From a virus (Duplodnaviria > Caudoviricetes), in the IMG/VR virus record IMGVR_UViG_3300010413_000048, positions 1 through 52,435 of that record: a stretch of 52,435 nt of DNA. One strand, given 5' to 3'. Under the pieces are notes generated by a model that saw only the letters and a list, made by a program, of their open reading frames with translations, was not told the origin of the DNA and ran no database searches. The position numbers and the translations under genes are program-made. Positions 1 to 52,435 of this stretch are shown one piece after another. Positions within the stretch are counted from its first letter, which is position 1. The number at the start of each line of letters is the position of its first letter.

Positions 1-144
1 GTTGAGGTGCCTGCTGCTTGCTGGTGAAGTAAGTGTATGCGAGCGACAAGAGCATCATGTTCATGAGGTTCGAAGTCCTTACGATGAATGTTTTCGGCTT
101 CTTCGATCATAAGCATTTCGAGTTCGGTAAGGTCACGATTGTAG
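1..144. repeat. Terminal direct repeat, copy 1 (circular assembly overlap)
   Basis: 1-144 is identical to 52292-52435 and lies inside the ParB-MTase gene. Confidence 0.95.
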
Positions 145-380
145 ATGCGGACAGGGACTTCTGGAGTTTGGTTGAAGAGAAGGACTGTGTATCGACGGCC
201 TCCAGCGAGGAGTTTGTAAGTCCCGTCACCATTATCTCGTACAGTTAAAGGAGTTGTTAGTCCAGATTTCTTAAGTGACCCTTCAAGTGATTCAAGGTCA
301 CCAAGTTCCTCACGATAGCGTTCTTCCATGATGATTGAAGAAGTTGGAATTGTTGCTACTTTACCGATGTCGATGGTCAT
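1..380 (-). CDS. N-terminal ParB/Srx-like part of a ParB-DNA methyltransferase fusion (continues across the join into 52291..51355; 438 aa in total)
   Basis: ATG at 380 overlaps the upstream stop (ATGA). Reads MTIDIGKVATIPTSSIIMEERYREELGDLESLEGSLKKSGLTTPLTVRDNGDGTYKLLAGGRRY..., containing the ParB box GxRR, in frame with ...IEEAENIHRKD. Confidence 0.85.
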   Translation of the reverse strand, partial: MTIDIGKVATIPTSSIIMEERYREELGDLESLEGSLKKSGLTTPLTVRDNGDGTYKLLAGGRRYTVLLFNQTPEVPVRIYNRDLTELEMLMIEEAENIHRKDFEPHEHDALVARIHLLHQQAAGTS

Positions 381-565
381 TCTTTAATCCTCCCAGGTTG
401 GTTTAAAAAGTTAAGTATTTCTTTTCTTACTCTATCCATATCGGCTCTGACATGAATAGTTACTGAGTTCTTTGTCGTACGATATGTGTGAGAGACTTTA
501 TCTTCAGAAGATAAAATCTGCTTGAGTCCGGCAATTAGTTGTTGTTCAGTTGCGAAGATTTTCAT
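377..565 (-). CDS. hypothetical protein
   Basis: ORF in a tightly packed operon with a GGAG RBS. Confidence 0.6.
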   Translation of the reverse strand: MKIFATEQQLIAGLKQILSSEDKVSHTYRTTKNSVTIHVRADMDRVRKEILNFLNQPGRIKE

Positions 566-761
566 AGTTAGATTCTCCTATGATTAATTTAAGATGTACT
601 CTTCTTATCATCCAGATAAATTCATAAAGTTTATCTGGAGGTATTTCATACTTAAGTGAAAAATGTATTATTTCTTTCTGAGTTTCATTAAGATTTAAAA
701 AATAAGGCACAAAGTTTGCTAACCATAATAACGCTTCTTTACTCATCTTATCATCAATCAC
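546..761 (-). CDS. hypothetical protein
   Basis: ORF overlapping its neighbours in the operon. Confidence 0.55.
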   Translation of the reverse strand: MIDDKMSKEALLWLANFVPYFLNLNETQKEIIHFSLKYEIPPDKLYEFIWMIRRVHLKLIIGESNYENLRN

Positions 762-988
762 TCAGTATCTCCTATCAAAGCCAAGAGTTCTGCTGCAAGA
801 TCAGGACTCATGCCTTTGTCGATTTGATCTTTGGTTAGTTTCTTTTCTTGCTTCTTGGTGACGGTCTTTGTTTTAGTAGTCTTCACAGGCACTCGACGAG
901 ATAGACGGATTTGACGTAGTTCTTCGAGTGCCTCTTCACGACTCTTGTCGGCAATTGAGATGTAGCCGAGGGATTTAAGATCTGCCAT
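758..988 (-). CDS. hypothetical basic protein
   Basis: AGGAG RBS; Lys/Thr-rich ORF. Confidence 0.7.
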   Translation of the reverse strand: MADLKSLGYISIADKSREEALEELRQIRLSRRVPVKTTKTKTVTKKQEKKLTKDQIDKGMSPDLAAELLALIGDTE

Positions 989-1202
989 TGGTTACTCCTG
1001 ATAATTGTTTACATAATCTAATTGCTTCAGTTTTAGAGAAAGATTTAGAACCTGAGGCATATAGAACTTGATCATGTTGCCAGTTTGGAATTGCCCTAGT
1101 TAGTCCACCTATTCCTCTAAAGTATTCTGCCAAAGCTTCAGCAGATTCTTCAAATCTTTCCCTATCCATATTTAGATATCTATATTCTATTTCTTTTATC
1201 AT
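975..1202 (-). CDS. hypothetical protein
   Basis: ATGA coupling to the upstream ORF. Confidence 0.6.
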   Translation of the reverse strand: MIKEIEYRYLNMDRERFEESAEALAEYFRGIGGLTRAIPNWQHDQVLYASGSKSFSKTEAIRLCKQLSGVTNGRS

Positions 1203-1390
1203 TTATATTTAAACCTCTTCGTATCACGTTTGAGAAGTGCCTTGTCATGAGGACCAAGGACTTCAGTTAAGGATTTGGGGAGGTGATAGGCTGGTAGTGG
1301 TCTGATACCAGAATCATAAGGGCACTGATCACCTTCATGATAGACACTTTTAAATGGTGTAGAGCAGTTAGGACATTTAGTTTTGAACAT
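1199..1390 (-). CDS. small Cys-containing (zinc-ribbon-like) protein
   Basis: CPNC...H...CP; GGAGGGAG RBS. Confidence 0.6.
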   Translation of the reverse strand: MFKTKCPNCSTPFKSVYHEGDQCPYDSGIRPLPAYHLPKSLTEVLGPHDKALLKRDTKRFKYK

Positions 1391-1547
1391 CAGCTCCCTC
1401 CAAAGCTCTTTCAGACCTTCTAAGAAATATCAAAAAAATAATCTGAAGCTGACTTAAGACTACTCCAATGTTCCACCAACATAGTGAAGCAAGGAATGCC
1501 ATAATAATCATAAATACTTCAAAAGAGTCAAATCTTTTTCTTTTCAT
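1377..1547 (-). CDS. small hydrophobic (membrane) protein, 56 aa, not in the ORF track
   Basis: TAATG coupling; MKRKRFDSFEVFMIIMAFLASLCWWNIGVVLSQLQIIFLIFLRR... Confidence 0.5.
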   Translation of the reverse strand: MKRKRFDSFEVFMIIMAFLASLCWWNIGVVLSQLQIIFLIFLRRSERALEGADVQN

Positions 1548-1789
1548 TACTTATCCTCCACTATCTTCTCAGCCTTTGCCAGAGAAGGAATAATTTCTCT
1601 AACTGGAGTATCTTTGTCCATGATGATTCCTATTACTATCATCCCTTTACGTTCGATCAAGTCGAGGACTTCGTCAAGCACACGTCCCATGACTGCTTTA
1701 CGGTTTCCGTAGTCGGGGAAGCACTTGAGAGTGCGAGCATATTGCTCTTCGGTTATGTCTATTTGAAACTTACGAGGATTGTCGGCCAT
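1547..1789 (-). CDS. putative ribbon-helix-helix-like DNA-binding protein
   Basis: N-terminal alternating strand RKFQIDIT followed by two predicted helices; GGAG RBS. Confidence 0.4.
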   Translation of the reverse strand: MADNPRKFQIDITEEQYARTLKCFPDYGNRKAVMGRVLDEVLDLIERKGMIVIGIIMDKDTPVREIIPSLAKAEKIVEDK

Positions 1790-1805
1790 AGTAGATACTC
1801 CAATT

Positions 1806-1830
1806 AGATGTATAAATTTTTTATTTATCT
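1806..1830. repeat. 25-bp palindrome, copy 1
   Basis: AGATGTATAAATTTTTTATTTATCT; overlaps the dCMP deaminase stop. Confidence 0.9.
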
Positions 1831-2360
1831 TTTAAATCAAACTTTCTTATAATTATTGTTGAGTTGTCGATAAGGAACTGAGTATGCTTATCAAATACAG
1901 TTAGTTCCTCACAGACTATTTCACAGATCCCTGCATTGATTAAGGTTCCGAAACATTTTTGGCAAGGGATTACTGAGTTAAGGTAGAGGGTACCTCCATA
2001 AACTGAGACTCCATTACGAGCTGCATTTGAGACAGCATTTTCCTCAGCATGTTGAGCAGGACAAAGTTCCATATGAGTGCCGGATTCGTAGCCAAGGACT
2101 TTGCGAGGACATTCATCTTTAAATCTTGCAGTCCTTGTCTCAGCACCTATACTAACTATAGCTTCATATTCTTTCTGAACTTGTATATCCTTCATAAACC
2201 TCTCATGTCCACAATGAGGTATTCCTCTTGGAGGTCCATTGTAGCCAGTGGAAACAACTGAGTTATCTTTAACTATCAATGCACCTATCTGACGAGAGAG
2301 ACAAGGAGATTTACTTGCTACAGTCTTGCAGAGGTTATGGAAGTACTCGTCCCAGTTCAT
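1821..2360 (-). CDS. dCMP deaminase
   Basis: WDEYF start, SPCLSRQIGA, TGYNGPP, HAEENA and PCQKC zinc motifs. Confidence 0.93.
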   Translation of the reverse strand: MNWDEYFHNLCKTVASKSPCLSRQIGALIVKDNSVVSTGYNGPPRGIPHCGHERFMKDIQVQKEYEAIVSIGAETRTARFKDECPRKVLGYESGTHMELCPAQHAEENAVSNAARNGVSVYGGTLYLNSVIPCQKCFGTLINAGICEIVCEELTVFDKHTQFLIDNSTIIIRKFDLKDK

Positions 2361-2680
2361 TACTGTCTAGCCTCACGAAGAGCAGCATAGAACTTGAGAA
2401 TATAATTGATTGAATCAACTAATTTCTCTTCCCACTGATCAAGTGGAATAGGATCAAGCATGAGTGGCTCATTGTTGACCATGTCACTGATTGAGACAAG
2501 CTGCTTTGCGACCAGGTTCATAATTGCTTCAGGTGTCTCCTTGTCACGGAATGCTGCTATTCGTTTCAGCGATCCAAGAACGTCGTCAGTGCTGAAGTAT
2601 TCTGATTCCTTAGCAGCACGGACTTTGGCTGCTTTTGATAGCAGATGATTCTTACACTTTTCAAACATTACTTTGTCCAT
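2360..2680 (-). CDS. all-alpha NTP pyrophosphohydrolase-like protein (DUF1599/Nmad1-like)
   Basis: K..EY...DD.L...; C-terminal WEEKLVDSINY; nucleotide-metabolism neighbourhood. Confidence 0.5.
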   Translation of the reverse strand: MDKVMFEKCKNHLLSKAAKVRAAKESEYFSTDDVLGSLKRIAAFRDKETPEAIMNLVAKQLVSISDMVNNEPLMLDPIPLDQWEEKLVDSINYILKFYAALREARQ

Positions 2681-2710
2681 CTTCTTTCTCCTTATATTAA
2701 AAAGTTAAGA

Positions 2711-2760
2711 ACCTCCGAAGGCTTCCTATATAAAGGTATTCCCTTTAGACCTCCGGAGGT
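2711..2760 (-). terminator. stem-loop downstream of the SSB gene
   Basis: ACCTCCGAAGG...CCTCCGGAGGT inverted repeat followed by a T-rich tract on the minus strand. Confidence 0.45.
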
Positions 2761-2790
2761 ACCAGCGGTAATAGGCGTTGACCGCAAGTT

Positions 2791-3234
2791 TTATTTAGGG
2801 ATGATGTACTCCATGATCTGATTCTTATCAGCATGCTCCCCGGTTTTGTCCTTCTTAATTCCAAACCTGGCCCAACCTTCCCTATTAATTACATCAGTTT
2901 CCCAATCAAAAGGACGGGTGTAGTCCAGACCAATACATGAGGTGAAGTCCCTAAATGCCCGTAGTGCGTCTTTGTAGTTATTAGGATCTTTCCATCCATT
3001 AGATTGAATGAGATCCCAGATGAAGATGTTAAACATTGGAGCATCGTGGCCAGGAATATCGCAGGTGATATTGATGTAGTTCATTCCAAAGTTCTTTTTC
3101 TCTTCATTATCCACTACACCTTTTTCAGCTTTGATAATCCTAAACTTCGCCTCGGTCTTTGCAGGGAGAAGTTTCTTCTCCGGCACATTTTTGATTTCTT
3201 CTTCGAGTGAAGAATAGTCAGATAATTCTGTCAT
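2791..3234 (-). CDS. single-stranded DNA-binding protein (DUF669-like)
   Basis: LLPA...FRIIKAE start, C-terminal K...GE..KNQI; lies downstream of the AAA recombinase gene. Confidence 0.6.
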   Translation of the reverse strand: MTELSDYSSLEEEIKNVPEKKLLPAKTEAKFRIIKAEKGVVDNEEKKNFGMNYINITCDIPGHDAPMFNIFIWDLIQSNGWKDPNNYKDALRAFRDFTSCIGLDYTRPFDWETDVINREGWARFGIKKDKTGEHADKNQIMEYIIPK

Positions 3235-3263
3235 TTGAGTTTCCTCCAGTTAAAGGGTTAATA

Positions 3264-3288
3264 AGATGTATAAATTTTTTATGTATCT
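3264..3288. repeat. 25-bp palindrome, copy 2
   Basis: AGATGTATAAATTTTTTATGTATCT. Confidence 0.9.
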
Positions 3289-3496
3289 ATTTACCTCCTT
3301 TCTTGTAGAAATAGTCGTCAGCTTTAGATCTTTCTAATTCTTCTATTTGTTGTTGGTTAGAAGAAACTTGAGTTTGGAGTTGTTGGACTTGGGTAGTTAG
3401 TTTTTCTATCTCATTCCAATGTATACATAATAGTATATGCATTAATACTATACATACTAATAGTTCCCATGTTCTTCTTATTAATTTTTTCATCAT
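3287..3496 (-). CDS. membrane-anchored coiled-coil protein
   Basis: Hydrophobic N-terminus followed by Gln-rich heptads. Confidence 0.6.
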   Translation of the reverse strand: MMKKLIRRTWELLVCIVLMHILLCIHWNEIEKLTTQVQQLQTQVSSNQQQIEELERSKADDYFYKKGGK

Positions 3497-4338
3497 AAAT
3501 ACTCCTTATCTTTCCAATCGAGTCCTACTTTCTTAAAGAACTCTTTGAAATTAGGTTCAATGAAACCAGTTGCATTGAATGCCCCTTTAAATCTTGAACG
3601 GGCTTGATATGTCCCTTGTGAATCAACAAGCATCTCACGTCTAGGTGGAGTACCTGATCCTTTTAATACATAAAGTTCATCAAACATAATAGGTACAGTT
3701 ATTACAGCTTTACCAATAATCATGAGACGATACTCAGTTATTTCATTCCTTATTCCTTTTTTGTCTATTGATAGTAACTTTGTAATTGGTTCAAGATGTC
3801 CAGTAAGAATAAAATCACAAGGGAGTGTAAGTATCTCATTCATCTTATTTTCAATTTCTATTTTAGCAGGATTATAATCAATATTAAAGGAAGGTACTTC
3901 ACCCCTAGTTCTCTCATTCATAATTGCCTTTGATAGCATCGTTAGTCCATCAATACAATAGGTTCCAAAGCTATTAAAGTATTTAATCTGTTTACGAAGT
4001 TCAAGATTCTTCTTCCATCTAGCATATGCAGTTGGTTGATAAGGATTTTCATCTTCGTATGAAGTATCAACAAATATTTGCCCTTTTGGATTACTTTCTT
4101 CATTTAAAGAACAGATTCTTCTTGGATCATCATGACTCCATGAAGGGTCTGCTTTAAGTGATTTTGAAGATCCAGGGTCAAATGAATCTATATGACAGGG
4201 CATCTTTGCAGTCCTAAACATAAATGTCTTTCCAGATCCAAGACCTCCTGTTAAAAGGGCCGAGAAGCGCTTTTGAAGAGGGTCTTTGGCATAGTGTTTC
4301 TTGACTCGTTCGAGTTCGGCTTTAGCGTCGTAGGCCAT
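3493..4338 (-). CDS. AAA_24 / Sak4-like ATPase (recombination protein)
   Basis: Walker A GGLGSGKT, Walker B YCIDGLT, ILTGH, FDE, ARSR. Confidence 0.8.
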   Translation of the reverse strand: MAYDAKAELERVKKHYAKDPLQKRFSALLTGGLGSGKTFMFRTAKMPCHIDSFDPGSSKSLKADPSWSHDDPRRICSLNEESNPKGQIFVDTSYEDENPYQPTAYARWKKNLELRKQIKYFNSFGTYCIDGLTMLSKAIMNERTRGEVPSFNIDYNPAKIEIENKMNEILTLPCDFILTGHLEPITKLLSIDKKGIRNEITEYRLMIIGKAVITVPIMFDELYVLKGSGTPPRREMLVDSQGTYQARSRFKGAFNATGFIEPNFKEFFKKVGLDWKDKEYL

Positions 4339-4544
4339 TAGGATTCCTCCTTAACTATTTCAACTGTGGTAGTGGCTTTTGTAATTTCTGTAGGAGTTAT
4401 ATGCCCAGAACTAGTAAAACTTTGTTTTCCGTCTATTGCCAGTGTTCTAGGATCTAGCCAGGGTAGTCCCATTCGTTGTATAGATATCCATTCAGGATAT
4501 AAATGATCTGGAAATTCTCTTACTGTAGTTAGTATTATTTTCAT
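4338..4544 (-). CDS. hypothetical protein
   Basis: GGAGG RBS; TAATG coupling. Confidence 0.65.
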   Translation of the reverse strand: MKIILTTVREFPDHLYPEWISIQRMGLPWLDPRTLAIDGKQSFTSSGHITPTEITKATTTVEIVKEES

Positions 4545-4548
4545 TTTC

Positions 4549-5544
4549 TTACCTCCATTCTAATTTCATCTTGTTTCTTGAGTCCTTATCTTGCGGATTC
4601 CAGTATTCAACTTTAAATCCAAAAGGAGGATCATCACAGATCCTCAAGGCATTATCTGTATGCAGACACAAGTCCCAGAACTCACAGCCTCGGTATTTAG
4701 AGCATCCACCAGGGTTCATTGGAAAGGCCATTAAGACACTGTCATTGTCAGTGCAGTGGCTTAGTCTGTCCATGTCTCTTTCAATATTATCAACTGTCAT
4801 AATCACTGTATACAACCAGATATTCATTTGCTCTGGAGTTTTGAAAGCAGGGACTCGACGAAGAGTTGAATAGTATCCTGGAGGTCGTTGTGCAGAACCT
4901 TCTGATAAGTATTCAAATCCAACTCCACAGAACTCGACACCGAGAACTTCTTCGATTGGGTAGATGCAATACATACAGTGAGTATAGGTGCCGTTTTGAA
5001 TGGAGAGATAGAATTGATCGCTCCAGAAGTTCCAGGTGATATAGTTTGCTTTTGTTGTCTTGTGATCCCAGGAAAAGATTTTTCCTGTTTCTCTGTTTCT
5101 AAGGAGACTGTCCATTCTAAAGTGGAGGACTCTGCGTTCATCAATAGGGACAGTTCCACTGATTTCAGTAAATGGCTCATTGGTTTCCTCATTACGTAAA
5201 AGTTCATTGTCAATGAGATCGTTGAAGTAAGTGAAGGCAAAGTTGTTAAGAGCTATTTCAACGGCCTCAGGGGTTTTGGGACGGAAGTTGATGTCAGTTG
5301 AAGGAGCATACTGTTTACGATAGTGACTGAGAAAGGCATTGTATGCACCTTGGACATCTTCGTAGCCGTGAATTAGTTGATATTCACGAGCAATGTGCCA
5401 GGCTTCGCCAAAGTAGAGATCATGGGAGGGAGTATCTAATCTCCATCCCAAGATGTGGGAGTAGAAATAACGACGAGGGCAGCGGAGATAGTCGTCGAGC
5501 TTTGAAGAGTCTATTATTTCCCAGGAGGGATGAGAGTTAATCAT
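4549..5544 (-). CDS. PD-(D/E)XK exonuclease, Cas4/RecB-like
   Basis: SS.L..Y..CPRRY, G.AWH, RMD...DHKT, Q...Y, C-terminal CSKYRGCEFWDLC Fe-S cysteines. Confidence 0.85.
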   Translation of the reverse strand: MINSHPSWEIIDSSKLDDYLRCPRRYFYSHILGWRLDTPSHDLYFGEAWHIAREYQLIHGYEDVQGAYNAFLSHYRKQYAPSTDINFRPKTPEAVEIALNNFAFTYFNDLIDNELLRNEETNEPFTEISGTVPIDERRVLHFRMDSLLRNRETGKIFSWDHKTTKANYITWNFWSDQFYLSIQNGTYTHCMYCIYPIEEVLGVEFCGVGFEYLSEGSAQRPPGYYSTLRRVPAFKTPEQMNIWLYTVIMTVDNIERDMDRLSHCTDNDSVLMAFPMNPGGCSKYRGCEFWDLCLHTDNALRICDDPPFGFKVEYWNPQDKDSRNKMKLEWR

Positions 5545-5722
5545 CTTCTTCCTCCGAATATTTCTCGGGATTATTTTCTCTATCCCTTGGAATTAGTTTA
5601 TTATAGAATACTTCATCAAGTGCTCCATCATCCCAGCAATCAATAAGTTGGGCTAACTCACCTGATGATAATTTAGTTAACAATATATTTCCTATTTCTC
5701 TATAACTCATAGCTTTTCCTCC

Positions 5723-5908
5723 TTATTTCTTTTCAAGTAAGTATTGGTCGAGAAGTTGTTGGGTGAGAGAAAGGATTTTCTCACACATACTTTTCTTTGA
5801 GTTAAATGTAAGTGCAGCATCTATCGTTCCTTCAATAGGACCTTCTTTAATAAATTCAAGCGCTTCCTTCCTCCACTTCTTCAAAGTCCTTTCACTTATT
5901 TTAGGCAT
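5723..5908 (-). CDS. hypothetical protein (probable start MPKISE after GGAGG)
   Basis: The track's longer start merely reads through palindrome copy 3. Confidence 0.6.
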   Translation of the reverse strand: MPKISERTLKKWRKEALEFIKEGPIEGTIDAALTFNSKKSMCEKILSLTQQLLDQYLLEKK

Positions 5909-5922
5909 CTTCTTACCTCCAA

Positions 5923-5947
5923 AGTTATATAAATTATTTATATATCT
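5923..5947. repeat. 25-bp palindrome, copy 3
   Basis: AGTTATATAAATTATTTATATATCT (one mismatch in the invariant core). Confidence 0.85.
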
Positions 5948-5948
5948 G

Positions 5949-6257
5949 TTATTCAAACAAATGATTCCGTTCTATATACTCACCTGTACTCGGCTTATAA
6001 AGTAAAAGATTAAGTCTTCCATGCCTCGAAACAAAGGCACTTGCAGCCATGACGTTAGCAACAGAGAGGGAGCAGAGGAGAAGGTAGTCGTCTGGTGAGG
6101 AATCGGAGAAGAACTCATTGAAGGTTCTTACCATATTCGCTGTTGCAAACTTGTCAAGACGACCCTCGGTCATGAAGATGAGTTCACCAAACTTGTTTGC
6201 CTTAGAAAAGTCATGAGTGCTCTTGTTGACCACAAATACCTTTGCTTGAGGTTGCAT
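5949..6257 (-). CDS. hypothetical alpha/beta phage protein
   Basis: TAATG coupling; globular composition. Confidence 0.7.
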   Translation of the reverse strand: MQPQAKVFVVNKSTHDFSKANKFGELIFMTEGRLDKFATANMVRTFNEFFSDSSPDDYLLLCSLSVANVMAASAFVSRHGRLNLLLYKPSTGEYIERNHLFE

Positions 6258-6616
6258 TAGGAGTCTCCTTCCAGATCAAAGTCGTCAGTGTTGACAGGGG
6301 TAGTCTGTTGATTCTTCATTGCTTCGAGAAGACCTTGAGGAGCAATAGAAGTCACCATAGCATCCTTGTCACGGACATCTTTGAGGTTTAGAGAAGGTTT
6401 GTGTTCCTGGATCTTGTCCTTCGGTTCATCTCGTTTTGGAGGCTGAGGAGGTTTAATGTTGTTTATTAAGTCCATGACGTTAGGGAGATCAGATAGTTCA
6501 TCATGGCCTCCATCACAGTCATGAGGGATGATGAAGTCGTAGATTTCTCCCTTAACAGCTCGACGTTCTTGTTTTAGTTCGACTCCACAAGTGGCGCAGT
6601 AGAGGTATTTAGGCAT
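6257..6616 (-). CDS. hypothetical protein with N-terminal zinc ribbon (probable start MPKYLYC)
   Basis: AGGAGG RBS before the ATG at 6616; CATC...HDC. Confidence 0.65.
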   Translation of the reverse strand: MPKYLYCATCGVELKQERRAVKGEIYDFIIPHDCDGGHDELSDLPNVMDLINNIKPPQPPKRDEPKDKIQEHKPSLNLKDVRDKDAMVTSIAPQGLLEAMKNQQTTPVNTDDFDLEGDS

Positions 6617-6902
6617 GGATAGACCTCCTATAATTGAAAGCATGGAGTAACTTCTTTGCCTGATATCTGGAAATATGTATATCATTAGCAAGTTGTAAAT
6701 AGGTATCATTATGTATGGCAGATAAGTATGCTGAAGTTATATCCTTTTCTAATTCTTGTAGACTAGACCTTTCAGAACTTACTCTTCCAGTGATTACTCC
6801 TGCAAGTTTCCATCCTTGCTTTGGTTTCTCAGCAATCACTTTCCCTGCAATAGCAGCAACTGGAATTGCGAGAAGACCTTTTATGAAAGTTCTTCGGTTC
6901 AT
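6609..6902 (-). CDS. twin-arginine-leader protein with PolA-like motif fragments
   Basis: MNRRTFIKGLLAIPVAAIA; TGRVSS...LQ; RYQAKKLLHAFNY. Confidence 0.6.
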   Translation of the reverse strand: MNRRTFIKGLLAIPVAAIAGKVIAEKPKQGWKLAGVITGRVSSERSSLQELEKDITSAYLSAIHNDTYLQLANDIHISRYQAKKLLHAFNYRRSIHA

Positions 6903-7153
6903 ATTATCGGTTCTCCTTTCTCATTAGCCAGTCCCCAACGTCTTAAGCACTCACGAAAATGAAGCATGTCGAACATAGGTGGTTGACCTGTGACAGCACA
7001 GAGCATGTTCTCAGACATCATGCCCATTACTTCACAGTGACAGCCCATAGCCATGTAATGTAGCTTCATCATCTCTTTGTGGGTGGTTAGGATTTTTTGG
7101 GAATCTTTGTTTAGTTTGACTTCGTTAGGCATCTGTTTCCTCCACAATAGCAA
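6899..7153 (-). CDS. hypothetical protein (probable start MPNEV at 7132)
   Basis: GGAGG RBS; ATGA coupling downstream. Confidence 0.6.
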   Translation of the reverse strand: MLLWRKQMPNEVKLNKDSQKILTTHKEMMKLHYMAMGCHCEVMGMMSENMLCAVTGQPPMFDMLHFRECLRRWGLANEKGEPII

Positions 7154-7577
7154 CTTTCAACTGCTCCCAGGTCTTGGCTTCTTTGTTGAGTTCTGTTACG
7201 ATGCACTTGATGTTACGGCCAAGATCAAGCAGTGCAGTTACTTTACTTGAGTAGTCACCTTTGGCCTTTGGTACGAAGCCGAGCATTACTTCAGCTTCTC
7301 CATCCGGAGCAGCCACTAAGGTCTTTATTGCAACTGCATTTGGATCAAACCTGTTTCCAGGATCTGGTCTTAGAATCAATTCTTGGCCTACATTAACTTG
7401 ACCAATGCAAGTATGCAACTGATGATGCTGGACTCCTGCGACGTAAAATTCGTAGATACAATCTTCATTCTTTTTTTCTTCTTCCATTTCTTCTCTCCTA
7501 TAATTAAAGTTTTTGTCAAGATATCCACATTCTTGAGCTAAAGCTAGATCGAATAGATCATCTGCTATATCTCCCAT
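7125..7577 (-). CDS. HIRAN domain protein
   Basis: FYVAGVQH...L.L.PDP.N.FDPNAVA...LGFVPK. Confidence 0.85.
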   Translation of the reverse strand: MGDIADDLFDLALAQECGYLDKNFNYRREEMEEEKKNEDCIYEFYVAGVQHHQLHTCIGQVNVGQELILRPDPGNRFDPNAVAIKTLVAAPDGEAEVMLGFVPKAKGDYSSKVTALLDLGRNIKCIVTELNKEAKTWEQLKVAIVEETDA

Positions 7578-7581
7578 AATT

Positions 7582-7782
7582 TTATTCTCCTTCTAATTTA
7601 TTTAAAGTCTTCAAACACTTAACACAGGTAACCAGTGATTTAAGTTCCTTGGTCATACATCCTGTCTGATCTAAATGTCGCTGACAGGCTGTTTGAAGTT
7701 GAATATCTTCACGACCCTTACGAATACAAATAGGATCTGTCTCATTAAAATAATGCCATTTAGGCTTGACTTTGGCAGTCAC
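7582..7782 (-). CDS. hypothetical zinc-binding protein
   Basis: H...C...VTCVKCL; AGGAGG RBS. Confidence 0.65.
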   Translation of the reverse strand: MTAKVKPKWHYFNETDPICIRKGREDIQLQTACQRHLDQTGCMTKELKSLVTCVKCLKTLNKLEGE

Positions 7783-8041
7783 TCGTTACCTCCTTAAATT
7801 TATAAGTATTATGTCCCTTTGCTCCAGTAGCGAATAGGTAATTTCCATCAAGAATTCTTCCAAAGCATGTTGGGCAGATATCTATTGTTACCATCTGAAG
7901 ATATGATGAACATGGCCTTCCTTCAGTCTGATCAGTGGTAAATATCACTTGAATATTAGATTTCTTTTTCTCTTTATATTCTCCTGATTGATGAAGATAA
8001 TCTTCCTTACATACATCACACATTACTATTTCTTTTCTCAT
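7760..8041 (-). CDS. hypothetical zinc-binding protein
   Basis: CDVC...DICPTC. Confidence 0.7.
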   Translation of the reverse strand: MRKEIVMCDVCKEDYLHQSGEYKEKKKSNIQVIFTTDQTEGRPCSSYLQMVTIDICPTCFGRILDGNYLFATGAKGHNTYKFKEVTSDCQSQA

Positions 8042-8096
8042 CTTCTATTACCTCTATAAACACTGGAAACCTAGGAACCCCACGACCTGAGGTCAA
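8016..8096 (-). pseudogene. orphan DNA ligase C-terminal fragment
   Basis: Frame without a start reads LTSGRGVPRFPVFIEVIEDEKRNSNV*, the motif VI region of ATP-dependent ligases. Confidence 0.7.
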
Positions 8097-8104
8097 CAAT
8101 TCTT

Positions 8105-8233
8105 TCAAGTTGAGCTACCATATTTAATTTTTTCTATCTGAAGAAGTTTAATAATTAAAGTTGCAACAACTTCTTCAAAATATCCTTTTGGACATGGTCT
8201 AGGTTTATTTATGTCTTCAAATGGATTACTCAT
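8105..8233 (-). CDS. 42-aa hypothetical protein between the ligase and its orphan C-terminus
   Basis: ATGA-coupled to the ligase stop; MSNPFEDINKPRPCPKGYFEEVVATLIIKLLQIEKIKYGSST. Confidence 0.45.
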   Translation of the reverse strand: MSNPFEDINKPRPCPKGYFEEVVATLIIKLLQIEKIKYGSST

Positions 8234-9087
8234 ATATGTACTACCAGATCAAAAGTTCCTTTTGGTATTCCCTTGTTTGTTAAGTTTTGATAATAAACAG
8301 TTGCTTTATGCCCAGCTAATTGATCACGAAGATTCCAAAGTCGTTCCTTTTCGTCGTCGTCAAGACCTGCACTGACAGAAAATTCATCGTCTTCTTGTGA
8401 AGATAGAATAATAGAACCAATACGACCCTTTGGAAATCCAGTCTGGGTGTGTTCTTCTTTCCATCCAATAACAGTATATTCATCATCCTTCTTAGGCTTA
8501 AACTTCATCATCCAACGAGATCGTTTGTTATTTTCATAAGGTGCAAAGATATTGCGGATTATTATTCCTTCATATCTCTGTTTAATCACCCAGTCATAAG
8601 TCCTCTTTACTTCATTAAGTTCAGAACAGATCCAATAAGGGGCTATAAATAGAGGTGGTTTGACTATCTCTTTATATTCATTAAGAACTTTCTGTCTTTC
8701 ATATTGGGACAATTTTTCATCCTTAATATCAAAGATATAGAATCCAAGTTCTTTGTAGCGAGGATGGATATTGACTGTGCGACTAGCTATTCCATGAATA
8801 AGTTCATGACCTCCTTCGAGATATAAGTTATGATCATACAGTTCTCCATCCCACTTGAAGTCTGTTCCAAGATTGTTAATAGCTTCTGAAATGTGAGGAA
8901 GTAGAAAGAATGGATTTTCTTCGCTTGAGAGTAGTAAAGAATTTCCATTAGGAAGTGGATCACGCCAGCAACGATCTCCATCATACTTGATATTAACTAT
9001 AAATGGAGGCTCCCAGGATAGAAGACGTTTATCTTCATAAGGATAAGCCTTCATTATGTTTTTCCAGCGTTGGAAATTGTTAGTCAT
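8230..9087 (-). CDS. ATP-dependent DNA ligase
   Basis: Motif I KYDGDR, III DGELY, IIIa YIFD, IV EGIIIR, V MKFK. Confidence 0.92.
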   Translation of the reverse strand: MTNNFQRWKNIMKAYPYEDKRLLSWEPPFIVNIKYDGDRCWRDPLPNGNSLLLSSEENPFFLLPHISEAINNLGTDFKWDGELYDHNLYLEGGHELIHGIASRTVNIHPRYKELGFYIFDIKDEKLSQYERQKVLNEYKEIVKPPLFIAPYWICSELNEVKRTYDWVIKQRYEGIIIRNIFAPYENNKRSRWMMKFKPKKDDEYTVIGWKEEHTQTGFPKGRIGSIILSSQEDDEFSVSAGLDDDEKERLWNLRDQLAGHKATVYYQNLTNKGIPKGTFDLVVHI

Positions 9088-9557
9088 TACTTACACTCCA
9101 TTAACATAGTATATATTGGTTGTGGTTGAGAAGGTTCAGTATATCCTTTGACTCTTTTAACTACCTTACACTGAGTAAATTCTCCTTCTTTTACACGAAA
9201 TTTAAACTTTAAGGAATAATAGTCAATTTTGGTAGGTACGAATACAAAGGTAGGATCTTTTTCATCTCCTTCTATTTTCATTCTCCATAATATATTATAT
9301 TTTATATGGAGTGGCCCAAGAATATTTTCAATAAATTCATCTATTGTTACATTAGATACATGAACTATTACTCCAGGGTCAAAATAACTATCATCTACTT
9401 CTATTTTGACTTCTGCTTTTTCATGTTCAACTAACCATTTTTTAAATCTAAATGAATCTATCATTTTTTGGGCTTCTGACTGTCTTTTACATCTTTCTAC
9501 ATTTTCTGATCTTATAGTTTCAATCCTTTCTTCGAAACTTTTAAGTTCAAGTTTCAT
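9087..9557 (-). CDS. hypothetical protein
   Basis: AAGGAG RBS; TAATG coupling to the ligase. Confidence 0.7.
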   Translation of the reverse strand: MKLELKSFEERIETIRSENVERCKRQSEAQKMIDSFRFKKWLVEHEKAEVKIEVDDSYFDPGVIVHVSNVTIDEFIENILGPLHIKYNILWRMKIEGDEKDPTFVFVPTKIDYYSLKFKFRVKEGEFTQCKVVKRVKGYTEPSQPQPIYTMLMECK

Positions 9558-9578
9558 TTGCTTTTTCTCCTTATTAAA

Positions 9579-9603
9579 AGATAAATAAATTTTTTATATA
9601 TCT
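9579..9603. repeat. 25-bp palindrome, copy 4
   Basis: AGATAAATAAATTTTTTATATATCT; abuts the 3' end of the putative ncRNA. Confidence 0.9.
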
Positions 9604-9605
9604 AA

Positions 9606-9910
9606 TGTCTCCCAAGTAGGAAGCCTGGAAAGTTTTGGATGATAAGATAGAAAAAACATAACTTGTTTCAGGACATTCCCAGTTTCCTAGGCTCTGGCCT
9701 TACTTCCTTACTCCATAATTTCTTTAAAGGTATAATACTTACTTCCATAAGTCTTTACTCCTTTAACCTTTAAATAATGAGAAGTAGTTGGATTTGAACC
9801 AACAACCTCCAGCTCCCAAAGCTGGTGCTCTATCAATTGAGCTATTGATATAGTTCTATCGCTCACTATAGCGTCCTATCTTTGCCAATTTTTATCTCTA
9901 CTTGTAGACA
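9606..9910 (-). ncRNA. putative structured ncRNA downstream of the DIP1984-like gene
   Basis: Ends pair (UGUCU-A-CAAGUAG / CUACUUG-GG-AGACA); nested helix AAGAUAGGA / UUCUAUCUU; contains a tRNA-like domain and a periodic repeat tract. Confidence 0.6.
9780..9857 (-). tRNA. degenerate tRNA-Pro(TGG)-like element
   Basis: D arm GCTC-AATTGATA-GAGC, anticodon arm CCAGC-TTTGGGA-GCTGG, variable loop AGGTT, T arm GTTGG-TTCAAAT-CCAAC. The acceptor stem forms only with a 6-nt insertion, and there is no CCA. Confidence 0.75.
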
Positions 9911-9928
9911 TTATACAGTTTATATAGT

Positions 9929-10438
9929 TTACTCAATTAAATCTGTTATAGCGTTTACTATTTCCAGCTTTGAATCTATAGTAATAGGCTCTGACTGGTA
10001 CATATCAATCTTTTTATCTCTTGTTTCAGGTTCATAGAATCTAACTACTTTCATTTCCATAGGATCACCTGAAGGGGCTCTTACTATTCCTTCTTGGATA
10101 CCTCTATCATGAAGCTGTTTCCACATCTTCAATTCTAGTCCAGCAAGATCTCTTCGTCTATGAATCCATTCAGCTATAGTTTTTCTCACATTGTTTCCAT
10201 TAAGTTCTACTTCTACATAGGTTTCTAGATTAGTTCTTTGAATAGCGACACGTAGACGTAGTATTTCTTTAAGTATATCTGAATGAGACTGAATCCAGCC
10301 TGATACTTTCTTGGTCTGTTCTGGATATTTATCAGTTTCAAGTGATGACCTTGCACAGTTTTGATGTACTAGAGCACACAAGTCATCTGCCTTTCTTTGT
10401 AGGTCTTTTATTTTCTTTAATCCTTCAATTATTTTCAT
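9929..10438 (-). CDS. DIP1984-like (DUF6847) helical protein
   Basis: Family pattern MK(I/L).E.L...DLQRK...L...I.RTN..T...TIAE.I.RR......ID.KL...N..TDL.E. Confidence 0.7.
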   Translation of the reverse strand: MKIIEGLKKIKDLQRKADDLCALVHQNCARSSLETDKYPEQTKKVSGWIQSHSDILKEILRLRVAIQRTNLETYVEVELNGNNVRKTIAEWIHRRRDLAGLELKMWKQLHDRGIQEGIVRAPSGDPMEMKVVRFYEPETRDKKIDMYQSEPITIDSKLEIVNAITDLIE

Positions 10439-10474
10439 TTTAAGTTCCTCAACACCAATTATTTTCTCTAAGTT

Positions 10475-10506
10475 AAAAAGACCTGCAGGGCCAATCCCTG
10501 CAGGCC
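10475..10506 (-). terminator. Rho-independent terminator
   Basis: CCTGCAGGG-attgg-CCCTGCAGG stem-loop followed by TCTTTTT on the minus strand. Confidence 0.8.
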
Positions 10507-10533
10507 ATAATCAAGGAGGTAAGACAATGAGAA

Positions 10534-10917
10534 TTAGGCTGCTTTTGCTGCTTCGGCCCGGAGTTCCTGAACGTAAGCCTTTTTCCCTTCCGGTGAGAGT
10601 GTTGCAAAGTATGCCAGGGCCGCATCTCTGGTTGAGACAGCGGCTTTACTGACAGCGACACCCATCTTGCTAGGGCCAAGACGTGTTTGCATTGCTTCAG
10701 CTGATTCGCCCTTTTCAAGCGCCGATCTGACATTTCCCTGAAGTTTTACCGTAAAGTTAGCCATTGCGTTGGTAAGGACTGCTTCACCACCATACATCTG
10801 AATGGCCTCTTCAATAGTTTCGGGAGCCTGAATGGTTAAGGTTCCGATCTTGTCTTCTGCTCTTCCTTTTGCTTCGTTTTTGGGTAACTTTGCTGTGATT
10901 GTTAGTGCTTTGGACAT
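10534..10917 (-). CDS. hypothetical Ala/Lys-rich protein with its own promoter and terminator
   Basis: AAGGA RBS; promoter at 10983-11012 and terminator at 10475-10506. Confidence 0.75.
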   Translation of the reverse strand: MSKALTITAKLPKNEAKGRAEDKIGTLTIQAPETIEEAIQMYGGEAVLTNAMANFTVKLQGNVRSALEKGESAEAMQTRLGPSKMGVAVSKAAVSTRDAALAYFATLSPEGKKAYVQELRAEAAKAA

Positions 10918-10982
10918 CTTCTTTTCCTTTCATTTTAGAGGTTATTGATTTAAGTGACTCTGAAATTATCGATTATGGATTC

Positions 10983-11012
10983 ATAATAACATATCTATAA
11001 TACGGTTGTCAA
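10983..11012 (-). promoter_or_regulatory. sigma70-type promoter
   Basis: TTGACA-N18-TATTAT with extended -10 TG. Confidence 0.7.
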
Positions 11013-11054
11013 CAATTTTTAATAATTATTTTGATCCTCTTGTGTCGATTTAGG

Positions 11055-11402
11055 TTATTGAGAAAATGCACAAGTTGCTGACGAAAGATTACTCCTGCCG
11101 AGTGTAAGCCTTCCACTCTTTTTTATAATATTCTTTATAGACTCAGTAGTAAGTTCTTCACTTCGAATAATACTATTTATAGCATTTTCAAATGCTTCCC
11201 TATAATATGGTTTTCCTCTTTTATTCCATAAGGGAGACGAAGGCCCATGTAAGCAGTATAAATAATCAGTTCCATCTATAGATGTTATTGTAATGCCTAT
11301 ATCGGGATCACAGTTTATTACTTTAGCCTTTATTACCTTCATATTGGAAAGTATATAATCTATTTCTTTTCCTTCTAATTCTTCATAGTCAATTTCTTCC
11401 AT
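11055..11402 (-). CDS. hypothetical protein
   Basis: AAGGAG RBS. Confidence 0.7.
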   Translation of the reverse strand: MEEIDYEELEGKEIDYILSNMKVIKAKVINCDPDIGITITSIDGTDYLYCLHGPSSPLWNKRGKPYYREAFENAINSIIRSEELTTESIKNIIKKSGRLTLGRSNLSSATCAFSQ

Positions 11403-11418
11403 AGTCTTTCTCCTTTCA

Positions 11419-11443
11419 AGATATATAAAAAATTTATGTATCT
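11419..11443. repeat. 25-bp palindrome, copy 5
   Basis: AGATATATAAAAAATTTATGTATCT; overlaps a stop codon. Confidence 0.9.
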
Positions 11444-11736
11444 ATTTCTTCCTCCAATTCCTCCAACAAAGTCTCAAGTTCATCTTTTGACAAGCTCTTG
11501 GTCAAAGTAACAGTTACTCTCTTCTTCTTTTTTTCCAAAGTTATTATCTCCCTCCTTTCCATTGCAAGAGCATAGTCGGCTTCCTCGAATCGTTTCTTCC
11601 ACCGATCATGCTCTTTCCAATAGCATTTGGTTATCTTTTCAAGTGCTAATAGAACTTGCCAAGATTCATGGCAGCGAGTTTTAGCATTAGCACGGTCGAT
11701 TTCCAGGGATTGAATTTCTTCGGGTGTTAAGGGCAT
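11434..11736 (-). CDS. hypothetical coiled-coil protein
   Basis: AGGAGG RBS. Confidence 0.7.
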   Translation of the reverse strand: MPLTPEEIQSLEIDRANAKTRCHESWQVLLALEKITKCYWKEHDRWKKRFEEADYALAMERREIITLEKKKKRVTVTLTKSLSKDELETLLEELEEEIDT

Positions 11737-12038
11737 AGATTACCTCCTTCTTTTAATAATCTGAGGCTTTCTGTATCTGCCCCATGAATATCTTTAATAC
11801 ATTCAATAGCCTCTTCAAACGTCTTGGTAAATTGATAGTATGGTCTTTCTCCATTGTTCAGTTTGGTTACTGTATCAATTACTGATCTAGTGATTTCTTG
11901 TCTGGCTACTTCAATTCTTTCATTAATAATATCTTCTGGAGTAGCATTGATCAGTATTATATCATCAACTACACTTGACCATATACAATATAGTCCATTA
12001 GGTTGTTTTATTATCTGTTCTCCCATAGTTACCTCCAA
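11727..12038 (-). CDS. hypothetical phage protein (probable start MGEQIIKQPNG at 12026)
   Basis: GGAGGT RBS. Confidence 0.7.
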   Translation of the reverse strand: MEVTMGEQIIKQPNGLYCIWSSVVDDIILINATPEDIINERIEVARQEITRSVIDTVTKLNNGERPYYQFTKTFEEAIECIKDIHGADTESLRLLKEGGNLCP

Positions 12039-12310
12039 ACATAATTCCCATTCTCAAGCAGCCAGCCAGTTGCTTCGACTTCGTCTATGTCGATGTTAAG
12101 TCTTTGACATAGGTCGAGGTGAGTGGCTGGAGTACTTAGAGAATATATATCATTGTGAAGCTTAATGCAGACCTTGGCTACCTTTCCAGAATGTTCTTTG
12201 ACAGTCTTTTTCTTCTTCTCATAATTCCGCTTAGGTGTTATTGTTACTCTTGGTCCATCTATCCTGAGCCACACTGCACCAGTTGATAAGTTACGAATAT
12301 GGACTAGCAT
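12029..12310 (-). CDS. hypothetical protein
   Basis: ORF in operon; AGGAG upstream. Confidence 0.65.
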   Translation of the reverse strand: MLVHIRNLSTGAVWLRIDGPRVTITPKRNYEKKKKTVKEHSGKVAKVCIKLHNDIYSLSTPATHLDLCQRLNIDIDEVEATGWLLENGNYVWR

Positions 12311-12316
12311 TGGTAG

Positions 12317-12574
12317 TTATCTCCTTTTACACATTTGATGGTAAGCTCGACGACGCTGTGATTTCTTAGCTGCACGAACTTCTGAGGCGTGTTTGTGAAG
12401 ACCTCTTCCTGAGTTGGGTGGCCTGTAGGTGTTTCTTATTAGTCCTGGCAATTCAGGACATACCTGCATCATTGCTCCAGATCGACTTGATGTAGGTTTG
12501 AATGCAAGAGCAATTGCTGCAAGCATTGCTGCTCTGTCCATGAATGGATTTCTTCTTAATGTTTTAGTTATCAT
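12317..12574 (-). CDS. hypothetical basic protein
   Basis: GGAGG RBS. Confidence 0.55.
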   Translation of the reverse strand: MITKTLRRNPFMDRAAMLAAIALAFKPTSSRSGAMMQVCPELPGLIRNTYRPPNSGRGLHKHASEVRAAKKSQRRRAYHQMCKRR

Positions 12575-12773
12575 CTTTCTTTACCTCCTGAATTAAATAG
12601 TTATCTTTACTTCCATTAAAGGCAAACATAATAGTTCGTTTGCCGACCTTGGTTCGTCTTGCTATCTGGTTAATAAAGTTAAGGAATACCTTCTCTTTGC
12701 TGGTCGAATGACTGTAGAGGATAAAGTTATGACCGGCGTAGTTGAAGATTCCTTTAAAGAGTTTCTTATTCAT
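12564..12773 (-). CDS. hypothetical protein
   Basis: ORF in operon. Confidence 0.6.
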   Translation of the reverse strand: MNKKLFKGIFNYAGHNFILYSHSTSKEKVFLNFINQIARRTKVGKRTIMFAFNGSKDNYLIQEVKKDDN

Positions 12774-12816
12774 ATCTAACCCACTGGCCAGATGTAAGGT
12801 AAGAATGTTTGCACAG

Positions 12817-13047
12817 TTATTCTCCTTCTACTTCATGAATATGCCAGAAGTGAGTATTTTCATATTCTTCAAACTTGCTTTTGTTATAGGCCTTACCAGA
12901 ACGATGAACTGTATATCCTTTTTTCTCTACTTCTTCGTCTTTAAGGGCCTGCAATCTTAGTTCGGCTTTCTGGCTATTTCCAATCACTGCATATTTTAAT
13001 GCATCATTACAGCATATAACATAGATAGTTTTATTTCCTTTAATCAT
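12817..13047 (-). CDS. hypothetical protein
   Basis: AAGGAG RBS. Confidence 0.65.
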   Translation of the reverse strand: MIKGNKTIYVICCNDALKYAVIGNSQKAELRLQALKDEEVEKKGYTVHRSGKAYNKSKFEEYENTHFWHIHEVEGE

Positions 13048-13066
13048 CTTCTACTCCTTTCTTTTC

Positions 13067-13091
13067 AGATATATAAAAAATTTATATATCT
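13067..13091. repeat. 25-bp palindrome, copy 6
   Basis: AGATATATAAAAAATTTATATATCT (perfect arms). Confidence 0.9.
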
Positions 13092-13212
13092 TACGAATAC
13101 TCAATATTAATAATCATATAGTCATGATCTGCTAAAACTTCTAACATATGAAGATGCTGATGGTAAAAGCGAGTTATGTCAACTACTTCATTTCCTTTTG
13201 AGTCGAGATAAG

Positions 13213-13503
13213 TTATTCGGTACATTTTTTGAGCCTCCTTTCTAATCTTTTAAATTCTTTTAATACTTCTTCTGCTACATATTCTTTAGCAGATATTTGA
13301 TTGGCAGAGCATCCATGTTCACATGTTGGCATATCATCTCTGTCAATCCATCTTCCAAGTTTACTATCAAATGATGAGCCATGTCCGCAGTTTTTATAAT
13401 ATGCGTTACCACAGTTACATATTTGCCTACCTTTAGCATATCTTTTTATAAGTTTTTGAAATGCAGTTGTCATAATTTCTCCTTCTTCTTCCTTCACTTG
13501 CAA
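13213..13503 (-). CDS. Cys-rich hypothetical protein (probable start MTTAFQ at 13473)
   Basis: CNCG...C...CEHGC; AAGGAG RBS. Confidence 0.6.
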   Translation of the reverse strand: MQVKEEEGEIMTTAFQKLIKRYAKGRQICNCGNAYYKNCGHGSSFDSKLGRWIDRDDMPTCEHGCSANQISAKEYVAEEVLKEFKRLERRLKKCTE

Positions 13504-13701
13504 CTTCGTTGCATTGGTTAGTCCTCCCTAATACTCTGATTATCTATTTCTATGTCCATAATATACTGTTCTGACCATAGTAGTTCCTGTTCTTTATTTT
13601 CATCTTCAATCATAACTACTGTTCTTGGTAGTCCTGACTTTTTACTATTATATGTTATCACTAATTTTCTCATACTTCATCCCTCCAGCCTCTTCAGCTA
13701 C

Positions 13702-13893
13702 TTAGTAATAATAAATAGTTTGTTTATAGTTATCTTCAGTAACAATAGGATCTGGTTTATTTACCATATCAGAGGCATCTCCTGTTTCTATGTATTTTCT
13801 TGTTGCCTCTTCCTCTTCTTTAGATAGTCCTCTAAATGTCCAGCCTTTCATTTGTCTTACTCTACATTGAAATGCAGATGGTCTAATTTTCAT
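13702..13893 (-). CDS. hypothetical protein
   Basis: GGAGG RBS. Confidence 0.55.
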   Translation of the reverse strand: MKIRPSAFQCRVRQMKGWTFRGLSKEEEEATRKYIETGDASDMVNKPDPIVTEDNYKQTIYYY

Positions 13894-14152
13894 ACTTCAT
13901 CCTCCCTGCTTCCTCTGCCCACTGACTCCAAGGCTCTTTAATTGTTTCTTGATTGTTTAATAGTGGAACCATCTCTGGATGCCAACACTTCTTATGAAAC
14001 ACTGCACCTGGACAGTTACATTTAGGAAGTTTGGTTGATAAGTTGATTAAATAAGTGAACTTAGACTCCTTATAAATCTCTACAACGGAAGACTGTTCAA
14101 GGAGTCTGAATTCATAGGTTAGGTTTCTGTAGTTGACGGTGAGGAGTTTCAT
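13883..14152 (-). CDS. SWIM zinc-finger protein
   Basis: CNCPGAVFHKKCWH matches CxC-n-CxH. Confidence 0.7.
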   Translation of the reverse strand: MKLLTVNYRNLTYEFRLLEQSSVVEIYKESKFTYLINLSTKLPKCNCPGAVFHKKCWHPEMVPLLNNQETIKEPWSQWAEEAGRMKYEN

Positions 14153-14298
14153 TTCTTTACTATTGAAAATTCTTCTGATGATCTATCAATGCTTACTACT
14201 AAGTTCAGTGTCATTAGAACTTTAAGTAAGTTCCTTGCCTTTCTCTCATCACTTAGCAATCTTTCTAATAATGTAATCTTTGGAAAATTTCCTTTCAT
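14149..14298 (-). CDS. hypothetical protein (probable start MKGNFPK)
   Basis: RBS before the ATG at 14298; the upstream part of the track ORF is occupied by another frame. Confidence 0.5.
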   Translation of the reverse strand: MKGNFPKITLLERLLSDERKARNLLKVLMTLNLVVSIDRSSEEFSIVKK

Positions 14299-14302
14299 GA
14301 TC

Positions 14303-14455
14303 TCACCTTCCTCCTTTCCAAACACAGCTGATCCACAGCCTGTTCTTGCCTTTGGTTTTACTTCCTTCGTAACATCCATCACAGCAATTGAATAATCTTT
14401 CATTGCTATCACGAACAGTCTTATTTGCCTCTGATTGGCAGAAAGAGCATTTCAT
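14303..14455 (-). CDS. small zinc-finger protein, 50 aa, not in the ORF track
   Basis: GGAGG RBS; MKCSFCQSEA...CCDGCYE. Confidence 0.55.
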   Translation of the reverse strand: MKCSFCQSEANKTVRDSNERLFNCCDGCYEGSKTKGKNRLWISCVWKGGR

Positions 14456-14457
14456 AG

Positions 14458-14628
14458 TTAGTCCTCCACTGTGACTGAGAGCAGTTCTCTCACTTTTCCA
14501 CCTTCCCTTGAAATACTTTGAGGAAAGTAAATAACTATTGTTTTGTCTTTGTAGGTATCTTCATACCTATCACCGCCATGCTTTCTTGCCTCTCTTGTCA
14601 ATTTCATTGCTAATGTAGTTTTCATCAT
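14458..14628 (-). CDS. hypothetical protein, 56 aa, not in the ORF track
   Basis: GGAGG RBS; MMKTTLAMKLTREARKHGGDRYE...IYFPQSISR. Confidence 0.6.
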   Translation of the reverse strand: MMKTTLAMKLTREARKHGGDRYEDTYKDKTIVIYFPQSISREGGKVRELLSVTVED

Positions 14629-14629
14629 C

Positions 14630-14875
14630 TTGCCTCCATTAAAAGGTTGTTAAAATTATCCACTGATAAGTTCTCCAATTCCTATCTCTGAGACCTTATA
14701 AAATCCATCCCTTCCACGAACATCAGGTTCATAATATCCACAGTCTGATTCTATTTCATCTGCTACCACTGTGATTACTATTAAATCATCCTGATCTAAC
14801 TTTTGTAATGCCTCAATTAATTCCTTAACTTTCATAACTTTCATTGCCTCCATTAAAGATTGTTAAAATTATCCA
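14630..14875. repeat. ~33-bp direct repeat (14630-14662 and 14844-14875) flanking one gene
   Basis: TTGCCTCCATTAAAAGGTTGTTAAAATTATCCA versus TTGCCTCCATTAAA-GATTGTTAAAATTATCCA. Confidence 0.85.
14656..14844 (-). CDS. hypothetical phage protein (MKVKELIEALQK type)
   Basis: GGAGG RBS inside the repeat. Confidence 0.65.
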   Translation of the reverse strand: MKVMKVKELIEALQKLDQDDLIVITVVADEIESDCGYYEPDVRGRDGFYKVSEIGIGELISG

Positions 14876-14885
14876 TCATAACATT

Positions 14886-14915
14886 ATTATAACACATCTA
14901 CCTCTCACTTGTCAA
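14886..14915 (-). promoter_or_regulatory. strong sigma70-type promoter
   Basis: TTGACA-N18-TATAAT with extended -10 TG. Confidence 0.8.
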
Positions 14916-14950
14916 TAAGATTTGATGAGGTAAAATTTTATCAGATGAAT

Positions 14951-14975
14951 AGATGTATAAATTTTTTATATATCT
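14951..14975. repeat. 25-bp palindrome, copy 7
   Basis: AGATGTATAAATTTTTTATATATCT. Confidence 0.9.
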
Positions 14976-15705
14976 ATAACATCTCCTCCAGTGCTTTATC
15001 ATTAGCCTCTGCTCTCGCTTGTGAATCTTCGAGGTCGATCGCTATTCCATCACCTATATCAATTAAGTGAGAATCTTTCTGGGCATTGGCTTTCTGTTTT
15101 TCAATAGCTTTGTCCCTCTTCTCATTTAATGCTTTATTAGCTAATTCCCTAATCTCTTCCCTACTCCTTCCCATCTGTCTTTCATATTCTTCATCAGTGA
15201 CTCTAACTTTATTAATATTAGTCTCATACACTGGCTGATTCTTAATATCCCTATGATCTTTACATCTTTCAATACTACCAGCCAGTTCCCTTCTCTGCTC
15301 TGTCAGCACTGCATTATGAGTCCTGTTATTTCTACCTCTGGCTCCATAGCCTTCCCTGATCACTATTCCATACTTGATCTTCAGCATTTCCTGTGCATCT
15401 ACTGAATCATCTACCATTTCAACCTCACCACATTTGATTAGATGATCTACAAGGCTTTGAATACCAAGTTGAATAATCTCACTAAGGCGTCTGGTGCGAT
15501 TGTATATGTCTCTATCTAACCACTCACTTAATGTTGCTAGATATCTACTATCCATCCATGCTTGTACAGGTATGTCTTTCTTATATGTCACTGGCTTAAT
15601 TGCACTGCTGCCACAGGTTGAATCTTCCTGCTTAATCCCTGCCCTATACCTCTTCTGTCTCTCACTTGATGTTCTGTCTACTGTCATTATAGTTCTCCTA
15701 TTCAA
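14974..15705 (-). CDS. hypothetical protein with possible ribbon-helix-helix domain
   Basis: IPVQAWMD-SRYLATLSEWL...RLSEIIQLGI strand-helix-helix pattern; probable start MTVDR at 15687 after AGGAG. Confidence 0.5.
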   Translation of the reverse strand: MNRRTIMTVDRTSSERQKRYRAGIKQEDSTCGSSAIKPVTYKKDIPVQAWMDSRYLATLSEWLDRDIYNRTRRLSEIIQLGIQSLVDHLIKCGEVEMVDDSVDAQEMLKIKYGIVIREGYGARGRNNRTHNAVLTEQRRELAGSIERCKDHRDIKNQPVYETNINKVRVTDEEYERQMGRSREEIRELANKALNEKRDKAIEKQKANAQKDSHLIDIGDGIAIDLEDSQARAEANDKALEEML

Positions 15706-15958
15706 CTGTTTCAGTCTTTGAATAATAGTCTATTCTCACAGGAATCTTTGTACCTTTGACCTCATTGAGATATCCTGCTACACCTTTTATTACTCTATTC
15801 TCAGTATTATAATACTTTTTATGTTGTAGTACTTTAGTCAGCGCTTCAAGTATATCTTCTACAGATGCATGATTCTTAAATAATCTTACTGCCCACTGAC
15901 ATAATTCTCCTACATACTCACCTGTCAGACTCTTTAATTTTGGCATAGTTTCCTCCAA
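15698..15958 (-). CDS. hypothetical protein (probable start MPKLK at 15946)
   Basis: GGAGG RBS. Confidence 0.65.
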   Translation of the reverse strand: MEETMPKLKSLTGEYVGELCQWAVRLFKNHASVEDILEALTKVLQHKKYYNTENRVIKGVAGYLNEVKGTKIPVRIDYYSKTETVE

Positions 15959-16198
15959 TTAATGTATTGATATATTGAGTCAATAACCCATTGACCGATT
16001 GACCCATGATGCGATTGGTCTACGTGAGACGGGTGTCGCATTTCAATTCCAGTCCTCCTACAACGTAGTTGTAGTTTGGTTTTAGGTTTTAGGTTTTAAA
16101 TTTTTTTTCTTTCTTTTCTCTCTTTCTCTCTCTCTTTCATCTATGATTGATTTAAAACCGTCCCCGCTTGTCACGTAAACCAATTGCACAATATGCCA

Positions 16199-16227
16199 AT
16201 TATACAATGTGTCAATATCAATGTCAA
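16199..16227 (-). promoter_or_regulatory. consensus sigma70 promoter
   Basis: TTGACA-N17-TATAAT. Confidence 0.85.
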
Positions 16228-16284
16228 CAATTATTTACCCTTCCTTCCAAGCCTTTCAACGTTTTAGGTTGAAAACCTGAGGGC

Positions 16285-16320
16285 AAAAAAGAAGGCCTGA
16301 TGAACTTAATCACCAGGCCC
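16285..16320 (-). terminator. Rho-independent terminator
   Basis: GGCCTGGTGA-ttaagt-TCATCAGGCC followed by TTCTTTTTT. Confidence 0.8.
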
Positions 16321-16326
16321 TTTCTT

Positions 16327-16509
16327 CTATGCCTTAAAATAAGTTAATGGTCTCTTACTATGAACTATACCTGTTTCATAATCGTATAGTTCAAGTTCTC
16401 CTGTTGCAAAGCTTAATTGAACTCTCACTGTTGATAGATTGTCTAACTGCTCTTCTACCCATTCAGCAATATCTATAACAGTCTCTGCATGAACAGACAT
16501 TGTATCCAT
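16327..16509 (-). CDS. hypothetical protein
   Basis: GGGGAG RBS; followed by a terminator. Confidence 0.6.
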   Translation of the reverse strand: MDTMSVHAETVIDIAEWVEEQLDNLSTVRVQLSFATGELELYDYETGIVHSKRPLTYFKA

Positions 16510-16560
16510 ACCTTTCTCCCCTTTCCTAAAACATCCTGCTGATTGGTTAAAGATTAAAGA

Positions 16561-16935
16561 TTACTGATTCATTGTCTCAATCTGTTTCTCAATAAAACTC
16601 ATCAATGCCTTCACATTCGTCACATCAACTCCAGCCGCCTTCGCTTCCGCAATCAACTGCTGCTTTGGATCAATAGTAGTTCTCCCAGGAGCTTTGAAAT
16701 CTACGCGGATAGTAGATTTGTCAATTAGCTTATCAAATCCCTTTCTGTTCGCTCCTTGCCATTGAATCACTACAGCACCCATAACTTTGTCAAAGACGGA
16801 TTGGAGAGTAGCGCCAGTGAAGTTGACGTTGAGGGTTACTGTTTTTGAACTTTCACTATCTTTATCAGGTTTAACAGTGCAAACCTTCGAAAGTGACAAG
16901 CCTTCGATTGTTGTGTTAAGGTCTATATTTCCCAT
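16561..16935 (-). CDS. hypothetical protein, first gene of the early block
   Basis: AAGGAGGT RBS. Confidence 0.75.
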   Translation of the reverse strand: MGNIDLNTTIEGLSLSKVCTVKPDKDSESSKTVTLNVNFTGATLQSVFDKVMGAVVIQWQGANRKGFDKLIDKSTIRVDFKAPGRTTIDPKQQLIAEAKAAGVDVTNVKALMSFIEKQIETMNQ

Positions 16936-16967
16936 TGTTGATACCTCCTTGAATTGTTTAAATGATT

Positions 16968-16992
16968 AGATACATAAATAATTTATACATCT
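16968..16992. repeat. 25-bp palindrome, copy 8
   Basis: AGATACATAAATAATTTATACATCT. Confidence 0.9.
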
Positions 16993-17114
16993 ATTGGTAT
17001 CAACAGGATGTTTCATCTCAATATTCAATTGTCAAAGAACATTTATATCATGGTCTGAAGTGCCAACGTATTGACACTCCGTGTTTTAATGGTTCACTCC
17101 CTGACCATGAATAC

Positions 17115-17142
17115 ATCATACCACATCAACCAGGTATGTCAA
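17115..17142 (-). promoter_or_regulatory. sigma70-type leftward promoter
   Basis: TTGACA-N16-TATGAT with extended -10 TG. Confidence 0.6.
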
Positions 17143-17287
17143 CATTTATTTTCAAAGGGTCGATGGGGGAAGATGGGTTCATAGGCGGGCGGGTTACTTC
17201 CCCTACATTTTGTAAGGTAAAATTTCATAAATGATTAACAATAATTGGTTGGAGATAGATATGATGGACATTGGAGGGAGGAAAGAA

Positions 17288-17312
17288 AGATATATAAATT
17301 TTTTATACATCT
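17288..17312. repeat. 25-bp palindrome, copy 9
   Basis: AGATATATAAATTTTTTATACATCT. Confidence 0.9.
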
Positions 17313-17359
17313 TAGGAAATTCAATCCAGTGACTACGATTAAATAATTGTAGAAAATGA

Positions 17360-17389
17360 TTGACATTAGTATTGACAATATGGTACAAT
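17360..17389 (+). promoter_or_regulatory. sigma70-type rightward (late operon) promoter
   Basis: TTGACA-N18-TACAAT with extended -10 TG. Confidence 0.7.
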
Positions 17390-17415
17390 GATGGTGTAAA
17401 GTGGAGGTTTAAAGA

Positions 17416-18030
17416 ATGAGACCTGATTATGCACAGATGATTTTAGATGAAATAGACAAGATAGAGCTTCATGAGGAAGCTGAGGAAGCTAATGAAGCTA
17501 TTCCTGAATCTCTACAGGGATTTCCAGAAAGTAGAATAGATAGAAGAGTTAAAGCTAATGGAACTAAGAAGACCTATGACATTCAAAGAATCTGGTGTCA
17601 TCATAAGGAAATGCTTCAGCTTAAGTCCCTTGGTTATACTTGCCCTGAAATTGCACAGATGACTGGATTTAGTGAATGTACAGTAAGAAAGACTATCAGT
17701 TCTGATCTTGGGAGACAAGCCCTTTTAGACATTAGATCTCTTCGTGACGCTGAGTTCGATCAGATGCGTGACAAAGTAATGGAGCTCACCTGGATGGCTC
17801 TTGACATTTATGATGAGACCTTCACTGATCCTGACTCAGCTACTCCAAAAGAACGTCGTGCTGCAGCTCGTGACGTGATTCTTGAAATGTCTGGCCTCCG
17901 TGCTCCAACGCAGATTCAATCTCATTCAACAACCACTGTTCTTACATCTGAAGAGTTAGACGAGTTCAAAGACCGAGGTCGGAAGGCATCATTAGATGCA
18001 GGTAAACTAATTGATATTCCGGGAGAATAA
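17416..18030 (+). CDS. putative terminase small subunit (HTH)
   Basis: HTH LGYTCPEIAQMTGFSECTVRKTI; R..AARDVIL..G helix; first gene of the late block. Confidence 0.6.
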   Translation: MRPDYAQMILDEIDKIELHEEAEEANEAIPESLQGFPESRIDRRVKANGTKKTYDIQRIWCHHKEMLQLKSLGYTCPEIAQMTGFSECTVRKTISSDLGRQALLDIRSLRDAEFDQMRDKVMELTWMALDIYDETFTDPDSATPKERRAAARDVILEMSGLRAPTQIQSHSTTTVLTSEELDEFKDRGRKASLDAGKLIDIPGE

Positions 18031-18033
18031 GAT

Positions 18034-18414
18034 ATGAAAAAGTTACTTTTGACATTAGCTATATTCCTAACCCTTTCATTCAATCTCTTGGCCCAACCTC
18101 AGGTTGAATCCAGAACCTACACCCTCATTTGGGAGGCCTCCACAGGACCTGGAACTGTAGATCATTATATTATCTATTACGGTACTGAGTCTCATACTTA
18201 TACTGAGAGCATACCAATAGGAAATGTTACTACCTACGATCTAACACTTCCTGAAGATGAAAATACTTACTATATAGCAGTAACTGCTGTTGGAATCAAC
18301 ATTCTTGAAAGTGGCTATTCAAACGAAGTAAATACAGCAAGGATGGATGCTCCTAAGAATTTTAAAATCATCAGAGCAATCATTAACTGGCTTAAATCAT
18401 TAGCTAGGAGATAA
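18034..18414 (+). CDS. fibronectin type III domain protein with signal peptide
   Basis: MKKLLLTLAIFLTLSFNLLA; TL.W...Y.IYYG...YYIAVTAV...ESGYSNEV. Confidence 0.85.
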   Translation: MKKLLLTLAIFLTLSFNLLAQPQVESRTYTLIWEASTGPGTVDHYIIYYGTESHTYTESIPIGNVTTYDLTLPEDENTYYIAVTAVGINILESGYSNEVNTARMDAPKNFKIIRAIINWLKSLARR

Positions 18415-18417
18415 ACT

Positions 18418-18630
18418 ATGGAAAATTCAAGTTTCTTAACCGAAGATAATGGTAATCCCTCTTGGACCCGTCTCTCAGGAACTGTCTGCCTTATTCAATC
18501 AATAGCAATTTCCTATATAGGAATCTTCAAAGAAATCCCTGATGCTTATCTCTTCAGCCTAACATTCTTAGCAGCTGCACTGTGCCCTAAACTTATTCAA
18601 AAGTTTGTAGAGCAAAAGATAAATAAATAA
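18418..18630 (+). CDS. holin-like small membrane protein
   Basis: FLTEDNGNPSWTRL followed by two hydrophobic segments and a basic tail. Confidence 0.55.
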   Translation: MENSSFLTEDNGNPSWTRLSGTVCLIQSIAISYIGIFKEIPDAYLFSLTFLAAALCPKLIQKFVEQKINK

Positions 18631-18641
18631 TTTATATATCT
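18617..18641. repeat. 25-bp palindrome, copy 10
   Basis: AGATAAATAAATAATTTATATATCT; overlaps a stop codon. Confidence 0.9.
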
Positions 18642-18650
18642 GGATCTTAA

Positions 18651-19238
18651 GTGGCAACTCAAATACCTGGAGCAATCTTTCTTCATATCCCCAAGTGCGG
18701 AGGTACCTGGGTGCGGAACTATTTCAAGGAATCAGGTCTCACCCTTCGTGAACTCGAACCTGAGCACATCAATGCTCATGTATTCCGTACAGAGTATGGA
18801 GATACAGAAGATCTCCTTTGCTGCTTTGTCCGTCACCCACTTACCTGGTACTGTTCCTACTGGCAGCATCGACAGCAGATGGTTAGTAAAAGAAATGGAG
18901 GACCTATTGATACAATAGTAGATCTTCCTTTCATTCAATTCATCGAGAAAGTTTTAGAAGATCTTCCCAGCTACGTAACAAACTTCTTCAACGGCTACAC
19001 CAATCGTTGTAGGGTAATAGGAAAACAGGAAAATCTTAGAGAGGATCTAAACTTAATATTAAGTATGTTAAAAATTCCTTACAATAAGGACTATCTATAC
19101 TCCAGAGAGACTGACAATGTAACTAACCCAACAGCCAAATATCCCTACTCCCTTGCCCTTGAAGTAATGAAAGCTGAACGAGACACTGTCTTACGTTACA
19201 ACTACAACTACATTCCGGAGGAAATAATCAGTGTATGA
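18651..19238 (+). CDS. sulfotransferase family protein (Sulfotransfer_2-like)
   Basis: 5'-PSB motif FLHIPKCGGT; 3'-PB motif FVRHPL...SYW; IGKQENL. Confidence 0.8.
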   Translation: MATQIPGAIFLHIPKCGGTWVRNYFKESGLTLRELEPEHINAHVFRTEYGDTEDLLCCFVRHPLTWYCSYWQHRQQMVSKRNGGPIDTIVDLPFIQFIEKVLEDLPSYVTNFFNGYTNRCRVIGKQENLREDLNLILSMLKIPYNKDYLYSRETDNVTNPTAKYPYSLALEVMKAERDTVLRYNYNYIPEEIISV

Positions 19239-19725
19239 GTCACTTAAAGAGTTCAATAATATAGTTGTCTCAGGTCCACAACGATCTGGTACACGTATAG
19301 TTGCAAAAATAATTGCTTATGAAACTGGTAAACAATTCATAGACGAGCGAGATCTAAATTTTCATGACTACAGACTCCTCAAATTCTACCTTGAAAGAGG
19401 CAATTTCGTAATCCAGTGTCCTGGTCTCTGTCACCTACTTCACTACATAGAGTTCGAAGATACTCTAATCATAGTATCTCAAAGACCTATCCAAGAAATT
19501 ATAAGATCAGAGCGTCTCCACTGGAGCAATGAAAGTCGACTAATCGAACTCTACAAATATGGACGTTGTGAGGGAATAATCTCTCGCATTAAATACTCTT
19601 TCTGGAGTGGCTATCAGCAACCAATCCTTGGAGATCGAGGAAGAAACATAGGTTATCATTCATTAGAGAGTCATAAACTATTTATCACAGACCGTAAAAA
19701 CTTTAAATGGGATCAGACAGAATGA
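19231..19725 (+). CDS. sulfotransferase-like P-loop protein
   Basis: IVVSGPQRSGT; IIVSQRP..II.S. Confidence 0.6.
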   Translation: MYESLKEFNNIVVSGPQRSGTRIVAKIIAYETGKQFIDERDLNFHDYRLLKFYLERGNFVIQCPGLCHLLHYIEFEDTLIIVSQRPIQEIIRSERLHWSNESRLIELYKYGRCEGIISRIKYSFWSGYQQPILGDRGRNIGYHSLESHKLFITDRKNFKWDQTE

Positions 19726-22526
19726 AAGCACTAATCATAGCCCTCTATCCTTATCAAGCCAAATCCCTTGACGCCTGGCATGATCATGGAGCAGGAATGA
19801 CCTTCACTGCTTGTCGTGAATCTGGCTGTGATGTCGAGTTCCTCGATATGAAAGTCCTCCGTGATGATGCAGAACTTGCAGCAAGAATCTCTATGTCTCA
19901 ATGTGACCTAGTTGCCTTCGGTCTTAAGAGTTCCTTCTATGACATAGGAATGAAGATAGTTAGTATTGCTAAGAAATTAAACAAAAAGATAATGATAGGA
20001 GGATATCATGCAACTGCAGCAGGACATGAACTTGTTGAAAACCCAGACATTGACTATATCTTCTATGGAGAATCAGAAGTTACGTTACCTAAATTCCTTA
20101 AAGATCAATCCAACTATAGAAGAGAAATTTATGGAGATAAACCTCAAGATCTTGACTCTCTGCATTGGTTCGATAGGACAATTTATTCAAATGTAACAGA
20201 AGACTGTTCAACTTGGTGGCATGGTGGGCAACGAAAGAACATGATCTCTGTCCTCTCTGCACGAGGCTGTCCTTATCAATGTCAATTCTGTCAACCTATC
20301 GAAGACAATCACTTCGGGAAGAAGTTACGAAGGCGATCAGTTCCGTCTCTCATTGAAGAACTTCTTCACCTCAAAAATCTTCACTCTCCAGATTCCATCA
20401 TGATACATGATGATACCTTCCTCACTCAACCAAAGTGGATCGAAGAGTTCATCGAACTGTATCCACAGGTCGATCTGCCTTTTTGGGCATCTGGCCGTGC
20501 TGATGGAATCTGTGAGAATGAAGACCTTGTGCGTAAGCTTGTTAAGATTGGCTGGGAACTTGTTTCAGTTGGTTTTGAAAGTGGTTCACAGAGAATACTT
20601 GATCTAATGAAAAAGGGAACCACTGTTGAACAAAATTTAGAAGCAGCGAGGATAATTCATGATACAGGATCTAAAATTTACGGAAACTATATGTTGGGGC
20701 TGCCATGGGAGTCAGCAAAAGATATGCAGGCTACAGCCAAGATGGTTGATCAGATCAATGCAGAAATGCCCTCTTGGGCCTTTTTCACTCCCTATCCAGG
20801 GTCAGGACTTGGAAAAGATTGCATTGAGAATCAGTGGTCTCTTCTTTCGCGGTCCGAGTACGATCGATATCCAGGTGGAAGAAAAGTTAAGTTCGTTAAC
20901 TACGACTACGTCAACAAAGTCTACAAAGGTTTCCGTGAAGAGCCAAAAGAACCCCTCTGCGACATAATCATCCCTGTTTACAACAACGAGGACTTAACTC
21001 TTGCTTGTCTCGAATCTATCAAACAATGTACTACTCCTGGAACTTATCGAATAATCCTAGTTGATAATGCCTCAAGTGAAAAGCAGCGAGTCTCCAGGGC
21101 CATTGAATGCTTTGATCACATCTTTATCGAAAATGAATCTAACGAGGGCTTCGTTGGAGCTATCAATAAAGGCCTCTCTCAATCAACTGCACCTTACGTC
21201 TGCCTTCTCAACAACGACACTCGTGTATCTCCTAATTGGCTCAGCAAGCTAATCAACCATCTCCAGCGTGATCCTAAACTTGGAATCATAGGTGCATTAA
21301 CAGAGGCTGATAAAAGTGGAAATCCAAAAGCAATGGACTCACATCATTCTTTATCTCTCCATAAGCATGGAGTCCTAGTTCCAAACAAAGGTCTCAATAT
21401 GACTCTTGAGGAGGTCAACAGATTTCTTGAAACACACTACCCAAACAGAACCACCGACTGTGCCTTTGTAGCCTTCCTCTGTGCAGTAATTCGTCGTGAA
21501 GTCATTGATAAAGTAGGTTTCCTTGATCCTAACTATGCTATGGGCATGTGGGATGATAATGACTATAATAAGGCGGTTCGCTATGCAGGATGGACAGCGG
21601 AACTAGCTATCGACACCTGCATTTATCATCGAGGTCGTTCTACTTTTAAAATAATCCAAGAGACAGAAAACTTTGATGTAAATGCCTTACTTAAGAAAAA
21701 TAAAAGATACCTCGATTGTAAATGGGGAGTTCTTGATACCTCTATCATCTCTCGTGCTATCTTTGATCAACTTGGGGAGACTGCAAATATAGGAATCCTA
21801 ACTCCTTACCGTAAAGACCTTATCCAACGTTACTTCATTAATTCCCTCAAGGCTCAGATCGATACAGGATTTAACATTCAACTTGTTGTGGGCCCCAAAG
21901 GAAATGAGGCAACTAAAGCAATCGAAAATCTTGACTGGGGAAGTCTTAATGTAGACTTCCTCTATTCAAATGGCCTAGACCTCTGGCGTGAGTCTGTCAA
22001 ACGATCTGGCAACAAGGCCATTGAAGCCGCTGATGGAACACCTGAAATGCTTGTTCGTCAATCAGGACATAAACTAACTTCTACAATGATTCGTATGGAT
22101 ACAGATGATTGGATTGCACCTGGATTTATATCCCATGTCCGATATGTAGAGCAAACCACAGCATTGAGTTCCTTTTTAATCAACTATCAAGTAATTGGTC
22201 AAGACGATGATGGAAAACTTTTCAACATCTATCATCAATTTGACCTAAATCGAATTAGTCCTTTCTTCGCCATAATTCAACATCAGGAACCTAGAAAGAG
22301 TCCTTATGCCAAATGTCATCTTTATATGCACGAACTCTTTCAACATATAGCAACTGTACCACCTGGATACTGTTACACTGTAATTCATGATGAGAATAGG
22401 ATAAATAAGATGAATGATAAAGATAAATATATAATGTTTATTAATACTTCAGTTAAATCTATTAATACTAAATCTCCTGGTCGTGATTCGTGGCAAGAAC
22501 GGATAGCAAGGGCAGTTGCTAGATAA
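19722..22526 (+). CDS. fusion of a B12-binding radical SAM domain, a GT2 glycosyltransferase and a second GT-A-like domain
   Basis: GGYHAT/GESE B12 domain; RGCPYQCQFC; DDTF; GFESGSQRIL; then IIIPVYNN, VDNAS, GF..AIN.G, LNND, DDND; then RMDTDD. ATG at 19722 is coupled to the upstream stop. Confidence 0.88.
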   Translation: MKALIIALYPYQAKSLDAWHDHGAGMTFTACRESGCDVEFLDMKVLRDDAELAARISMSQCDLVAFGLKSSFYDIGMKIVSIAKKLNKKIMIGGYHATAAGHELVENPDIDYIFYGESEVTLPKFLKDQSNYRREIYGDKPQDLDSLHWFDRTIYSNVTEDCSTWWHGGQRKNMISVLSARGCPYQCQFCQPIEDNHFGKKLRRRSVPSLIEELLHLKNLHSPDSIMIHDDTFLTQPKWIEEFIELYPQVDLPFWASGRADGICENEDLVRKLVKIGWELVSVGFESGSQRILDLMKKGTTVEQNLEAARIIHDTGSKIYGNYMLGLPWESAKDMQATAKMVDQINAEMPSWAFFTPYPGSGLGKDCIENQWSLLSRSEYDRYPGGRKVKFVNYDYVNKVYKGFREEPKEPLCDIIIPVYNNEDLTLACLESIKQCTTPGTYRIILVDNASSEKQRVSRAIECFDHIFIENESNEGFVGAINKGLSQSTAPYVCLLNNDTRVSPNWLSKLINHLQRDPKLGIIGALTEADKSGNPKAMDSHHSLSLHKHGVLVPNKGLNMTLEEVNRFLETHYPNRTTDCAFVAFLCAVIRREVIDKVGFLDPNYAMGMWDDNDYNKAVRYAGWTAELAIDTCIYHRGRSTFKIIQETENFDVNALLKKNKRYLDCKWGVLDTSIISRAIFDQLGETANIGILTPYRKDLIQRYFINSLKAQIDTGFNIQLVVGPKGNEATKAIENLDWGSLNVDFLYSNGLDLWRESVKRSGNKAIEAADGTPEMLVRQSGHKLTSTMIRMDTDDWIAPGFISHVRYVEQTTALSSFLINYQVIGQDDDGKLFNIYHQFDLNRISPFFAIIQHQEPRKSPYAKCHLYMHELFQHIATVPPGYCYTVIHDENRINKMNDKDKYIMFINTSVKSINTKSPGRDSWQERIARAVAR

Positions 22527-22545
22527 ATAAAAAATTTATATATCT
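22521..22545. repeat. 25-bp palindrome, copy 11
   Basis: AGATAAATAAAAAATTTATATATCT. Confidence 0.9.
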
Positions 22546-22558
22546 AAATGGTGAGATT

Positions 22559-24988
22559 ATGAAACATTTTAAGAAAATCCTACTTTCAGTAATATTCACG
22601 ATATTAGTCGTCTGTGGAGTTGCATTATCTGACTACTTTCCTGATGTAATAGTAACTTCCCCCAATGGCATGTGGACTGATACTCGTGCTTATTCTTCTC
22701 TTGCAAATGCAATAACTGCTATAGGTGCTAATGTAAGGGATGTCTATATTGTACGGGATGAGGCTTTTGCTACTCAGACTATTCCAGCTAATATAAATCT
22801 TCATATTACAGCTCTTGGATCATTAAGTAACACTGGACAGCTTACAATAAATACAACTCAGATCTTTGCTCCAGCTCGTCAAGTTTTCACTGGCACTGGG
22901 AACATAGACTTTGCTGATGGAACTATTCTTAAATCATCTTGGTTTCAGAATATAGAAAGTGCTTTTGCTCTAACCAATAATGATACTGTAACTCTTCTAA
23001 TGACCAAAGCTTATACAGTCACAGCTTCTTATTCTCCTGGTAATAATGTCCTTCTTAAATGGGAATCTCCTGGAAATGTCCTTACTGTTAATGCAGGTAG
23101 AGTAGTTGGTAATCTACATCTTATCGAAGCTGGTAACTATCAAATCTTCGGTGGTTCAGGTGACTTTGACTTCCTTGATGGAACAAGATTAAAACTTGAC
23201 TGGTTTCTTAATCTTCGTGCTTGTCTTACCTGGGTTGAAGTTGAGAGAGTAACGATAATAGTTACTGGAACTAACACTGTAGATTTTTCAGACACTGCTA
23301 CAAGAAATGAATACTTTGACTTCAAATCAGAACAAGGTAGATTTAATATATCAGTTGGAATAACTTTAGCAATTTATTCTCCTTTAAATGTCTCTGCTCT
23401 TCATAATCAACAAATCAAAGATGGTCTTGGAACTCTTGCATGGACTACTGGAGGTGGAGAAATCTGGCCTGATTGGTGGGAGGAGAATACTACACCTGGA
23501 ACTACTGATATGGGAGATGCTTGGCAGGACTGTATAGATTCTGCTATAGCAGTAACAACTGGACCTAAGCCAATTATAAGAGCTTCTGGAGAATATGCCT
23601 ATACTGGAGACATTGAAACTAGAACAACAACTGACAATACTCTTGAAGGTTTAGTAATTAGAGGAGATAGTGGAGCGCATCGAGGTGATGCAGCTGTAAT
23701 AGAAGGAATGACTACCTTAAAAAATATAGGAACTGGCTCATTCTACTTTGGGCGTATTGATACAGTTGGATTTAGGCCTTGGATGGTAGGCAGTATTCTT
23801 GAAAATATTCAATTTGAGGGTAATACAAATGTAACTACTCAGGGACTATATGTAGCAGGTAATAACTGCGTAATAAGAAATGTTCATATAACAGGATATA
23901 CAAATGCATCTGCTGTTGGATTAAGGAGGACTGGAGAGCTTAATAGCTACTATGATGTGTCTAGCACAAACAACTACGATGGTGGAGCATCTGAGGTAGG
24001 AGCTAATGCTTCAGCAGCTAATAATGCAAATAAGTACTACAATTGTGTATGGAACTCTAATACACGGTATGGTGATAATCCAGTAGCTGAAGTAGGAGCA
24101 AATTATATTAGCTGTCTATGGCAGACAAATGGGGCCGATGGATATAGACATACATCTGCTAGTTATGGAAATGCTTTCTTTGGTGGCTGGTTTGAAGGTA
24201 ATAATGATACCACTGCTGGATATCAGTTTTACTATACTGGAATTTCTTCTGCCACTAGGTCAGACAGGCTTGCTGTCTCTGACACTGTGTTTGGTGGTGG
24301 AGGTGCTTCTGTATCTGGACATATCTATTTAGCCAATACTACATATGCTAAGATCTTTCCTGCATGGTATAATGCTACTAATCAATTTACTAATGGTGGA
24401 GCGAATATAGCTCTGAGAATCAATCAGCCTAATACAGTCATTGGTTCTGAGGGTGCTCCATATCTAGAACAAACTACCCGTACAGTAGCAGGTGCTTCAT
24501 ATGCCAGGTTCAATGTAAATGATGCTGAGCTTGGATTTAATTCTGGTGAAGGTTTTGGTGGTGAGATATCACACTATCCAGGTACTCATGAAACTGGGGC
24601 GGCTTATGTAAGAAATGTTTCGGATAAAGTAGTCGATGCCTCAGGCAATACGAATATGTTTTTAATAACCTTTGATGATAACTATGGTCAAGGATATTTT
24701 ACCCTTACCTATACAGGGGCTGGATCTACTACAACATATGTAGGAATTAAGGTCGTAAGGCATATACAATTAGTTAATAATGTAGCTACGATTACAACGA
24801 TAGGTGCAGATGATTTAAGAGGAAATGCTGCTCCTGCAACTGTATGGACAGATAATCTTGATGGGACTATTCAAGTCACAATTACTAACAACAATGCTGC
24901 CACTACTAGAGGTCATGCAGTACTTGAAGGTTGGGGCGGTGGAGCAGACGGAGCTGAAGAAAGGGGTTTTACTTTCACAGTACAGTAA
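22559..24988 (+). CDS. tailspike/tail fibre-like beta-helix protein with signal-peptide-like N-terminus
   Basis: PDWW...GTTDM..A.Q..ID tailspike neck motif followed by Asn/Gly/Thr-rich beta-helix-like repeats. Confidence 0.7.
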   Translation: MKHFKKILLSVIFTILVVCGVALSDYFPDVIVTSPNGMWTDTRAYSSLANAITAIGANVRDVYIVRDEAFATQTIPANINLHITALGSLSNTGQLTINTTQIFAPARQVFTGTGNIDFADGTILKSSWFQNIESAFALTNNDTVTLLMTKAYTVTASYSPGNNVLLKWESPGNVLTVNAGRVVGNLHLIEAGNYQIFGGSGDFDFLDGTRLKLDWFLNLRACLTWVEVERVTIIVTGTNTVDFSDTATRNEYFDFKSEQGRFNISVGITLAIYSPLNVSALHNQQIKDGLGTLAWTTGGGEIWPDWWEENTTPGTTDMGDAWQDCIDSAIAVTTGPKPIIRASGEYAYTGDIETRTTTDNTLEGLVIRGDSGAHRGDAAVIEGMTTLKNIGTGSFYFGRIDTVGFRPWMVGSILENIQFEGNTNVTTQGLYVAGNNCVIRNVHITGYTNASAVGLRRTGELNSYYDVSSTNNYDGGASEVGANASAANNANKYYNCVWNSNTRYGDNPVAEVGANYISCLWQTNGADGYRHTSASYGNAFFGGWFEGNNDTTAGYQFYYTGISSATRSDRLAVSDTVFGGGGASVSGHIYLANTTYAKIFPAWYNATNQFTNGGANIALRINQPNTVIGSEGAPYLEQTTRTVAGASYARFNVNDAELGFNSGEGFGGEISHYPGTHETGAAYVRNVSDKVVDASGNTNMFLITFDDNYGQGYFTLTYTGAGSTTTYVGIKVVRHIQLVNNVATITTIGADDLRGNAAPATVWTDNLDGTIQVTITNNNAATTRGHAVLEGWGGGADGAEERGFTFTVQ

Positions 24989-26547
24989 TGGATAATGAAA
25001 CTAGAGAAATACTTTATAACTGCTCACAGAGCACAGAAGTTCTTGCAAAGACCTTCTTTCCTGAGCGCTTTGAGCTAGAGTTTGTTGAAGCAGTCCATAG
25101 ACCTATCTTTGATCTTATTGATGGGCCTGATAATAAAGTAGCAATAGCAGCCCCACGTGGATGGGGAAAGACTTCAATAGTAGGTCTTGCACTACAAGCA
25201 AGACATATCTTGTTTGAACTTTCTGACTTCGTATGTTACATTAATAAGAGTCATGATGCAGCATGTCTGCAGACCGAAAACTTACGTCGAGAGCTTGTTA
25301 CAAATAAAGCAATAAAGCATTTCTTTGGTTCAGTAAAGAGTCGAGGAGCTAACAAAGATGAATTTGACGAAACGTTTAGTAAAAAAGCCTGGGTGGCTTT
25401 TAATACTCTTGTCTGGCCTCGTGGTGCTGGTCAGCAAGTTCGTGGTGTCTTATTCAAAAACTCACGTCCTGGCCTCTTCGTCATTGATGATCTTGAAGAC
25501 CCTGAGCATATCGAGAGTGAGGACTATAGAAGAAAAACCTACGCATGGCTCTATGCAGATGTTATCAAAGCTGTACCACGTATAGGAGCAAAAGCATTGA
25601 CTTATAAGGTAGTCTATATAGACACTCTCAAACATCAAGACTCAGCACTTCAAAAGCTTCTTGATTCCTCCGAATGGAAGTCAGTGCGTCTCGAAGCCTG
25701 CGACGATGAGTTTCATTCTGTAGCACCGAGCTTCATGAGTGATGAGGCAATTCAGAAGGAATGGGAAGAGCATGTTGCATCAGGTCAAACAGATGTCTTC
25801 TTTCGTGAGTTACGTAATCTTCCTATATCAACAAAGGATGCTTCATTTCAAGATGATTACTACAAATACTATAATGTTCCACTTGAGAAGACTTTTAGGG
25901 AAGGAAAGGACATAAAAGTAACAGATGTAGAGGTTCAACTTAATAAACATAATGAATCAATAGTTATTCTTGATCCTGCTAAAACAGCAAATTTAAAGTC
26001 AGCTGATTCAGCTATTGTAGGTCTTGGTCTCGATATGGAGAATGCTAGAGTCTATATACGAGACATTGTCTCAGAAAAATTCTATCCCGATGAGATGTAT
26101 GATGCCTTCTTTGAAATGGCTATAAGACTTGGAGCAAGGGTAGTTGGAGTCGAAACAACTGGAATTGAAGAATTCATCAAACAGCCTATAAAGAACGAAA
26201 TGTTTAAGCGTGGAAAATTCTTTGAAATCATCTGGCTAAAAGCCCGTGGTGGAGAGAATCAGGAGAAGGGAAAGGTTTTACGAATAAGATCAATGGTTCC
26301 CTACTATCGTCTTGGCTACATGTATCATAATGCGAGCTGTCCTAAAATAAAAGATCTTGAGAACCAGCTTCGTATGTTTCCTAGATCAAAACTCTGGGAC
26401 ATCATGGATGCTACTGCCTACTTCATCGAAATGCTTGAACTTGGTGAACGCTACTTTGGAGTTGAAGGAACCGATCCAGATGATCTCGAAGCTGAATATG
26501 CAGATCTTGATTATGAAGAACCTATTCAGAACTGGAGGTATGTATAA
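24988..26547 (+). CDS. terL: terminase large subunit
   Basis: Walker A APRGWGKTS, Walker B FVIDDLE, nuclease LDPA...D, GVE, L..FP....DIMDA. Confidence 0.9.
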   Translation: MDNETREILYNCSQSTEVLAKTFFPERFELEFVEAVHRPIFDLIDGPDNKVAIAAPRGWGKTSIVGLALQARHILFELSDFVCYINKSHDAACLQTENLRRELVTNKAIKHFFGSVKSRGANKDEFDETFSKKAWVAFNTLVWPRGAGQQVRGVLFKNSRPGLFVIDDLEDPEHIESEDYRRKTYAWLYADVIKAVPRIGAKALTYKVVYIDTLKHQDSALQKLLDSSEWKSVRLEACDDEFHSVAPSFMSDEAIQKEWEEHVASGQTDVFFRELRNLPISTKDASFQDDYYKYYNVPLEKTFREGKDIKVTDVEVQLNKHNESIVILDPAKTANLKSADSAIVGLGLDMENARVYIRDIVSEKFYPDEMYDAFFEMAIRLGARVVGVETTGIEEFIKQPIKNEMFKRGKFFEIIWLKARGGENQEKGKVLRIRSMVPYYRLGYMYHNASCPKIKDLENQLRMFPRSKLWDIMDATAYFIEMLELGERYFGVEGTDPDDLEAEYADLDYEEPIQNWRYV

Positions 26548-26768
26548 TGTCAGATCCAGCAATAACTATACTTAGTGGTCTTGTGATTGCCTTTACTTCA
26601 GGTGGTATAGGTGCATTTATAGGAAGCTATAAGAAAGTAAATTCATCTAATTGTGATGAAAGAAGAAAATCATGTCAGCAGTTGCTAATAGACAAAATAA
26701 ACAATGTTGACAAAAAGCTTGATTCAATAATAGATGCACTCAAAAGTCACAATATATTTGTGATTTAG
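26547..26768 (+). CDS. small membrane protein with coiled-coil tail (holin-like)
   Basis: One TM segment followed by C..R...C...KI..VDKKLD. Confidence 0.55.
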   Translation: MSDPAITILSGLVIAFTSGGIGAFIGSYKKVNSSNCDERRKSCQQLLIDKINNVDKKLDSIIDALKSHNIFVI

Positions 26769-26791
26769 ATATATAAAAAATTTATACATCT
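26767..26791. repeat. 25-bp palindrome, copy 12
   Basis: AGATATATAAAAAATTTATACATCT. Confidence 0.9.
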
Positions 26792-26806
26792 TGGGAGGTA
26801 CTTAAG

Positions 26807-27109
26807 ATGCAATTTGTACAAGCTTTAGATATGACACCTAACGGTGATTTTGAGACAATAAATATAACTAATGCTGCAGCATCCCAGCTCGGTGCAACTT
26901 ATCGAGCAAGAGCAAAGGCTGTTCTAATAACCATTGAGACCAACAACATTCGTTATCGAATAGATGGTGATGATCCTACTAATCTTCTTGGTCATGTAGT
27001 CTTTGCTAATGGAGGACTGACATTTAAAGATCCTTATTCCCTCCAGCAGCTTCGAATGATTTCCTTAGCTGCTGGTGGATCAGTTGCTCAAGTAACTTAT
27101 TACAAATGA
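26807..27109 (+). CDS. hypothetical beta-rich virion protein
   Basis: GGAGGT RBS; ITIE.NNIRYRIDG.DPT...G. Confidence 0.6.
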   Translation: MQFVQALDMTPNGDFETINITNAAASQLGATYRARAKAVLITIETNNIRYRIDGDDPTNLLGHVVFANGGLTFKDPYSLQQLRMISLAAGGSVAQVTYYK

Positions 27110-27117
27110 GGTATGCT

Positions 27118-28284
27118 ATGAGAAGATATATAAATTTTTTATTTATCTTAATTATTTTAATTCTTCCTTTATCTACTAATGCTCAGAATCCTATTAGTGG
27201 TGGAGGGCCTATAATACAACCTCCAGGAGGAGTAAGTACTTCAGCTGATATCATAGCCACTTTTGATGGTGGAGCATGTGTTGGATATCTGAAATCAGAT
27301 GGGACTTGTGATACTCCTGCAGGTGCTGGTGATATGGCTAAGGCTACTTATGACTCTGATAATGATGGATTTATAGACCTTAACAATGGTGGCTTTGACC
27401 AGGATGCATCTGCACTTGTTGCAACTATTCCTGAGATAAATCTTCTCAGTGGCAAAACATCTGTTCAGCAGCAGCCAGCTGAGGGCGCCTTTGCTAATGG
27501 AGATAAGACTAAACTTGATGGAGTAGAAGCACTTGCAGATGTAACAGATGCTGGAAATGTAGGTCCATTGATTACTGCACAGATGGGAACAGCTTATGAT
27601 TCAGCAGCTGAAATGGCTGCACTATTTGCAGGTAAGCAGGATGCAGATGCTGATCTTACAACTTATGCAGGAATAACTCCCTCAGCAAATGTTCAGACAC
27701 TTCTTGCTAATGCTAACTATGCTGATTTTCTTACAGATCTCTTCAGCGGAGGTTATACGGCAGGAGCAGTTGCTTTAAATTTTTCATCAGCTACTGTCAC
27801 ACTTCCTACATTATCTGATATTTCAATGACTCAAGGAAGTTCATTAATATTAACAGATAATAATACAATAGTCTTTGATGCTACTCCAGATGGCATGGAT
27901 GATGGAGAATACAATGGTGAAGTTATCGAGGGCATCAATCATGGTGAGACAGTAGGTGCTATCAAGTGTGTCTTTCTTGCTGCTGATGGAAAAGTTGATA
28001 TTGCTGATGCTGATGCAGCAGGCGAATTCCCTGCATTTGGACTAACTGTCAATGGTGGTGATGATACAGATGCAGCGATTATTCTTGTCAAAGGAGTTGT
28101 TCGTGATGAAGATTGGACTGGTCTAACAGTTGGAGGAAATATATTTCTAGGTGATGATGGAACTGGACAAATTACTCAGACTGCTCCTTCAACATCTGGA
28201 GATTGTGTACAAAAGATTGGAGTTGCAATATCTGATTCAGAAATATTTTTTAATTTCACTGGTGAGTATCTTGAGGTAGAATAA
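27118..28284 (+). CDS. signal-peptide-bearing fibre/decoration-like protein
   Basis: GAGGT RBS; MRRYINFLFILIILILPLSTNA-Q; GDMAKATYD and DADLT fibre motifs; C-terminal ADAD...G.V...L..G..IFL...G.ITQTAP...Q.IGVA. Confidence 0.65.
   Translation: MRRYINFLFILIILILPLSTNAQNPISGGGPIIQPPGGVSTSADIIATFDGGACVGYLKSDGTCDTPAGAGDMAKATYDSDNDGFIDLNNGGFDQDASALVATIPEINLLSGKTSVQQQPAEGAFANGDKTKLDGVEALADVTDAGNVGPLITAQMGTAYDSAAEMAALFAGKQDADADLTTYAGITPSANVQTLLANANYADFLTDLFSGGYTAGAVALNFSSATVTLPTLSDISMTQGSSLILTDNNTIVFDATPDGMDDGEYNGEVIEGINHGETVGAIKCVFLAADGKVDIADADAAGEFPAFGLTVNGGDDTDAAIILVKGVVRDEDWTGLTVGGNIFLGDDGTGQITQTAPSTSGDCVQKIGVAISDSEIFFNFTGEYLEVE
27124..27148. repeat. 25-bp palindrome, copy 13 (intragenic)
   Basis: AGATATATAAATTTTTTATTTATCT encodes RYINFLFI. 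Confidence 0.9.
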
Positions 28285-29135
28285 TGAAGAGATTAATATT
28301 CTTAATACTATTAATACCATTACTATGTTTTGGTGCTGTAGATACTAAGAATGGAACTGCTATAACTACTGGCACTACATTCGATGGTGAAACAGGGTTT
28401 GATACAATAATTGGACAGACTATAACCAGTACCGCCTGTGCAGATTCATCATGTACTGGATTTCTAATATGTCAAAACTTTGAGGGTACTGGTCTTGATA
28501 ATAGTGAAACCTATGGTGATTATGGAGATGCTGGTACTGTTGATTGGGTTATAGATTCGAATGCTCCTGGATGTGTTGGATGTGTAGCGGACTTAGACTA
28601 TGCCACAGGTCCTGGTAGAGGATCTCAGAGTTTTAGAATAAATAATGGAACAGAGGGATCATTTAATCTTGTAGATATGAATTTTGGAGGAAGATCAGCG
28701 CCTTCTGAAATCTACATACATTTTATGATTAAGTTAGTTACAGCTCCTGATATTGAATATGCTGATTGTATGAGTCTATGGGAAGATACGATCACTGATA
28801 ATATGACTATTCTTATTAATAGTAGTGGTCAATTATACATAGGGTGTAATGTTGGGGCAGAAAGTTCTAGTGCAACTGGAGCATTGACTCCAGGAACATG
28901 GTATCATGTCTGGGCTTATTTTAAGTCAGGGGCTGGAAATGATGCAATAGGATGGCTTAAGTTATCTACAGATACTACTGAACCAGGATCTGCAACTATC
29001 TCGAAATCTGACTTTAATTACACAGATGTCTTTGATCTGATTGGTTTTACAACTTCTTCTGCCTCAAGCGAATATGAATATATAATTGATCAAGTATTAT
29101 ATTCTTCGTCTTCTATAGGCAATGTATGCGATTAA
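28284..29135 (+). CDS. secreted concanavalin A/LamG-like protein
   Basis: MKRLIFLILLIPLLCFG signal; NFEG; LTPGTWYHV; YIID. Confidence 0.65.
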   Translation: MKRLIFLILLIPLLCFGAVDTKNGTAITTGTTFDGETGFDTIIGQTITSTACADSSCTGFLICQNFEGTGLDNSETYGDYGDAGTVDWVIDSNAPGCVGCVADLDYATGPGRGSQSFRINNGTEGSFNLVDMNFGGRSAPSEIYIHFMIKLVTAPDIEYADCMSLWEDTITDNMTILINSSGQLYIGCNVGAESSSATGALTPGTWYHVWAYFKSGAGNDAIGWLKLSTDTTEPGSATISKSDFNYTDVFDLIGFTTSSASSEYEYIIDQVLYSSSSIGNVCD

Positions 29136-29148
29136 TTTATAGGAAATT

Positions 29149-30027
29149 ATGGCACTTAAGAAAGTAAGAGTTGGTGCAAATGTAGATGCCTTTCAGTTCG
29201 ATGATGGAGATTATTCAGAGGCCATTGATACTGATAGTATACCTATAAACACTGGTACAGCTACACAGCCTGCTCATGCTATTAGACTTGATCAACTACC
29301 TACTCTAGGCAATGTAACCTCTGCAGATGCAGTAATTGCTGATAATGCAATAGTCCGTGGAGATGGTGGAGCTAGAAAGATTCAGGGCTCTTCTTTATTC
29401 TTAGATGACTCAGGAAACCTTTCAAAAGCTGTAGCCGATTTAGATCTTGACTGCGGTGCTAATAAAACATTAAGGATGGTTCAATCCCTTTGGGATGATC
29501 TTAGAATAGTTCCAGGATCATTTGATAGAGTTGGAGCATCTGATCCTGCAATCCAGGCAATAACTCCTGGAGCTGGAACTACTACATACTTATGGGAATT
29601 TGCTAAGAATGACATAGTCTCGTTCACTGCTCAGCTTCCCCATACTTATAAACAAGGGGAAGATATATCTGTTCATCTTCATTGGACTCCAGGGCCTTGG
29701 GGAGTGGCTGAAAATGGAAATACTGTAGGTTGGAAAGTTCAATATACCTGGGCAAATATAGATGGAACATTTGGAGCTATGGTAACAGCTGATCTTTCAG
29801 ATGCCTGTGATGGTACTGATTACAAACATCAAAAAACTCCAGCTGTAACAATAACTGGTACTGGAAAGACTATTTCATCTATGTTAATATGTAACTTAAC
29901 TCGTACTGATACTGGAGCTGATGATACTTGGTCTTCTGCAGTTCCAGGTGAGCAGCCTATGATATTGGAAGTTGATTTTCATTTTCCTATTGATACAGTG
30001 GGAAGTAGACAAATAGGAACTAAATAG
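29149..30027 (+). CDS. putative virion structural protein
   Basis: DNAIVRGDG..RKIQ.S fibre motif; WDDLR...QLPHTYK.G..I.VHLHW beta domain. Confidence 0.6.
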   Translation: MALKKVRVGANVDAFQFDDGDYSEAIDTDSIPINTGTATQPAHAIRLDQLPTLGNVTSADAVIADNAIVRGDGGARKIQGSSLFLDDSGNLSKAVADLDLDCGANKTLRMVQSLWDDLRIVPGSFDRVGASDPAIQAITPGAGTTTYLWEFAKNDIVSFTAQLPHTYKQGEDISVHLHWTPGPWGVAENGNTVGWKVQYTWANIDGTFGAMVTADLSDACDGTDYKHQKTPAVTITGTGKTISSMLICNLTRTDTGADDTWSSAVPGEQPMILEVDFHFPIDTVGSRQIGTK

Positions 30028-30037
30028 AGGTAATTAA

Positions 30038-32002
30038 ATGCCCTACATTGTACAAGGTGATTCAGGGGACTCAGCAGGATTTGATTATAGGGATAAGCAT
30101 CATGATTATGATTATCCTTATGAGCTTAATCTAGATCCAAACTCAGACCTTCATCGAGAAGTTCGTAATAAGATCTGGCAACGGGCTAATGAGGCGAATA
30201 AGGAAATTTCTAAGCGCTTCAGTTCCTGGAATGAAGTAGATCAGATACTTACTACTTATATTAGTCTGAGTGACAAGGAAGAGGCTATCAAAGATAAAGA
30301 TCCTAACAAACCAGTGTCTATTATCTTTCCTTATTCCTACAGTAATCTTGAATCCCTTCTTACTTATATGTCAGCTGCATTCTTTCAAGATCCTATGTTT
30401 CAATATGAGGGAGTTGAAGATGATGATACAATAGGTGCAATGCTGATGGAGCTAGTTATTCGACTCCACTGCATTAAGACCAAAGTTCCTCTTGCAGTCC
30501 ACACTGTCTTACGAGATAACTTTGTCTACGGTCTTGGAGCTGGAGTACCTACTTGGGAAAAAAGATATGGAAAGAAGCCTATTAAATCTTCTATTATTAC
30601 AGAAGATGAAGCAGGAAGTTCATCGACTGAAGAGCAAGTGAATTGGGTTGACAGTCTTCTCTTCGAAGGTAATGCACTGGAGAATATAGATCCTTATTTA
30701 ATTCTTCTTGATCCTTCTTACTCAATCCATCAGACTCAAAAAGGGGAGTTCTGTGGTTGGATTGAAAGAGATAATTATATGAATCTATTATCCCAAGAAG
30801 GAAATAATCAAGGTCTGTTCAATGTAAAGTATCTTGAAGGAAATCGTGACAAAAGATCAGCCCTTGCAGTTGATCAATCACAGAGGGAGCAAAAGGCAGG
30901 AGGTTCAAGTAAATCAGGTCGTCAGGGAATTCTCTCCAGTTCAATCAATCCTGTTGATGTAATTAATCTTTATGTAACTCTAATTCCAAAAGAATGGAAA
31001 TTAGGCCCTGGTGAATACCCTGAGAAATGGTTCTTTAAATTGGCTGCAGATGATCTAATTATTAAAGCTGAAAAGGCTAACCATCATCATGGAATGTATC
31101 CTATGGCAGTTGCATCTAGTGAATTTGATGGTTATTCGATGACTCCTATTTCAAGGTTGGAGATTCTCAAGGGACTTCAAGGAGTTCTTGATTGGCTCTT
31201 TAATTCACACATAGCTAATGTTCGAAAAGCTATCAATGATATGTTTATAGTTGACCCTTATCTTGTTAATATTAATGATGTGAAAGATCCAGGAGCTGGT
31301 AAACTTATCAGACTTCGTCGTCCTGCCTGGGGACATGGAGTCGATAAGGTTATTCAACAGCTACAGGTAAGTGATATAACAAGGGCTAATATTTCTGATA
31401 CAGCATATATAACTCAGTGGATGGATAGGATATCTAAAACTGATTCATCACTATCAGGAACCCTTCGCACTGGTGGTCCTGAGCGACTAACAAAGGGTGA
31501 ATTTCAAGGAACCCGTGCGAGTGCTGTTTCAGGCCTTCAACGAATAGCAATGCTAGTTGGAATGCAGTTCATGCAAGACATAGGAACTATGCTCGCTGTG
31601 CATACTCAGCAATATATGACCCAGGATACTTTTGTTAAGATCACTGGAAGGAATGAAGAGAAACTACGTCGACAATTCGGTTGGGACTCAGACCGTAGGC
31701 GAGTCAGTCCTCTTGACATGGCTATTTCATATGACATGCTAGTAAGGGATGGATCGATTCCTGGTGGAAACTTTAGCGAATTATGGGTTCAACTATTTCA
31801 AATTATAGCTGGTAACGAAGGACTATACAAAGACTTTGACATCACCCGAATCTTCATGTATATAGCAACTCAACTTGGTGCAAAGAATGTTGAGGACTTT
31901 AAGCGAAATGCTAATAGACTTCAACCACAAGGAATGGATGATGAGCAAGTGCTTCGTCAGGCTGAGGCAGGAAACATAGTTCCAACATCGGAGGCTTTTT
32001 AA
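30038..32002 (+). CDS. portal protein
   Basis: 654 aa, upstream of scaffold and MCP; ..LQ..LDWLFNSHIANVRKAIN...VDP...PG.LIR pattern of podovirus portals. Confidence 0.8.
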   Translation: MPYIVQGDSGDSAGFDYRDKHHDYDYPYELNLDPNSDLHREVRNKIWQRANEANKEISKRFSSWNEVDQILTTYISLSDKEEAIKDKDPNKPVSIIFPYSYSNLESLLTYMSAAFFQDPMFQYEGVEDDDTIGAMLMELVIRLHCIKTKVPLAVHTVLRDNFVYGLGAGVPTWEKRYGKKPIKSSIITEDEAGSSSTEEQVNWVDSLLFEGNALENIDPYLILLDPSYSIHQTQKGEFCGWIERDNYMNLLSQEGNNQGLFNVKYLEGNRDKRSALAVDQSQREQKAGGSSKSGRQGILSSSINPVDVINLYVTLIPKEWKLGPGEYPEKWFFKLAADDLIIKAEKANHHHGMYPMAVASSEFDGYSMTPISRLEILKGLQGVLDWLFNSHIANVRKAINDMFIVDPYLVNINDVKDPGAGKLIRLRRPAWGHGVDKVIQQLQVSDITRANISDTAYITQWMDRISKTDSSLSGTLRTGGPERLTKGEFQGTRASAVSGLQRIAMLVGMQFMQDIGTMLAVHTQQYMTQDTFVKITGRNEEKLRRQFGWDSDRRRVSPLDMAISYDMLVRDGSIPGGNFSELWVQLFQIIAGNEGLYKDFDITRIFMYIATQLGAKNVEDFKRNANRLQPQGMDDEQVLRQAEAGNIVPTSEAF

Positions 32003-32283
32003 TGATAAGGTCTACAAAGACAAGCATTGAGGAGTTTAAGGAATCTTTACTTTGGCAAGACATCCTTGATGAAATAGACACTTGGATATCTTCATTAAAA
32101 AATCCTCATGAAATAACTGGTGACATAATAGATGGAAACATGAACTCAGGTGCTGGTCTCGCTCTTCATGGATATGTGAAGGGATGCAAGGAAGCATCTG
32201 AGAGATTCAAGATAATTCTTGACATTCTTTTAAATCTTAAGGAGGAAAAAGAAGATGACTCTGGACGCAACGAAACCGAGTGA
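32002..32283 (+). CDS. hypothetical head-module protein
   Basis: TAATG coupling to the portal gene. Confidence 0.65.
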   Translation: MIRSTKTSIEEFKESLLWQDILDEIDTWISSLKNPHEITGDIIDGNMNSGAGLALHGYVKGCKEASERFKIILDILLNLKEEKEDDSGRNETE

Positions 32284-32719
32284 TAGTGCATTAAATAGTG
32301 AAATTCCTGGATACCTCAGGGAAACACGTGCAGCTATTAATGCCCTTTCAGGTGATGGAAGTGTAGGATTTACTGATCTAACAATAACAGTTGGTGATAC
32401 TTCACTTTCAATAGGCTCCGAACTTGATGATTATTCACTTGAGATAGTGAAAACTACAGGTGGTGGAGCTGCTACCATTGCAACTATTCTTGGTGGCACT
32501 GAAGGTCAGGTGAAGATATTTATCTTTATGGATAGCAATATAGACTTCACAGACTCCGCAACAAAAGCCAATGGAACTTTCTATCTCAACCACTTACCAG
32601 CAGGCTCAGCTTATTCACCTTCAGCAGGTGATGTCATTGCACTGATGAACATAGATGGAGATGGTGGAACTACTCATGGATATTGGAAAGAACTTTTCCG
32701 CACTACAGCGGTGAAATAG
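32255..32719 (+). CDS. putative virion protein
   Basis: AAGGAGG RBS; LDATKP...LRETRAAIN. Confidence 0.6.
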   Translation: MTLDATKPSDSALNSEIPGYLRETRAAINALSGDGSVGFTDLTITVGDTSLSIGSELDDYSLEIVKTTGGGAATIATILGGTEGQVKIFIFMDSNIDFTDSATKANGTFYLNHLPAGSAYSPSAGDVIALMNIDGDGGTTHGYWKELFRTTAVK

Positions 32720-32742
32720 ATATATAAATTTTTTATCCATCT
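32718..32742. repeat. 25-bp palindrome, copy 14
   Basis: AGATATATAAATTTTTTATCCATCT. Confidence 0.9.
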
Positions 32743-32762
32743 AAATTGAAAGGAGAATTAAA

Positions 32763-33569
32763 ATGTCTGATGAACTATTAAACGAATTAGATGCAATGAC
32801 AGCAGCCTTAGAGGAACCAGTAGGACAACCTGAGGAACCACCAGCCGATCCTCCACCTCCGGAAGATCCGCCACAGGATCCTCCTCAAGATCCACCGCCT
32901 CCAGAGGAACCTCCTGCAGATCCTCCTCCAGTGGAAGATCCAAAGGATGTTGAGATTAGGATGTTGAGGGAGCAGATTGAAAAATTAGGTAAGTCTGCTG
33001 AACCAGCTCCAGTACCAGCTCCAGAGCCTGAACCTGAACCTCCTGCGGATAAGCCTCTTGCTGACCAGGATTTTATAGCTGATCTTGATTTGGAGACTCT
33101 GAGAGACGATCCTAAGGTTTTCAATAGTCTTTTAAATAAGATCTATAAACAAGGAATGCTTGACTCTCGGACTGCCTACCGAGCTGAAATCAAAAGTGCA
33201 ATGGAGAGTGTGGTTAAGTCTATGCCTGACATCGTGAAGAATAATGTAGCAGTGAATGCTCAGGTAGCAGCTGCAAGAAATAAATTCTACAAAGACAATC
33301 CTGATCTTGAAAACTGGAAAACTTCTGTTGCGACTGTCTATGGAGAACTAGCTGCAGCTAATCCTGACAAGAAAATGGATGAGGTGATGGGTTTAACAGC
33401 AGTGGAAGTCCGTAGACGACTTGGATTGAAGAAAGAAGTAAAGAAAGAAGACGACCCTCCTCCACCTAATCTTCCTGGAGTGAAGAAGGGTGCAAGAGGA
33501 CAACAACCGCCCGACCTAACCCAGATGCAGAAAGAAATGGATGCTATGGATGCGGCTCTTGGGCTATAA
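32763..33569 (+). CDS. capsid scaffolding protein
   Basis: Acidic, Pro-rich (DPP repeats), helical; lies between portal and MCP. Confidence 0.75.
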   Translation: MSDELLNELDAMTAALEEPVGQPEEPPADPPPPEDPPQDPPQDPPPPEEPPADPPPVEDPKDVEIRMLREQIEKLGKSAEPAPVPAPEPEPEPPADKPLADQDFIADLDLETLRDDPKVFNSLLNKIYKQGMLDSRTAYRAEIKSAMESVVKSMPDIVKNNVAVNAQVAAARNKFYKDNPDLENWKTSVATVYGELAAANPDKKMDEVMGLTAVEVRRRLGLKKEVKKEDDPPPPNLPGVKKGARGQQPPDLTQMQKEMDAMDAALGL

Positions 33570-33598
33570 CAATTTAACTTAACTGGAGGAATTAAATT

Positions 33599-33958
33599 AT
33601 GGCTTTAGAAGATCGTGGTGCTGAGCATGATAAGGAAGTAGTAGACAAATATCATGATCCAGGGGCTGATTACTATATGACACCCCTTGACTATGTTATG
33701 CGTCCTGCTGCCACTGGAGCTACTGGTGCCTTTACAGTATATCTTCCACCTGTGGCTGAAGCCAAAGGTAGATGGTATTCAATAGTAGCACGAACGGCAG
33801 ATGGTGTTAACACTATAACCATTGCTGATCTTGATGATTCAGAATGTTGGCCTGGTGATATAGTAATGAATGCAAAGTGTGACAGTGCATTGCTTTACTC
33901 TGACGGTCTCCGCTGGATGTCTGGACATGACATCGAGGGATGGCCTGCTTACTATTAA
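33599..33958 (+). CDS. putative capsid decoration protein
   Basis: TVYLP..AEA.GR...LYSDG.RW; immediately upstream of MCP. Confidence 0.55.
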   Translation: MALEDRGAEHDKEVVDKYHDPGADYYMTPLDYVMRPAATGATGAFTVYLPPVAEAKGRWYSIVARTADGVNTITIADLDDSECWPGDIVMNAKCDSALLYSDGLRWMSGHDIEGWPAYY

Positions 33959-33967
33959 ACCTTTAAC

Positions 33968-33992
33968 AGATATATAAATTTTTTATATATCT
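33968..33992. repeat. 25-bp palindrome, copy 15
   Basis: AGATATATAAATTTTTTATATATCT (perfect arms), just upstream of the MCP RBS. Confidence 0.9.
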
Positions 33993-34013
33993 TTTGTATA
34001 GGAGGAACTAATT

Positions 34014-35306
34014 ATGTTTCTTGGAATGCGTGGAAATGGGGACTGGGTTGCCAACCAGAGGCCCCTTAACTGGAGACAGAAGATTCTCAAACTGTATCCA
34101 AATGGCTCTGCACCACTGACAGCAATGCTGTCTATGATGGGATCTACATCAGTAGACGATCCAGAATTCAACTGGTGGACGCAGGCAATGGGTTCTGTTG
34201 ATGGAGCTGTAGCAGGAATCTGGACTGTGGCTGATATGACTGTGCCATATGTAGCTGGTGGTGTAGCTGGAGATATTCTATTTGTTCGAACTAACACTAC
34301 TGCAATCTTTAAACGAGTTCGTAAAGGTCATCAGATCCTTCTTCGTGATGCTTCTGACTATCGTGTAGATGTCAATGCGAAGGTGACTGAGGTTTATCGT
34401 GGGACAGGTTATGAACTCTATGCCTGTAAACTTCTCGAAGCTGATGATAATTCACCTACTCATGATCTCTCTGATTGTGATACCTTTAAGATCGTAGGTA
34501 ATATCAATTCTGAGGGTGCTGAGATGCCTGATTCAATAGCTCTGAATCCTACCAAGGTAAGGAACTATACTCAGATATTCAGGACTCCTCTTTCCATCAC
34601 TCGTACTGCTCGAAAGACACGGCTTCGCACTGGGGATCAGTATCAGAAGGCCAAGGCTGAGGCTCTTGAGATGCACTCCTGGGAAATGGAACTGGCTTAC
34701 TTCTGGGGAATTGCAACTGAGAACACAGGTGAGAATGGAAAGCCTGAGCGTACCACAATGGGAGCGATTAACTTTATTCGAACTTATGCTGCAGCGAACT
34801 GTGACGATTATACACTGAATGCTACCTACACTGGCCAGACCTGGGTGACAGGTGGTGAGACCTGGTTTAAGACAATCCTTGAACAGATCTTCCGTTACGG
34901 TGCGAGTGAGAAACTGGCCTTCGTCGGTTCTGGTGTTCTTCTTGGTATTGATCGTCTAGCAATGGCAGGTGGACAGATTAACCTTGCTCCAGCACAGAAA
35001 ACCTATGGCATGGAAATCATGCAGTGGAGGACTCCTTTTGGTGTTCTCAATATGAAAACTCATCCACTATTCTCTTATGATGCTACAACCAGGAATATGA
35101 TGGTTGTTCTGGAACCAAAGGAACTTGAATATCGCTACATTGATGATACTGCTTTCTATGGCGAATCAAGCTCCAAGCAGCATCCTGAGGGCTATGGCCA
35201 GCGTCGGGTTGATGGCACAAATGAGGAGTGGTTGACTGAGTGCGGTCTTGAGTTTGGACTGTCAGAGAAATGTGCTGTGTTGAATGGATTCAACCAGAAT
35301 GCTTAA
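34014..35306 (+). CDS. major capsid protein (DUF5309/SU10-like)
   Basis: P...APLT...F.W; EG...P...NYTQIFRT...IT.T; E.A...G...RTT.G; E.GLE. Confidence 0.85.
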   Translation: MFLGMRGNGDWVANQRPLNWRQKILKLYPNGSAPLTAMLSMMGSTSVDDPEFNWWTQAMGSVDGAVAGIWTVADMTVPYVAGGVAGDILFVRTNTTAIFKRVRKGHQILLRDASDYRVDVNAKVTEVYRGTGYELYACKLLEADDNSPTHDLSDCDTFKIVGNINSEGAEMPDSIALNPTKVRNYTQIFRTPLSITRTARKTRLRTGDQYQKAKAEALEMHSWEMELAYFWGIATENTGENGKPERTTMGAINFIRTYAAANCDDYTLNATYTGQTWVTGGETWFKTILEQIFRYGASEKLAFVGSGVLLGIDRLAMAGGQINLAPAQKTYGMEIMQWRTPFGVLNMKTHPLFSYDATTRNMMVVLEPKELEYRYIDDTAFYGESSSKQHPEGYGQRRVDGTNEEWLTECGLEFGLSEKCAVLNGFNQNA

Positions 35307-35336
35307 TCTTAACTCTGGGAGGCTGGAAGGTCTCCC

Positions 35337-35361
35337 AGATATATAAATTTTTTATTTATCT
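35337..35361. repeat. 25-bp palindrome, copy 16
   Basis: AGATATATAAATTTTTTATTTATCT, overlapping the hairpin TCTGGGAG...CTCCCAGA downstream of MCP. Confidence 0.9.
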
Positions 35362-35373
35362 TTGAGGTAGCAG

Positions 35374-36108
35374 ATGAACTTACTTCAATTAAGAACAAAG
35401 TTAATAGATCTTTCTGGAAGGTTTGATCTGGTAACAGATGCTCCAGGAGATGACTATACTGATAATGGAGCAGACTTCTTTATTTATGAAGGCCAGAAAC
35501 ATCTTGACCGTCTGAATGAAACAAAGAAATCCTGGGCCTCATGTTTCAGGTTTGTTGAGATAGGTGGATTCTCTGCTACCTTTCCTTATTGTAGAGCAAT
35601 TAAGGAGGTCTGGGCCGCCTCAACTACTGCACGTTGGCAGCTTGAGAAGAAAGACTTACAGGACCTAATTGCAGCTTACTTAACATCTCTTCCCAGTGAA
35701 AGAGACTCTGGAACTATTGCTTATTATTCACCTACCATAACTCGCTACGTTCCAGGTGATGCTACTCCTGCAGATTTGGAAACCTTTGTGGGTTGGCTAG
35801 ATGTTCCCACAGGGCCTAATCCAGAATATAACTCAGTGATTTTTGATGGACCTACTGATGAAAAGATCTCAATTGAGATCAAGGGACTTTTTTATACTCC
35901 TGAGTTAGTTAATGAGACTGATGAAAACTACTGGTCAGTTAGTAATCCAGGGCTTCTTATCATGGCAGCTCAGCGAATGATGGAAGTGTTTAATAGGAAT
36001 ACTCAGGGAGTCAATGACTGGGATAATGCTATTGAGAAGTATGACACTCAACTAGGGATGGATCTGGTTGAAGAACTTATTGCGGAAGTAAATGAGATGG
36101 GAGGGTGA
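35374..36108 (+). CDS. head-tail adaptor / tail tubular protein A-like
   Basis: MNLLQLRT.L start; L.NETDENYW...P.LLI.AA; follows MCP. Confidence 0.6.
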   Translation: MNLLQLRTKLIDLSGRFDLVTDAPGDDYTDNGADFFIYEGQKHLDRLNETKKSWASCFRFVEIGGFSATFPYCRAIKEVWAASTTARWQLEKKDLQDLIAAYLTSLPSERDSGTIAYYSPTITRYVPGDATPADLETFVGWLDVPTGPNPEYNSVIFDGPTDEKISIEIKGLFYTPELVNETDENYWSVSNPGLLIMAAQRMMEVFNRNTQGVNDWDNAIEKYDTQLGMDLVEELIAEVNEMGG

Positions 36109-36553
36109 GATGGATAGTCAAGAAAGAGTTAAGAGACGAATTGCTAGAAGACAAAGGACTGTTGCCAAGGCTATTGTTACTCCTGTTCCAGTCTCCTGTT
36201 GTGTTACTGGAGGAGCTAATGGAGATATACTGAAGTATATGTTTATAGGCTCTGGAGTTATTAATAAGGTTAAAGTCTATCTATCTTCGAAGCCTAAGAA
36301 TAATGCAGTGATTATTATAAAAGTTGAAAATGATATTGATGGAGAGTCTAAACAGTATTCAATGGCTAGAAGAGATCTTATCATTGAACCTGAATTAAAG
36401 ATTCAGTCAGGAGATAGATTAACTATCCATCTTGCAGTCCATCCTGAAGATCAAATAGATGAATGTTGGATAGCAATGCAGTGGATTCCTGATATAAAAG
36501 ATACTTCAGTAAAGAAACTTTTCCTTGAGGAGGTAAATGAAAATGCCTTATAA
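36092..36553 (+). CDS. hypothetical protein
   Basis: ORF in operon (probable start at 36110). Confidence 0.6.
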   Translation: MRWEGEMDSQERVKRRIARRQRTVAKAIVTPVPVSCCVTGGANGDILKYMFIGSGVINKVKVYLSSKPKNNAVIIIKVENDIDGESKQYSMARRDLIIEPELKIQSGDRLTIHLAVHPEDQIDECWIAMQWIPDIKDTSVKKLFLEEVNENAL

Positions 36554-36731
36554 AATCAAAGGAAATACTGTGATTAAAAAAGATACAGGTGAAGTAGTTG
36601 GTCATAGCAAGCACCCAAAAGAATATTTAAAGGCCCTCTATGCTAATGCTGACAAAGGTCATCATTCAGCTGCTAATGGATCTTTTATTGATTTAAGAGC
36701 TTCTAAATTCGGAGTAAACCTCAATGCGTGA
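36537..36731 (+). CDS. hypothetical protein
   Basis: GGAGG RBS; MPYKI...ALYAN. Confidence 0.6.
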   Translation: MKMPYKIKGNTVIKKDTGEVVGHSKHPKEYLKALYANADKGHHSAANGSFIDLRASKFGVNLNA

Positions 36732-38109
36732 GTTTGAACTGACAATAGACGAAGCCCTTCGAAATGGACTTAGTCCATTCAAAGCAACTCCATTTAATTC
36801 TCCTTATTTAAACGAATTTCTTGGCTGGAGACTTGGAAAGGCAGGACCTGAGAAATATGAGACTAAGGATAATCCTATAGTCTTAGGAACCCTTGTCTAC
36901 AGTTGGCCCTTTCCACAGTATGTTACTGGTGAAAGGTATAACTTCTTAATCATCAGAGATAATATAACAGATCATGCTGACAAGGTTTATGAAGTCAGTG
37001 ATAATCATGCTACCATCAATCATGTATTTGATATAGATGTTCTTACCTTTGGTTCCTATGGAACTCTGATGGAAGTAGCAGACTTTGGTGAGTATGCTAT
37101 CATGATGAATGGAGTGGCAATGATCTATTGGAATGTCCTTGGAGCCTGGAATGCTTCAGTTGAGACAGCTACAGTTCCACTGATGAGGACTATCTGTAAT
37201 TTCAAAGGTCAGGTAGTTGGAGGAGGAGTTACAACTACTTGGCATGACTGTGATGAAACATTCTATTGCTGGTCAAAGATTGGAGAAGTTGATTTTACTC
37301 CTAATAATGAAAACACTGCTGGTTATAGACGTGATCCTTATGGAGGAAATGTTAAGCATGTGAGAAGACTAAGAGATAGAGTAGTTGGATATTCTGATAA
37401 GGGAATAGTCTTCTTAGTCCCAACAGTTGATCCTGTTCCTACATTTGGATTTGTGGAGCTTAGTGATGTAGGGATTAAGAATCAAGGAGCTATGGATGGA
37501 GATCTTAATCAACAAGTCTATGTAGGTGAAGATAATATTCTTAGACGAGTTACTGAAAAAGGAATCGAAGAACTTGGTTATGAAAGATGGATGGAGGAAC
37601 TGGATGGAGAAGATATTATTGTTTCTTATGATAAAAAATATAAGGACTTCTACATTGGAAATAGTACCAAGACCTTTCTTCTTTCACCTAATGGTTTATC
37701 AGAAGTTCCTCAGCATCCAAGTGCAGTCTGGAGAAATGATAATGAGACTTTTATGCTTCCAGGTACAGTAGATAGTTATTATCAGACTATAACCTCATGG
37801 CCTTATGATGTAGGATATGCAGGACAGAAGACAGTAGTTGGAGTCGAGACTGATTTGTTCTTAGGCTATCTTCCAGAAGCTGCAATAAGTTACTATACCA
37901 ATATTCATACTTATGGAACAACTAATTATAAACCCCTTAACAATCAAAACATCTGTGCAATTACAGCAGTTGGAAATGCCTTTGCAGTGCATCTGAGATG
38001 CAATCCACTATATGATAATTCAACTATTGGATATATAAAGGTGAGATATAAGATGAATGATTTAAGAGGAATTCGAGGAGTCTATGCTCCTCCTCCACGA
38101 GGACAGTAA
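36724..38109 (+). CDS. tail nozzle / stabilisation protein (tubular protein B-like)
   Basis: 461-aa beta-rich protein with a WS.IG motif, positioned after the adaptor. Confidence 0.55.
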   Translation: MREFELTIDEALRNGLSPFKATPFNSPYLNEFLGWRLGKAGPEKYETKDNPIVLGTLVYSWPFPQYVTGERYNFLIIRDNITDHADKVYEVSDNHATINHVFDIDVLTFGSYGTLMEVADFGEYAIMMNGVAMIYWNVLGAWNASVETATVPLMRTICNFKGQVVGGGVTTTWHDCDETFYCWSKIGEVDFTPNNENTAGYRRDPYGGNVKHVRRLRDRVVGYSDKGIVFLVPTVDPVPTFGFVELSDVGIKNQGAMDGDLNQQVYVGEDNILRRVTEKGIEELGYERWMEELDGEDIIVSYDKKYKDFYIGNSTKTFLLSPNGLSEVPQHPSAVWRNDNETFMLPGTVDSYYQTITSWPYDVGYAGQKTVVGVETDLFLGYLPEAAISYYTNIHTYGTTNYKPLNNQNICAITAVGNAFAVHLRCNPLYDNSTIGYIKVRYKMNDLRGIRGVYAPPPRGQ

Positions 38110-38549
38110 TGTTAACTAAACTTTTGCCAGACCAAATAGCTAAATTCTGGGATATAATAAAGTATGCAGTTGAAGAATCTCTACCACCTATTGTAGGAGA
38201 GAGTCCAGATAAGATGCAGAATATTTTAACTGGGTGTTTAGATGGATCATTAGAGGTTTGGATCTCACATAAGAGAACAGAGGATGTGACAAGGATAGAA
38301 GCTGTAGTATTAACAGAATTTCTTTATGATAGACCTTCTAAAACAAAGAGTCTCTTGATTTACTGCCTCTACGGCTACGAAGACATCGCAAAAGAATCTT
38401 GGACTGAAGGTCTTGAGGTATTAAAAAAGTATGCAAAAGGAAGAGGATGTAAACAAGTAGTTGCTTATAGTGAAGTCCCTATGATCATTGAACTATCAAA
38501 GAAACTTGGTGGTGAAGCAAGGTTTATGTATCTTACTTTTAATATTTAG
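38109..38549 (+). CDS. GNAT-fold protein of the podovirus tail module
   Basis: L..YAK.RGC..V...S...KKLG; position before the ejection proteins. Confidence 0.5.
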   Translation: MLTKLLPDQIAKFWDIIKYAVEESLPPIVGESPDKMQNILTGCLDGSLEVWISHKRTEDVTRIEAVVLTEFLYDRPSKTKSLLIYCLYGYEDIAKESWTEGLEVLKKYAKGRGCKQVVAYSEVPMIIELSKKLGGEARFMYLTFNI

Positions 38550-38558
38550 GAGATTCTC

Positions 38559-39458
38559 ATGCTATCAATAATAGCTGATGGAAATATAAAGATAGGACTT
38601 ATGTCCTTTAAGGGTGGTGGAACATCTGGTGCTGTTAGCTACCCAGCCTATATGGAAACTATTCATAATGATTGGTTAGATAACACAGGTGTAGACACAA
38701 TGACTTCGTCCATAACAGATCTCATGGATGCAGCTGTTGGTAATAGTCCTTGGACTGCACAGGCAGCCTATGATCCAGATGCTGACATTGCATTGATGGT
38801 AGCTTCTCATGCAACACTTCAAGCATTGGTAACATTACTTAGTACAGGAACTACACTTGATACTCTTGTGTCGAATATTCTTAGTGATACCTATGTTGAT
38901 GATGTTGTAGATGAATATGAAGCTGATGCGAATGCTAGACTAACAACTACTATTCTTCCTCGCTTTCAACGTGGAATGCAGAATATCAATGCAGTTGTTT
39001 CAAGTACATTTGTTCTCGGACAGTCTAACATTGAAGCTGAGGTTGCAAGGAATGTGAATAGATTTTCAGCGGAACTTCATCTTAAAGCAGCTTCAGATGA
39101 CGCACTTAAGATTGTTCAACTTAAACTTGAATATCAGAAGATAGCAACTCAATTCATCATTGAGATGTATAGGATTAAGATAGTCGCAAAGAAAGAAGAA
39201 AACGACGTGACTATGGATATAGATGATAGGGATGCTAGGTGGGATATGGAAGTGTTTCAGTACGGCTGTAATGTGTTGGCAGCCATAGCTGGTGCATCCG
39301 CTGGAACCAAAGGACCTTCCACAGCACAGAGTGTTATTGGTGGAGCTATGAGTGGAGTAGCTGCAGGGGCGATGGCAGGTAGTGCATTTCCTATAGTAGG
39401 TACTTTAGCTGGCGCAGTATATGGTGGACTGCTCGGAGCTGGTAGTGCATTTCTATGA
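38559..39458 (+). CDS. putative DNA ejection (internal virion) protein
   Basis: KGGG start region; C-terminal glycine zipper. Confidence 0.55.
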   Translation: MLSIIADGNIKIGLMSFKGGGTSGAVSYPAYMETIHNDWLDNTGVDTMTSSITDLMDAAVGNSPWTAQAAYDPDADIALMVASHATLQALVTLLSTGTTLDTLVSNILSDTYVDDVVDEYEADANARLTTTILPRFQRGMQNINAVVSSTFVLGQSNIEAEVARNVNRFSAELHLKAASDDALKIVQLKLEYQKIATQFIIEMYRIKIVAKKEENDVTMDIDDRDARWDMEVFQYGCNVLAAIAGASAGTKGPSTAQSVIGGAMSGVAAGAMAGSAFPIVGTLAGAVYGGLLGAGSAFL

Positions 39459-39460
39459 TC

Positions 39461-39485
39461 AGATATATAAATTTTTTATACATCT
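39461..39485. repeat. 25-bp palindrome, copy 17
   Basis: AGATATATAAATTTTTTATACATCT. Confidence 0.9.
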
Positions 39486-39500
39486 ATTTGGAGGTTAAAG

Positions 39501-40544
39501 ATGGCAGTTATTAATCCTTTTCAGGATACCTTGTATCCTAATCCTACGAGCAATATTGTACCTGCTGCAGGGAATGTTCCTAATACAAATACAGGAGTTA
39601 ATCCACTACTGATTCAGTATCTAGCAGCTGCTGGAAGTGACTTACTCTCAGGTAATCCAATAGGAGCTAATGTCAATGCTGTTACAAATCAAGCTGTTCA
39701 AAACAAGAGTTTTGTAAAACTCCTTCAACAAATGCTTGGTCAGGCACAATCTCCTAATAATACTTCCAAGATGACTATGGATGGTAGTAAGTTTAAATTT
39801 GAAGGTGATATGATAGATGATGAAGGAAATCCTTTCTTAAACCCTTCGACCAGTCCACTAGATATTAGCAGTGTCGATCTAGCTGGACTGACTCCAGAGC
39901 TGATTTCACAGGCACTGAATTTCAAGATGACTCAAGATCAACTTGCACAGAAGAAAATTTCTGATTATGTAGATATGATATATAAAGGTGCATTGACTGA
40001 TCAGGCGTTAGCAGCAGCAGAGAAATCAAGGAATGTTGATACTAGGACTGGAAACATTAAAGAGTATGAATATGCTAGAGATAATCAAGGATTCGATGGA
40101 ACTCTTAGAGAATGGATATCTACAGATCCTATTTCTTGGAAGGAATATCAGAAGGATAGGGGACAAGGATATGAAGATACTTACCATAATTGGCTAAGAG
40201 AACAATCATCACTTAAAGGTGGACTTAGTCTTCCTGAATTTGAGAAAAGGAAGGAAGTCACTGAGGACATCCAGGCAAGGAAATACTTCACTGATCCCAA
40301 AGGTCTTGCACAAGACGTGGATAAACATATAGCTTCAGAGGAAGTCCAAAATAGTTTATTCACCTATGCTGACAATCCCAGGGAACTTCAACGACAGACC
40401 TTACTTGCAAAAGCAAAGTATGTTGAAAGTAAGATAACTTCCTCTGGTGGAAAGGTCGAAGATGTCTCTATGGATGGTCGAACTCGTGTGTGGAAAGTTA
40501 AGTGGCCTGATGGAAAGGTGAGTGAGGTAAGATATGGTTTCTAA
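39501..40544 (+). CDS. putative internal virion/ejection protein
   Basis: Helical; KEYEYA..QGF.G...EW repeat; position. Confidence 0.55.
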   Translation: MAVINPFQDTLYPNPTSNIVPAAGNVPNTNTGVNPLLIQYLAAAGSDLLSGNPIGANVNAVTNQAVQNKSFVKLLQQMLGQAQSPNNTSKMTMDGSKFKFEGDMIDDEGNPFLNPSTSPLDISSVDLAGLTPELISQALNFKMTQDQLAQKKISDYVDMIYKGALTDQALAAAEKSRNVDTRTGNIKEYEYARDNQGFDGTLREWISTDPISWKEYQKDRGQGYEDTYHNWLREQSSLKGGLSLPEFEKRKEVTEDIQARKYFTDPKGLAQDVDKHIASEEVQNSLFTYADNPRELQRQTLLAKAKYVESKITSSGGKVEDVSMDGRTRVWKVKWPDGKVSEVRYGF

Positions 40545-43500
40545 TCCTGATTGGACTGAAGGACTTTTAGGTGAAGACGTTCCAAGTGAGTCGATAGATC
40601 TAGCTGATGATAGTTGGGCTGGTGATCTGTTACCAAAAGAAGAACCTAAGCCAGTTGAAGTACCTAAACCAAAGCCATTGACTGTACCAAGAAGCTATCC
40701 CAATACTCCACTGTTTCAAGATACTCTTTATGGCCAGGCACTTAATAAAGTAATAAGACCTAATCAAGGACCTGAACAGAAGCTTATTAATGTAGAAAAA
40801 CTCAAGCCTGAGATTGATAGTGTTGTAAGTGGTCTAGCTGACTTCCTTGAAGATACTCCTACCCATAGTCGATTTGCTGCACTGCTTCCTGCACCGTTGA
40901 GAAAAACAGCAAGAGGCATAGGTGACTTCTTCAGTGCCATTCCAGGATTTGTTCTTGGAGTCTTAGCAGTCCCTGATCGAGCTAAGGTTCTTTTAAATAA
41001 GAAAGATTCTTCAGTGGAAGATCTCTATAATGCAATGGAAGGGGATATAGCAGGGATTAATAAGTCTGTTAGAGAGCATGTAGTAGATCAAACTCTAGGA
41101 ACTCTTGTTGGTGAAGCTACTCCAGGATCAGAAATGATTGGAAGAGCTATCATGGTTCCACTGGAAGTTCTAACAAGAACAGCCAATAGCATTTCTGAAT
41201 GGAAGAGGTTTGAAGATAGTCCTAATATAAGAGGAGTTATCAAGTTTGCAGGCTTTGGTGCTGGTGTACTAGCGATGGGGAAGATCTATCAGAAAGGTAG
41301 AAGATCAGAGGCTATCAATGATATTTCAGATGTAGTAGCAGGTGCTAAGGATCTTGAAACAAAGTATAAGATAGCTGAAGAGATTCCTGATCAGGCTATC
41401 AGGGCAGCGCAGGAGAAGATCTTAGATGCACAGAAAGTTCGGTTAGAGCTTCAAGCAAAAGCAATGATGGATAAGCTTGATTATGGAATTTTGATTAAGG
41501 AAGATCTGAGTAATACAGGAGGAAGGATTAAGCAGATTAAACAGGCTAATAAGTATATTGCTGATGAGGTGATTAATAAGACGTTTGAGAAGCTGCCTAA
41601 AGGAGAAAAGATAAAAGTTCAAAGGTCTTCAGAGGAAGCAGGTGATATGACTCAGTATGAGATCATTGAAGGTCCTGATAAAGGTAGTTCTGTTTCAAGG
41701 GGATCACTTAAAGCTGAGCCGAGTAAGTATGATATTAATGAAGAGTTGATGCAAGTAGTTAAGGAAAAGGGAGAAGTAGATGAATATGATCTATTGTTAA
41801 AGGACATTGAAAGACTGAAGAAGCAACCTGAACCAGATACAGACCTCGACATGGAAATCCAAGAACGAGAACCCTTTCAACTTGACACTGAGCATTCTCC
41901 ATTTAGAGAAAGTGCTGAGGTAACAGAAGGAAGAATAGATCTTTATAACCGAGTCAAGTGGCAGGAAGATCCTGAGCTGGCTACAGGCAAGATGATTAAC
42001 GATGTTAATAGATGGCTTGATACAGGGGAAGGGGATATAAAAGTAGCAAGGGATTCACTGAGTGAGTTTGCAGGAAGAGCTGAGGAGCTTAGGGATTATT
42101 TCAGGGAGTCAAGTGATTATCCTAGTAACTTTGACAACTGGAGGGAGATGGTAAGTGAAGCAGCGAGTTGGGCTAGGAAGGCGAAGAGGCCTAGTGAGGG
42201 AACCAAACTCTACGACATCGGTGGTGCAGTTGGTGAAGGAGCAAAGGAAATAGTCCGTGGAGCTAAGCGTGCTCGTGAATATATTATCAAAGCGAGAGGA
42301 ATGAAATCCTTCAAACCAATGCAGGCAGCGAAGATGCTAAAGGAAGAGCTTGTAAGATCCTTCGTTGACCGCTCTGGTAATATAAGAAAAAAACTTCTTG
42401 ATGGACTAGGTGATATTGGATATAGTATTATTCAGAAGATGTATCTATCGAAGGGTGCAAGTTCACGCTCCGCAGCGATGCTCAAGCAGATGCAGAAGGA
42501 AGTTTATCGTGGGCTTAATAAGAATGAAAAGAGAATCCTTGATACCTTAATCTTCCACAATCGTATGGCTGATATAGGAAAGTATAAGACTCCTAAACAA
42601 TTTAAGTATTTTAAAGATCATCCATTGGAAGATAGTATTGCTTACATCGAGCTGCTTGGGGATCTAGAGAAACTCAGTCCAGAGCAAGTAGCTGATATGC
42701 ATAATAGGGCAGCAGCTTACTTTGAATGGATGAAGAAGCCGTTGAAGGATATGCTGGATTCAGGAATTATTTCTGAGCAGGAGTTCGCTGATTTATCAAG
42801 TCATAATTATCGAAAGTTGAAACTGGTAGATATTTTTGATAAAAGATATGAAGGAAAGCTTGGGAAGAAAAGATTGACAGTCTATGACTCTGGAATTCAA
42901 GCACTTGCAAGAGGTAAAGCTACAGATGTATTTGAGCCTTCAAGTGAAGTAATGGCACTGGAGGTTTTTAATAGATCTTATGGAAGAATATTTAAGAATG
43001 AAGCAAATAAGAATTTGCTTAATCTTGCAAGAAGAGATAAAGAGAATCCTTTTGTAAGAGTTAAGAGAACTGAAGAATCAAAAGAAGGATATTATAAAGT
43101 TAGATATAAAGATAAAAGTGGAAAATCAAGAGAAATATTTATAGATAATAAAATAGAAGAATTTAAAGAATTTGAAAATAGTAATATGAATAGTGCACAG
43201 TCAGAAAGACTTAATGATTTTATATCTAAAGATACTTCACATAAATATACTAAATTACCTAGATCAGAGAATGATATTCCTAGTGGATGGGATAGGATCT
43301 TTGTTTATGATAAGGGTGAGAGAAAGGCTATTTATTTAAGTCCTGAGCTGAGTAAAGAATGGATTATTAATAATCCTGAAATGAGTTACAAGATGAGCCA
43401 GTTGATTAGGTATGCTTTTGGTTCACAGGTATTGAGAACCTTTGCCACTGGAATCAACTGGGGATTTGCAGTAGCTAATTTACCAAGAGATGTTATGCAC

Positions 43501-45072
43501 ACTTGGTTCACTGCAAGGAGTTGGGAGAATGGACAGTGGAAGCCAGTTTATAGTCCACATGCACCAGTGTTTCCACTACAGATAACAAGAGACCTTGGAT
43601 CAGTATTCACAGATGCACTGTTAAGAAAGGGACGATATGAAGACTATATTAATCAAGGTGGTGGCATGGAGTTCATGGTGCATCAAGGAAGAATACTCCA
43701 AAGAGGTAGACATCTTGAAGGACCACTTGATAGGGTTGAAAACTTTCTAGGATACTTTGGTGAGACAAGTGAGATATTAACAAGGCTTGCAATTAGAGAA
43801 AGGGCATTGAGACAAGGTAAAAGTGCAGAGGAAGCAACTTTCATTGCTCGTGACTATATGGACTTTGGACAGGGGGGAAGTATTGCAAAGGCCCTTGACA
43901 ATGCAATGCCTTATCTCAATGCAAGTATTCAGGGAACTAGAGGATTGCTTAGATCATTCAGAGATAATCCTGTTGAGTCAAGTTATAAGCTATCACAGTT
44001 TGCTGCACTTGTTACTGGTATTTACTTAGCAATGGATTCAAGAGCCCCTGAGACTAAGAAGAATCTTCAAGGTAGTATTGATATGACTAATAATATAGTG
44101 ATACCCCTTGGAGATGAATTTGGCTTTGTGGATTCAGAAGGACAGCAAAGGTATCCTTATATTAAGATTCCTTTAGATCCAAGTCAGAGATTTTTTAAGA
44201 AGTTTTTTGAGGCTAGTACAGATAAGTGGCTTGGAAATGAAGTTGATATTGAAAATACTGTTAAGGCACTGGGTGAGTTAAGTCCTGCTAATGTAGGATC
44301 ACTACCACCAACTCTTAGTGGTGCTCTTGGTTATATGACTAATAGGGATTTCTGGAGAAATGAAGATATATGGAGAGGATCTGATCCATTTAGTTATCCT
44401 TATTCAAGGGAAGAATATACAAGGAAGACTCCCCAAGCCTTTGTTGATGTAGGACAGGTGACAGGACTTAGTCCTGAAAGATTAAGGTATGCAGTTGGTG
44501 AACTTGTTACTCAAGGAACAGTATGGTCTTATTTACTTGGAGCAGGGTATGATGAACTGTTAGGTGATATGCCTAAGAGGAATAAGGAAGAACATCTGGC
44601 GATGGTGCTTAGTCAGACTCCAGTATTTAAAAGGTTTATAGGTGTCACTAATCCATATAGTAAATATGGAGAGAAGATAGATAAGGCACAGGAAGAGAAA
44701 GTACTTGAAGAGTTTGTACAGAATAGAAATTTTGATATTAAGGTAGATGCCTTTCTTTATGGAGAGGGGATTGAGAGAGGGGATTTAGATAAAGAGGCAA
44801 GAAGTTACAAGGATAAAGATACCTATGATCGTCTCATAGATCGACTGAGGTTTGAGGAGGCGATTAAAACTCTCCCTGAAAAATCTTTCTGGAGAAGAAT
44901 GAAAGGGCTAAGACTTGAGGCAAAAGCAAAAGTGTTTGCTGATAGATTAAGATCAGCAGATGAAAAAGAAAGGAGCCAACTCTGGAGAGAGTATGGGATT
45001 GTGGCTAAGGCCAAGGGGGTAATCTCTCCAGAGTTTCGAGCTGAGGTTAGGAAGCAGTTGGAGAAGGAATAG
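40534..45072 (+). CDS. large internal virion/ejection protein with LPD38-like C-terminal domain
   Basis: 1512 aa; F..N..RD, ARD.MDF...G...PYLNASIQG, IKIP, NRDF, SP..L.Y motifs. Confidence 0.7.
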   Translation: MVSNPDWTEGLLGEDVPSESIDLADDSWAGDLLPKEEPKPVEVPKPKPLTVPRSYPNTPLFQDTLYGQALNKVIRPNQGPEQKLINVEKLKPEIDSVVSGLADFLEDTPTHSRFAALLPAPLRKTARGIGDFFSAIPGFVLGVLAVPDRAKVLLNKKDSSVEDLYNAMEGDIAGINKSVREHVVDQTLGTLVGEATPGSEMIGRAIMVPLEVLTRTANSISEWKRFEDSPNIRGVIKFAGFGAGVLAMGKIYQKGRRSEAINDISDVVAGAKDLETKYKIAEEIPDQAIRAAQEKILDAQKVRLELQAKAMMDKLDYGILIKEDLSNTGGRIKQIKQANKYIADEVINKTFEKLPKGEKIKVQRSSEEAGDMTQYEIIEGPDKGSSVSRGSLKAEPSKYDINEELMQVVKEKGEVDEYDLLLKDIERLKKQPEPDTDLDMEIQEREPFQLDTEHSPFRESAEVTEGRIDLYNRVKWQEDPELATGKMINDVNRWLDTGEGDIKVARDSLSEFAGRAEELRDYFRESSDYPSNFDNWREMVSEAASWARKAKRPSEGTKLYDIGGAVGEGAKEIVRGAKRAREYIIKARGMKSFKPMQAAKMLKEELVRSFVDRSGNIRKKLLDGLGDIGYSIIQKMYLSKGASSRSAAMLKQMQKEVYRGLNKNEKRILDTLIFHNRMADIGKYKTPKQFKYFKDHPLEDSIAYIELLGDLEKLSPEQVADMHNRAAAYFEWMKKPLKDMLDSGIISEQEFADLSSHNYRKLKLVDIFDKRYEGKLGKKRLTVYDSGIQALARGKATDVFEPSSEVMALEVFNRSYGRIFKNEANKNLLNLARRDKENPFVRVKRTEESKEGYYKVRYKDKSGKSREIFIDNKIEEFKEFENSNMNSAQSERLNDFISKDTSHKYTKLPRSENDIPSGWDRIFVYDKGERKAIYLSPELSKEWIINNPEMSYKMSQLIRYAFGSQVLRTFATGINWGFAVANLPRDVMHTWFTARSWENGQWKPVYSPHAPVFPLQITRDLGSVFTDALLRKGRYEDYINQGGGMEFMVHQGRILQRGRHLEGPLDRVENFLGYFGETSEILTRLAIRERALRQGKSAEEATFIARDYMDFGQGGSIAKALDNAMPYLNASIQGTRGLLRSFRDNPVESSYKLSQFAALVTGIYLAMDSRAPETKKNLQGSIDMTNNIVIPLGDEFGFVDSEGQQRYPYIKIPLDPSQRFFKKFFEASTDKWLGNEVDIENTVKALGELSPANVGSLPPTLSGALGYMTNRDFWRNEDIWRGSDPFSYPYSREEYTRKTPQAFVDVGQVTGLSPERLRYAVGELVTQGTVWSYLLGAGYDELLGDMPKRNKEEHLAMVLSQTPVFKRFIGVTNPYSKYGEKIDKAQEEKVLEEFVQNRNFDIKVDAFLYGEGIERGDLDKEARSYKDKDTYDRLIDRLRFEEAIKTLPEKSFWRRMKGLRLEAKAKVFADRLRSADEKERSQLWREYGIVAKAKGVISPEFRAEVRKQLEKE

Positions 45073-45095
45073 ATGTATAAATTTTTTATGTATCT
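45071..45095. repeat. 25-bp palindrome, copy 18 (convergence point)
   Basis: AGATGTATAAATTTTTTATGTATCT overlaps both convergent TAG stops. Confidence 0.9.
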
Positions 45096-45768
45096 AATAA
45101 CTTATATCATCAAAGATAACGGGAATAAGTATCTTACATTCATCAAGTAAAGGTCTCATAATTTCCTGCATTTGTGGATGAGCTGCTTTGTCACAACGTA
45201 GTTTAAGTATATGTCTCCATTCACGAAGATTAGCACTCCATACTATTTCTGTTTTAGTTGAGTTAGGAAGGACTGAACGAGCTTGTTGAGGAGTCCAATC
45301 TTCCTTAATCAGATTTTGATATCTTTCTTCAGAGTCAAGCATAGCTAATATCCAATCCATCTTTCCAGTTTCATATACTTGCCAATGTTCAAATGAATCT
45401 ATATTTTTATATTCTCCTTCGTCTAAAACTATCCAAGGCGGAATAACAAAAGTACATCCACCTTTATAATTTACATACCTTGTTGATTCCTGACTAAATG
45501 CACAAAGTCTATGTCTTACAATCTCATGAGTAACTCCACGATCAACTATCATTCTTACTGACATATAAGAATGTTCAATAACAGATTCATGACCACGTTT
45601 GAGAATACTTTCAACAAAATTCTTTGCCGAATCTTTTGTTATAAGAGATTCAGATTTATAACAAGTTCTTCCAGCCTGTTCTATTAATTCTAAAATTTTA
45701 CTTCCTATTTCTCCTTCAGCTATTCCATGTAAAGCTAAAATTTGATAACTTGGTTTTACTAAGATCAT
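45094..45768 (-). CDS. thyX: FAD-dependent thymidylate synthase
   Basis: GRTCYKS, GHESVIEH, RHRLCAFSQESTRY, ARSVLP, NLREWRH. Confidence 0.96.
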   Translation of the reverse strand: MILVKPSYQILALHGIAEGEIGSKILELIEQAGRTCYKSESLITKDSAKNFVESILKRGHESVIEHSYMSVRMIVDRGVTHEIVRHRLCAFSQESTRYVNYKGGCTFVIPPWIVLDEGEYKNIDSFEHWQVYETGKMDWILAMLDSEERYQNLIKEDWTPQQARSVLPNSTKTEIVWSANLREWRHILKLRCDKAAHPQMQEIMRPLLDECKILIPVIFDDISY

Positions 45769-45796
45769 TTTATTTCTCCTTTGTTTTAAGTTAATA

Positions 45797-45821
45797 AGAT
45801 ATATAAATTATTTATTTATCT
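45797..45821. repeat. 25-bp palindrome, copy 19
   Basis: AGATATATAAATTATTTATTTATCT. Confidence 0.9.
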
Positions 45822-46164
45822 TAATCAAAGCATCTGCTTGAGACTTTTCAAATAATTCTTTTATACGATAATAGTCATGTAATATTTCCTGAATGCCCAC
45901 AACTAGTGCATGATGATCTATTAATATAGGAATGTCAGTACCTAAAAGCTTACCATATTCTATAGCATCTTCAAGTCCATAACATAGATTATCTTTTTCT
46001 TTACGTCCACAAGATTTTGCTATCATCATAGATTCAGCCTGTGTATGAGCTAGTATAATAGAAGATACATTTTTAGCTCCTTCTATCATAGCTGTAGTAT
46101 TTCCTATACCTCGTCTACTTAAGTGTATACATAACATATTCATAATCTTTATTGGATCTCTCAT
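45808..46164 (-). CDS. hypothetical protein with degenerate P-loop
   Basis: RRGIGNTT...LLG...PILIDH. Confidence 0.6.
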   Translation of the reverse strand: MRDPIKIMNMLCIHLSRRGIGNTTAMIEGAKNVSSIILAHTQAESMMIAKSCGRKEKDNLCYGLEDAIEYGKLLGTDIPILIDHHALVVGIQEILHDYYRIKELFEKSQADALIKINK

Positions 46165-46172
46165 GATTTACC

Positions 46173-47372
46173 TCACTTATTAATTTTTATTAAAGTATCA
46201 GCCTGAGGTCTTTGAATTAACTTAATCAATCCAGTTGCTTCAAGCGTCGCAGTGATTCTATCCATCATAAGTTTATCAGCGTCTGCCTCGAAGAATTTAG
46301 CAAACTGCTTGTATTCCATCTCATTTGTCTGGGCTGTGATGAAGAAGGTATTGGCCCTGAAAATAAGATCACTGATGTCACTCTTACCGACTCCGCGAAA
46401 TGTCATAGCCATTTGAACTTCTACTTCTTCAAGATATTTGATCGCTTGTTCAAGGTCGTCCTTGGTTAGGATCAAATCACCCTGTTCCTTTGGCTCTCTT
46501 GAAACAGACATAATCATTGCTAGTTTCATTAGATGAACCTTCCTCCGTCCACAGTAACCATCAAACTTAGGATCATGAAATGGAGGATTGTCGAAGTCAG
46601 TCCGACGCCAGTCTGCCCATAAGTCCATAAATCCCTGAGTCCATTGAAAAGAGCCACTGAGAAGTGAGATTGATTCTAAGTCATGAACAAGGGCTTCGAA
46701 CAATGACTTTTGTTCAATTGTCTCAGTTGGAAATATAGAAATATCATCTGCCTTTTCAGCATAGACAAAGATAATTCGTGAAGTTAAACCACCTCCAATG
46801 GAATCAGGTGGGAGGGAAGTACGAATAAGATCAGGTGTAGTACCTCCCATTATAGATAACCACACTCCACGGACTTGTTCCCTGTCACGTTTGATAGTTG
46901 TGTAAGACCAATTGTCTTCACAGTCGTACCAATTACAGAGGGTTGAAATAAGGTCATTGTTCTTATAGCCCAAGAAGACGGTGAACTCTTCTGAGAAAAC
47001 CGTTAGGGAAGAATGCCAGTATTGGTTTCCCTCAGTGTCGATATCAGCATGATTATTATTCTGCATTTGACTAATTAGAGATTGAAGAGAAGTAGCCTGT
47101 GGTGCAGTGCGGATGTTTGAGATGCAACTAAGGATGTCAAAGCCAGGTCGCATCGCAGTGCCTTTACCTGCAGCACTTTTACCAACGAGGATGATGTAGA
47201 AGTTAGGGTAGAAGGTAAGGGATACTCCCCATTCTACTTTTACCTTTCTTTGGAGTGCACTTGAGAGGCAAAGGATACCTACCCATTTGCGGTAGATAGA
47301 GGCTGTTTCAACATTGTCAGTATATTTCATAAAGGCGTCGAGCCAGTTTGGGAGATGCCGAGTGAGTTGCAT
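46173..47372 (-). CDS. DUF3987/YfjI-like ATPase (putative replicative helicase)
   Basis: YPNFYIILVGKSAAGKGT, SEE, L...YD, GGTTP, GGLTSRIIFV. Confidence 0.75.
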   Translation of the reverse strand: MQLTRHLPNWLDAFMKYTDNVETASIYRKWVGILCLSSALQRKVKVEWGVSLTFYPNFYIILVGKSAAGKGTAMRPGFDILSCISNIRTAPQATSLQSLISQMQNNNHADIDTEGNQYWHSSLTVFSEEFTVFLGYKNNDLISTLCNWYDCEDNWSYTTIKRDREQVRGVWLSIMGGTTPDLIRTSLPPDSIGGGLTSRIIFVYAEKADDISIFPTETIEQKSLFEALVHDLESISLLSGSFQWTQGFMDLWADWRRTDFDNPPFHDPKFDGYCGRRKVHLMKLAMIMSVSREPKEQGDLILTKDDLEQAIKYLEEVEVQMAMTFRGVGKSDISDLIFRANTFFITAQTNEMEYKQFAKFFEADADKLMMDRITATLEATGLIKLIQRPQADTLIKINK

Positions 47373-47548
47373 AAATTATTCCTGTAGTGATTTTCTTTTA
47401 TATAAAATAAGAGTTCCAAATGGAGTATGTATTTCTTCTTTATCAAATATATCAGAAATGGCTTTATGAAGTTCTTCATCAGACATATTATCTATATATT
47501 CTATCATTTTAAGTAGTAGTTCATTAAATTGCATAAGTAGTCTTTCCT

Positions 47549-47573
47549 AGATGTATAAATTATTTATTCATCT
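47549..47573. repeat. 25-bp palindrome, copy 20
   Basis: AGATGTATAAATTATTTATTCATCT. Confidence 0.9.
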
Positions 47574-47937
47574 GATAATCAATAATACCTTTTATATTTG
47601 GAGGAGTGTATGTACTTGGTTTAATCCACTTACCATCATTTCTTTTATATCCTCCTACTTTAGTCATATTGGATCTATGTATCTCATCAAATACAATACC
47701 TATATCTATTCCAAAAGTAATAGCTGCTCCATAAACTACATATAATAAATCTCCTAAAGCATCTGCTACTTTTACGATATCTTTTTTAATTATAGCTTCC
47801 TTTAATTCATCTAATTCTTCTTGAATTAATCTTACTCTTAAATCTTGTTGAAATTTATCTTCAAGTGTAGGCTTGATATTTATAGGATAATTAAATGTCT
47901 TATGAAATTCTTTAACTTGTTCTAATACTTTATTCAT
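47560..47937 (-). CDS. MazG-like NTP pyrophosphohydrolase (PRA-PH/HAD-associated type)
   Basis: VKEFH..F, LIQEELDEL, ADALGDLLYV, EIHRSNMTK, DGK.IKP. Confidence 0.9.
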   Translation of the reverse strand: MNKVLEQVKEFHKTFNYPINIKPTLEDKFQQDLRVRLIQEELDELKEAIIKKDIVKVADALGDLLYVVYGAAITFGIDIGIVFDEIHRSNMTKVGGYKRNDGKWIKPSTYTPPNIKGIIDYQMNK

Positions 47938-48075
47938 TGTAGTTATCCTTTCATCTTATAATATTTTTCAAGTTCTACGCAAATAGATCTTTTTGTATTG
48001 TATAGAATACGATTGTATTCTTGCCAATGAAGATCATTGGTTAGACCATTTCGTCTGGCTAAGAAGAGAATTAGT

Positions 48076-48342
48076 TTAATTATGTATTGGATCATTCTTA
48101 TTTCCTATTAATTTAGTTCTCTTGACTTGAATAGCTTGAACTGATCTACCTAACAATTTATGTAATTGTCTATCATTCATGCCTTTTCTTACTAGTATTA
48201 GATGGCATTCTTCCTCAGACCACCTACATCTATTAAGAGCATTTTTGTCTTTTCCCTGGGTCTTTTTGTAGTTATTTTTTCTTTCCTTATTTCTACCTTC
48301 TGGATTATTTAGTCTCCATCTCTTATGACTTTCATAACTCAT
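48076..48342 (-). CDS. small HTH (Myb-like) DNA-binding protein
   Basis: RWSEEE..LI...DRQL.K.LGRSVQAIQVKR.KL. Confidence 0.6.
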   Translation of the reverse strand: MSYESHKRWRLNNPEGRNKERKNNYKKTQGKDKNALNRCRWSEEECHLILVRKGMNDRQLHKLLGRSVQAIQVKRTKLIGNKNDPIHN

Positions 48343-50866
48343 TTCTCTTCTCCTCTAACTTTCTCCAAGTATCCTGAAGTTGCTGTGCAAATGATTCAGG
48401 ATTTGGTTTAACATCTTTACTTTTAATCTCAACCATCTCATCCTTACACATATTCCAGCCGATCGCAATATCAGCCGGTGTCGGTATTTCCCGCTCATGC
48501 CATATCAATGGCGTTTCCAATGATGATTTGATGTCCAGGATCATTCTGGCGTGTTCAATCCACGGTATTGACAATGGTATTTGAAACACAACTGAGTCAT
48601 GAATCTGGGTCAATAATTCAATAGGGCCAAACTTATCTTGGTTGTAATAGATATACTCAACTCCTTGTTCATTGATCTTGTCAGCAGTAGTACTTTGAGG
48701 AAGTTGTGCATAACCTTCACGATAAGTATTACGACAGTCACTCATGCGTACGGTTTGAGAAGGGATAATAGGACCAAGGAACAAGCGACGACGACCGAAG
48801 AGGTTGGTTATATAGCGACGCTCTCTGATTAGCATGTTCTGGATTAGTTGATGATAGCCATTGCGGATCTCAGGATAACCACGGTGAATGGATTCAAGGA
48901 TTCGCTTTGCTTCGGTTTCAGTCATTTCATTTACGAGGGCGAATTTCTTATAGGATTCATCATAGTTAATTCCATGATTTCCTTTCTTTCCCCAATACCT
49001 TTCACTCTGTCTACCATCACCAAGGGTTGATGATCCATCTTCCTTTGAGATCTGATCATAAGGTTTGTTGAAGATTACTGAGGCGGTGAGGGTATGTAGA
49101 TCGATTCCTGACTCAAAGGCCTCGATCTGGCTAATAACTCCTCCAACATATGCAACAATCCTGTTTTCAATCTGAGAGAGGTCAATGGAATATCCAACAT
49201 ATCCTTCATCGAAAAGGAAAAATCGAAGGAGATCATGCGGCCAGTTTTGTTGATTTCCACCTGTCCCAAATATCGTCTTACCACTTGAGAGTCTTCCAGT
49301 CTCAGCTCCGACTGGTTTATACGAACTTCTATATCTTCCATCTTTATCCACCTTTCCTATATTCAAATAAGTTGATATACGCTTTGCAAGAGAACGATGG
49401 TCAAGCATCAGTCGTGCAAAGTGACTTCCTTTTCCATTGAGTCTGTAGACCCGTTTGAGTGCGTCAACGTCAGAGGTTTCAACCCACTCATTTTTTGTGT
49501 TCTTCTTTTTATATGCTTTTAGTTTAAGTTCACGATAAAGATAATCCATCGTTTGTTGAGTTGAGTTAGGGTTGAAGTTAGGATTGCCACATTCCTCACG
49601 AATTTCAGCGACAAGAGATTCTAATATTTTGTCTTGCTCAATTCTATAATCAAGCATTCCTTGAACATCTACACGAATACCTCGTTCACCCATGTAGATA
49701 AGAGGATACTGAAGTTTCCTCTGTCGTTCATAAGTTTCAATGTTACCTTGCTTTTTCAATTCTTCTATTTGCTTAGGATGAGCTTCATTAGGAACCATAA
49801 CATCCATGCCGTTATAGTTCCACCATTCCTCCCATGTGCCAGTGCCCATCTTCATCCATTGTTTGCCGTCTTCTTTGTAGTATGGAACGTCAGTATATTG
49901 TCGACATACTTGATCAAGGCCAGCGGGGAGGTCAGGGAAGGAGATCTTTTGTGCTATTTGAGTGCAGTGGAGTTCTCCTCGTGGCTCGATTCCGTACTTG
50001 TGGAAGAGGAACTGGGTGTCGAAGATAAAGTTTGCACCTCGTTTTGCAATCGAAGCATCTTGCAAAAGTTCAGAAATGAGTTGCATAATTCTATACTCTT
50101 GTTCAATAGTGAAGTAGTCTCCTCTTTGATCTCTAAAGGGGATACATATACTACTCGTTTGTTTATATGCAAAGGCAATGCAGTCGAGTTCCCCATTAAT
50201 GACTTCAATATCAAGATCAATTGTTTGGCCCCCTCTTCCGACTTGCAGACAATATTGTAAGCAGTCGACTGCCTGCTGGAAAGTAGGTTTGACAATAGTT
50301 TTACGGCCAAGTCTTCTAATTTCTCTATATCCTGATTCATTCTTCGCCCTCAATAAATCCTCAGTGATCTGAGGTTTGTTTAAGAAGTTAAATTTGGGAG
50401 GGATGAAGGTAGCTGGATGAAATGTAGGAACTACTTTCAACCCTGGAACTAATGTACTTTCAAGAACAGAACTATGCCACTTACCAATACCAACTCGTGA
50501 ACAGAGTGCAACTAAAGGAATTGCTCCAGTTGCTACAACGCAGTTGAGAGTAGGCATTGATTTGAGTTCGTCACGAAGTTCGTTGATGTAGATCCAGCCT
50601 TCTTCACTGATCGACCAGTTCTGACGTTTGTAGTTGATGCTAATGTAACTTGCTAATGGCTTATCAAGGTCCTTGATTACATTGGTTAGGTAAAGATCAT
50701 GTCGATTGATCTTAGCCATTGCAAGACATTCATCTAGGCCTTGGCCAGCAGGACCTATGAAAGGACGAGGAGGAGTTCCACGAATTTCTTGGAGTCCAGG
50801 CTGTTCACCGCAGATTGCGAGGGCCGCTTGCTTGTTGCCGGAAGGTGGGACGTAGGTACTTCTCAT
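48332..50866 (-). CDS. polA: family A DNA polymerase with N-terminal uracil-DNA glycosylase-like domain and 3'-5' exonuclease
   Basis: GEQPG..E..PFIGPAG, TNVIK, TFHPA (family-4 UDG fold); DIE, N..FD, YN..D (exonuclease); TGRLSS, DLSQIE, RYWGKKGNHGINY, QIHDS. Confidence 0.92.
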   Translation of the reverse strand: MRSTYVPPSGNKQAALAICGEQPGLQEIRGTPPRPFIGPAGQGLDECLAMAKINRHDLYLTNVIKDLDKPLASYISINYKRQNWSISEEGWIYINELRDELKSMPTLNCVVATGAIPLVALCSRVGIGKWHSSVLESTLVPGLKVVPTFHPATFIPPKFNFLNKPQITEDLLRAKNESGYREIRRLGRKTIVKPTFQQAVDCLQYCLQVGRGGQTIDLDIEVINGELDCIAFAYKQTSSICIPFRDQRGDYFTIEQEYRIMQLISELLQDASIAKRGANFIFDTQFLFHKYGIEPRGELHCTQIAQKISFPDLPAGLDQVCRQYTDVPYYKEDGKQWMKMGTGTWEEWWNYNGMDVMVPNEAHPKQIEELKKQGNIETYERQRKLQYPLIYMGERGIRVDVQGMLDYRIEQDKILESLVAEIREECGNPNFNPNSTQQTMDYLYRELKLKAYKKKNTKNEWVETSDVDALKRVYRLNGKGSHFARLMLDHRSLAKRISTYLNIGKVDKDGRYRSSYKPVGAETGRLSSGKTIFGTGGNQQNWPHDLLRFFLFDEGYVGYSIDLSQIENRIVAYVGGVISQIEAFESGIDLHTLTASVIFNKPYDQISKEDGSSTLGDGRQSERYWGKKGNHGINYDESYKKFALVNEMTETEAKRILESIHRGYPEIRNGYHQLIQNMLIRERRYITNLFGRRRLFLGPIIPSQTVRMSDCRNTYREGYAQLPQSTTADKINEQGVEYIYYNQDKFGPIELLTQIHDSVVFQIPLSIPWIEHARMILDIKSSLETPLIWHEREIPTPADIAIGWNMCKDEMVEIKSKDVKPNPESFAQQLQDTWRKLEEKRNEL

Positions 50867-50952
50867 GTTCTCATTCCTGATATAAATCCCAGGATAAATC
50901 CAACTATTAATGCTATTATTACGTATACTGGTTCCATCTCATTCCTCCAATC

Positions 50953-50977
50953 AGATATATAAATTATTTATTTATCT
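50953..50977. repeat. 25-bp palindrome, copy 21
   Basis: AGATATATAAATTATTTATTTATCT. Confidence 0.9.
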
Positions 50978-51114
50978 GGCCAATCTCCATCATGATCATG
51001 TATATATCTAAATATTCCCCATAGATATCTACTTCCATGATGCTTCCAGTACCAGAGTCTTATCTTCTTAGATCGCTTACCTATTTTCCATATTATCCAT
51101 TGATAGAAAGTCAT
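50968..51114 (-). CDS. Trp-rich 48-aa hypothetical protein between palindrome copies 21 and 22
   Basis: MTFYQWIIWKIGKRSKKIRLWYWKHHG...WPDK*; the stop lies inside the palindrome. Confidence 0.5.
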   Translation of the reverse strand: MTFYQWIIWKIGKRSKKIRLWYWKHHGSRYLWGIFRYIHDHDGDWPDK

Positions 51115-51127
51115 ACTTCATTCCATT

Positions 51128-51152
51128 AGATATATAAATTATTTATTTATCT
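51128..51152. repeat. 25-bp palindrome, copy 22
   Basis: AGATATATAAATTATTTATTTATCT. Confidence 0.9.
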
Positions 51153-51355
51153 TTTGTTGCCTCTTTAAAACATCTTGGACAATGTAATTTATTATTTATA
51201 GTATACCACCCAGGTGGAAGATTCCAGTGGATTTCATCTTCTGAATTAGCAGTACAGATATTAATATATAAATTATGAACTTTATCAGCATTCCTAGCTA
51301 ACAATGTAGGATGGCATAATAATCCCTGGCATTCAAAATTCTTAGTGTATATCAT
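51143..51355 (-). CDS. small zinc-binding protein
   Basis: CQGLLC...GW...HCPRC; TAATG coupling. Confidence 0.65.
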   Translation of the reverse strand: MIYTKNFECQGLLCHPTLLARNADKVHNLYINICTANSEDEIHWNLPPGWYTINNKLHCPRCFKEATKDK

Positions 51356-52435
51356 TACTTTAATCCATTAAGTTTAACAAGAAAACTATCTCTATAACTC
51401 TTACTAAGCTCAAACCCCAGTGCTTCCATTCCAAGTTGATGTGCCGCAAGAAGTCCATTGCCTGAGCCAAGAAAAGGTATAAGTACACGTGAGCCAGGGA
51501 AGGCAAAGGTATCGTAGAGTTCTTTCATCAGCTCTATCGGCCGCTCAGTTGGATGAGTCTTTTGTTGGGAAGGGACTGGAGGAGTATTGAAAATATTTGA
51601 ACGGCCTTGTTTGTTCAGTGCAGGTTGTCCCTTCCAAGCATAGAAGAACATTTCGTAAGAATTGGCGAGGCGAGTTTCAGGCTGATTGCATTGACCTGAG
51701 GGTTTAGTCCAGATGCCACACATACGAGTTGTTTGGAAGCCTACTTCAGTAAGCATTTGATACATACTATTAAACCAAGGCTCTGGTGCAAACCATACTA
51801 TCATCCAAGAATGATTAGACATTACACGATAGCATTCTGTAAAAGTCTTTATCATAAACATACTATATTTATTTGAAGGTACCTCATTATAATCCTGCTT
51901 CTGATACTGACTCTCTCCTTCAGCTTTCTTCATCTGACCCTTTGTAAGATCTATTCCATAAGGTGGATCGATCTCCACCAGATTAACAACACCGTTAGGA
52001 ATGTCAGCAACACCTTCGAAAAAATCACGATTGATATAGCAGTTAGCAAGCCTAGCAATATTACCTTCTTTATTCTGTTCCACTTGTTTAGCGATCTCAT
52101 GACGGATTCCCTCTTCCTTTATTTTCTTGACGACCTTAGTTGCATCCTTGGCAGTCTTACATCCTTCAAATAATTCAGGCATTAGTTCTCGCAACTCATG
52201 ACGTTCAAGAGCTGCAGCCACTGCAGGCTGAGTCATGCCAAGGATAGCTCCGGTGTCTGATTGCTTGTGCCCAGAGCCGCCAGGGCCAGGAGTTGAGGTG
52301 CCTGCTGCTTGCTGGTGAAGTAAGTGTATGCGAGCGACAAGAGCATCATGTTCATGAGGTTCGAAGTCCTTACGATGAATGTTTTCGGCTTCTTCGATCA
52401 TAAGCATTTCGAGTTCGGTAAGGTCACGATTGTAG
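51355..52435 (-). CDS. ParB-DNA methyltransferase fusion: HTH and N6A/N4C MTase (beta class) part; true start at 380
   Basis: HTH QSDTGAILGMTQPAVAAAL; motif IV DPPY; HPTERP; motif I PFLGSG; GFEL. Confidence 0.88.
   Translation of the reverse strand, partial: YNRDLTELEMLMIEEAENIHRKDFEPHEHDALVARIHLLHQQAAGTSTPGPGGSGHKQSDTGAILGMTQPAVAAALERHELRELMPELFEGCKTAKDATKVVKKIKEEGIRHEIAKQVEQNKEGNIARLANCYINRDFFEGVADIPNGVVNLVEIDPPYGIDLTKGQMKKAEGESQYQKQDYNEVPSNKYSMFMIKTFTECYRVMSNHSWMIVWFAPEPWFNSMYQMLTEVGFQTTRMCGIWTKPSGQCNQPETRLANSYEMFFYAWKGQPALNKQGRSNIFNTPPVPSQQKTHPTERPIELMKELYDTFAFPGSRVLIPFLGSGNGLLAAHQLGMEALGFELSKSYRDSFLVKLNGLK
52292..52435. repeat. Terminal direct repeat, copy 2
   Basis: Identical to 1-144. 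Confidence 0.95.

What the first reader, a model, noticed from the sequence alone, without database searches (positions are those of the whole stretch)
9606..10438. Candidate protein-RNA system: DIP1984-like gene followed by a ~305-nt structured ncRNA
Seen: the roughly 350 nt after the stop of the 169-aa gene contain no ORF of 60 aa or more. On the coding strand the ends are complementary (9910-9898 UGUCU-A-CAAGUAG with 9619-9606 CUACUUG-GG-AGACA), and a second helix is nested inside (9882-9874 AAGAUAGGA with 9652-9644 UUCUAUCUU). Together these enclose a small hairpin (CGCU-auagug-AGCG), a tRNA-like domain and a periodic purine-rich tract. The unit lies between a terminator (10475-10506) and palindrome copy 4. 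Knowledge: the protein fits the pattern of the functionally uncharacterised DIP1984-like/DUF6847 helical family. Inference: this is a self-contained ribonucleoprotein module in which an oligomer of the protein binds its cis-encoded RNA. It is the best candidate for an undescribed system in this window.
Basis: partly seen in the sequence, partly recalled or inferred. Interest (0 to 1): 0.9.

Follow-up and report, generated by a model that had tools for sequence, protein, structure and literature searches.

The report
Phage RNA with dedicated partner protein
Behind a small helical-protein gene this marine-sediment phage encodes a real, knotted, roughly 305-base non-coding RNA that carries a tRNA look-alike and a regular row of AAG motifs; the gene-plus-RNA pair recurs in many uncultured phages, matches no catalogued RNA family, and its job is still unknown.

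Summary
The window is a complete 52,435-bp phage genome. On the minus strand, a DUF6847/DIP1984-like gene (10438-9929) is followed by a 305-nt RNA (9910-9606). On 46 distinct relatives, 96.3% of pair cells are standard pairs against 77.5% in shuffles (0 of 500 reach it). The inner helix is one strand of a pseudoknot with a third helix. The RNA has a variable site and then 8-13 AAG(G) motifs spaced 7-8 nt apart. In the window the variable site holds a tRNA-Pro(UGG)-like domain with no acceptor stem. In relatives it holds whole tRNAs, circularly permuted YrlA-like mimics, or simple hairpins. In a protein-first sample, 74 of 80 viral loci carry the RNA core next to the gene (67 downstream, 7 upstream). 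Rfam 15 matches only the tRNA part. The protein folds like PDB 3kdq (function unknown) and is modelled as a homodimer. Protein-RNA binding and expression are not shown. This scan noted the same pairing earlier on other DNA. Their RAGATH-27 link was not reproduced here, and their T5 link only weakly. My reading is a new RNA class, probably a ribonucleoprotein, of unknown function.

The parts
9929..10438 (-). Gene for a 169-aa DUF6847/DIP1984-like helical protein, the partner gene of the RNA
   Evidence: ORF. Pfam PF20935 28.3 bits, cut-off 27. NCBIfam NF038048 39.2 bits, below its cut-off of 70. AlphaFold2 mean pLDDT 97.8. The only clear PDB fold match is 3kdq: Foldseek E 2.2e-4 and VIA-align Z 12.2 over 148 residues, rmsd 7.8. 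There are 351 representative clusters at E <= 0.001.
10480..10506 (-). Terminator-like hairpin of the preceding gene, followed by a T run. It marks the upstream border of the unit.
   Evidence: 11 pairs, 8 of them G-C, then a T run. One such site was found in 9000-11000, against 1.2 expected in shuffles, so it is a consensus match only.
9606..9910 (-). The whole structured RNA, 305 nt, from the outer 5' strand to the outer 3' strand of the closing helix
   Evidence: nhmmer profiles find a single copy in the window.
9898..9910 (-). P1 5' strand: outer 9910-9906, bulged A at 9905, inner 9904-9898
   Evidence: Pairs with 9619-9606. On 46 RNAs all 5 outer pairs change on both sides in 13-25 sequences each. 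In a fixed-register count the outer helix is 98.3% paired, against 56% with shuffled partners.
9889..9897 (-). Conserved, mostly unpaired joining strand (motif GAGAUAAAAA including the last P1 base)
   Evidence: Invariant or nearly invariant columns in A2 and A5. G9896 and A9895 are paired by RNAalifold with U and C of the GGCUUCC motif in 46 of 46 sequences, with no variation.
9874..9888 (-). P2 5' strand: P2b 9888-9885, two unpaired bases, then P2a 9882-9874
   Evidence: P2b pairs with 9638-9635 and P2a with 9652-9644. For P2b, 4 of 4 pairs change on both sides and 96.7% of cells are paired. P2a helices of 5-11 bp with many compensatory variants are listed.
9860..9873 (-). P3 small hairpin (4-bp stem, 6-nt loop)
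   Evidence: Read. The two stem pairs that RNAalifold kept covary: 17 sequences change on both sides at one pair.
9786..9845 (-). tRNA-like insert with D arm, anticodon arm (loop 9820-9814, anticodon-position bases UGG at 9818-9816) and T arm, but no acceptor stem
   Evidence: Rfam RF00005 51.8 bits, E 2.6e-8, model positions 7-64 of 71. ARAGORN finds 0 genes in the window. By my reading, the seven bases on either side give only 3 of 7 possible pairs.
9698..9770 (-). Periodic array of 11 AAG(G)-type motifs spaced 7-8 nt apart (some 4 or 16)
   Evidence: window spacings are 7,8,7,4,4,16,8,7,4,4. In 30 RNAs, 87 gaps are 7 nt and 72 are 8 nt. The mean chain is 9.7 motifs, against 3.0 in shuffles. 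The array is unpaired in both RNAalifold consensus structures.
9679..9697 (-). P4 hairpin (4-bp stem 9697-9694 with 9682-9679)
   Evidence: Read. A hairpin stands at this position in the relatives by my reading. It was not counted formally.
9624..9672 (-). P5 hairpin (5' strand 9672-9669 and 9664-9660; 3' strand 9634-9630 and 9627-9624). Its loop holds the 3' strands of P2a (9652-9644) and P2b (9638-9635), which makes the core a pseudoknot.
   Evidence: 11 pairs, 96.0% paired, 5 of them with changes on both sides. The crossing topology is shown.
9606..9625 (-). Invariant GGCUUCC motif (9625-9619) and P1 3' strand (inner 9619-9613, GG bulge, outer 9610-9606)
   Evidence: The motif is invariant in A2. 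It is also invariant in A5, but those sequences were fetched partly with this motif. Pairing is counted.
9579..9603 (.). One copy of a 25-nt A+T-rich palindrome scattered through the genome; the downstream border of the unit
   Evidence: families D1-D4, with 14 or more copies, mostly just upstream of genes. Its function was not tested.

Best explanation
This is a two-part phage module. One part is a gene for a dimeric DIP1984-like helical protein. The other is a dedicated structured RNA of about 305 nt.

Shown:
- The RNA has a compact pseudoknotted core. P1 closes the two ends. P2a and P2b pair the 5' region with the loop of hairpin P5.
- It has a variable site that serves as a display or insertion point for a tRNA or tRNA mimic. 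In this window that is an acceptor-less tRNA-Pro(UGG)-like domain.
- It has an unpaired array of about 10 AAG(G) motifs spaced 7-8 nt apart.
- Gene and RNA are co-inherited.

Inferred:
- The two are transcribed together after the upstream terminator.
- P1 defines, and perhaps serves as the processing stem of, a stable RNA.
- Copies of the protein (a dimer covering two motifs, about 15 nt) coat the periodic array. The result would be a ribonucleoprotein that presents the tRNA-like arm to tRNA-recognising machinery of the infected cell.

My odds:
- A real conserved structured RNA: 0.97.
- Functionally coupled to the protein: 0.85.
- Direct binding of the protein to the array: about 0.45.
- Any specific cellular role: low.

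The confidence of 0.55 given for this explanation is for the module taken as a protein-RNA particle.
For: RNA structure:
- On 46 distinct RNAs, 31 pairs in 4 helices are 96.3% paired, against 77.5% in 500 shuffles (0 of 500 reach it).
- 289 cells change on both sides, against 71.6 in shuffles.
- With the 3' partner slid by 1-3 columns, only 31-51% of cells pair.
- RNAalifold finds compensatory changes in 17 of 27 predicted pairs.
- P2a pseudoknot helices of 5-11 bp stand in all 30 RNAs examined. The mean best helix is 8.2 bp for cognate strands and 6.8 bp for non-cognate strands.
- The window RNA folds with z = -3.39.

Not coding: ORFs of 20 aa or more differ in place and length among 47 RNAs, and 6 RNAs have none.

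Coupling to the protein:
- tblastn places the gene directly upstream, on the same strand, in 10 of 11 pattern-first viral RNA groups. In the eleventh (L030) the RNA precedes the gene.
- In the protein-first sample of 80 loci (not deduplicated), iterated nhmmer finds the 3' core in 74, of which 67 are downstream and 7 upstream of the gene.
- Four of the other 6 loci have a 6-9-unit AAG array beside the gene.

Array:
- The spacing pattern 7,7,7,8,16,8,7,8 recurs across members.
- The array is unpaired in the consensus structures.

Protein oligomer:
- Homodimer model score 0.79, best of 3 controls 0.00.
- That mark was reached by 20 of 30 proteins solved as pairs of one chain and by 1 of 23 solved as single chains.
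- The runs agree in at least 98% of contacts, and the partner's pLDDT is at least 92.

tRNA theme:
- ARAGORN finds a tRNA at the same site of the RNA in 35 of 80 loci and in 5 of 30 pattern-first RNAs.
- 5 of 6 permuted inserts match Rfam YrlA at 34-44 bits, E 5e-7 to 2e-4, which is below the gathering score of 69.
Against: - There is no expression or binding data of any kind.
- The protein is near neutral: pI 7.8, family median 7.7.
- Its only fold relative, 3kdq, has no known function.
- No RNA-binding family was hit in Pfam, NCBIfam, PHROGs or PADLOC.
- The dimer pass may reflect the solved four-chain 3kdq entry rather than independent evidence.
- Two of 80 loci (L096, L136) show neither the RNA core nor an array within the fetched flanks.
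- The RNAs used for the covariation count were collected partly with sequence patterns from the 3' core and, for P1 inner, with a pairing filter. So invariance of those motifs and the P1-inner figure are partly circular. P1 outer, P2b and P5 were not used for selection.
- A host factor rather than the phage protein could be what binds the array.
Confidence: 0.55

Rival explanations
1. RNA-only machine. Like ROOL and GOLLD, the RNA works by itself, for instance as a self-assembling multimer or scaffold. The neighbouring protein would then act in the same pathway without coating the array.
For: The RNA is phage-encoded, pseudoknotted and lies beside or around tRNAs, as described for GOLLD and ROOL. 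[quoted passage not shown] Unpaired motifs such as GGCUUCC and GAGAUAAAAA are invariant and could make RNA-RNA contacts.
Against: Gene-RNA adjacency is much tighter than anything described for ROOL or GOLLD: 74 of 80 loci, kept even when the order is inverted. The RNA is two to three times smaller. Neither family matches at E <= 10.
Confidence: 0.15
2. tRNA cassette. The RNA is chiefly an elaborate precursor whose paired leader and trailer control the processing, stability or timing of an embedded phage tRNA. The window's copy would be a decayed remnant.
For: Whole tRNAs lie at the same site in 35 of 80 loci. Four of the first nine loci have full-length Rfam tRNA hits of 50-58 bits inside the RNA. 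43 of 80 loci have tRNA genes nearby on the same strand.
Against: - More than half of the members have no tRNA that ARAGORN recognises.
- The window's insert has no acceptor stem.
- Permuted inserts with a capped acceptor stem cannot be released as tRNAs.
- Several embedded tRNAs have unusual anticodons (AAU, AUA, ACU, AUU, AGG, UCA) or irregular loops.
- The core and the array are conserved regardless of the insert.
Confidence: 0.12
3. Decoy or sponge for a host factor. The AAG(G) array would soak up a host RNA-binding activity. Candidates are the 3' end of 16S rRNA (AAGG is Shine-Dalgarno-like) or CsrA-, Hfq- or S1-type proteins. Alternatively, the tRNA-like arm would decoy a tRNA-cutting defence nuclease.
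For: About 10 evenly spaced unpaired motifs are typical of sponge RNAs (from my own knowledge of CsrB/RsmZ and of TRAP targets). In the window many motifs read as GGA or AAGGAG-like. According to the passage read, GOLLD bound ribosomes in pull-downs.
Against: GGA is not conserved across members: the base after AAGG is any of the four, with G at +3 in only 65% of motifs. Anticodon-loop sequences differ widely between members, so no single nuclease target is mimicked. This reading leaves the strict link to the phage protein unexplained.
Confidence: 0.13
4. No dedicated RNA. The region would be a structured 3' UTR or terminator, a small-protein gene (the 26-aa ORF 9748-9668 or the 52-aa ORF 9866-9708), or a decayed tRNA gene with chance complementarity.
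For: A Shine-Dalgarno-like sequence precedes the 26-aa ORF. The tRNA part alone reaches the Rfam threshold.
Against: There is covariation in four helices including a pseudoknot. ORFs are not conserved. The non-tRNA core is conserved in relatives whose proteins are only 42-64% identical.
Confidence: 0.02

Closest known systems
GOLLD (RF01998) and ROOL (RF03087) large phage/prophage RNAs
   Same: They are phage-encoded, multi-helix, pseudoknotted RNAs of unknown function, found near tRNA islands. GOLLD sometimes carries a tRNA covalently in a linker (passages read).
   Different: This RNA is 245-385 nt, against roughly 580 and 800 nt. Neither model matches at E <= 10. It has a periodic AAG array and an almost obligatory neighbouring protein gene, whereas no protein partner is described for ROOL.
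Bacterial and phage Y RNAs of the YrlA type (RF02553) with Ro60/Rsr
   Same: Both have a closing stem formed by the two RNA ends, a tRNA-like module and a dedicated protein encoded next to the RNA. The permuted inserts of 5 of 6 tested relatives hit the YrlA model at E 5e-7 to 2e-4. YrlA mimics the D arm, T arm and acceptor stem (passages of PMC4201824).
   Different: The hits are below the gathering score (34-44 against 69 bits) and cover only the tRNA-like part. The window's insert is in normal order and does not hit YrlA. No TROVE/Ro60 gene is found in the window or in 5 other records. The partner protein has a different fold.
RAGATH-27 (RF03100), named by earlier notes of this scan as covering the first 86 nt of related RNAs
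   Same: It is an orphan candidate RNA motif of unknown function. This is a lead taken only.
   Different: It does not match here. There is no hit at E <= 10 in 9560-9960. The best hit in the whole window is 9.5 bits, at an unrelated place. There is none in T5 and none in 17 related loci (at E <= 0.1; at gathering score). No paper in the library holds the name.
PDB 3kdq, an uncharacterised conserved protein of Corynebacterium diphtheriae (by my recollection the DIP1984 protein)
   Same: Same fold over nearly the whole chain: Z 12.2, 148 residues aligned, 22% identity. Foldseek E 2.2e-4.
   Different: It is bacterial, not viral. The sequence-profile match is weak (E 0.26). No function or RNA partner is on record for it.
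TRAP of Bacillus with its (G/U)AG repeats, and CsrA sponges such as CsrB/RsmZ (recalled, not tested)
   Same: Many short motifs at regular spacing in unpaired RNA, each bound by one subunit of an oligomeric protein.
   Different: The motif (AAG, often AAGG), the spacing (7-8 nt) and the protein fold all differ. Binding is not shown here.

Membership tests
tRNA (RF00005), for the insert at 9845-9786 | D arm, anticodon arm and T arm scoring above the Rfam gathering score | tested here: met
   51.8 bits against 29, model positions 7-64 of 71.
tRNA (RF00005), for the insert at 9845-9786 | Seven-pair acceptor stem that allows processing and charging | tested here: not met
   The Rfam alignment stops at positions 7 and 64. 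ARAGORN finds no gene. The flanking heptamers give 3 of 7 pairs by my reading.
RAGATH-27 (RF03100) | Covariance-model score at or above the gathering score of 76.1 bits | tested here: not met
   No hit in 9560-9960 at E <= 10. The best hit in the window is 9.5 bits, at 7962-7987.
GOLLD (RF01998) / ROOL (RF03087) | Covariance-model match | tested here: not met
   Not among the matches at gathering score or at E <= 10 on 9560-9960.
YrlA / Y RNA with Ro60 | Match to the YrlA covariance model | tested here: not met
   The window gives no hit. Relatives with permuted inserts score 34-44 bits, below the 69-bit threshold.
YrlA / Y RNA with Ro60 | A Ro60 (TROVE domain) gene encoded nearby | tested here: not met
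   PF05731 gives no match in the complete window genome or in 5 other records, 2 of which are at least 90% complete. A host-encoded Ro60 cannot be excluded.
DUF6847 / DIP1984-like proteins | Pfam PF20935 at or above its gathering score | tested here: met
   28.3 bits against 27, covering residues 11-167 and profile positions 2-141 of 141.
DUF6847 / DIP1984-like proteins | NCBIfam NF038048 at or above its cut-off | tested here: not met
   39.2 bits against 70, although the match is full length. The protein is therefore a divergent viral branch.
DUF6847 / DIP1984-like proteins | Fold of the solved family member | tested here: met
   3kdq Z 12.2, rmsd 7.8, 148 residues aligned; Foldseek probability 1.00.
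Type III toxin-antitoxin (ToxIN/AbiF-like RNA repeats) | Tandem RNA repeats of tens of nucleotides next to an endoribonuclease toxin | tested here: not met
   The repeat unit here is 7-8 nt. PADLOC has no hit for the protein or its two neighbours. In most loci the RNA follows rather than precedes the gene.

The most novel reading that the evidence does not exclude
A previously undescribed class of phage ribonucleoprotein. Dimers of a DIP1984-fold protein would polymerise on a 7-8-nt periodic AAG array, and a pseudoknotted core would hold out an exchangeable tRNA or tRNA mimic (normal, acceptor-less or YrlA-like permuted). The particle would use this arm to engage host tRNA-handling machinery, for example to decoy tRNA-cutting defence nucleases or to recruit tRNA-processing or tRNA-modifying enzymes during infection. 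On this reading the whole DUF6847/DIP1984 family, whose solved structure has had no function since its release in 2009, would consist of RNA-array-binding proteins.
Probability: 0.2. Interest if true: 0.9.

Novelty: categorically new. Interest (0 to 1): 0.8.

Why it matters
If this is right, it adds a widespread RNA class to the very short list of large, ornate phage RNAs. Unlike GOLLD and ROOL, it comes with an identifiable protein partner, which makes its biochemistry directly testable. It would give a first functional handle on the DUF6847/DIP1984 family: 351 representative clusters relate to this protein alone, and one crystal structure has no assigned function. It would also show that phages repeatedly graft tRNAs and tRNA mimics onto a common RNA chassis, which bears on how phages deal with the host's tRNA-centred defences and translation apparatus.

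The module is small, about 0.8 kb. It could be expressed and purified as it stands.

Tried and rejected
**Searches that led nowhere**
- Close relatives in named phages: blastn of 9560-10520 and tblastn of the protein against 50,697 GenBank phage records found nothing.
- Prophage hosts: one scan of 185,579 species genomes gave 21 stretches. Only L053 (a 72.7-kb contig of an FCB-group MAG) is a member. Eleven look like 5S rRNA by my reading, which I did not test with Rfam, and 9 are other sequence. The host therefore remains unknown.
- Expression: the look-up of sequencing runs listed no RNA holder. The single DNA holder is a marine sediment metagenome that may be the source of the window.
- Literature: searches for DUF6847/DIP1984 found 1 unrelated paper, and RAGATH-27 found 0 papers. 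A search on phage T5 ncRNA found nothing on this locus among the 12 papers listed. Those of PMC5737381 list all 224 motifs and could hold a related motif that I could not see.

**Readings tested and dropped**
- CsrA-sponge reading: rejected because GGA is not conserved.
- Own promoter: I saw a TG-extended -10-like box at 9917-9910. The scan did not list it, it overlaps the outer helix, and it is not conserved in relatives. I dropped it.
- Coding reading: rejected.
- Ro60 partner: rejected for phage-encoded Ro60.

**Phage T5, a lead**
- PF20935 gives no match and RF03100 gives no match.
- My 114-sequence protein profile gives only E 0.002, 14 bits, on T5.085.
- The roughly 360-nt ORF-free gap after T5.085 folds with a long closing helix and has an AA(A)G tract at 7-9 nt spacing.
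- My nhmmer profiles do not match it, nor L009. This is a resemblance in architecture only.

**Other**
- Fold search beyond 3kdq gave only generic helical hairpins at Z 7.7 or below. This excludes no family.
Full report
**What the window is.** The window is a complete virus record of 52,435 bp with direct terminal repeats. The repeat is 144 bp. The only public run that holds the stretch is a marine sediment metagenome. The finding lies on the minus strand.

**Check of the observation.**
- The 169-aa ORF runs from 10438 to 9929. It reaches the Pfam DUF6847 threshold at 28.3 bits against 27.
- No ORF of 60 aa or more overlaps the 320 nt behind it.
- Read, the outer helix is 9910-9906 with 9610-9606. 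The inner closing helix is 9904-9898 with 9619-9613. The second helix is 9882-9874 with 9652-9644. The small hairpin is 9873-9860.
- Rfam finds one family in the whole window. It is tRNA at 9845-9786, 51.8 bits, covering model positions 7-64 only. ARAGORN finds no tRNA gene. The domain has D, anticodon (UGG at the anticodon position) and T arms but no acceptor stem.
- The terminator-like hairpin upstream of the gene is at 10506-10480. A genome-wide 25-nt palindrome stands right after the RNA at 9603-9579.
- The 309-nt stretch folds better than all 100 shuffles, with z = -3.39.

**Relatives.**
- The protein has relatives in viral contigs at 31-55% identity. The sequence behind their genes is visibly conserved at both ends.
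- A DNA pattern from the 3' core fetched 27 viral stretches, of which 16 are members. Counting identical copies once, these are 11 RNAs, one of them cut at a contig end.
- The same approach fetched 34 metagenome stretches, 27 with both ends present. In species genomes it found 1 member among 21 stretches.
- After removal of identical copies there were 31 RNAs. With the protein-first loci there were 47.

**Structure.**
- On a MAFFT alignment of 46 of these RNAs, RNAalifold predicts 27 pairs, 17 with compensatory changes.
- I counted 31 pairs in four helices, including four pairs of the pseudoknot. 96.3% of cells are standard pairs, against 77.5% in shuffles (0 of 500 reach it).
- 289 cells change on both sides, against 71.6 in shuffles. 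The covariation score is 0.588 against 0.197. With the partner slid by 1-3 columns only 31-51% pair.
- In a separate fixed-register count, the outer closing helix was 98.3% paired against 56% with shuffled partners. It played no part in collecting the sequences.
I therefore examined it with a script. A helix of 5-11 bp stands at the same place in all 30 RNAs tested. Clear compensatory variants occur at internal positions. It is followed by a second 4-bp helix, P2b. P2b covaries at 4 of 4 pairs.
- Both 3' strands of P2 lie in the loop of hairpin P5, so the core is a pseudoknot and not two nested helices.
- Caveats. The RNAs were fetched partly by motifs of the 3' core. The 5' end was chosen by requiring at least 6 of 7 pairs in inner P1. 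Conservation of those motifs and the inner-P1 figure are therefore partly circular.

**The periodic array.**
- Between the variable site and P4, every member has 6-13 AAG(G)-type motifs. The window has 11, at 9770-9698.
- Gaps of 7 nt (87 cases) and 8 nt (72 cases) dominate. Gaps of 14-16 nt look like one skipped unit. The order 7,7,7,8,16,8,7,8 recurs in many members.
- The mean chain is 9.7 motifs, against 3.0 in shuffled sequence.
- The consensus around each motif is G or U, any base, A, A, G, then G in 65% of motifs.
- The tract is left unpaired by RNAalifold in both alignments.

**The variable site.**
- In the window the site holds the acceptor-less tRNA-like domain.
- Among 30 pattern-first RNAs, ARAGORN whole tRNAs at this site, and 9 RNAs have a T-arm-like hairpin.
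- In the protein-first sample, 35 of 80 loci have an ARAGORN tRNA within 260 nt upstream of the 3' core on the same strand. The anticodons are very diverse and several are unusual.
- In six members the order of arms is permuted: T arm, then a capped acceptor stem, then D arm. Five of the six match the Rfam YrlA model at 34-44 bits, E 5e-7 to 2e-4, below the 69-bit threshold.
- A capped acceptor stem cannot yield a chargeable tRNA. I therefore read the site as a place where a tRNA-shaped module is displayed. In some members it may instead be released.

**Link to the protein.**
- tblastn finds the gene directly upstream on the same strand in 10 of the 11 pattern-first viral RNA groups. L014 has two tRNAs in between.
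- In the eleventh group, L030, the RNA precedes the gene.
- To avoid circularity I fetched 80 viral loci by the protein alone. They are not deduplicated and some overlap the earlier ones.
- nhmmer profiles of the RNA ends found the 3' core in 63 loci. After three iterations the count was 74, of which 67 are downstream and 7 upstream of the gene.
- Four of the remaining six loci have a 6-9-unit AAG array beside the gene. Two (L096, L136) show nothing.
- Adjacency that survives inversion of the order argues for a two-part module rather than a mere 3' UTR.

**The protein.**
- AlphaFold2 with 114 sequences gives mean pLDDT 97.8, with four long helices and two small hairpins.
- The only clear PDB match is 3kdq, a functionally unknown protein of Corynebacterium diphtheriae. 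Foldseek gives E 2.2e-4, and VIA-align gives Z 12.2 over 148 residues with rmsd 7.8. Everything else is a generic helical hairpin at Z 7.7 or below.
- The sequence-profile match to 3kdq is weak, E 0.26.
- The ESM Atlas puts the protein among mostly viral clusters. Its structural neighbours include DIP1984/DUF6847 clusters and a 'Siphovirus Gp157' cluster at TM 0.65.
- PADLOC has no hit. PHROGs gives only a weak 'tail fiber' family at E 1e-4, which I do not trust.
- The pI is 7.8.
- The most conserved residues are polar or aromatic: Y38, T69, N70, T73, W91, R94, N162 and T165. From the helix order I infer that most of them lie at one end of the bundle. I did not measure this on the model.
- A two-copy model passes its controls. 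The score is 0.79 and the best control is 0.00. The mark was reached by 20 of 30 proteins solved as pairs of one chain and by 1 of 23 solved as single chains. The runs agree in at least 98% of contacts, and the partner's pLDDT is at least 92.
- The solved 3kdq entry has four chains, so this pass may be memory of that entry.

**Mechanism.**
- Shown: a conserved pseudoknotted RNA, a periodic unpaired array, an exchangeable tRNA-like insert, and co-inheritance with a DIP1984-fold protein.
- Inferred:
  - Gene and RNA are transcribed together after the terminator.
  - P1 delimits a stable RNA.
  - Protein dimers sit on successive pairs of motifs (7 + 8 = 15 nt).
  - The particle presents the tRNA-shaped arm to host machinery.
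- I put direct binding at about 0.45. I cannot choose among cellular roles.

**Comparison with known systems.**
- GOLLD and ROOL share the phage setting, the nearness to tRNAs and, for GOLLD, covalently embedded tRNAs (passages read). They are much larger, have no known protein partner and do not match.
- YrlA-type Y RNAs share the closing stem, the tRNA mimic and a neighbouring partner gene (passages of PMC4201824). No Ro60 gene is present, and the window does not match the model.
- RAGATH-27, named in earlier notes of this scan, does not match the window, T5 or 17 related loci.

**Earlier notes of this scan.** One search lists 22 findings on other genomes that describe the same kind of pair. 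One search shows a note on this window's periodic tract. I took from them the RAGATH-27 and T5 leads and tested both. RAGATH-27 was not reproduced. For T5 I found only a weak protein-profile match and a look-alike architecture.

**Verdict.** The ribonucleoprotein reading is partly supported. The RNA belongs to no catalogued family, and the papers I could search do not describe it. Interest is 0.8.

Noticed in passing
window 9579-9603 and at least 14 other places (e.g. 1805, 3263, 13066, 17287, 26766, 27123, 33967, 35336, 39460, 45796, 47548, 50952): A 25-nt A+T-rich palindrome (AGATATATAAA...TTTATATATCT type) is scattered through the genome, mostly just upstream of genes and their ribosome-binding sites. 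It could be a phage-specific promoter, operator or weak terminator.
   Followed up: partly
window 1-144 and 52292-52435: An exact 144-bp direct terminal repeat. This agrees with the record being a complete genome.
   Followed up: no
window 8230-9087 (minus strand): An ATP-dependent DNA ligase (Pfam DNA_ligase_A_M E 3e-13 plus an OB domain) lies two genes downstream of the RNA. The 156-aa gene between them (9557-9087) has no family in Pfam, PHROGs or PADLOC.
   Followed up: partly
L062, L130 (anticodon UCA); L019/L100 (AAU); L081 (AUA); L107, L133 (ACU); L119, L163 (AUU); L161 (AGG): Many tRNAs embedded in related RNAs have anticodons rarely seen in real decoders (A at position 34, or UCA, which would read the stop codon UGA) or loops that ARAGORN cannot type. 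They may be mimics, or suppressors.
   Followed up: no
L066, L089, L102, L125, L158, L168: Circularly permuted tRNA-like inserts (T arm, capped acceptor stem, D arm). Five of the six match the Rfam YrlA model below threshold, although no Ro60 gene was found in the records searched.
   Followed up: partly
L098 (= L030), L141, L144, L159, L165, L167, L172: In 7 of 74 loci the RNA lies upstream of the protein gene instead of downstream. The L030 contig end also carries what looks like sequencing-adaptor sequence.
   Followed up: partly
Phage T5 record, 43142-43504 (minus strand), after T5.085: An unannotated gap of about 360 nt with an 18-bp closing helix, a 5-bp/7-nt hairpin and an AA(A)G tract at 7-9 nt spacing. 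It lies behind a 212-aa protein that matches my DUF6847-like profile only weakly (E 0.002).
   Followed up: partly
L009 4130-4225: In a 223-kb phage contig, a second tRNA-shaped sequence with a 7-bp acceptor stem, an encoded CCA end and a long internal insertion follows tRNA-Pro(UGG). Neither ARAGORN nor Rfam calls it.
   Followed up: no
L037, L039, L040, L044, L045, L049, L050, L052, L054, L055, L056: The 3'-core search pattern also matches what look like 5S rRNA genes of Myxococcota, Nitrospirales and Hydrogenedentes. I take this as coincidence, but the shared motifs (AAGUUA...GGCUUCC...UGGGAG) were not examined further.
   Followed up: no
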